Origin: a virus
Lineage: Duplodnaviria > Caudoviricetes
DNA: 34,946 nucleotides
Strand: one strand, 5' to 3'
IMG/VR virus record: IMGVR_UViG_3300008255_000285
Coordinates: 1 to 34,946 of that record
The position numbers and the translations under genes were made by a program. Of this stretch, positions 1-34,946 are shown piece after piece (within the stretch, counting starts at the first letter, position 1; every line of letters begins with the position of its first letter). The notes beneath the pieces were generated by a model, which was not told the origin of the DNA, did not search any database, and was given only the letters and a program-made list of their open reading frames with translations.

Positions 1-46
1 CATACTCTACATACTCTACATACTCTACATACTCTACATACTCTAC
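1..46. repeat. Tandem 9-bp repeat (CATACTCTA x5 + C), identical to the last 46 nt of the window; terminal overlap of a circular assembly
   Basis: 1-46 is identical to 34901-34946, read directly. Confidence 0.95.
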
Positions 47-241
47 GCATGTTTAAATTTTTGTACTAACCCTATTATAGGGCCATAAATGGAGGCGTGT
101 ACAGTGTCTCCGCCCGCGTGTGTTCGGTCTCGAACATATATCGGATACCATTTGTTATTTACTTTTATATCCTTCGTGTTGACACCACGACACGAAAGCG
201 TCTATTTGTGATACGTGAAGTAAATTTCGGCGTGTGGGCAT
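43..241 (-). pseudogene. Probable frameshifted or deleted small early gene
   Basis: SD-like AGATAGGA (251-258) then ATG at 241 gives MPTRRNLLHVSQIDAFVSWCQHEGYKSK*; the +1 frame continues IKVNNKWYPIYVRDRTHAGGDTVHASIYGPIIGLVQKFKHA* to a TAG at 43-45 with no start codon of its own. Confidence 0.45.
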
Positions 242-263
242 TTGCTGTTTTCCTATCTGTTGC

Positions 264-291
264 AAAAAAGAGGCGGGCACGGTGGCCCGCC
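264..291 (-). terminator. Intrinsic terminator after the 250-aa early gene
   Basis: Minus strand GGCGGGC-CACCGT-GCCCGCC followed by TCTTTTTT, just downstream of the stop at 308. Confidence 0.75.
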
Positions 292-307
292 AGTCTTGGG
301 GAAAGGG

Positions 308-1060
308 TTAGGCGGCTTTCTGCTTTTTTGCTTCGACCGTTTTAGCGGGTTTTTTGTCCTCTTTTTTTGGCTTAGCGGCTTTGCGTTTCGCAATAGCGGT
401 CTTCACGTCATCGCCAAGGATGGTAACTTGTTCGTTGCGGCGTACTTTACCGCGTAACACGTTACCTACGTTCATGCGGAGCATGCCCGCATTAAGGTCT
501 TTTTCAACCCACCCGTTATAGCGGGTTTCAAGGCCGTTTTCCAACGCTACTTGCTTTACTTCCTGTTCGGACAAGCCAAGTAAGCCTTCGGCAACGTTGT
601 CACCGCAGTGGATGGAAATTGAACCACTATCCGTACGTACGGAGCGGTCGTGTTGGTATCCTTCACGGTATTGGTCATTAACGGCTTTAAAGCGTACTGA
701 ACTCTCTTTGTAGTTTTTTGTCGTTCCGTTTTCAAGCTTGACGCGAAAGCGTTTAGCGGTTTCGTCTTGCCCTGTGATAACGCCTTTACCCGCAGGGGTG
801 AACACGGCGCGTCCGTTGTACTTGCTTTCCGCGAAGGTGTACGTGGGGGCTTCTTTTTTCGCTTCGACCGTTTTAGCGGGTTTTTTCTCCGCTTTGGCCT
901 TCTCGGTGGTTTTGATGTCGCTCATCTTGATTTTTCCTTCCTCAATAAGCTTGTTAATGAAGTTGCGGGCGTGGTCAATCCGCGCAAACTCTCGGTTCAT
1001 ACCTCTGGCAGTCAACAAGTTGTTGATTTGTTCGAGGGTCATTTTTTCAACGTTATTCAT
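308..1060 (-). CDS. Early basic protein (250 aa) with K/A/P-rich histone-like linkers; possibly DNA-binding
   Basis: Clean ORF with AGATAGGAG SD; KKPAKTVEAKK occurs twice; SH3-like beta segment. Confidence 0.8.
   Translation of the reverse strand: MNNVEKMTLEQINNLLTARGMNREFARIDHARNFINKLIEEGKIKMSDIKTTEKAKAEKKPAKTVEAKKEAPTYTFAESKYNGRAVFTPAGKGVITGQDETAKRFRVKLENGTTKNYKESSVRFKAVNDQYREGYQHDRSVRTDSGSISIHCGDNVAEGLLGLSEQEVKQVALENGLETRYNGWVEKDLNAGMLRMNVGNVLRGKVRRNEQVTILGDDVKTAIAKRKAAKPKKEDKKPAKTVEAKKQKAA
330..886. repeat. 26-bp direct repeat (330-355 and 861-886) encoding KKPAKTVEA
   Basis: GCTTCGACCGTTTTAGCGGGTTTTTT occurs at both positions. Confidence 0.9.
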
Positions 1061-1148
1061 AGCATTCTCCTATCTGTGCATGGTTACGTTAATGAAGCGT
1101 GATTGCTTCGGACGAAGGGCCAAGGTGGTGACCCCTCCCCCGCTGAAA

Positions 1149-1277
1149 TCACTGGCAAGCGTTGCCGTGTATTGCTACACATGCAAAAGTTACAAGTCCA
1201 AGTAGCATGGCGATAAAGACGAGGAAAGTAATTCCCTCTAAAGTCATCAGCAAAAGCTGTTTCCAAGTGGTCGGCAT
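1149..1277 (-). CDS. Small single-pass membrane protein (42 aa), not in the ORF track
   Basis: AGATAGGAG at 1286-1294, ATG at 1277; MPTTWKQLLLMTLEGITFLVFIAMLLGLVTFACVAIHGNACQ*. Confidence 0.65.
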   Translation of the reverse strand: MPTTWKQLLLMTLEGITFLVFIAMLLGLVTFACVAIHGNACQ

Positions 1278-1326
1278 TGGTTTTTCTCCTATCTAAACCT
1301 AGTTAATCACAGGCATTGGGTCCGTG

Positions 1327-1524
1327 TCAAGTACCCTTATTCCTGCCTATGGTTTCGTTAATCCAGTCCCACGCGTCACGGGCGGACGTGTATTCGCCTA
1401 TGTGCTTTTTGGTGGGGACCTCTAGAACGGTCCATTCCCCGTCCCCTAGCTGTAGGGGGACGTAAAGAGGCAAGGGACGCGGGGCGTTCATTCGGCGGTA
1501 CGCGATGCGGGTTGTGTGGTCCAT
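1327..1524 (-). CDS. Hypothetical early protein (65 aa)
   Basis: GGAG SD; packed directly behind the 1527-1652 ORF. Confidence 0.6.
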   Translation of the reverse strand: MDHTTRIAYRRMNAPRPLPLYVPLQLGDGEWTVLEVPTKKHIGEYTSARDAWDWINETIGRNKGT

Positions 1525-1526
1525 GT

Positions 1527-1652
1527 TTATTCTCCGTCTAGGTCTTTTAAGCGGTTTATTTCTTCTATGATTTCTTCGTGCGTGTAACGGGTTTGTCCGT
1601 TGTCCCCCACGAGGGCCTCATATATTTCGGCTAGTTGTTGTTCGGCGGTCAT
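1527..1652 (-). CDS. Small acidic hypothetical protein (41 aa), not in the ORF track
   Basis: ATGA overlap with the upstream stop at 1649-1652; MTAEQQLAEIYEALVGDNGQTRYTHEEIIEEINRLKDLDGE*. Confidence 0.6.
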   Translation of the reverse strand: MTAEQQLAEIYEALVGDNGQTRYTHEEIIEEINRLKDLDGE

Positions 1653-1873
1653 CGTCTGTAGTCCTCTTCATTTTGGATGTACTTCGGGAAAAGCTCCACG
1701 GCTTCGCGGGCTCCAAGTTTATCCCCCGTGTGTGCGATGATATGGTCGCAGTCGTCCAGCGTCCCGCGATATGCAGCGTAGTCCCCCTTCCCCGTTTGGG
1801 TGCCGAGGTATCCTTGAGTGAGCACGACGTGGTCCCCTGTGGTGTAGTCTATTAGGGTTGCGATTAGTTTCAT
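1649..1873 (-). CDS. Hypothetical early protein (74 aa; start revised to MKLIA)
   Basis: AGATAGGAG at 1881-1889 precedes the ATG at 1873. Confidence 0.7.
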   Translation of the reverse strand: MKLIATLIDYTTGDHVVLTQGYLGTQTGKGDYAAYRGTLDDCDHIIAHTGDKLGAREAVELFPKYIQNEEDYRR

Positions 1874-1952
1874 GACGGTTCTCCTATCTGTTGTCATGTT
1901 TTCCTGCCTTATGGTCAGGCTAGCGGGGGCCAAATAACCCCCGCAGGTCTGG

Positions 1953-2225
1953 TCACAGGTCGCTTAGGTACGTGTCAAGCCACGCTTTGAGGTGTCCTTC
2001 TACCGTTTCGTATCCGTGCACGGTTATCTCTGGTTCCTCTTCGGGGTCTTCTATCACGGGGCTATCGTGGCCCAGCCCCGTTGAGGCGGTTTCCACGAGG
2101 GCAAGGAGCATGGTCAGCTTCTGCCGTTCCCACGGGGTGGGGTTTTCCACGGTCAGGGTCTCGTAGCCGTCCCCCTCAAGGGTCACGGTCCACGGGGTGG
2201 CGTTTGGTGCGGTCTCTTGTGTCAT
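1953..2225 (-). CDS. Acidic hypothetical protein, first gene of the early operon (90 aa; start MTQET)
   Basis: TAGGAG SD at ~2233-2238, downstream of the strong promoter. Confidence 0.7.
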   Translation of the reverse strand: MTQETAPNATPWTVTLEGDGYETLTVENPTPWERQKLTMLLALVETASTGLGHDSPVIEDPEEEPEITVHGYETVEGHLKAWLDTYLSDL

Positions 2226-2281
2226 GAGCGGTCTCCTATATGTTCTCTTGTGGCGGGGCGGGATGCCCAACCGATACAACC

Positions 2282-2310
2282 ATCCTACCACGGCGAGAAA
2301 GCGGTGTCAA
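2282..2310 (-). promoter_or_regulatory. Strong sigma70-type early promoter
   Basis: TTGACA-17 nt-TAGGAT with TG extended -10 on the minus strand. Confidence 0.8.
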
Positions 2311-2316
2311 GCGTCG

Positions 2317-2404
2317 GATGTTGTGCACCGCACAAAAAGCGAGGGGTTGACAAGCGGAAAGCGAGGCGGGACGCGGCTTGTGGGGTTGTGCGGTGCACAA
2401 CATC
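2317..2404. promoter_or_regulatory. Perfect 19-bp inverted repeat pair; each arm contains the palindrome TTGTGC-N3-GCACAA; putative operators
   Basis: GATGTTGTGCACCGCACAA (2317-2335) and TTGTGCGGTGCACAACATC (2386-2404). Confidence 0.7.
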
Positions 2405-2837
2405 GAGGCGGTTCGGGTCGTGCGGTGCGCGTGCCATGTGCTGATACGCAAGGGCGGGGTGCGGGAGCACGAGGACGCATGGCACGCGAGGGCGCAGGTA
2501 GGTGCATAGCGGGCGACACGGGCAGACGCACGGGGGAGCACGCAAGCACGAAACGCCCACGAGGGGGCGCGGTTTCCGCGGAGGCTGGAGGCGGGCCAAG
2601 CGACACGGGACGGGGTGACATACCTGCAGGTCAAAAACCGCGAGAGCGGGTGTATGTGGCGCGTGTCGTGAAACCCGCATGCCTGTGCCCGTAGGAGGGG
2701 GTGCTTGCCCCGCGCCGAGGGAGGGAGGACCCGCGAAACGCGTCGGGGACGGGCGGTTTTTGACACGGGGGGTTATTCCCCACCAGTATATAGGTTGCGT
2801 TCCCGCTTCGCCGAAATCCGAATTCACTGTTTTCCAG

Positions 2838-3125
2838 ATGTAGAGTATTGTAGAGTATGAAGTAAACTAACCCTCTACACCTCACAGCCCGCGTCCTTCT
2901 TCATCCTTGGCCCATATGTAGAGTATGTAGAGTATGTAGAGTATGGTTCGAACTCTTCTAACGTGTACACGACGTTATGTACCCCTTTTTTTCTTAAAAT
3001 TCTTATATAAAGGGGGGAGAATTATACTCTACATACTCTACAGGTCGGCTCTGCGCGGCGGCTCTCTTTGGTTCTGGGCCGTAGAGTATGAGCCGTTCGT
3101 CATACTCTACACATACTCTACATAC
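2838..3125. repeat. Iteron module A: TGTAGAGTA repeats in both orientations around an AT-rich tract; putative replication origin
   Basis: Copies at 2839-2859, 2917-2945 (x3), inverted 3024-3042, hairpin 3081-3110; diverged duplicate at 34625-34946. Confidence 0.75.
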
Positions 3126-3145
3126 ATAACGTTTTCCCAAACCCT

Positions 3146-3173
3146 TTGCCCGTGTCGCTTGTCGTGGTATAAT
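3146..3173 (+). promoter_or_regulatory. Sigma70-type promoter with extended -10
   Basis: TTGCCC-16 nt-TATAAT, with TGG immediately before the -10. Confidence 0.6.
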
Positions 3174-3179
3174 ATGGGT

Positions 3180-3605
3180 ATGGCAGGTCACACGAAGCGC
3201 AGAAACGAGCGCAACGCGGCCAACCCCTTTTATGGTGGGCGGTGGTGCGATAGAGAAGGGTATGTCGGCCCGAGCCGAGGACCCGAAGGTTACTGCGTTT
3301 ATTTGATGTGTACCCGCGAAGGGTTTATAACGGTACATGAAGAGTATGTTTGTTGGTTGATAGCCCGTGGCGACAGTCAAAGAAGTGCTTTTCGGCGCGT
3401 CCATTGGCCCAAGAAACGGACTGGGAAGGATTGCATACCGAAGCCCAAGATGCGTAAGCGTATTGAAGATTTACGTGAAATGCATGAAGAGGGGGTTATA
3501 GACTTAGAAAAAGGCCCGTGGGATTATTACGGGCTTGACATAGGGAACGAAAACGCGTATTATAGATTACCAATGAGGGATTACAGTGACATCGGACTTA
3601 AGTAA
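3180..3605 (+). CDS. Hypothetical basic protein (141 aa), probably leaderless
   Basis: 3' part of ORF 2943-3605; the ATG at 3180 lies 7 nt after the TATAAT; the 5' extension only translates iterons. Confidence 0.55.
   Translation: MAGHTKRRNERNAANPFYGGRWCDREGYVGPSRGPEGYCVYLMCTREGFITVHEEYVCWLIARGDSQRSAFRRVHWPKKRTGKDCIPKPKMRKRIEDLREMHEEGVIDLEKGPWDYYGLDIGNENAYYRLPMRDYSDIGLK
3535..3563 (+). promoter_or_regulatory. Sigma70-type promoter for the packaging/structural operon
   Basis: TTGACA-17 nt-TATTAT immediately upstream of terS. Confidence 0.75.
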
Positions 3606-4101
3606 AAATACTGAATTTGAGAAGAAACCGCTGGAAATAGCCATCGAGCATAGGGCTAAACTGGCGGCGGAAATGAACAACAGGCTCTCGCCACTACAAG
3701 TGGCATTTGTAAACCACTTTTTCCTTAAACAAATGAATATCGGGGATGCGGCAGACGCTACGGGAATACCCATGAGGCAAGCGCACGACTGGTTGGAAGA
3801 AGGCCATCCCGTGTCCGAGTACATCGCCCGCAGGTTGGAAAAGATGACGGACCAAGTGGATGTGACGATGGAGGAAATCATCATGGGTCTGAAAGCCGAA
3901 GCGACCCGCATGCCTGATGGGAAAGACGATAAAACAGTTAGCCACGCGGCACGGGTAGGCGCATGGGATAAATTAGCACGTATCAAGGGCGGATACAACG
4001 CAGGGGGCGGGAAAAACAAGAGCAAAGTCACGGTGAATATTAATTTGGCCCCTGATAAACAGGAAATCGACGTAGAAGCGATAGACATGGACCAAACATG
4101 A
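3586..4101 (+). CDS. terS: Terminase small subunit
   Basis: N-terminal HTH-like segment (LSPLQVAFV..NIGDAADATGI), helical middle, ARVGAWDKLARI, beta-strand C-terminus; ATGA overlap with terL. Confidence 0.8.
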   Translation: MTSDLSKNTEFEKKPLEIAIEHRAKLAAEMNNRLSPLQVAFVNHFFLKQMNIGDAADATGIPMRQAHDWLEEGHPVSEYIARRLEKMTDQVDVTMEEIIMGLKAEATRMPDGKDDKTVSHAARVGAWDKLARIKGGYNAGGGKNKSKVTVNINLAPDKQEIDVEAIDMDQT

Positions 4102-5624
4102 GCGACCAGTCAATCAATTATAACGCCAGTCCTACCCTGTCCCGCTTCCATCGGTCCAATGCGCACGTTCGGGGGATAAGAGGGCCTATCGGGAGTGGCA
4201 AATCGGTGGGCTGTTGTCTTGAAATATTTATGAAGATGGCGAACCAAGCCCCGAACGCCGAAGGAATTCGCAAATCGAGATGGGTCATCATCCGTAACAC
4301 ATACCCCGAGTTGGAAACAACGACCATTAAGACGTGGTTAGATTGGTTCCCCGAAGACACTTTCGGTAAGTTAATCCGCAAAATCCCTATGTGTTATCAC
4401 TTTAAATATAACGATATCGAAGCCGAAGTTTATTTTATAGCGATGGACAAGCCGCAGGACGCGAAGAAAGTGCTTTCCCTCGAACTGACGGGGGTCTTTT
4501 TTAACGAGGCCCGCGAGATGCATATTGATGTCATCACTAAGGCCATTGACCGCGTGGGACGCTACCCGAGCCAGAAGGACCGACCGCCAAACATCCCTTG
4601 GGACCAGTGGCCGACATGGTATGGGGTAATTATGGACACCAACCCGCCTGACGATGAACATTGGTGGCCTATCTATGCGGGAGATGTACCCGTGCCCGAA
4701 CTGCCCGAGTGGGAAGGATTTGTGCCCCCGAATAATTGGGAATTCTTCACTCAACCGCCCGCCGCCTTTGAAATCAAAGTCGATGGGAAAACCAAATGGC
4801 ACTTGAACCCCAACGCGGAAAACTTAGAGAACCTAGCCAAAGATTACTATGCCAACATCATTCAAGGGAAAACAAATGCCCACATTAGGATTTACGTAGG
4901 CAATAAGTATGGTACTACAGTGGACGGGAAAGTAGTTTACCCCGAGTACAGCGATGACGTACATTTGGCCAAGGAACCACTGAAAGCTATCAAAGGCAAA
5001 CGGATTATTGCAGGAGTTGACTTCGGGCGCACTCCTGCTGTTTATTTTGGCCAACCTGATTTGCGCGGCCAGTGGCGCGGGTTGCATGAAATTGTGACGA
5101 GTGGCGTGGGGACCAAGACGCTTGCCCGCCTCATTAAGCGCGAGATTAGAATAGCGTTTCCCGACCACCAATTGTCCGAATTCGACTTCTATGGGGACCC
5201 TGCTGGTATGAACCCGACCGAGAATGAGGATAAATCATCGTTCGAGATACTCCAAGGGCAGGGCATAAAAATCAAACCCGCCCCCACAAATAATGCTTAT
5301 ACCCGCATTGAAGCAGGTCGGGAGCCTTTAGAATTGTTGCTACCTAATGGGGTAGCGGGTTACCAACTATCCCCCACTATGAAGATGACCCAGAAAGGGT
5401 TCAAAACAGGATACAGATATAAACGAATAAATATGACAGGGGGTTCAGTTCTATATGATGATAAGCCTGATAAGAAATCAAAATTCTCCCACATACATGA
5501 TGCGCGGCAATACGCACTCTGTGGGGCGGGCTACGGTAAAGAAGTAACAGGAAAGGGTAAAAATTGGAAGACGGGCAAGACTTTCAAAGCCAAAACTGGG
5601 TTCAACCCCTTATCACGGACGTAA
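4098..5624 (+). CDS. terL: Terminase large subunit
   Basis: Walker A GPIGSGKS, Walker B VFFNEARE, DTNPP coupling motif, nuclease motifs GVDFG, YGDPAG and HIHDARQY. Confidence 0.95.
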   Translation: MSDQSINYNASPTLSRFHRSNAHVRGIRGPIGSGKSVGCCLEIFMKMANQAPNAEGIRKSRWVIIRNTYPELETTTIKTWLDWFPEDTFGKLIRKIPMCYHFKYNDIEAEVYFIAMDKPQDAKKVLSLELTGVFFNEAREMHIDVITKAIDRVGRYPSQKDRPPNIPWDQWPTWYGVIMDTNPPDDEHWWPIYAGDVPVPELPEWEGFVPPNNWEFFTQPPAAFEIKVDGKTKWHLNPNAENLENLAKDYYANIIQGKTNAHIRIYVGNKYGTTVDGKVVYPEYSDDVHLAKEPLKAIKGKRIIAGVDFGRTPAVYFGQPDLRGQWRGLHEIVTSGVGTKTLARLIKREIRIAFPDHQLSEFDFYGDPAGMNPTENEDKSSFEILQGQGIKIKPAPTNNAYTRIEAGREPLELLLPNGVAGYQLSPTMKMTQKGFKTGYRYKRINMTGGSVLYDDKPDKKSKFSHIHDARQYALCGAGYGKEVTGKGKNWKTGKTFKAKTGFNPLSRT

Positions 5625-6076
5625 CGTGGTGGGTTGTTTTCGAGGACAGGGAGGGCAGGAGGCCCCGCCTGTGGGATAGATGTACCTCGGCAGGTATGCG
5701 ACATGTCTGGGCGGTCACACGGACCCCCATGGACGACGGCTGGATGGGCCTCGATGCCACCGCGAACGGGCTACAGGTTCGTTTTTACCCTGATTTTTTG
5801 GTTCTAGAACAAAATCCGAGGGGGTTGTTAGACATTTTGGTACAGGAAGGACATCAAATTTTACCCGCCAACGGTATAATAGACCCTCGGTATTTGTGGA
5901 GAATAGGGCCAATGACATGCGTAGAGTTAGTTCGACAGCTTCTAGCAATACGCAATCCGTTTGTGTTCACCCCGAAACAACTTTACCGATATATTGTCAA
6001 ACATAGGCTTAACATGTTCCAATATTCTCGAATACCTACGAAAGGGGGAGAAGATGTCCAAGCCGAAGAAACCTGA
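5564..6076 (+). CDS. Hypothetical protein with permuted papain/NlpC-P60-like motifs; start uncertain
   Basis: RHVWAV ... TCVELVRQLL ... FTPKQLY (His before Cys); lies between terL and portal. Confidence 0.55.
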   Translation: MEDGQDFQSQNWVQPLITDVTWWVVFEDREGRRPRLWDRCTSAGMRHVWAVTRTPMDDGWMGLDATANGLQVRFYPDFLVLEQNPRGLLDILVQEGHQILPANGIIDPRYLWRIGPMTCVELVRQLLAIRNPFVFTPKQLYRYIVKHRLNMFQYSRIPTKGGEDVQAEET

Positions 6077-6278
6077 TAACAGCGCGGCCATTGCAGAGGC
6101 TAATCGTTCTAGAGAAGAAGCGGAAAAGCGCGAAGCTGATGCTAAGGCGAAACAAAAATTATCTCAAGAACAAATTATTGCACAAAATCAATCACGTCGG
6201 AAACGTTCTTCTTCTCGTTTCTCCCTATTATTACTGTCCGACGACGATGATAGTTTAGGCGCAAATGCAAACGGATAA
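6054..6278 (+). CDS. Small virion/head-associated protein (74 aa)
   Basis: GGGGGAG SD; start MSKPKKPD; coiled coil; pre-portal position typical of T7-like podoviruses. Confidence 0.65.
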   Translation: MSKPKKPDNSAAIAEANRSREEAEKREADAKAKQKLSQEQIIAQNQSRRKRSSSRFSLLLLSDDDDSLGANANG

Positions 6279-7812
6279 ATTACTCGCACTGTTTCAACAC
6301 GCTAAGACGAAACGCCGCCATTGGGACGCGCTTATCCGAGATGCGTACCGATATGGCGTACCACACAGGGATATGGCTAATTACACCACAGCGGGGGTGT
6401 CCAAGAATTCAGATTTATTCGATAGCACGTTGGCGGACAGCACGGTTAATTTTGCCAACTTCATGCATGAAGGTTTTACCCCTCCCGAACAACGATGGTT
6501 TACTTTTGCGGCGGGGGTGGAAGTACCTGAGGCGCAGAAAGAGAAAGTACAAGCCCTTCTGGATGCAGTCTCGGAACGTTGGTTTCAATTGCTATGGCAA
6601 ACGAATTTTGACACCGAGATTAACCAGTGTTTCTACGACCTCGCCGTGGGTACTGCTTCCTTGGGAATTAGGGATTATGACGACGGCTCTCCTGCTACAT
6701 TTGTCGCTAGCCCTCCTTTCGAGTTGTACATCCTAGAAGGCCGTCAAGGTTTTGTAGACACTACGTTCCGTGAATTCAAATTAGAACCGCGCCAGATTAA
6801 GCTTAATTGGCCCCAATCTACCTACACCGAGGATAACGATCCCCGAGGTAGCAATAACTATGAAGTGACCGTTATTGAAGCGACTTACTACGACCCCGAC
6901 TTAAAGAAAATCATGTACAAGGTCTTTGTTTCTAAAGGCGAACACGAAGGTCTCCATAAAGGGGATGAAATCTTTAGTAAAGAAATGCTTTACAATAACT
7001 GGATTGTTTTCAGATGGTCGGTTGTGTCGGGCGAGACTTACGGTCGCGGGCCTATTATCAATGCGTTACCTGACGCGAAAACGGCAGACCGCGTGGTTGA
7101 ACTCGTGTTGCAGAACGCGTCCATTGCGGTGTCGGGCCTTTGGACGGCGGTGGATGACGGGGTTCTCAACCCTGAAACAATCGAGATTGCCCCTGGGGTT
7201 ATTATTCCCGTGGCATACAACGGAGGGGCTTATGGTAAATCGCTAGAAGCCCTTGAACGGTCAGGCGATTTCAACGTATCAGAACTGGTGTTGAACGACC
7301 TACGTCAGTCCATACGCCGCAAGCTTTTTGATGATTACCTTGCCCCTCTTGATGCGGCTGTGCGGTCGTCCCGCGAGGTTGCCTTGCGCCAATCTAGGTT
7401 GTCCCGCCGAGTAGGCCCGAATTTCGGTCGCTGTAAAACAGAATTCCTCACAAACTTTGTCCGTTCTACCACTCAAATGTGGCAAGCTAAACAAATGTTG
7501 CCCCCGTTCGAGATTGACGGAAGGTATATTACTCTGCGTTATACTTCCCCAATCGCTCAAGCCCAAAATGATGATGATTTGGTCTCCTTGGACGGTTTCC
7601 TCGCCCGTATGAACGCACACACTCCTGGATTAGGCGCGATGGCGGTGAAACCAGAAGAATACGTACACTATGTCGCCGAGAAAATGGGCGTGTCTCAAAA
7701 ATTGTTGCCGTCCCGCGACCAGTTGCTTGAAATTCAAAAAATGGCGGGCCAGTCCATTGCCGAGGGCGGCGATACAGGTCGCGCTCTAGTGGAAGGAGTA
7801 ATCAATGGATAA
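6265..7812 (+). CDS. Portal (head-tail connector) protein
   Basis: 515 aa; LFDST, WF, RW..GETYGRGP..ALPD and YTSPIAQAQ motifs of T7 gp8-type connectors. Confidence 0.92.
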   Translation: MQTDKLLALFQHAKTKRRHWDALIRDAYRYGVPHRDMANYTTAGVSKNSDLFDSTLADSTVNFANFMHEGFTPPEQRWFTFAAGVEVPEAQKEKVQALLDAVSERWFQLLWQTNFDTEINQCFYDLAVGTASLGIRDYDDGSPATFVASPPFELYILEGRQGFVDTTFREFKLEPRQIKLNWPQSTYTEDNDPRGSNNYEVTVIEATYYDPDLKKIMYKVFVSKGEHEGLHKGDEIFSKEMLYNNWIVFRWSVVSGETYGRGPIINALPDAKTADRVVELVLQNASIAVSGLWTAVDDGVLNPETIEIAPGVIIPVAYNGGAYGKSLEALERSGDFNVSELVLNDLRQSIRRKLFDDYLAPLDAAVRSSREVALRQSRLSRRVGPNFGRCKTEFLTNFVRSTTQMWQAKQMLPPFEIDGRYITLRYTSPIAQAQNDDDLVSLDGFLARMNAHTPGLGAMAVKPEEYVHYVAEKMGVSQKLLPSRDQLLEIQKMAGQSIAEGGDTGRALVEGVING

Positions 7813-8068
7813 CAAACCGATTACTACACCCGAACAAATACGTATAAATGAATTGTTTACTGCTCTTATGCAATCGCCTATGGGGCAGGAATTAAAGAAT
7901 TTATTGACCATAAGATTGGCTAAACAAGGTGTGTTTCAGCCGACTACCGACCCGATGGTTGATAAATGGAACCTTGGTCGACATAGTGTTTACCAAGAGT
8001 TAATACGCATGGCCGATGCCCCACTTAAACCACCCCAACCCGAGAAGGAGAACGACAATGGCCGATGA
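7805..8068 (+). CDS. Small head protein (Bbp19-like position)
   Basis: F..P.G..L..L and GRHSVYQEL pattern between portal and scaffold. Confidence 0.6.
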   Translation: MDNKPITTPEQIRINELFTALMQSPMGQELKNLLTIRLAKQGVFQPTTDPMVDKWNLGRHSVYQELIRMADAPLKPPQPEKENDNGR

Positions 8069-8849
8069 AAACTTGATGGACCTAGGAGCCGAAACCGATG
8101 ACCAAACACCAGCACCCGCAGAGGGGGGTACAACCCCCGAAGGACAGGACCCTGCCCCGCCTAGCGATGGCGGCGGTGATAAAGGCGAACCCGCTACTAG
8201 ACCTGAATTCATACCCGAGAAATTTTGGGACGCAGAAAAAGGCCAGCCTCGACTTGAAGAATTGACCAAATCTTATGGTGAAGCTGAAAAAGAATTGACC
8301 CGCTTGCGTAAGGGGGAAGAAGTCCCTGAAAATTATGATTTCCAAATCCCCGAAGAATTTAAGGACAAGCTGGAAGTAGACGCGGACGACCCGATGTTGT
8401 CTCAATTTAAAGAGTTTGCGAAAGAGAAGAAATGGGGCCAAGCCCGCGCCCAAGACGCGTTCGAATTTTTCATCAAACACGTTAACGGTTCGGCAATTGA
8501 AGCCCAAAAAGCGGAAATTGAAGCGTTAGGTGGAGAGAAACAAGCCATAGAAACTATCTCCCGAGTACGGACGTTCTTCAAAAACATGCTAACTCCCGAG
8601 GAGTATCAAGGTTTGCAGTCCACGGCGACCACTAAAGAAGCTGTTTTGGCCCTAGATGCAATTCGCAAGCGCATGTCGGTTCAGACCCCGCCACCCGAGG
8701 GTAAAACTACGGTTTCGGACGACTTGTCAGATGCGCAACTTCGTGCTATGATGTTAACAGAAGCTTATGAGAAAGAGAGTCATCCCGATCATCATAAGGT
8801 TCGCCAACAAGTGTCGGAAGGCTTTAAAAAGCTTTACCCGCCAAAATAG
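8058..8849 (+). CDS. Capsid assembly scaffolding protein (start MADEN)
   Basis: AAGGAG SD; RPEFIPEKFW..L.KSY.EAEK, PENYD and C-terminal HPDH..V motifs; acidic and helical. Confidence 0.88.
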   Translation: MADENLMDLGAETDDQTPAPAEGGTTPEGQDPAPPSDGGGDKGEPATRPEFIPEKFWDAEKGQPRLEELTKSYGEAEKELTRLRKGEEVPENYDFQIPEEFKDKLEVDADDPMLSQFKEFAKEKKWGQARAQDAFEFFIKHVNGSAIEAQKAEIEALGGEKQAIETISRVRTFFKNMLTPEEYQGLQSTATTKEAVLALDAIRKRMSVQTPPPEGKTTVSDDLSDAQLRAMMLTEAYEKESHPDHHKVRQQVSEGFKKLYPPK

Positions 8850-8937
8850 GGACAATCCACTCAAGGGACCCGCAAGGACAATCCCGCCTCTAGGACCCCA
8901 CGGACAGGGAAGGTCAGGACCCCGCAAGGGACAATCC
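8850..8937 (+). promoter_or_regulatory. Repeated structured leader upstream of the capsid gene
   Basis: Hairpins GGGA-C-CC-GCAA-GG-ACAA-TCCC (8865-8885) and GGA-C-CCC-GCAA-GGG-ACAA-TCC (8917-8937); a third GGACAATCC at 8850-8858. Confidence 0.55.
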
Positions 8938-8989
8938 AAGCAGAACGAGGCTTCAATCTTTAACTTTAAATCTGAAAGGAACTTGAGTA

Positions 8990-9826
8990 ATGTCTCAAAC
9001 TATTGACAACCATTATATCAAGCAGTACGAAGCAGAAGTCCATACCGCCTACCAGCGGAAAGGTTCTAAACTGCGTGGTACAGTCCGTACAGTCAACAAC
9101 GTTAAAGGTTCAACAGTACAGTTCCCGAAAGTGGGTCTGGGTGTGGCTGGAACGAAGTCCAAACATGGTACAGTTCCTGTCATGAATGCAGACCACAGTA
9201 CGGTAACTGCAACACTGGTGGACTATTACGCGGGTGATTGGGCTGACAAGCTTGACCTTCTAAAATCCAACACGCCTGAAAAGCAAATCATTAGTGATGC
9301 TGGTGCGTTTGCTCTGGGCCGTAAGACTGATGACCTTATTCTTACGGCAATGTCGGGGGCTACCAACTCTATCGTCGTGGGAACTACGGGCATGAGTGTT
9401 GCCAAACTTTTGGCAGGTATTTCCGAGTTGGGTGACCGTGACGTGCCTATTGACGACGGGATGCTTTTTGCCGCCGTTGGTATGCAAGAATGGACTGAAC
9501 TTCTGCAGGATGAAAAATTTGCTTCGGCGGATTATGTTCCTGAAAGCGAAATGCCGTTAGGCGGACGGGGCAAGCAAGCCAAATGGTTTGCGGGCGCTTA
9601 CGTTTTCCCGACTTCGCAAATCCAGCCAGACGGTTCAGACCACACCACAAACTATTTGTATCACAAAACTGCCGTGGGTCATGCCATCGGCGCGGACGTG
9701 ATGGCAGATATTACGTGGCACGGCGACCGCGCTTCTTGGTTCATCAATAACATGATGTCCCAAGCGGCTGTTCTCATCGATAACAATGGTGTGCAAAAAA
9801 TCATTGCAGACCGTAGTCCAGCGTAA
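8990..9826 (+). CDS. Major capsid protein
   Basis: Follows the scaffold; QYEAEVH.AYQ..GSKLR, ALGRKTDD.I and F.SADYV motifs of podoviral HK97-fold capsids. Confidence 0.9.
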   Translation: MSQTIDNHYIKQYEAEVHTAYQRKGSKLRGTVRTVNNVKGSTVQFPKVGLGVAGTKSKHGTVPVMNADHSTVTATLVDYYAGDWADKLDLLKSNTPEKQIISDAGAFALGRKTDDLILTAMSGATNSIVVGTTGMSVAKLLAGISELGDRDVPIDDGMLFAAVGMQEWTELLQDEKFASADYVPESEMPLGGRGKQAKWFAGAYVFPTSQIQPDGSDHTTNYLYHKTAVGHAIGADVMADITWHGDRASWFINNMMSQAAVLIDNNGVQKIIADRSPA

Positions 9827-9844
9827 GAAAGGGAGACTTAAATT

Positions 9845-10138
9845 ATGCCTTATGGTGATAACGGTTCCATTCTTCGCGCAACAAGTGAGTTGTCCCCTCT
9901 TGGTACTGCCCCTGGAAATGTTCCACAAAAATATTTCTACCAGACCAATGATGCAGACACTGTTGTGGAAACGAATGGCTACTTCGATGGAGTTCTAAAC
10001 AATGGACTGAAAGCAGGCGATATTATCGAAGCTTATTTGGACATTGATGGGACCCCCGAGTTGAAGTTTTATCGGGTAACAGGTACGGGGGCCGATGTCG
10101 GTCTCACCGTTCTTTTAAGTAAAGACAACGTAGTTTAA
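9845..10138 (+). CDS. Probable capsid decoration/cement protein
   Basis: 97 aa directly after the capsid gene and before a terminator; Y.T.D....V...GYF....GD.I pattern. Confidence 0.65.
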   Translation: MPYGDNGSILRATSELSPLGTAPGNVPQKYFYQTNDADTVVETNGYFDGVLNNGLKAGDIIEAYLDIDGTPELKFYRVTGTGADVGLTVLLSKDNVV

Positions 10139-10157
10139 CCCTAACCAAAATAAATCG

Positions 10158-10192
10158 CGGGGGTGGTCATTTATTTGGCCTCCCCCGTTTTT
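10158..10192 (+). terminator. Intrinsic terminator after the capsid genes
   Basis: CGGGGGTGGTCA...TGGCCTCCCCCG followed by TTTTT. Confidence 0.75.
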
Positions 10193-10205
10193 ATAGGAGA
10201 TTTTA

Positions 10206-10775
10206 ATGCCGACTACTACTGACACGCAATTAGCTTCTAACGCCTGTTTACTTCTAGGCGCGAATGACATTGATAGTTTTGCGGATGGGTCGGTAGAAGC
10301 CCAAGCGGCTAATGCTTTATATGAGCGTACTTTAAAGTCTTTGTTGTGTGAAAGACGGTGGAGTTTTTCCGTAAAAATATCCCAGTTGTCGCAATTAGTA
10401 GCGGAGCCTGAAAGTGACCGATATTCCAAAGCTTATCAGTTACCCCCTGATTTTCTCAAATTGTGGCGTTTAAACCCCGATTACATAAATTATGATTTGT
10501 ATGGTACATCTTACATATTTGCTGACTATGATGGGGCATTGTTTTGCGAGTATACGTTCCGCCCCGACACCCGGTATTTTCCCGATTATTTTTGTGAGTT
10601 GTTAGAAGCCCGATTGGCCGTAAAATTTTGCATGCCAATAACCGAAGATGAAAAGAAATTACAAACTATGATGGCCCTAGAAAAAGAAATCATGGTCAGA
10701 GCCAAAGCCGCCGATGCTCAACAGCGTAGAGGCGTAAAAATTAGACATTTTTCGTTGATTGATGTAAGGGGGTAA
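10206..10775 (+). CDS. Tail tubular protein A (T7 gp11-like adaptor)
   Basis: N.A.L.LG...I, W.F, YQLP.DFL and F..LL..RLA motifs; synteny. Confidence 0.85.
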   Translation: MPTTTDTQLASNACLLLGANDIDSFADGSVEAQAANALYERTLKSLLCERRWSFSVKISQLSQLVAEPESDRYSKAYQLPPDFLKLWRLNPDYINYDLYGTSYIFADYDGALFCEYTFRPDTRYFPDYFCELLEARLAVKFCMPITEDEKKLQTMMALEKEIMVRAKAADAQQRRGVKIRHFSLIDVRG

Positions 10776-10776
10776 T

Positions 10777-12702
10777 ATGGCCGTATTTAAACTCCCGCAA
10801 ACATCCTTTACTAGTGGTTCTATCGATTACGAACGCTTGCGCGGAAGACGGGATTTAAAACAGTATTACCAAGCGGCTTATGGGTTGCACAATGTACACA
10901 TCAATCCCCAAGGCGGGGTTTACCGCCGCGCGGGTACAAGGTATTTACATGATTACACCGATGATGCCCCCGCCCGCCTAGAGGTTTTTGAGTACAGTGA
11001 CGACATCCGCTATTTGTTAGTGTTTTATGCTGATAACATTGACGTTTGGGAAGATGGTATTTTGGCCCACACGATTACCACTACCGCTCTAACTGATGAT
11101 GAAATCGACAACATGGACAGCGTACAACAGGCGAATTCGTTTATTATTGTGGAAGAAAGTTTTCTTCCTAAAGAGTTGTCCCGTGGCGCGAATGTAACTA
11201 CTTGGACGTTAGCCCCTATAACCTTTACGCCTATCCCGCTTTATGGCTTCTCCTTAAGTACGTCCAACCCTGCCGCTACCTTAACCCCTTCGGCGGTGTC
11301 CAGTACCGTAACGCTGACCGCCTCGGCTAGTGCGTTCGCCGCTACAGACCTAGGGGGGTATGTGTCAGGCAACGGGGGCGAGGCTAGAATTACCAAGTAT
11401 ATTTCAGCCACTAAGGTGGAAGGTTTTGTTACGGTTCCATTTGTCGACACCACCGCCATACCGTCGGGACAGTGGGAGTTGGAAAATGGTTACGAGGATG
11501 CTTGGTCGGCTTCTCGTGGGTATCCTCGATGCGCTGTTTACCACGAAGACAGATTAGGGTTAGGTGGAACTCCTAGTTTGCCAGATGTAGTGTGGTTTTC
11601 GGCCATCGGGGACCCTTATAATATGGATAATACTCGGGCATTTGCGGACGACGCGTTAACATTTAGTCCTCGGTCGGATAAACTAGCAGACCTTCGGTAT
11701 ATGCTGTCTATTGATGATTTACTTTTATTCACGTCCGCGTCCGAACACTATGTAGATGGGGCTTTGACCGCCGAGTTGAATTTTCAGGTAAAACGGCAAG
11801 ATAAACGAGGAACACGCAAAAAATGTAAACCGTTGTTTGTAGACGGGGTAGCTTATTTCTTAGAACGTAAAGCTAACATTCTGCGGGAGTTTGCATACAA
11901 CGATGTGGATGCCAAATACATTGCGTTAAACACTAATCTTTTGGCTTCTCATGTGTTGAAGGGCCCCGTACATTGTGAACATCTTCCTCCTGCGGGAAAT
12001 AGAGATAGTGACAATATTTTTGTGTTGAATGCTGACGGCACATGGGCCGTGCTTAACACGTTGCGCAAACAAAACATTACAGGGTGGACGACTGGTTCTA
12101 GTCGGGAAGATAAATTATTAGACGTTAAGAATTTAGATGGTACACTTTATGCGTTATTTGAACGGTCAATCGATGGAAGCCCTAAGGTCTATTTAGAAGT
12201 ATTCGATGAAACCCTGACCATGGATTGTGTCAAAACTTATGACAGTACAGCTACGGACACCCTGACGGGGTACGACCATTTAGAAGGTGAAGAAGTGGGA
12301 ATTTTGGCGGACGGATATGTTCACGAAAATCGAACCGTAAGCGGAGGGGAAATTAATTTAGCCAGCGAATATTCCACAGTGTCGGTGGGGTTAAAGTTCA
12401 CACCTGTTATCCAGTTGTTGCCCCCTAATCGTGAGCAACCTGACGGTACTATGATAGCTGAAATCCAACGCGTGGTGAGTGTTTCGGTCGGTGTGTCTAA
12501 TACATTTGGCCTCAAAGTTAATGGCATCCCTGTGGATTTTTACACGGCGGGTACTCCGTTTTATGGGGTTACGCCCCAATTGTTCAGCGGGCGCAAGCGT
12601 GTTACACTAAGAGGTGTAGGAAGAGAACCTATAATTGAGATTTCACAGGACGAGCCGTTGCCATTTCACGTAACGGATGCCGCATTGGAGGTAAGAGTGT
12701 AA
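10777..12702 (+). CDS. Tail tubular protein B (T7 gp12-like nozzle)
   Basis: QTSFTSG, NV..PQGG.YRR.GT, W....GYP and RL..GG....P..VW.S motifs. Confidence 0.88.
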   Translation: MAVFKLPQTSFTSGSIDYERLRGRRDLKQYYQAAYGLHNVHINPQGGVYRRAGTRYLHDYTDDAPARLEVFEYSDDIRYLLVFYADNIDVWEDGILAHTITTTALTDDEIDNMDSVQQANSFIIVEESFLPKELSRGANVTTWTLAPITFTPIPLYGFSLSTSNPAATLTPSAVSSTVTLTASASAFAATDLGGYVSGNGGEARITKYISATKVEGFVTVPFVDTTAIPSGQWELENGYEDAWSASRGYPRCAVYHEDRLGLGGTPSLPDVVWFSAIGDPYNMDNTRAFADDALTFSPRSDKLADLRYMLSIDDLLLFTSASEHYVDGALTAELNFQVKRQDKRGTRKKCKPLFVDGVAYFLERKANILREFAYNDVDAKYIALNTNLLASHVLKGPVHCEHLPPAGNRDSDNIFVLNADGTWAVLNTLRKQNITGWTTGSSREDKLLDVKNLDGTLYALFERSIDGSPKVYLEVFDETLTMDCVKTYDSTATDTLTGYDHLEGEEVGILADGYVHENRTVSGGEINLASEYSTVSVGLKFTPVIQLLPPNREQPDGTMIAEIQRVVSVSVGVSNTFGLKVNGIPVDFYTAGTPFYGVTPQLFSGRKRVTLRGVGREPIIEISQDEPLPFHVTDAALEVRV

Positions 12703-13181
12703 TGGAAGCCGCATTGGTAGCAGGAACGTTATTTCAAGCGTATGGACAAATACAACAGGGTGCGGCCATGGCGGACCAATACAAAGCCGAAGCTGATTTT
12801 AAATTAGCCAAAGGCAAGAGTGCGGCGGCGCAAGAAACGGCGGCGGCGGCAGAGCGCACGGTAGACCGCCTTCGTAAATTACGTCAGGTGCGCGGTGGTA
12901 TTTTGGTCACAGGCGCGGGAACAGGCATTTCCACCACGTCAGGGGTCTTTGATAGTTTGTTGAATGATAGTGGGGGAGAGTTCGCCCGAGATTATGATAT
13001 CGATAAATACAACACATACAATAAAGCTTCGGCTCTTCGGGCAGGGGCCTCTTCGAGTGCGGCTATTTTACGCGCTCAAGCTTCTAGTTCTAGGCTAGGG
13101 GGATACATGAACGCGGCGGGGACTTTAATAAATTACGGTTCGGACGCGTACAACCGAGGCGTTTTTGAGAAAAAAGGGTAA
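12702..13181 (+). CDS. Internal virion protein (gp14-like)
   Basis: Ala/Gly-rich helical protein in the ejection-protein position. Confidence 0.7.
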   Translation: MEAALVAGTLFQAYGQIQQGAAMADQYKAEADFKLAKGKSAAAQETAAAAERTVDRLRKLRQVRGGILVTGAGTGISTTSGVFDSLLNDSGGEFARDYDIDKYNTYNKASALRAGASSSAAILRAQASSSRLGGYMNAAGTLINYGSDAYNRGVFEKKG

Positions 13182-13184
13182 ACA

Positions 13185-15272
13185 ATGGTACAAAGATACG
13201 AGAGTTCAGAACAGCTAGAAGTAGCCACCCCTAATCCCCAATCCGCAATTATTGGGACCTCGGGGCTGGATGCTACCATCAGGGGCTTAAATGCTTTTGT
13301 GGAGAAGACTTCTAATATTCTAGACCGTCGCACTATTGCTAAAGCTAAACGAGCGGGCGCGTTAGCGGGGCTACAGCCTGACTTTGCGCCTATGGATGGA
13401 AGCAGTTTATACGCCGAGGAGTTCAACAACGCGGGGGTGGAAACTTTTGTAAATAAATCAGTAGTGGATGCTTCTACCACCGTACACAAATTAGCAATGG
13501 ACCCCAAATTCGCGAGCGACCCTATCGCTTTACAAGAACAATTAGGCGACATCCGAACCGCGATTTTGGCCAATTTGCCACCCGATGCTGTCCCTCATGT
13601 GTCTTTGGCTTTCGACCGTAACGCCGCCCAAGCGATAAATAACTCACAAACTCGGGCTTTTGAAGAGCAAAAATCGGAGTTATCCGCCTCTTTTAAAGAC
13701 ATGGAAAAAGGGCTTTTCCGCGACTTGTCGGTAGCGGCCCGTAATGCCAATGTGGAAGCCGTAACGGGTTTTCAATCCCTTTATCTGGAACGTCTTCGCG
13801 CTCATGCACCCGTGTCCATGGGGGGAAATGGTGCTTTATCGGCGGACGAGTATTACACTAAAAAAGAAGCTATAAACCAAACGGTTAAAAGAGAGACTTT
13901 TATCGGGGATTTCATGCGGACCCCCGATGAGGATAAACCTCGTTTTATTGAAGAAATGGTGCAAAAGCTGTCTGCGGATACGCAAAGCGTGGACAATGTG
14001 TGGAAAGCAATGCTAAACCAAGAGAGCGGCGGCGACCACTATTGGGCTGACGGCACAGTAAAGGTTTCTTCGGATGGTGCTACGGGTATCGCTCAAGTAA
14101 TGGAGGGCACGGGGCCAGAAGCGGCGGCGTTGGCGGGCGTACCTTGGGACCGAAACAAATGGCAAAACGACCCCGCTTACAACGAAAAAATTGGAAGGGC
14201 TTATTTTGAAGAGCAATTGCGAACGTTTGGGGACGTGGAAAAAGCGTTAGCCGCATATAATGCAGGGCCTCACACTGTGCGCAAAGCGGAAGAGTACGCC
14301 GAACGCGCGGGGAAACCCGAAACTTGGAAACAGGCGATGACGCATTTTCAAAGCGACGATAATTTCAAGCAAACCCAAGACTATATACGCAACATCATGG
14401 CTAAATCGCAAGCGTCGGGGCATTTGTTTGCTTCTAGTGAGATTGATGAGTTGGTCCAACAAATGAATACTACGTATAACACTCATATTACTGCACAAAG
14501 TCGCGCCGATGAGCAAGCCGAAGAAGAGGGGAAGAGGTTGGCCCTCGAATTAGAAAAAAAATTTGTAGAAGACCCGTCCTTAGAAAATTATAACGCGCTT
14601 CTTGATAATTCATACGCGGATAGCCCGTTCCAATACCAACAGTATATGCAAAACGCCGTCACACAGTCAGACCCTGTAGCTATGCGTGATTTGTCGGACA
14701 AATTGGCGCGGGGACAATTGACTTATCAAGATATTTCGTTTATCGGAGAGGATGGTCAACCTCGTACTGATGTGCCCCGCCTCACTCAAAAAGACCGTAT
14801 GTATTTGGCTGAACAGCTTACTTTACAACAAAGTGGCGGCGGGTTTGAACAAACTCCTGTTTATGGAGAATTTTTGAAACGAGTGGACGAAGATTTCGCC
14901 GTTCTGTCCGAGTATGGGGGCAAAGTAGTAGATGAACAAGGTGAAGCTTTACGTAGACAGGTTTACGATTGGATGCGGGACCAATACCCCAAGTACCAGC
15001 GAGGGGAGGCCGAAATGCCAGACCCCATCAAGAAATACACATCGTTGTACAATCAGTGGAAATCTGCGCGGGGCGTAGCCGAAGCGGCTAAAACCACCGT
15101 AAATTCTTTAGGTAAGAAAGTAATTATTGACCAGAGATATATTGACAATCCGTCCTTGTATGAGTATGATAAGAAGAACGACCGTTTAAGTCCCGATTTA
15201 GACGACCCGTATGTTGAAAAAGCTATTGAAGACGCATACATAGCTAACCAGAGAGAGGCCACGAATGGATAA
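13185..15272 (+). CDS. Internal virion protein with lytic transglycosylase (SLT) domain
   Basis: QESGG, GATGIAQVM, ALAAYNAGP and QTQDY SLT motifs. Confidence 0.85.
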   Translation: MVQRYESSEQLEVATPNPQSAIIGTSGLDATIRGLNAFVEKTSNILDRRTIAKAKRAGALAGLQPDFAPMDGSSLYAEEFNNAGVETFVNKSVVDASTTVHKLAMDPKFASDPIALQEQLGDIRTAILANLPPDAVPHVSLAFDRNAAQAINNSQTRAFEEQKSELSASFKDMEKGLFRDLSVAARNANVEAVTGFQSLYLERLRAHAPVSMGGNGALSADEYYTKKEAINQTVKRETFIGDFMRTPDEDKPRFIEEMVQKLSADTQSVDNVWKAMLNQESGGDHYWADGTVKVSSDGATGIAQVMEGTGPEAAALAGVPWDRNKWQNDPAYNEKIGRAYFEEQLRTFGDVEKALAAYNAGPHTVRKAEEYAERAGKPETWKQAMTHFQSDDNFKQTQDYIRNIMAKSQASGHLFASSEIDELVQQMNTTYNTHITAQSRADEQAEEEGKRLALELEKKFVEDPSLENYNALLDNSYADSPFQYQQYMQNAVTQSDPVAMRDLSDKLARGQLTYQDISFIGEDGQPRTDVPRLTQKDRMYLAEQLTLQQSGGGFEQTPVYGEFLKRVDEDFAVLSEYGGKVVDEQGEALRRQVYDWMRDQYPKYQRGEAEMPDPIKKYTSLYNQWKSARGVAEAAKTTVNSLGKKVIIDQRYIDNPSLYEYDKKNDRLSPDLDDPYVEKAIEDAYIANQREATNG

Positions 15273-18200
15273 CGACACCCCCATCATGCAGAGGATAGCC
15301 CAGAGGATGGCAGAAGAGGGTATCACCCCCGCTTCGGGCACTGATATAGCGGCGACCCCTCCAGAACCCCAAGGAGAGGCTCCTCTGTCGCCAGAAATGA
15401 CCCATGTCGCACAGTCTCAACCCGTCCCGATTGAGTTCGAGATGGATGAAACCGTTCGTACGGACCTTGAGAAGAAAAAAGAAGACCCTCATGAGTTTAC
15501 TAAGACACTTTTAAAAAGTGTGGTGAACGGTACGACCAAATTTGGTCAGTCTTTGGCCCAATTAATGTTTGACGGTGTAAACGCCGTAGCGGGCACAGAA
15601 ATTAAAGCTGCTCCCGCCGCTCAACTGGCAAATGAATCTATTGGGGGTCGCCTTATTGAAGGGGGCGTACAGTTTGGTTTAGGTTACGTTTTCGGGGGCA
15701 AAGCCCTTGACGCAGTTAAATGGGCTAAATCGGGCAATAAACTCAATGATTTTGGCAGAGCCATGGCCCAAGGGGCCATTGGTGATTTTATTTCTTTCAC
15801 GGGCGAACAAGAACGTTTATCCAATACGTTGATTGAAATTGATAACCCTATCGTCAACAATGCGGTTACTCAATATCTCGCCGCCGACCCTGATGACGGG
15901 GACATCGAAGGACGTTTTAAAAATCTGCTAGAGGGGGCGGGATTGGGCGCGGGTGTCGAAGCCGTGTTCTGGGCGGCAAAAGGCTTAAACCACGCTAAAA
16001 AATCTTGGGCGCAGGGCGATGACAGTGCCGCTAAGAAATTTATTAAAGGAGCGCAAGAACAAGTCATGCAAGTTCTTGAGCGTAACGCGGATGCAGTGGG
16101 CAAAATTGACGCGAGTATAACCACGGTTACACCCCCCAAAGGCCTAAGGTTTAACGAGAATTTGGCCCCTAAAGTAAAAATTGATGAGGCTAAGCTTGGG
16201 GAAGTTAAAACCCAAATGAAGTTGTTCACCGAAGCCGCGAATTGGGATAAAGAGAACGCGTACAAATATTTAGATGAAGCCATCGGCGGGGTAGTAGACC
16301 GCAATACATTCGAGACTACGGATGACGTGGCGGCGGTAATGGACAGCCTTAATGATGTCACCGTGCCTGATTTTAAAAAGTGGACCCACGAAGAACAACG
16401 ACGCACCGCCGAAGTTTATGGCATGAGTGTGGGCCAATTAAAACACATGGTAGATCTCGGGGCTACGTCATCGAGAGCATTATTGGTCTCTAAATCTATG
16501 TTAGTGGACCAAGCTAATGTCATCGCCAAAGGCATTGGCGCGGGTATGAAAGACGAAGATTTGCTTGTCGAGATGGCGCGATACAAAGACTTTGCCGACT
16601 TGTTCATGTCGTTCAGAAATGAGTCGGGTCGCGTTTTGGACAGTAACCGCATGAAGGTCGCCATTTCCGAGGGGGACCGCGCTCTGATTGATGACTACAT
16701 TGAAGACCGTTTCGGTACAATAGCAGGGTTTGATAAATTTAAACGCGCTTTTGCCGCTACAGGTGGCGACATTAAAGAAGTCACCGCGTTGATGAAAACG
16801 AGCAAATGGGAAATCGCAGGTAACACGGGACTAGAAATTTGGAAAAATGCCCTACTGTCGGGATTGCGCACGTTTAATGTGAACTTTATAGGTTCCATGG
16901 CGAATTCTACTTTACAAATTCCTATTCGTTTCATGGAAGGCGCGGCACACCCCATTAACCGCGTTTTAGGCAAAGGAGCGGGGGAAAGTCGGGCTTACAT
17001 GGGTGAAGCGGCGGCGATGATGATGGCTGATGTTATGTCGTTTGGTGACATGGTGTACAGCGCGGCCAGATTAGCCAGTCGCCCTGTAGAAACGCTTAAA
17101 AACATGGAAGTTCCTAAGTCTCTGCGCAATAAAGCCGAGACAGGGCTTACTCGCAAATTTTCTTCGGATTATTGGGGTATGAACACAAAAGACGGCGCAG
17201 TTGGTCGGTTTGTGGAGAAGATGACGGGCGGTGCGCTCAAGAACGAACAAGTACAACGCACGATGGCGAAGGCGGTTGATGTCACAGGGTCTGTAATAAA
17301 TGCTCCAGGCACGGCCTTAAACATACAAGATGGGTTCGTCCAAAACCACGCCCGCCGCAAACAAAAATTTGCTTTGATTTACCGTAGAATGATGGATGAA
17401 AAAACGCCTATTGCCCAGATGGGGGATCGTTTCCACGAATTGTTGCGTGACCAAACATTCCAAGAAGAAATTGCTAAGGATTTAGATTTATTTGCTAAAC
17501 GCACAACGTTTCAGGAACCCACGGGTCAGATTACTCAAGCAGTTAGGAATTTCGCTAAACAGCGTATTACTCCGCTTCATATTCCTGCGTTTGAGTATTT
17601 ATTGCCGTTCATTGACACGCCTTCCAACATTATGAAACAAGGCTTAGGGGAAACTAACCCTATGATTGCTTTGGCGAACAAAGAGTTTTGGAGCAAGATG
17701 AGTGGGGCTAAAGGCGGGGTGGCGCGTGACGAAGCTTTGGGCCGTTATATGTTTGGTTCCTCGGTGGCGGGGTTCACCGCGTTTCAAGTGCTTAACGGTA
17801 ATATCACAGGCGGGGGGCCACCAGACCCTGACGCTAACCGTGCGTGGCGAGACGCGGGCAATCGTCCTTATTCGGTGCGTTTCCAAACAGGCGTGGACCA
17901 AAATGGTAACCCCATCTACGAAAGCTATGAGTACAACAAAATGGACCCTGTGGCTTTTATGATTGGTTCTATGGCCAACATGATTGAAGTACACCACTAC
18001 ACGTCCCTGATTAACGACCGTAGTGATAAAACTTGGGACGATTACGCGGGGGCCTATCTTGCTAAGATGAACGAAATGACGCTAGACAAGTCGTTCTTTA
18101 CAGGGGTTAACGACTTTATTTTAGCTATTTCTGATTGGGAACGATATGGGGCGCAATGGAAAAACCGTTTCGTGGCGGGTTTCGTACCTAACATATTCCG

Positions 18201-18921
18201 CGATATTGAGATGATGCGCCAAGACGAAGTTTACCTGCGCGACTTTCGTGAACTAGACAACGCTATCCAACAAAAACTCATAGGCGGGTCGGACAAAGTA
18301 CCTGTCACCCGTAACCGTTGGGGCGACCCCATTATACGGGACAAGGGGTGGCTCCTCGGACATCGGACTTACTTTTCACCTATTGGCATGGATGAGGGGT
18401 ACGCCGAGCCTATTGACCGCGAAATTAATCGTTTGGCGGTGGAGGGGGTCACTTTGAAGGACGGGACCCAACACGTTTTCCCCGAAGCATTGATTTCGAT
18501 GCCGCAACGTGTTATAAGGGAAGGGAAGACCTCTATCCCGCTCAACGCTGAACAGTATAGCAGGTTGATTGAAATCGCAGGGAAGGAAATTTTACTTGAC
18601 CCACTTGGCACTGGCACACCTCGGAATTTGCGTGACACGCTTAACTATCTTGTCACGAAAGCTGATAGCTATACTCGGGCCAAAGATTACCCCCAAACCC
18701 AAGCGGACCGAATTAAACAAATGTCTAAAGGGTTCGACAAATTGGCGCGTGAACAGTTGCTTGAAGAATACCCCGCCCTTAAACGTCAAATTCAAGAAGC
18801 AAAAGTCCTTGACACTCAAAAGTCTTTTGGTCTTCTTAGCGATGAAATGCGGGAGCGCATTCTGGACATCACAGGACAGGAAGATTTACTTAGGGCCACG
18901 CCTAGAAATGGAGGCCAATAA
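15265..18921 (+). CDS. Large internal virion/DNA ejection protein (1218 aa)
   Basis: Size, helical composition, LPF..TP.N and ITG.GP...W...G.RPYS segments; position before the fibre. Confidence 0.75.
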   Translation: MDNDTPIMQRIAQRMAEEGITPASGTDIAATPPEPQGEAPLSPEMTHVAQSQPVPIEFEMDETVRTDLEKKKEDPHEFTKTLLKSVVNGTTKFGQSLAQLMFDGVNAVAGTEIKAAPAAQLANESIGGRLIEGGVQFGLGYVFGGKALDAVKWAKSGNKLNDFGRAMAQGAIGDFISFTGEQERLSNTLIEIDNPIVNNAVTQYLAADPDDGDIEGRFKNLLEGAGLGAGVEAVFWAAKGLNHAKKSWAQGDDSAAKKFIKGAQEQVMQVLERNADAVGKIDASITTVTPPKGLRFNENLAPKVKIDEAKLGEVKTQMKLFTEAANWDKENAYKYLDEAIGGVVDRNTFETTDDVAAVMDSLNDVTVPDFKKWTHEEQRRTAEVYGMSVGQLKHMVDLGATSSRALLVSKSMLVDQANVIAKGIGAGMKDEDLLVEMARYKDFADLFMSFRNESGRVLDSNRMKVAISEGDRALIDDYIEDRFGTIAGFDKFKRAFAATGGDIKEVTALMKTSKWEIAGNTGLEIWKNALLSGLRTFNVNFIGSMANSTLQIPIRFMEGAAHPINRVLGKGAGESRAYMGEAAAMMMADVMSFGDMVYSAARLASRPVETLKNMEVPKSLRNKAETGLTRKFSSDYWGMNTKDGAVGRFVEKMTGGALKNEQVQRTMAKAVDVTGSVINAPGTALNIQDGFVQNHARRKQKFALIYRRMMDEKTPIAQMGDRFHELLRDQTFQEEIAKDLDLFAKRTTFQEPTGQITQAVRNFAKQRITPLHIPAFEYLLPFIDTPSNIMKQGLGETNPMIALANKEFWSKMSGAKGGVARDEALGRYMFGSSVAGFTAFQVLNGNITGGGPPDPDANRAWRDAGNRPYSVRFQTGVDQNGNPIYESYEYNKMDPVAFMIGSMANMIEVHHYTSLINDRSDKTWDDYAGAYLAKMNEMTLDKSFFTGVNDFILAISDWERYGAQWKNRFVAGFVPNIFRDIEMMRQDEVYLRDFRELDNAIQQKLIGGSDKVPVTRNRWGDPIIRDKGWLLGHRTYFSPIGMDEGYAEPIDREINRLAVEGVTLKDGTQHVFPEALISMPQRVIREGKTSIPLNAEQYSRLIEIAGKEILLDPLGTGTPRNLRDTLNYLVTKADSYTRAKDYPQTQADRIKQMSKGFDKLAREQLLEEYPALKRQIQEAKVLDTQKSFGLLSDEMRERILDITGQEDLLRATPRNGGQ

Positions 18922-20873
18922 TGCCTTTAATTATTAATGACACTACTCCTCGCGTCCAATATGTAGCCACTTCGGGGCAGAAGGATTTTGCTGTCCCCTT
19001 TGAGTGGCTGGACAATGATGAAATCAAAGTATACCAAGGGACCGATGACACCCCTATCTCGGACACTCTATACGGTCTGACGGGGGCGGGAGTGACGAAC
19101 GGAGGTACTCTGTCCTATATCACGGGCCTAACGGAGGGGACCGTGGTCACTATCGCCCGTGAGTCCGAAATCTCTCGCGATAATAACTACGTGGATGGCG
19201 GCGATTTTAGTGCACCTAACGTCAACGCCGAGATGCAACGTTTATTTTTGCTAATTCAGGAAAATCGCGACCTTTATAACCGCGCTATCAAGTTGCCTGT
19301 ATTCAGTGCTTTATCGAATTTACAATTTCCGAATGGGGAAGCGAACAAAGTTGTAGGTTGGAATTCGGACGGAACGGAATTAATCAACGGTCCGACTTTT
19401 ACAGGTCTCACTACTCTTGAGGGGATTACGGCCCAAATCCAAGCTGTGGCGGCTCTGGCCACGGAAATTGCCGCGCTTGGCGCTCTGGCCACGGAAATTG
19501 CCGCGCTATATGGTATCCGCGCCAACATTTCTACGGTGGCTGGGGTTGCCGCGTCTATCCCTGCCGTTGCCGCTATTGACACAGAAATTGCCACAGTGGC
19601 GGGAGACAGTGCCGATATCCAAGCATTGGCGGCTATTACCGCGCAAATCAACGCACTTTATGCTGTATTGGCCGAACTTACCGCCGTTTACAACAACATT
19701 GCGGACATTTCTACGGTGGCAGGGCTAACCAGTGAAATAACCACAGTGGCCGCGTTAGAAACGGAACTTGTGGCCCTAAATGCTATTTCTACTGAAATCA
19801 CAACTCTTTCTGCGTTAGATAATAAAATCGCCGCGTTATATGACATCCGAACCGATATTTCCACTGTTGCCCCCTACGCCGCCGACATCGCGGACGTAGC
19901 GGCCAATCTGTTAGGAAAAAATTTCTTGATTAATGGCGGGTTTACCGTGGACCAAATGCAGGAAGGTAACTACGTTTGTTCCACTGTTCGCGCTACGTTG
20001 GATTATTGGTACACGGGGCGTTTAGGCGCGGCCACGGGAATGACGGTGTCCCAGCAAGCTGGGTTTGGTGTTTCGGATAAATCTATTCGCTTAAAGCGGG
20101 ACGGGGGTAACACTTCCACCGCTAAAATGTACTTGGCGTATTGTGTAGATTTGGCTGACACCAAACAATTGCAAGGACAAGAAGTTACGTTGTCTATGTT
20201 GATGCGTAAAGGGGTAGACTATTCGGGGGGCGACATTTCGGCTTACGTGTTTTACAGCACTGCCGCGTCAACCGAAGAAAAGCCCCTGTCGTTTACAGGG
20301 CAAACTAATTTCGGTTCAGGTAGTGTTACCCCCACAGCGGGCAATTTCTCCATAGAGGTCACCGCTACGGTTCCTACAAATGCCACTCAAATCGGTTTCG
20401 TGGTGGAATGGACCCCTTCGGGAACTGCGGGTTCTGGGGACTATGTGGAATACACAGACGCAAAATGGGAAGTGGGCGGTGTTGCCACCCCGTTCCGTTT
20501 AGAGCGCACTTTCCGTGAGGAATTGGACCTATGTGAAGGGAGGCTAGAAAAATCTTTTGCATATGGAACTAAACCTCAAGTAGGCAGTGCATATTGGGCG
20601 GGTGGCGGTTATGCCTTGAACGCCAACCGTACAGACCGTTATGGTATGGCGGCTCATGTCGGGTTTAGTCGGAGAAAAGCTAAAAGCCCAACGATCACCA
20701 TTTACGGGAGCGCCAATACAGGTTACATGTACGACGGAGGCGTGGCTTTAGATCGTTTGGCCGAATTGGTCTTTATCGGGGAAAAAGGGTTCGTCTGCGC
20801 GGGCGGCGCGGGGTCGACAACTACAGCAAACTCTGCAGTCGTTTTTGCATGGTTAGCAGACGCAAGGCCATAG
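18921..20873 (+). CDS. Tail fibre / receptor-binding protein
   Basis: T7 gp17-like N-terminal adaptor (YVATSGQKDFAVPFE), ~10-residue Ala/Ile repeat shaft, KNFLINGGF carbohydrate-binding-like domain. Confidence 0.88.
   Translation: MPLIINDTTPRVQYVATSGQKDFAVPFEWLDNDEIKVYQGTDDTPISDTLYGLTGAGVTNGGTLSYITGLTEGTVVTIARESEISRDNNYVDGGDFSAPNVNAEMQRLFLLIQENRDLYNRAIKLPVFSALSNLQFPNGEANKVVGWNSDGTELINGPTFTGLTTLEGITAQIQAVAALATEIAALGALATEIAALYGIRANISTVAGVAASIPAVAAIDTEIATVAGDSADIQALAAITAQINALYAVLAELTAVYNNIADISTVAGLTSEITTVAALETELVALNAISTEITTLSALDNKIAALYDIRTDISTVAPYAADIADVAANLLGKNFLINGGFTVDQMQEGNYVCSTVRATLDYWYTGRLGAATGMTVSQQAGFGVSDKSIRLKRDGGNTSTAKMYLAYCVDLADTKQLQGQEVTLSMLMRKGVDYSGGDISAYVFYSTAASTEEKPLSFTGQTNFGSGSVTPTAGNFSIEVTATVPTNATQIGFVVEWTPSGTAGSGDYVEYTDAKWEVGGVATPFRLERTFREELDLCEGRLEKSFAYGTKPQVGSAYWAGGGYALNANRTDRYGMAAHVGFSRRKAKSPTITIYGSANTGYMYDGGVALDRLAELVFIGEKGFVCAGGAGSTTTANSAVVFAWLADARP
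19452..19507 (+). repeat. 26-bp direct repeat with 30-bp period in the fibre shaft
   Basis: GCTCTGGCCACGGAAATTGCCGCGCT at 19452 and 19482. Confidence 0.9.
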
Positions 20874-20882
20874 GAGGTTTAA

Positions 20883-21056
20883 ATGAGAGCACAGTACCTA
20901 TATAATAAATTTTTCCCTGACCAATCTAACATCAGGGTGACCGATGACGAGGGGAATGTGAAATTTGTCCCTGTGGACGAACGTAATTCTGATTATGTGG
21001 CGTTATTGGCTAGCGGCATAGAAATTGAACCTGCTGAACCAGAGGAGGACGAATAA
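20883..21056 (+). CDS. Small tail-fibre-associated (chaperone-like) protein, 57 aa, not in the ORF track
   Basis: AGGAGG SD; MRAQYLYNKFFPDQSNIRVTDDEGNVKFVPVDERNSDYVALLASGIEIEPAEPEEDE*; TAATG overlap with the next gene. Confidence 0.7.
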   Translation: MRAQYLYNKFFPDQSNIRVTDDEGNVKFVPVDERNSDYVALLASGIEIEPAEPEEDE

Positions 21057-21577
21057 TGAACCCTATTTTACTTATACCCTTATTTTGTTCTTATGCTAAC
21101 CGCATCAGAGGAGATGGCGACCAGTCAGGCGGCGATTTTCTCTTTGCTGTAGCGTGGGCTATGTGTTGCGGGGCGATGGGGGCAGAGCCGTGGCAATCTT
21201 TGCTTTCTGCCGCCTTGATGTGGGGCGCACAATCCTTGAAATGGGGACCCATATTTGGTGCTCTTGGGGGCTGGTTCGAAGGAAGTTTCGATTTAGGTAA
21301 AAAACTGGCGTGGATTAATTGGCTTTGCGAACCCTTCGAAAAAGATGTCTTTAAATGGGGGTGTGCGGCGGCTATTTTGCGCGGGTTGCCCTATATGGGG
21401 GCGTTTCTTGTCCTCGGCGCGTGGGGCGCGGCCCTCGCCGCTCCGTTCGGGTTTTTTATTTCTTATCTTCTAGGTATAAAGTTTGAACAAAAAGTTTTTA
21501 AACGAGATGGGTGGGTCCTTGCCGAGTTTGTATTTGGTTTCACCCTAGGCGCATTGTTGATTACAGGATTGGCCTAA
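21056..21577 (+). CDS. Multi-pass membrane protein (possible holin or other envelope function)
   Basis: Several hydrophobic segments; GAGGAGG SD; start of the lysis region. Confidence 0.65.
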   Translation: MNPILLIPLFCSYANRIRGDGDQSGGDFLFAVAWAMCCGAMGAEPWQSLLSAALMWGAQSLKWGPIFGALGGWFEGSFDLGKKLAWINWLCEPFEKDVFKWGCAAAILRGLPYMGAFLVLGAWGAALAAPFGFFISYLLGIKFEQKVFKRDGWVLAEFVFGFTLGALLITGLA

Positions 21578-21972
21578 TGGAACAAATACTAAATGAATTG
21601 AGAGAAATTGATGAACGCCATAATCAACAAGTAACAGCTTTAGTACAAGAAGTACACGCTATGGCTTTGGTTATGACCAAACAAGTAAGCATGTTGGAGG
21701 CCCATATTAAGCTTACGGAGTACCAAAGCAAAAAACAAGACCAAGACATTGACCGCATTGGGGAAATGGCCAGAGGGAACCGCACTTTGATTGAAAAAAT
21801 CATGGAGTGGAAAGAAGATATTAATGAAAAGTTGGCCGAAGAAAAAGGGCAATCCAAAGTAGCCCGTATTTTGTGGCGTATTTTTTGGGCGGGGTGTGGC
21901 TTTGCGGGTTCTGTAATGCTTGTCATTCTCCCATTTCTTATCAACCATTACTTTCCAGAGCAGGGCCAATAA
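21577..21972 (+). CDS. Coiled-coil protein with C-terminal TM helix (holin/antiholin-like); start MEQIL
   Basis: TAATG coupling at both ends; directly upstream of the endolysin. Confidence 0.6.
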   Translation: MEQILNELREIDERHNQQVTALVQEVHAMALVMTKQVSMLEAHIKLTEYQSKKQDQDIDRIGEMARGNRTLIEKIMEWKEDINEKLAEEKGQSKVARILWRIFWAGCGFAGSVMLVILPFLINHYFPEQGQ

Positions 21973-22454
21973 TGTATAACAAAAATTTTAATGGCAGGGG
22001 GTGGCAGAAAGCGGTTCTGGGAACTGTGGTTACTGTGGCCGTTGGCACTAGCGGTTTTGTTTACAGCTTGCGGTCATTAAATAATGTTAAAGAAACACAA
22101 CCCGCCATGGTGGCCCTTACAGATTGCGCATTAAACAAATCTTTGGTGGATTTTGTCGTGATTGATGGTGGCCGTTCTGACGAGGAACACGCTAATAACC
22201 TTAAAAAAGGCGTGTCGTGGATTAAACGGTCTAAACACCAAGATGGACTGGCTGTAGACGTGGCGGCGTACGTTGACGGCAAAATTACTTACGACCCACA
22301 CCCCTATTCGTACATAGCGGGGGCGTTTTATTTTTGTAGCGAAAAATTAGGCATACCTGTAACATGGGGAGGCGAATGGAAAGTACGAGATTTGATGCAT
22401 TTTGAGACAGTGAAACTGGAATACATCGATAATCGTTGGGTAAGGAGGGACTAA
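21972..22454 (+). CDS. Endolysin, peptidase M15 (L-Ala-D-Glu type), with N-terminal hydrophobic segment
   Basis: G.RS...SKH..GLAVD...WGGEW...DLMHFE zinc motifs; ATG coupled to the upstream TAA. Confidence 0.85.
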   Translation: MYNKNFNGRGWQKAVLGTVVTVAVGTSGFVYSLRSLNNVKETQPAMVALTDCALNKSLVDFVVIDGGRSDEEHANNLKKGVSWIKRSKHQDGLAVDVAAYVDGKITYDPHPYSYIAGAFYFCSEKLGIPVTWGGEWKVRDLMHFETVKLEYIDNRWVRRD

Positions 22455-22807
22455 TGTGGAAAATAATTTCCGCCTTTTTTAAAGGCATAACCCCGAAAGG
22501 ATGGTTAATTATGGCCGGACTAGCATTAACTGTGGCCTTACTTGTGTACGCTGACAACCAGTGGAACACTTACAAAAACAAACTAAAGGAAGAAGGACGA
22601 GCGGAGGCGCGGGCCGTATGTGAAGCAAACTTTAATTCGCTACGCCAATCCGCGAGCGCAAAAATCCAAGAAGCTAACCAAAAACTGGAGGACCTCATTA
22701 ATGACACTGACTTTTCGCGCACTGACACCGCTTGTGGGTCTCTTATTGACCCTTACATTTACGGGATGCCAGAACCAAAATACCGTAAAAGCCCAACTAA
22801 GCACTGA
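22454..22807 (+). CDS. Inner-membrane spanin (Rz-like)
   Basis: AAGGAGG SD; N-terminal TM followed by a coiled coil; follows the endolysin. Confidence 0.75.
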   Translation: MWKIISAFFKGITPKGWLIMAGLALTVALLVYADNQWNTYKNKLKEEGRAEARAVCEANFNSLRQSASAKIQEANQKLEDLINDTDFSRTDTACGSLIDPYIYGMPEPKYRKSPTKH

Positions 22808-22958
22808 CGCAAACAGCGCGGCTAAGGTTTTGGACCCTAACACGGATTGTGATTATCCCTTAAAACCGTCTTACCCTTACACGGAGGAAGAAAGGCGTGT
22901 TTATTTGGCCCGCCTTGAGGCTAACCTGACCAAATGTATGGCCCTCGTGGGACGATAA
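22701..22958 (+). CDS. Outer-membrane lipoprotein spanin (Rz1-like, overlapping)
   Basis: GGAGG SD, ATG at 22701, signal peptide with lipobox LTFTG-C; overlaps the i-spanin in another frame. Confidence 0.75.
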   Translation: MTLTFRALTPLVGLLLTLTFTGCQNQNTVKAQLSTDANSAAKVLDPNTDCDYPLKPSYPYTEEERRVYLARLEANLTKCMALVGR

Positions 22959-23048
22959 GATTTAAGCCTTACGGAATATATACTTCGGACACCATATTAA
23001 TATAGCTAGCATATTCTCCGATATGCCTTCTCGCGTCTCTCTGGGGGC

Positions 23049-25178
23049 TTAAATCGGGATGTCAGAACCGTGTCGGAGGCGGCACGGACGGCATCGGACC
23101 ACAGAACCCCCTAAACGGCGGTTGTAAGGTTCACAACCCATGGCGTTCATACGTCTGCCCCACACCACGGAAATAAAAGGGTTCCTGTAGCCGTTGTTTT
23201 TGGCCCATTCCGAGTAATCTCCATACAAATCGTTACTTGGTTCGCCCTTGTCGGCTTCACATTCTTCCATTCTCTCATGAAACCATAACTTCACGCTATC
23301 ATTTTCCATCATGTAGTCCTCAATCTCTTCGGTCGACGACATAGGCGGGTCAAATTTTCCTCGTTTGTATAGTCTTCCTAGAGCGGACATCCACCGTTTA
23401 AATATTCCTGCCCGCTCCGCGTTTAGTTTCTTGTCCAAGTCGGGGTCGGGATTGGCTACCCTATTTTCACATCGTAGGATAATCATGCGGCGTTTTAGCG
23501 CGTCCGAATTGTCGCTTGTCGCGGGCATTTCGTTGACCAACTCAATAAACCGTGTCGTTAGCATTACGTTGTTGCGCGTTTCGCCATACAAATAACGGAT
23601 GTCCACGGGGTCCTCGCCCGTAATCTTTTTTAGATAGGTGTCCGCCATCGTGTTAAGCTTGGATTGCTCACCACTTATGTTCACTTTTTTACCGACAAGG
23701 GACGTTCTCTTACGCTCATCGTTTAAATCAGTAATCGATACGGACCCCACCGCGTCAGGGTCCTGCATGGATTTAAGGATACGGGCCAAAGTACCTTTGC
23801 CGTTGCCGCCTGGACCCTTCAATACCAAAAATTTCTGGAACGACATGTCGTCAATCAGTGTTAGAGCGAAAAATTCCTCCATCAAGTCCATTGATTGTTG
23901 GTCTTTCTTGAACGTGTCGGATAAAAACTTATCATAGGTGGGACATTCGGCTTTATCGTCCCAATCGAAGTCCAGTTGGTGAAGGATTTCGTGGTCACGG
24001 TCGTGCTTCTCTAACTGTCCCGTCCTAGCGTTATACGTCCCGTTCTTAAGACATATGCGGTGACGCTTCGGGTCGTGTCGTGCGTCCACTCCTGCCGTCA
24101 CCCCGAAGTATTCTCGGGACTGGAGGGTGTGAATGATGTCGAGGGCGTTTTTCACATCGGACTTTTTTAGGGTGACATCCGCTTCGTACATTTCTTTCTT
24201 GAGCCACTCCACGTTAATTGTGGGCCAATGACCGTCCTTATAGTGGCGGAGTTGCCCGTCCACGGTGGCTACATTTTCTGGCCCCCCTAGTTGTTCTATT
24301 CCCCAAAGGGCCATTACTCTCTCGGGCGGGGCTTTCTTTCCTTTTTTCTTGGACGACCCCTGCATGCCTTTTTCTTTGGCACTGTCAATCCAGCCTTGTA
24401 TGGTTTTGGTAGCTTGGGGCCAGTTGTATTTGTCGCCGTTTCGGGCACATGCTTCGCGTTTGGCGCGTTCGATGCGTTGGTGTATCACTTGGTCGGGCCA
24501 GTCCCTTGACACCATCCACGCCACGGCCTCCACGCACGTGTCGTGCGTATTTCCCCCTTTGTCTACCCCCAACCACAACATTTCGTTGAGGTCCCTTATC
24601 TTGTCGCCCTTGCGTTGACAGACGGCGATAATTTCATCAATCGCCCAGCTGGTAATGACAGGAAGCCTGTGGGGGAAACCCTCTTCAATAGGGGCGGTCG
24701 TCCAGTAATATGGTTTTTCTGTCTTGGGGTGGATGGACGGGGGGACCACAGTCTGTGACCCGTGACACAGGATTTCTACCGAGGGCAGGCGTTCAGGCTT
24801 CCCGTCTTTGTCTTTCCGTTTGATTTTTTGGTTTATAACATCCGAAGGTGCTAGGCCAAAAATAGTAAGGCCTTTGCTCCCCTTCTTGGCAGGAGCGTCC
24901 CGCGTCCCGATTGCGTTAAGCACGGGTTCTACCATGTCGTCACTATCCACGTCAATCGCTATTAAAAAATATTCGCTTTCGATTTCCGTGCCGAGGGCCA
25001 AACCGATGTGGTTTAGGTTGTATTGTGCTTCCCAATCCCTAATCTTGGCGGGGGTCGGCTGTTGACTGCAATATTTCTGCCAATCATTTTCAATCGGGCG
25101 TTTTTCGCCTTCCTTTAAAGGGATGGGGCTAAGCCCTAATTCTACGTATTTGTTAAATTCTGGATGTTTTAACTGCAT
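23049..25178 (-). CDS. Primase-polymerase / D5-P4-type SF3 helicase fusion
   Basis: PIPL..GEKRP, IAIDVD, QTVVPPSIHP..Y.W prim-pol motifs; NGTY D5 segment; Walker A GPGGNGKGT; LKKITG.D, N.MP, RR..I. Confidence 0.92.
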   Translation of the reverse strand: MQLKHPEFNKYVELGLSPIPLKEGEKRPIENDWQKYCSQQPTPAKIRDWEAQYNLNHIGLALGTEIESEYFLIAIDVDSDDMVEPVLNAIGTRDAPAKKGSKGLTIFGLAPSDVINQKIKRKDKDGKPERLPSVEILCHGSQTVVPPSIHPKTEKPYYWTTAPIEEGFPHRLPVITSWAIDEIIAVCQRKGDKIRDLNEMLWLGVDKGGNTHDTCVEAVAWMVSRDWPDQVIHQRIERAKREACARNGDKYNWPQATKTIQGWIDSAKEKGMQGSSKKKGKKAPPERVMALWGIEQLGGPENVATVDGQLRHYKDGHWPTINVEWLKKEMYEADVTLKKSDVKNALDIIHTLQSREYFGVTAGVDARHDPKRHRICLKNGTYNARTGQLEKHDRDHEILHQLDFDWDDKAECPTYDKFLSDTFKKDQQSMDLMEEFFALTLIDDMSFQKFLVLKGPGGNGKGTLARILKSMQDPDAVGSVSITDLNDERKRTSLVGKKVNISGEQSKLNTMADTYLKKITGEDPVDIRYLYGETRNNVMLTTRFIELVNEMPATSDNSDALKRRMIILRCENRVANPDPDLDKKLNAERAGIFKRWMSALGRLYKRGKFDPPMSSTEEIEDYMMENDSVKLWFHERMEECEADKGEPSNDLYGDYSEWAKNNGYRNPFISVVWGRRMNAMGCEPYNRRLGGSVVRCRPCRLRHGSDIPI

Positions 25179-26541
25179 CTATAATTACCCCCGCTAAGTC
25201 TTTCTTTTGTTGCAAGGCCTTGATTACTTTGGCCTCTATGGTTGAAGTTACAAAGTCAATGATGTTGACCCCGTGTTGTTGGCCGATACGATGGTTACGG
25301 TCTTCGATTTGAAGACGGTCGTCCAGCGAGAACGAATTTTCGTAGAAAACGGTGGTGTGGCACGGCATTTCCTTGTCACCAAGTAGAGTGTGTCCATATT
25401 TAGCCGCGCTAGACTGGCAAACGATAACACGCGCATCGCCTGTGTTAAATCGTTTTTTCGCATCGTCAATTTCCGCATCGCTTAAACCTCCGTAAATTCC
25501 TGCCACGCCATACGGTTCTAATTCTTTCATTAGAAGCTTCGTAGAATACGTGAAGAAGGTTACTACTACAACACGGCTGTCTATTTCCTCCAATATCTCC
25601 TTCAACTCATTTAATTTTGGGTTCCCCCCTGTGATGAGTTGGGCTTCTTTGTTTTCATCGTACACAAAGCCAGAAGAAATCTGTTGTAACTTGCCCATCT
25701 GGGTAATTACCATTTGTGCCTCGATGTGTTCTTGGTTTACCATAGTGACAAAATCATCCACCATTTCTTTATAAATGCGCTTTTGGGCGGGCGTTTGCGG
25801 TATGTTGCGCACATAATACATTTTCGGGGGGATGTCGGTCCAGTCTTCTTTTTTCGCCCGAAACGCGTTTTGGTCGATTATAGCTTGTAATTCGGGCATG
25901 GTGTTAGGGTTGGCCCCCATTATTTGTTTCCCCTGATATCCACCCATTACACAATACCGTTTTTTAAAATTGGCATAAGGCATGCCCTTCAACGCCCCGA
26001 TGAATTTTAATTGGGACCACACGTCTTGCGGCCCCTGTACCATAGGTGCGCCCGATAAAATACGGGTAAAAGAACAGGAACGAGCGATACCGAGCAGGGA
26101 TTTAGTTCTAACTCCGTTGTGCTTCTTGATTTGGGTGCTTTCGTCCAAGACAAGCATCACGCGCCGCCCCATGTCGAGTAATTGTTTAATGTACAAGTAT
26201 CCCCGTTTACTGGCGATGGCTAAAGTTTCATAGTTAAGGATTTTAACTCTTGGTTTTAGGTCTGGGGTACAGTCATCCCACACCTCGGATTTAAGTTTGC
26301 CTTCGGACCAAAACTCTACTTCATTGGCCCAGTTGGTTTTCAACGAATTAGGACATACCACGATTAAGTTATCTACTTTGTCATCTATCAACAACTGCAT
26401 AAACTCCGCCAGTGTGACGGCGGTCTTCCCAAGTCCCATCTCCATAAAATACGCAAACCCATGTCTTCGGTCTGCGGTTTTGGATAGGGCTAAGGCCTGA
26501 ACTTCAAAAGGGCTATGCTTTAGGGGCCATGTCTGTATCAT
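25153..26541 (-). CDS. SNF2-family (SF2) helicase; start uncertain (26541-26616)
   Basis: MEMGLGKT, VVCP, NYE, VLDES..IK, LSGAP, G.TL and Q.EDR.HRIGQ motifs. Confidence 0.9.
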   Translation of the reverse strand: MIQTWPLKHSPFEVQALALSKTADRRHGFAYFMEMGLGKTAVTLAEFMQLLIDDKVDNLIVVCPNSLKTNWANEVEFWSEGKLKSEVWDDCTPDLKPRVKILNYETLAIASKRGYLYIKQLLDMGRRVMLVLDESTQIKKHNGVRTKSLLGIARSCSFTRILSGAPMVQGPQDVWSQLKFIGALKGMPYANFKKRYCVMGGYQGKQIMGANPNTMPELQAIIDQNAFRAKKEDWTDIPPKMYYVRNIPQTPAQKRIYKEMVDDFVTMVNQEHIEAQMVITQMGKLQQISSGFVYDENKEAQLITGGNPKLNELKEILEEIDSRVVVVTFFTYSTKLLMKELEPYGVAGIYGGLSDAEIDDAKKRFNTGDARVIVCQSSAAKYGHTLLGDKEMPCHTTVFYENSFSLDDRLQIEDRNHRIGQQHGVNIIDFVTSTIEAKVIKALQQKKDLAGVIIDAVKTSRI

Positions 26542-27100
26542 TTTCTGGTAAAAACTTTCTATCAGCTTGTTTTGCGATAAAGTCTTTGAACAATAAGACT
26601 TTGTAGGCTTCTTCAATCGGGAGTACGTCTATGGCTTTCACCAATCGGTCTTGTACTGTCTTAAGCAACCCGTCCGTGTCGGATAGCGTGTTGCCCATGC
26701 GCAATTCCATGTAGAGGTATGCGTATTCATCCATTAAGTCCGCAATCTTAACAATCGACTTGGGCCAAAATGACGGACTAGTGCGGTTGCCAAAACACTG
26801 AATTTCTTTGTTGCGTTCGAAATTCTCGCGTCTGTGCGGGTCTTGTATCTCGCGCTTTACAGGGCCAGGTATGTCTGACATAAAACACTCGTGCCTGTCA
26901 TGAATGAGGGCGTACCGAACCACACTTAACCTCTCATTGTCGTGCATTACGTGTCCTGCCCGTGTCGTGAGAAACGTGCATATTTGGTCCGCGTACAGGG
27001 CCACGTAATACATGTGTTCTGCCACAGATTGTACGTGTTTAGTGGGAAAAATACCCCATCTTGGGACAAAGGCCAAATCTCTATAATCTCTTTCAAACAT
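26513..27100 (-). CDS. datZ: HD-domain (YfbR-like) deoxynucleotide phosphohydrolase, DatZ-like dATPase; start MFERDY
   Basis: V.RW, QSVAEH, LIHD..E..MSDIP.PVK, IVKIAD motifs; GGAGG SD before the ATG at 27100; next to purZ. Confidence 0.8.
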   Translation of the reverse strand: MFERDYRDLAFVPRWGIFPTKHVQSVAEHMYYVALYADQICTFLTTRAGHVMHDNERLSVVRYALIHDRHECFMSDIPGPVKREIQDPHRRENFERNKEIQCFGNRTSPSFWPKSIVKIADLMDEYAYLYMELRMGNTLSDTDGLLKTVQDRLVKAIDVLPIEEAYKVLLFKDFIAKQADRKFLPENDTDMAPKA

Positions 27101-27569
27101 TCTTGCCTCCACAATTTTGACATTCCACACAAATGCTTCGCCCATTGGGCAGTTCCTTTTCTCCGCCACAAACGGGCAGGTAGCGTTTACACGCCTCACA
27201 AACATACCGCCAACCGTAGTGGACCGCGCCTGTGCATATTTGACAATCGCATCCTTTGTAATGGGGGTCCCCGTGCGGGCTTCCTGTTGGGATTTCATTA
27301 GTCGTGCGAGAAGGTTCCATCGACACGCGTCCTTGGCCGCGCATCGTGTTCCACGCAATCATCATGGCAAAGTTAGCCACGTCTGCCGCTTCAAGCATGA
27401 TGTTAAACCAACCCTCTTTATCGGTAATGGCATTCTTGAGTTCTTGTACTTCGCGGTCTAGAAGTTCAAATAATCGTTCTATACTTGTTTCTTCCCAACC
27501 GCCTTTGTGGTCGTTAAGCTTAAGCTTATGTTCCATTACGTCTGCAAATGTGCTTAGTTCGTGTCGCAT
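27093..27569 (-). CDS. mazZ: MazG-like nucleotide pyrophosphohydrolase (MazZ-like) with a C-terminal Cys-rich domain
   Basis: EVQEL...EAADVANF (ExxE..ExxD) motif; inside the purZ cluster. Confidence 0.7.
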   Translation of the reverse strand: MRHELSTFADVMEHKLKLNDHKGGWEETSIERLFELLDREVQELKNAITDKEGWFNIMLEAADVANFAMMIAWNTMRGQGRVSMEPSRTTNEIPTGSPHGDPHYKGCDCQICTGAVHYGWRYVCEACKRYLPVCGGEKELPNGRSICVECQNCGGKNV

Positions 27570-27778
27570 TGTTTATACACCTTTCCGTATCCTATCAATC
27601 CTGTGTATTGGTCATTAGGCCCGCGTCCAAAGACTTCGGTCCCGTTCCTTTCTTCATAGTCTACCCTGTACGCAGGGTCGTCCATAAAAGACAAGAGTTT
27701 TTCAAACGCGGGTAAAAATTGCTTACACCCGCAAATGATTTTGGTCTCATAGACCATCTTTTCATTAGAATGGGACAC
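27554..27778 (-). CDS. Hypothetical protein (74 aa) inside the Z cluster
   Basis: Overlaps the purZ stop and the mazZ start; fills the gap between them. Confidence 0.55.
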   Translation of the reverse strand: MSHSNEKMVYETKIICGCKQFLPAFEKLLSFMDDPAYRVDYEERNGTEVFGRGPNDQYTGLIGYGKVYKQCDTN

Positions 27779-28862
27779 CAGTAACTTCCTGTCTCATTTT
27801 GCTTTCTTCTGGGGACACGTCCTTCACCGTAGGCCCCCACGAAAACAAATATTCGGGCCTAATGCCGACTTTATCCTCTATATAGGCCATTTTTTTAAGG
27901 TGCGTGTTGACCTCCTCGGGGGTGCGGTAGTAATTCATAAAATTCATGAACACGCCATCGGGACGAAGTGTACGCAACATATTTTCGTATTGTTGATTAG
28001 ACCAAGTAGCCACGCGGCGGACGCGCTTGGTCACGGTGGTCCTTTCTTCGGGTAAACCGAGTTCGCCCCATGTGGTTTCGATACTGTCAGGCCAAAACGG
28101 ACCACTATCGCCTATTTGGTTCCCTTGGTCATCGTAAATGTGGCCCACTCGGATGGGGAACGTACGGAGAGAAACCATTACTTCCCCTAAAAAAGAAGGA
28201 TGTAGGCCCGCGTCATTTAAAGCCGAAGCCACTGTAATATCGCGTGACGTGCAATAAGGGTAGGCTAGTCCGTAGTTAAGGGACAAATCAAACCCTTGTG
28301 GCACTTCCATAATCCCGCGTTTAAGTTCCAATTCCGCCGCTAAATCCAGTGCCATAACAGTCATATCTGTTTTATGAACGCCATAGTAGTCTTTGGCTAG
28401 GACTACCCCCTTCTGTCTTGCGACTTTCGCGGCCAGAGAAGCCCCTACCCCCTTCTGGGTGGACCCTAACCCCGTGGCCCCCGAGTTAGCGGCCTTCTCT
28501 TGCGCCGCGTGTTCGGGAAGGAGTATAGCGGCGCGGGGGTGCACTATGACACGGGACGGGTGGACCCCGAAGGTGACTAATTCTTGCGCCAAAAGTTCGG
28601 GGTCGATAATCGCTCCCGCGCACAAATAAATAAGCGCGTCCTTGTTCATAACGCCCGTGATGGGTAGATGAAACGTGGTTCGTTTTCCCTTCCCGTCTGC
28701 AAGGTCGAACGTGTGCCCCGCGTTGGGGGCCGCATTAGAAACGCATATGTCGTACTGACGACGGTGGGCCAAATAAGCATTCAACGCCCCTTTGCCCGTG
28801 GACCCAAATTGCCCATCCATTGTAATGTGTAGTTTTCCGTATTCGCTAAGTAGGTTTGGCAT
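27765..28862 (-). CDS. purZ: PurZ, N6-succino-2-amino-dAMP synthetase (PurA paralogue); start MPNLL, 365 aa
   Basis: DGQFGSTGKG (Ser replaces the PurA catalytic Asp of GDEGKG), NAGHT, YPYCTSR, TTVTKRVRR, NFMNY in place of TKLD; AGATAGGAG SD. Confidence 0.92.
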   Translation of the reverse strand: MPNLLSEYGKLHITMDGQFGSTGKGALNAYLAHRRQYDICVSNAAPNAGHTFDLADGKGKRTTFHLPITGVMNKDALIYLCAGAIIDPELLAQELVTFGVHPSRVIVHPRAAILLPEHAAQEKAANSGATGLGSTQKGVGASLAAKVARQKGVVLAKDYYGVHKTDMTVMALDLAAELELKRGIMEVPQGFDLSLNYGLAYPYCTSRDITVASALNDAGLHPSFLGEVMVSLRTFPIRVGHIYDDQGNQIGDSGPFWPDSIETTWGELGLPEERTTVTKRVRRVATWSNQQYENMLRTLRPDGVFMNFMNYYRTPEEVNTHLKKMAYIEDKVGIRPEYLFSWGPTVKDVSPEESKMRQEVTGVPF

Positions 28863-28872
28863 GTTTAATCTC

Positions 28873-29226
28873 CTATCTGTCAATACCTGCGCCAAGGTCT
28901 TTGGCAATTGAACTATAACCATTAACATCGTCATAGTTGTCGGGGTGGTACGTTCCTGTGGCAATACGCGCCACTTTGTGCAGTACCATTTCCATCGCAT
29001 CGTCATGTGCTTCAATTTGCTTGAAGTCCCAATGGGGGTTTTCCATCATGGCGGTGCGGCGGGCCTCACGATAGAGGCGTTTAAATGCGGCGGTTAACCG
29101 CAAATTTCTATTCGCCTTGCCGTATACGCTCCCTCTCTGATTGAGCAATGACTGCGTTGGCGATAGCGTTGAGGTCGATTGGGTCCCCAATTCCTCTGGC
29201 TTGGACAAGTTGGTCGTCTCTGACAT
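28873..29226 (-). CDS. DUF6378-like small helical protein associated with nucleotide-modification clusters
   Basis: L.QRG..YG....N ... M...KVARI..G..H.D.Y.D..GY motif. Confidence 0.65.
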   Translation of the reverse strand: MSETTNLSKPEELGTQSTSTLSPTQSLLNQRGSVYGKANRNLRLTAAFKRLYREARRTAMMENPHWDFKQIEAHDDAMEMVLHKVARIATGTYHPDNYDDVNGYSSIAKDLGAGIDR

Positions 29227-29530
29227 GGGTATCCTCCGTTCCTATTACGTAAATGTAGTCAGTGTTTTCGATTTTACAGCACACTACACACGCCGCGCTT
29301 CCTCCAGCTTGGATTTCGCGTTTCGCTTCGTGTCGTTGTCTTTGTGTTAACCCTACTTCGGTCCCTTTGGTGGGAATAGTTTTAAGTTCCCACCACATCG
29401 CGCCGTGCATCACGGTGCGGACGTACAAATCTAAACTAATGTGGCCCATGGCCGAAGCCACTTTTTTACACCGCCATTTAAGTTCTTTAGCACGGTCTCT
29501 AATTCGATTTTTAAAGGTAGCTTCTTTCAT
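29108..29530 (-). CDS. VRR-NUC / PD-(D/E)xK nuclease (resolvase-like)
   Basis: M.E..F, LDL, WELK and LT..Q..E motifs; downstream of the polymerase. Confidence 0.7.
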   Translation of the reverse strand: MKEATFKNRIRDRAKELKWRCKKVASAMGHISLDLYVRTVMHGAMWWELKTIPTKGTEVGLTQRQRHEAKREIQAGGSAACVVCCKIENTDYIYVIGTEDTHVRDDQLVQARGIGDPIDLNAIANAVIAQSERERIRQGE

Positions 29531-29669
29531 CTAGGTCCTCCTCTGTTTGTGTTTCTAACGCCCTACCTCCACACGCCTCGCATCGCAACCGAATAGGGAT
29601 GCCCGTGTTTACAATCCCCGTCATGGGAACTTTACATTTGTCGCATTTAACGAATAGGTTTTTATTCAT
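29511..29669 (-). CDS. Small zinc-ribbon protein (52 aa)
   Basis: CDKC...CEACG; GGAG SD; overlaps the polymerase stop. Confidence 0.6.
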   Translation of the reverse strand: MNKNLFVKCDKCKVPMTGIVNTGIPIRLRCEACGGRALETQTEEDLDERSYL

Positions 29670-31446
29670 ACTTGCTCCAATCCTGTTTAGGGAAGGACGC
29701 ATGGCCCCAACTTTCCCCGACGTTGCCCTCCACTGTCATGGGGACGTAAAGCTTAGGAAACATACTAAAATCCTCCATAATCTCTATTGCGCGTTGGTTC
29801 CAATCCATGTGTTCAGGCGGGATAGACCAATCAAGAGCATCGTGGACTTGTAATTGTAAGCCTAACACACCGCCCGACACTTCGTCCAGATATTTGTCAA
29901 CCTCTACCATTTTAATTTTAGTCAAATCGGCGCATGTCCCTTGGATTACACGGCTGGACCCTTGATATCCCTTCCCTCGGTCCTCGAAACGCGCCCTGCG
30001 GCCAAGAATAGTTTTAATATAGCCCCTAGACCTAACCCCCGATTGGCATTTACGTAGGAAAATCATAGTTTCGGGGATACGAGAATGGTAAATGTTAAGG
30101 TATTCATTGGCTTCTTTCACAGAACAACCGAATTTGGTACTAAAAGTTTTGGCCCCCATCCAGTTTAGCATCGCCATGTTCAGGCGTTTGGCGGTGGGGT
30201 CACGTTCGCAATTCAACATCTGGGCAACCACCGAGTGGATATCCTCTCCGCGTTGGTATCCTTTAATCAGAGAAGGACAGTGTGCGTATGCCGCGAAAAC
30301 TCGGTATTCCTGTTGGCTGTAATCATTCGTGGACCAAAGACAACCTTCGTCTGGGACAAAAATAGTGCGTAAAATAGGGGCCAACCACTTATCCCGCTTC
30401 GGTACTTGTTGCATGTTTGGCCCGTTGGAAGAAAGACGGCCCGTAATCGTGCCGTACTCGTCATTGCGCAATTGATTGAAATTGGTGTGCACCCGCCCGT
30501 TAAATAAATTATTCTCAATCGCCCCTTCGATGAAGGTATGCAGTAGGTTTTCCAACTTACGGACTTTGATGATGTTTGCGCCTAACTCGCCGCCCTCGGC
30601 CTCCAGCCATTCGGCTGTGAAAGAGGGGTTGCCCTTCGGGGTGACGGGGTAATCGGTTATCCCGCTGTCTAACATGACCTTCTTGACCGAAGGGGCGGAC
30701 AACACGTTCATTCCCTCGGGAAGCGTGACACGCGCCATTTCAATCTGTTTCAACGTCCACGCCTTAACATAAGCCAAACGCTCCTCGTCAATCCGAACCC
30801 CGCGCCGTTCCATGCGGAATAGGACAGGCAACACTTGGCACTCGGTGTGCCACACGCGGCGCAAATCATCTGCGTCTAGTCGGTCCTGTTGTTTTTTCCA
30901 CAAATAATACGTTGCATCACCGTCCCCACAGGCATAGTCAACCGCGATAGGGTCGTCAGCCGACAACCTCCAAAAGTTAGCCATCTGCGCACGTTCAGGG
31001 TTTCCACCGAATTGTTTGGCCATGTGTTCGTACAGGGCTTCGCCTTTTTTAGCAGGGGTCCCGAAGAAGTAGCATTGGTTTTCCAGTGAGAACCCGCCCT
31101 TCATGTGTTCGTATATTAGTGTACCATTGGTTTGAGTGTCTTCGAACTCGGCGTTTGGAAAATAGATGCCATCATTTGCAAGGAAATGCAGGTCGAACTT
31201 GAGATTGTGGCCAATAAGCTTAATCGGTAAATGAGACCATGACTTAATCCAAGATATAACCCGTTCTGGGTCGAGGTTAGGGCCTTTTTCATGGCGTATT
31301 GGATAATACGTTGTCTTCGGCTTGCCGTCATCCTCGACTGTAACAACGAAGCCACAAGTTCGGCACTCTTGCCATGATAGCCCTGTCGTTTCAGTATCGA
31401 GAACAACCGCGTCTCCCGCTGTGATTGTGGGGAAAGTAACATCCAT
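29662..31446 (-). CDS. dpoZ: Family A DNA polymerase with 3'-5' exonuclease, DpoZ candidate
   Basis: Exo DTET, HNLKFD, YA..D; TGRLSS..PNMQQ; motif A DYSQQEYR; divergent motif B; motif C VHD; linked to purZ. The dpoZ symbol is inferred from context. Confidence 0.85.
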   Translation of the reverse strand: MDVTFPTITAGDAVVLDTETTGLSWQECRTCGFVVTVEDDGKPKTTYYPIRHEKGPNLDPERVISWIKSWSHLPIKLIGHNLKFDLHFLANDGIYFPNAEFEDTQTNGTLIYEHMKGGFSLENQCYFFGTPAKKGEALYEHMAKQFGGNPERAQMANFWRLSADDPIAVDYACGDGDATYYLWKKQQDRLDADDLRRVWHTECQVLPVLFRMERRGVRIDEERLAYVKAWTLKQIEMARVTLPEGMNVLSAPSVKKVMLDSGITDYPVTPKGNPSFTAEWLEAEGGELGANIIKVRKLENLLHTFIEGAIENNLFNGRVHTNFNQLRNDEYGTITGRLSSNGPNMQQVPKRDKWLAPILRTIFVPDEGCLWSTNDYSQQEYRVFAAYAHCPSLIKGYQRGEDIHSVVAQMLNCERDPTAKRLNMAMLNWMGAKTFSTKFGCSVKEANEYLNIYHSRIPETMIFLRKCQSGVRSRGYIKTILGRRARFEDRGKGYQGSSRVIQGTCADLTKIKMVEVDKYLDEVSGGVLGLQLQVHDALDWSIPPEHMDWNQRAIEIMEDFSMFPKLYVPMTVEGNVGESWGHASFPKQDWSKYE

Positions 31447-31451
31447 GGCTC

Positions 31452-31673
31452 CTATTCTCCGTATATCTTATCAACGATTTTACGTAAAACGCCAGCCTGT
31501 TTGTCAGAAAGAAACATGCCCTCTCCGTACTGTTCGTATTTCTCATTAATTCCAGTCATGAACGTACGTTCAAAGTCATTAAGCTTGGGGTGGTCAACAT
31601 GAAATTGGTCTAGCGCGTCAATAACCAAATCTAAATTGGCCTTGTTATCCGACAGCTTCTCACGGTTATTCAT
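31452..31673 (-). CDS. Hypothetical protein (73 aa)
   Basis: AAGGAG SD; FE.TF...LSDKQ..VL..I pattern. Confidence 0.7.
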   Translation of the reverse strand: MNNREKLSDNKANLDLVIDALDQFHVDHPKLNDFERTFMTGINEKYEQYGEGMFLSDKQAGVLRKIVDKIYGE

Positions 31674-31810
31674 TTCTTTGTTCTCCTTAATATGTTAGGG
31701 GTGAGGAGGGCCTAATATAGCGGAGCATGCAGTCGAGGCCCTCCTCTGTGAACGGGATGGGGACGGAGCAGGTATGCCTAGTACCATAACACCCCCGAAC
31801 CCGAACTCGA

Positions 31811-32683
31811 TTACATTTCGATGTCTTTTTCGTCTTGCTTGAAATCTTTGTCGCCGCCAGTTGTGCCTTCATCTTCAAGGTTTTCGATGTCTTTAATACG
31901 AACGCCGTCTTCTTTGAAGTGTTGATACATGGCCCGCATCTGTTCAAACAAGGTTTCATCCGTGAGATAACCTACGCGGTCGAACTGGTAATTGAAGAAA
32001 TCACCTTGGCCCGTGTCATCTTTAATGGACGACAAGTTGTAGATTTGACCGTAGGATGGAGCCTGTGCCAACTTGAGTTTACCCATCAGTTTCTTGGCCA
32101 CGCCTACCGCGCCACGTTGCAAGGTAACCACAGCAGGTGACAAGTGTGGGAAGTCAAGCAAGTAGACCACCATGTTGTACATTTTGGTAGCCGCAGGTTG
32201 TGAATTGGCGTTGTCAGGGTCGTAACTACCCCACTCGGCTAGGCCACTTTCAGCTACGGTTGGTTTGGTTTCCCAAACTACCGAACGGTCGGACCCTTTA
32301 TCGGGCTTGACAGTGAATTTAGCCTTGGGCGGGTTCCAGTGAACGCCGTCATCCGCACGGGCCAAAATACCACCACCTTCGTGGCGTGGTCTCCACAGAA
32401 TGTAACGAATGTCCGTGTAAATGGGGATAACGCGAACTTGTTTGCCCAACGCTTCTTCTAGGACAGAGTGATAAAACACTCCTGGTTTCTCGTCACCATC
32501 CGTCACTTCGGGGGATAGGGCCTGTAGTAACTGGAGGCGGGGGATTTCAACATCGCCTGACCCAACGTTCTCGGTTCCTTCATGTGAGTGCTTGCGCATC
32601 CATTCAGGGGTTTGTTCAGCAATTGCCACTTCACCATTGGTGGTTTCGACTTCTGCTACTTCATTTTTCTTTTTGGTTGCCAT
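31811..32683 (-). CDS. Putative ssDNA-binding/annealing replication protein
   Basis: IPRL.LLQ.LSPEV N-terminal motif, aromatic-rich beta core, acidic C-terminal tail; upstream of the polymerase; AGATAGGAG SD. Confidence 0.6.
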   Translation of the reverse strand: MATKKKNEVAEVETTNGEVAIAEQTPEWMRKHSHEGTENVGSGDVEIPRLQLLQALSPEVTDGDEKPGVFYHSVLEEALGKQVRVIPIYTDIRYILWRPRHEGGGILARADDGVHWNPPKAKFTVKPDKGSDRSVVWETKPTVAESGLAEWGSYDPDNANSQPAATKMYNMVVYLLDFPHLSPAVVTLQRGAVGVAKKLMGKLKLAQAPSYGQIYNLSSIKDDTGQGDFFNYQFDRVGYLTDETLFEQMRAMYQHFKEDGVRIKDIENLEDEGTTGGDKDFKQDEKDIEM

Positions 32684-32698
32684 TGTAGTTCTCCTATC

Positions 32699-32815
32699 TT
32701 AGACAAGGGTTAGAATGATGCAAAGCATAATAAAGGCGTAACCCGCCAACAGGTCGGCTTTGCCTTGCGACCCGTATACTGTACCAGCCGCACCCGACCA
32801 GTTGTACTTATTCAT
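32699..32815 (-). CDS. Small membrane peptide (38 aa), not in the ORF track
   Basis: AGATAGGAGG SD at 32821-32830; MNKYNWSGAAGTVYGSQGKADLLAGYAFIMLCIILTLV*. Confidence 0.55.
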   Translation of the reverse strand: MNKYNWSGAAGTVYGSQGKADLLAGYAFIMLCIILTLV

Positions 32816-32996
32816 TGTTTCCTCCTATCTCGTAAACTCGGATTGAACGGGGACCAGTAAACGAAGCCAAAGCCTGGTTCGTCATCACATTCCACACTCG
32901 GGCAACGTAGCCCTCATGGTAAAAACGCACTGGCCCAGTGAATTCGTGCTTTTCGCCCGAACTGTCAATTACGACAATTTTCTGTTCGTTACTCAT
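32808..32996 (-). CDS. Hypothetical protein (62 aa)
   Basis: ATGA overlap with the upstream gene. Confidence 0.6.
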   Translation of the reverse strand: MSNEQKIVVIDSSGEKHEFTGPVRFYHEGYVARVWNVMTNQALASFTGPRSIRVYEIGGNNE

Positions 32997-33550
32997 GACT
33001 TACGGCTCCCCATGGTTGGTTGGATGTAGACGTTAAACAGGCTATCTGGCATGTCAAAAATATCTCCATTCTTGCCCGCGCCGATAATCCGCTCTTCGCC
33101 CGTTTCGGGGTCCCGCTCTTTCGTAGGGGACATAATGCCACGCGCCACACTAGCGAGGGACGAAGCATTAACCGTCTCTTGGATAAGGTCAGGCCACCCG
33201 TTGTCACGCAACCACTGATACGCGTCATCTTTTGCGTCCTTGTTGATGGAAGCGCGAACGTTCTCGGATTTATAAACGGTCATGCCGTCCACTTTCATCG
33301 AGGTTACGCCTTCGGCTTCGTACGCCTCGGGCAAGGCGACCCCCTTCACGTATTCGAGTTGTTCGGTTATCGGCTTAATCAGCGCGTCCAATTCTTCCTT
33401 CATACGTTTAAGGTTAAGAAACGTGCGGGCCAAAGAAGTGGCCCCTTCGGACTTGGCCCTATTAACCGCACCAATTAAGGCGCGGTCAGTGACGGGGCTT
33501 CCATCTTGTAGCACGATGTTAGGGTTGATTGTCCATGTGTCGTCAATCAT
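32993..33550 (-). CDS. Phage replication-region protein (coiled coil plus WLR..G..DLI..TVN..SL segment)
   Basis: Motif pattern and position upstream of the SSB-like gene. Confidence 0.7.
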   Translation of the reverse strand: MIDDTWTINPNIVLQDGSPVTDRALIGAVNRAKSEGATSLARTFLNLKRMKEELDALIKPITEQLEYVKGVALPEAYEAEGVTSMKVDGMTVYKSENVRASINKDAKDDAYQWLRDNGWPDLIQETVNASSLASVARGIMSPTKERDPETGEERIIGAGKNGDIFDMPDSLFNVYIQPTMGSRKS

Positions 33551-33600
33551 GTTAATGCGCCCCCTCTACTAAGGATTTTTTTAATGCTAACTTCACTCAT
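33547..33600 (-). CDS. 17-aa mini-ORF translationally coupled to the next gene
   Basis: AGATAGGAG SD at ~33609-33617; MSEVSIKKILSRGGALT*; ATGA overlap at 33547-33550. Confidence 0.4.
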   Translation of the reverse strand: MSEVSIKKILSRGGALT

Positions 33601-33627
33601 TGTTTTTTCTCCTATCTATGAGTTGGG

Positions 33628-33954
33628 TTAAATGGTGACTACATAGTAGCCTTTGCTTTCGGTATCGTACTTAAGCAACTGTATCTCTTGGTAGAGTTTC
33701 GTTCCAGCAAGTATGCCTACCATTACAAGCGCAACGGGGTCCCCTGCAAGGAGCAGGTAGTCCGTAAGCGGATTGTATTTGCGGTTCGCCAAGATTGTGT
33801 TCATCTCGGCTACCATTGTGAGGATTTCATTTTCGTCTGTGTCGGGGTACACCGTGTTACGCGTTAAAGTAACAAGGTCACCGAAGCGTTGTGCTTTTTT
33901 GAAATTCAACGACCCGTTGTCGTTTACAATAAAAACTCGTGGTTTATTTGCCAT
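33628..33954 (-). CDS. Hypothetical alpha/beta protein (108 aa)
   Basis: AGATAGGAG SD with its own promoter; RVFIV..A.RFG..DYLLLAGDP..LLKYD. Confidence 0.75.
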   Translation of the reverse strand: MANKPRVFIVNDNGSLNFKKAQRFGDLVTLTRNTVYPDTDENEILTMVAEMNTILANRKYNPLTDYLLLAGDPVALVMVGILAGTKLYQEIQLLKYDTESKGYYVVTI

Positions 33955-33982
33955 GGTGTCTCCTATCTAGTGGCGTATCATC

Positions 33983-34011
33983 ATAGTAGCATAGGGGGAG
34001 GGGCCTGTCTA
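33983..34011 (-). promoter_or_regulatory. Sigma70-type promoter for the replication/Z operon
   Basis: TAGACA-17 nt-TACTAT with TG extension; overlapped by the hairpin at 33992-34025. Confidence 0.65.
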
Positions 34012-34030
34012 GTACCCACCCCCTACTCGG

Positions 34031-34528
34031 TTATTCCGCGTCTTCTTCGTCCGCGTCCTCGTTCGCCGCTTCGGCGGCTTCAAGGGTCTTTTTATAGGCG
34101 TTTACCTCGGGCACACCAATTTTACCTGCTGTGTTTGGTTCGATGGCTGTAACGTCCAGACCTTCCGCCTCGATAATCTCTTTTGCCTTTGCTGTGCAGA
34201 TTGCAAAAAGGTCGTCAGGGTTCGCCGTGTCGCCAGTCTCATCATCGTCTTCGTTTTGTGCTTCATTTACAGCCTCCTCGGGTGTGATGGCAGACAATTT
34301 CGGGTCTACGTCCTTATCGGTCATGGTCACGTCAACCAATTTCTCAAACGCGTTGAAGCTTTGAATAGCGGTGACCGTGTTGCCGTTCATCAAGGTGATG
34401 AGCGCACCCCCTGCTTGCAGGGCGGTGATGTGCGCAATCGCGGCTAGGGCGATAATACGCTGTTTGTCCTTCGGGTCTTGGCCCTTGGAGTTGGTCACGC
34501 GTTCCGTGACGGAGATAAATTGTGTCAT
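34031..34528 (-). CDS. Acidic protein with C-terminal E3-binding (PSBD)-like domain
   Basis: GAAAGGA SD; CTAKAKEIIEAEGLDVTAIEPNTAGKIGVPEV. Confidence 0.6.
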   Translation of the reverse strand: MTQFISVTERVTNSKGQDPKDKQRIIALAAIAHITALQAGGALITLMNGNTVTAIQSFNAFEKLVDVTMTDKDVDPKLSAITPEEAVNEAQNEDDDETGDTANPDDLFAICTAKAKEIIEAEGLDVTAIEPNTAGKIGVPEVNAYKKTLEAAEAANEDADEEDAE

Positions 34529-34624
34529 GACAATATCCTTTCATGGTTGGTTAAAAATCGTACGACCCTAAAAGGGTAACACGATGGGCCAAAGAAGACA
34601 AGACGCGGCGCAAATTCGGTTTCA

Positions 34625-34946
34625 TGTAGAGTACATGTAGAGTATAAGGAAACTTCATACTCTACGGCCAGAACCCGCGTCCCGCTTCGCTTCGAGGGGT
34701 GATGTAGAGTATGTAGAGTATGTAGAGTATGGTTCGGGTCTTCTAACATGTGTACGACGTTATGTACACCACCTACCTTCTTTTTAATTCTTATATGGAG
34801 GGGGAGGGTTCTATACTCTACATACTCTACACTAGTCTTCTCTGGCCCGTCCTTCTTCGCGCCAAGGGCGTAGAGTACGAGTATCTGGTCGTACTCTACG
34901 CATACTCTACATACTCTACATACTCTACATACTCTACATACTCTAC
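34625..34946. repeat. Iteron module B, a diverged duplicate of 2838-3125 that continues into 1-46
   Basis: Same order as module A: two iterons, CCCGCGTCC, 3x TGTAGAGTA, GGTTCG..TCTTCTAAC..ACGACGTTATGTAC, AATTCTTATAT, G-run, inverted iterons, hairpin 34868-34901. Confidence 0.85.

Follow-up and report, generated by a model that had tools for sequence, protein, structure and literature searches.

The family A DNA polymerase encoded in the 34,946-base virus record studied here (the window) is real and unusual, yet it represents one allele of a variable active-site pocket in a purZ-linked clade, and its chief value is that it opens a ready test set for the selectivity of polymerases for 2-aminoadenine (Z). 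We give about even weight to the reading that its combination of Met762, Asn766, Trp767, Ser845 and Ala883 (Klenow numbering) is one of many variants in this clade, which would make the floor of the pocket looser and modestly favour base pairs with three hydrogen bonds, and which is not a dedicated Z selector. Publications are cited by their identifiers.

Genomic setting of the polymerase

Genes for a podovirus-type virion (head, connector, tail and internal proteins) lie on the + strand of the window, and the - strand carries a replication module that includes the polymerase. The gene order 3' of the polymerase is nuclease-like ORF, DUF6378, purZ, MazG-like gene, datZ, SNF2 helicase and primase, with purZ, mazZ-2 and datZ all located within 5 kb downstream of the polymerase and retaining their key residues. 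The relevant features are:

23049..26616, - strand: SNF2-type helicase (25153-26616) and primase-D5 helicase (23049-25178), part of the same replication module
26513..27100, - strand: datZ, dATP triphosphohydrolase, sharing the RWGI, AEH, HD, P-K and KIAD residues with S-2L DatZ (PMC8065100)
27093..27569, - strand: mazZ-2-like MazG protein with a CxxC-rich C-terminal extension, aligning at 31-42% with its counterparts in phiVC8, ZP6 and OH
27765..28862, - strand: purZ, with GQFGSTGKG (Ser for the PurA Asp), TTVTKRVRR and NFMNY, i.e., ATP-type PurZ and not PurZ0; the start of this ORF may lie 14 codons later
28873..29530, - strand: DUF6378 ORF (28873-29226) and nuclease-like ORF without Pfam match (29108-29530), between polymerase and purZ
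29662..31446, - strand: family A DNA polymerase (3'-5' exonuclease and polymerase) of 594 aa, OH-like purZ-linked clade (Pfam, phmmer, structure, trees)
29836..29844, - strand: motif C, H535-D536-A537 (HDE changed to HDA; 883 = Ala; from sequence and alignment)
29941..29955, - strand: motif 6, S498-Q502, with Klenow N845 replaced by Ser (G548 in phiVC8) and Q849 kept
30154..30189, - strand: motif B (O-helix), K420-G431, KRLNMAMLNWMG, with 762 = M424, 763 = A425, 766 = N428 and 767 = W429
30190..30204, - strand: R415-D-P-T-A, with the R754 equivalent and a one-residue insertion at the site of the seven-residue insertion 2 of phiVC8 DpoZ (PMC8599892)
30301..30324, - strand: motif A, D375-R382 (DYSQQEYR), in which both the catalytic Asp and the steric-gate Glu380 are intact
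30982..30993, - strand: exonuclease helix E2 residues R152 and M155, equivalent to R161 and M165 of phiVC8 (PMC8599892) and absent in JL001 and HTVC023P
31192..31398, - strand: exonuclease catalytic residues D17, E19 and D85, equivalent to D26, E28 and D85 of phiVC8
31811..32683, - strand: Pam3 gp34-like protein, kept upstream of the polymerase across the clade

In PurZ of the window, Ser stands where PurA has Asp and the adenine-binding motif NFxNY is present (motif criteria of PMC8342488), and DatZ retains the metal-binding and base-selecting residues listed for S-2L (PMC8065100). Judged by its genes, the window genome would contain Z. The C-terminal extension of the MazZ-2-like protein holds four CxxC pairs and is absent from the OH, phiVC8 and ZP6 genes. 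Elsewhere in the window (1-64, 2849-3125 and 34636-34946) there are arrays of a 9-nt unit (CATACTCTA) in both orientations and an element of ~300 bp that is duplicated ~31,787 bases apart, flanking the region at 0.3-2.9 kb; these are candidate origin or packaging iterons.

Integrity and fold of the polymerase

The ORF at 29662-31446 (- strand) matches Pfam DNA_pol_A (E=3e-55) and has a 3'-5' exonuclease domain; it is an intact family A polymerase in which the DNA_pol_A domain, the Klenow fold, D375, R415, K420 and H535-D536 are all present. The original prediction, based on counting from the motif B Lys, placed Met at 762, Asn at 766 and Trp at 767 and read motif C as HDA, and this is borne out by the ORF, by the codon positions on the - strand (K420 at 30187-30189, M424 at 30175-30177, N428 at 30163-30165 and W429 at 30160-30162) and by a phmmer alignment in which AKRLNMAMLNWMGA of the window aligns without gaps to AKAINFGLIYGMSA of Klenow and AKQMNLGMIFNRG of phiVC8, so that the register of motif B is more than a residue count. 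In the alignment, L455, F459, N460, G548 and S583 of phiVC8 correspond to M424, N428, W429, S498 and A537 of the window. The context of motif C is VHDA, the equivalent of Klenow G763 is Ala, and R415 stands five, not four, residues ahead of the motif B Lys. The replacement of N845 by Ser498 in motif 6 is a further departure that had not been predicted. R754, K758, N845 and Q849 are residues of Klenow with assigned roles.

An artefact, i.e., a misassembly, a misalignment or a decaying gene, might be invoked for a motif of which the string M-A-M-L-N-W occurs in the window alone among the 121 proteins of our clade set (the window and the best 120 of 6,054 homologues, at 39-62% identity). However, the motif B letters are identical, without gaps, in contigs of three aquifer runs other than the possible source (depth 3-4, possibly from one sampling campaign), two of which also cover motif C, the alignment to Klenow is free of gaps, every single change recurs in relatives, and the frame of 594 aa is open with all catalytic residues present. 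An artefact, already largely refuted by these observations, is hardly credible. No RNA data set is listed among those that contain the sequence.

The O-helix had also been described as radically rewritten, which applies to the side chains of the pocket and not to the helix itself. The AlphaFold model of the window polymerase (pLDDT 95.8) has a helix at 415-427 followed by a loop at 428-431, the same segmentation as in the model of P0006, a relative with Tyr-Gly at 766-767; since the end of helix O is identical in both models, the side chains have been altered but the helix has not. R415, K420 and N423 are retained in this helix. In a structure comparison, Pol I fragments and 7PBK were tied as matches, with Z scores of 34-36 and an rmsd of 2.5-3.6 A for 527-563 residues. 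We also considered a register shift in which Asn428 would cap the helix and Trp429 would stand in for the Tyr ring; it has no backbone-level support, the models with Asn-Trp and Tyr-Gly sharing their helix and loop boundaries, and it is also disfavoured by the fact that Trp767 stands mostly alongside Tyr766 (21 of 24). The enzyme is likely the replicative polymerase of this phage for Z DNA.

Variation of the pocket residues

In both trees the window polymerase groups with that of Ochrobactrum phage OH (support 99), apart from the phiVC8-like, JL001-like and Wayne-like polymerases, and it thus falls in neither of the two known DpoZ clades, the alignment with which had been proposed as a check. 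The OH-like and phiVC8-like polymerases form separate clades (99 SH-aLRT each; 100 and 99 by FastTree), whereas the order among OH-like, phiVC8-like and JL001-like is uncertain (support 81). A topology that holds the first two as one clade is not rejected (p-AU 0.52) and, therefore, we claim no independent origin. The R161/M165 element and the loss of N845, common to the window and the phiVC8-like DpoZ, would fit a common origin.

Pocket residues were compared over 256 representatives (<90% identity, from 356 rows), assigned to classes by their nearest reference, where the representatives from outside the purZ-linked clades are the matches listed by broad alignment searches and are mostly distant polymerases. 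Among these matches, Tyr766 and Gly767 are fixed in 211 of 211 (96/96 covered JL001-like and 115/115 bacterial-type representatives), and in 77 of 77 when only the searches whose patterns left out motif B are considered. Phe766 is found in all nine phiVC8-like representatives. The clade of the window is far more variable: among the 121 proteins, position 762 is Leu (75), Gln (20), Met (14) or Phe (12), position 766 is Tyr (73), Thr (23), Asn (20), Ser (4) or Val (1), position 767 is Gly (95), Trp (24) or Asn (2), and position 883 is Glu (60), Ser (37), Asp (13) or Ala (11). An independent representative library gave the same spread in the best 68 of 150 matches (at 766: Thr 32, Tyr 21, Asn 8, Ser 3 and four others). 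Each single change of the window recurs in its relatives, while Asn-Trp at 766-767 is found in 3 of the 121 proteins; individual changes are thus common among clade members, whereas their exact combination is rare. A pattern search for Trp variants gave two viral loci, one of which is real (L345, the same as L011) and the other without a polymerase match, and a single-protein locus search with the window polymerase gave one distant locus only.

In a tree of 147 rows (143 from the clade), constructed with the columns of motifs B, 6 and C left out, position 766 changed at least 11 times within the clade and Trp767 arose in at least three separate places, with Asn766 of the window nested among relatives with Tyr-Trp; Asn-Trp and Met-Asn recur independently (window and P0005; P0051). 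Changes at 762 tend to go with changes at 766 (seven independent pairs, 5.3 the same way and 0 the opposite way, median p 0.06), in keeping with a published comment that residue 762 is positioned by residue 766 (PMC3715850). No co-variation was found between 766 and 845 (median p 0.63), and for Trp767 and 845 there are only three independent pairs.

Some clade members depart in other ways. The motif C His is Tyr (YDS) in L328, P0092 and several representatives, and P0345 has a long insert just ahead of the Tyr-Gly of motif B. Several polymerases of 850-990 aa (P0242, P0246, P0249, P0250 and others) match in two stretches, most of them split at motif A, and probably carry inteins.

Relation of the motif to purZ

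Among OH-class representatives whose loci extend at least 4 kb beyond the polymerase on its downstream side, 22 of 25 have purZ in the locus; the sample was in part retrieved by motif-B patterns, and L195 (OH class by nearest identity but with a T7-type motif) was disregarded. With the same downstream length and among the matches listed, purZ is present in 0 of 42 JL001-like and 0 of 81 bacterial-type representatives. For loci of the Gln-Thr type, 22 of 24 have a polymerase match and all of these 22 have purZ (near-copies included). By direct evidence from the loci, the gene accompanies enzymes with Tyr-Gly, Asn-Gly, Asn-Trp, Thr-Gly and Ser-Met at 766-767, and the purZ phages of the clade as a whole show these pairs and Tyr-Trp. 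Indirect evidence comes from parent-sequence lengths: 21 of the 120 polymerase matches pair with a PurZ match of equal parent-sequence length (mean of 0.48 in a shifted control), i.e., 11 with Tyr-Trp, 8 with Tyr-Gly, 1 with Asn-Trp and 1 with Asn-Gly, and these include 12 of the nearest 20 relatives. It is the clade, therefore, that tracks purZ and not the motif, which is not a dedicated Z signature. In two OH-clade phages (L223 and L084) PurZ carries GGQFGSE(G/A)KG, a PurZ0-like N-terminal motif, which suggests an exchange of purZ types.

A lineage of six genomes (L086 of G002, and L397-L399, L402 and L403 of G008-G012) is a counter-example. Its polymerases carry KTLGLSIFNGM, with Asn766, and Ser845, together with HDA (four) or HDS (two), whereas neither a gene of the adenylosuccinate synthetase family nor DatZ was found in the six genomes by searches with working positive controls; four of the genomes are rated 100% complete, one 94% and one 88%. 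In L086, DUF6378, a nuclease-like gene and the helicase come after the polymerase, but the Z cluster that would lie between them is missing. The lineage is sister to OH and nested inside the purZ clade and, consequently, loss of the Z cluster is its likely history; its DNA has likely gone back from Z to A. One of its genomes encodes an MT-A70-family methyltransferase, which is consistent with adenine DNA. A second branch without purZ (L085, complete, and L164) retains Tyr766.

These data bear on the original prediction that Met762, Asn766, Trp767 and Ala883 are themselves a distinct, selected solution for choosing dZTP over dATP. Part of it stands: the gene is linked to purZ, mazZ and datZ, it lies outside both characterised DpoZ clades and lacks their shared mark, Y766F, the changes fall on pocket residues that are fixed outside the purZ-linked clades among the matches listed, two of the combinations recur independently, as described above, and loss of the ring at 766 disfavours A:T in Klenow Y766A (PMC3715850 Table 1). 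Neither Met762 nor Trp767 was seen in genomes shown to lack purZ, most Trp767 enzymes being without direct context. On the other hand, the nearest relatives (62% identity) have Tyr-Trp and P0006 (54%) has Tyr-Gly, all apparently with purZ, Asn-Trp is as rare in the clade as stated above, and complete genomes that have neither purZ nor datZ combine Asn766, Ser845 and HDA. Wide occurrence of the same motif in phages without purZ had been named as a refuting result; part of the motif was found in one such lineage, which is not widely but goes some way towards that result. Moreover, with an intact DatZ the window does not depend on selection by its polymerase. Overall, we consider such a selected solution unlikely.

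How the pocket may have changed

A more plausible scenario, to which we give about even weight, is that the nucleotide-pool enzymes likely impose Z and the eroded pocket likely adds a modest bias towards pairs with three hydrogen bonds. What is observed is the presence of the Z genes and of their catalytic residues, together with the variation of the pocket across the clade. From characterised homologues, MazZ and PurZ would make the Z precursor and DatZ would destroy dATP, which should suffice for Z in DNA; indeed, the Z cluster alone places Z in the DNA of E. coli, and Klenow does not discriminate (PMC8342488). With all pairs then having three hydrogen bonds and a 2-amino group in the minor groove, the ring of Tyr766, needed by Klenow for closing on weak A:T pairs, may have become dispensable and would repeatedly have given way to Asn, Thr or Ser, all small and polar, in most cases along with a change one helical turn away at 762. 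Closure of this pocket would be poorer on T:dATP than on T:dZTP, and stray A would be removed by proofreading, for which the R152/M155 element is kept. Trp767 would have arisen first on a Tyr background and may pack on an unchanged backbone.

Measurements on Klenow Y766A agree with the direction of this bias, with Kd2 values of 0.11 uM for G-dCTP (wild type 0.20), 79 uM for A-dTTP (wild type 0.83) and 42 uM for T-dATP, for which the table holds no wild-type value (PMC3715850 Table 1), although they concern Ala in a Phe762 background and no Z substrate. In a simulation, Ser at the 766 site hydrogen-bonds the amino group of the template guanine (PMC12756729). The idea of poorer closure on T:dATP is weakened by the retention of Asn766 in the six genomes without purZ or datZ: Asn766 cannot strongly block A:T, and its persistence there limits the possible strength of any bias against A:T. 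Also against the scenario of a modest bias, the co-variation of 762 and 766 stays above p<0.05 (median p 0.06). No kinetics for any enzyme of the OH-like clade were found in the literature.

Another explanation would be that constraint on the pocket was purely relaxed: there would be no preference for Z, as in the PrimPol of S-2L, the base would be set by DatZ, MazZ and PurZ alone, and the pocket residues, for which strong pairs have no need, would drift. The clade tolerates at least five residues at 766 and four each at 762 and 883, Asn766 has outlasted the apparent loss of the Z cluster (in one case in a genome with an MT-A70-family methyltransferase), and S-2L replaces all of its A with an unselective polymerase (PMC8065100). 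The replacements at 766 are, however, nearly all small and polar (Thr, Asn, Ser) and not random, and the R161/M165 element and the loss of N845 are shared with the selective phiVC8-like DpoZ, with which a single clade is compatible (p-AU 0.52). Pure relaxation is possible, in our opinion, but doubtful, and it should be kept in mind that the sequence pattern expected from relaxed constraint is no different from that expected from a selected bias.

At the other extreme, the small polar residue at 766 (Asn, Thr or Ser) with the change at 762 could be a repeatedly evolved switch by which the polymerase closes only on pairs that have three hydrogen bonds or a minor-groove 2-amino group, with Trp767 and Ser845 refitting the same pocket. 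We think this rather improbable. If true, it would be the first residue-level mechanism for the selection of Z over A, independent of the Phe766 route of the known DpoZ, with natural near-pairs (Tyr-Gly, Tyr-Trp and Asn-Trp, at 54-62% identity) at hand, and it would possibly be portable to Klenow or Taq.

Relation to the literature and significance

For phiVC8 DpoZ, the changes to Leu762, Phe766, Gly845 and Ser883 have already been described, as has HDS in place of HDE for phiVC8 DpoZ and phage T5 (PMC8599892). In the accessible parts of the literature, including PMC10201439, PMC12884076, PMC9069017, PMC13369328, PMC4882331, PMC6302109 and bioRxiv 10.1101/2025.10.22.683976, we found no description of Asn, Thr or Ser at 766, of Trp767 or of Met762 in Z-linked polymerases. 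Ochrobactrum is absent from the text supplements of PMC12884076 and PMC8599892; the figures of these papers and the supplement of bioRxiv 10.1101/2025.10.22.683976 (two new DpoZ sequences) may include members of the clade. At least one virome screen (PMC9069017), which accepts no residue at 762 other than Phe, Leu or Tyr, would leave such enzymes out.

How DpoZ distinguishes Z from A is a question for which the structure of the phiVC8 enzyme gave no single determinant (PMC8599892). In the clade described here, close relatives form a natural series of alleles for the floor of the pocket (Tyr-Gly, Tyr-Trp, Asn-Gly, Asn-Trp, Thr-Gly and Ser-Met), which, together with the Asn766 lineage without purZ, makes the roles of 762, 766, 767 and 845 directly testable. 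The clade also reveals that family A can lose, many times over, the Tyr-Gly pair that is treated as invariant. The window contributes to this the branch with Trp767, the joint change to Met and Asn, and the counter-example without purZ.

Comparison with known polymerases

The isolate closest to the window is Ochrobactrum phage vB_OspP_OH (polymerase QIG66084 in MT028492; L002:7941-9767), at 34.5%. Both have the order polymerase, nuclease, purZ, mazZ, datZ and helicase, and both have Met762, Ser845, a residue other than Tyr at 766 and other than Gly at 767; OH has KRMAMGMLSMMY in motif B (Ser766, Met767) and HDS where the window has Asn-Trp and HDA. OH is the only cultured member of the clade, with a motif B even further altered than that of the window. 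It has been named as a MazZ-2 phage (PMC8342488), and we found no biochemical study of its polymerase in the literature.

The phiVC8-like DpoZ (PolA cluster 18 of PMC10201439; DpoZ-2; PDB 7PBK; also in SH-Ab 15497 and PMBT28) are the best sequence match in the PDB (E=1.6e-53), at 29-32% identity, and share the purZ-mazZ-datZ context. Insertion 1, the exonuclease residues R161/M165 (R152 and M155 in the window), a non-aromatic residue at 762, a residue other than Gly at 767 and the loss of N845 and E883 are common to the window and phiVC8 DpoZ. Insertion 1, in the palm (LRNDEYGTITGR in the window), is also present in JL001 and HTVC023P and, therefore, not diagnostic. In contrast, position 766 is Phe in the phiVC8-like enzymes and Asn in the window, 762 is Leu versus Met, 767 is Asn versus Trp and 845 is Gly versus Ser, so that the phiVC8-like signature of L455, F459 and G548 is replaced in the window by M424, N428 and S498. 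Insertion 2, in helix O, has seven residues in phiVC8 and one in the window, where the fingertip insertion 3 is absent. Selectivity has been measured for phiVC8 DpoZ, which prefers dZTP ~30-fold, with no single residue accounting for it and backtracking being proposed (PMC8599892). A phiVC8-like polymerase with Phe766 and insertion 2 also occurs in an Acidobacteria MAG (L241, G006), in which only an ordinary PurA was found in the assembly, which may be incomplete.

The Wayne-like DpoZ (cluster 19; DpoZ-1; Ghobes and Glenn) are likewise family A enzymes of Z phages that have lost the Glu of motif C (HDS). They are far off in the tree, at 23% identity, with Phe762 and Phe766, and their context is PurZ0 with dUTPase-like enzymes (DutZ/DmtZ), whereas the window has an ATP-type PurZ (NFMNY) with DatZ and MazZ. 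Phe at position B4 of motif B (Klenow 766), the mark of both known DpoZ clades (PMC8599892, PMC10201439), is Asn428 in the window.

The phiJL001/HTVC023P-like PolA with Leu762 (cluster 11) belong to the same supercluster, at 31% identity and with insertion 1, but they lack purZ (0/42), have Tyr766-Gly767 (96/96, both counts among the matches listed) and keep N845 and E883; the window differs from them in clade, at 762, at 766-767 and in having a Z cluster. Finally, the ring at 766 is lost, as in the window, in Klenow Y766A and Y766S and in Y714S of the Bacillus fragment, which retain catalysis and favour G:C over A:T in finger closing (PMC3715850), but these are engineered single mutants with a mutator character that lack Met762, Trp767 and Ser845, which in the window accompany the change at 766.
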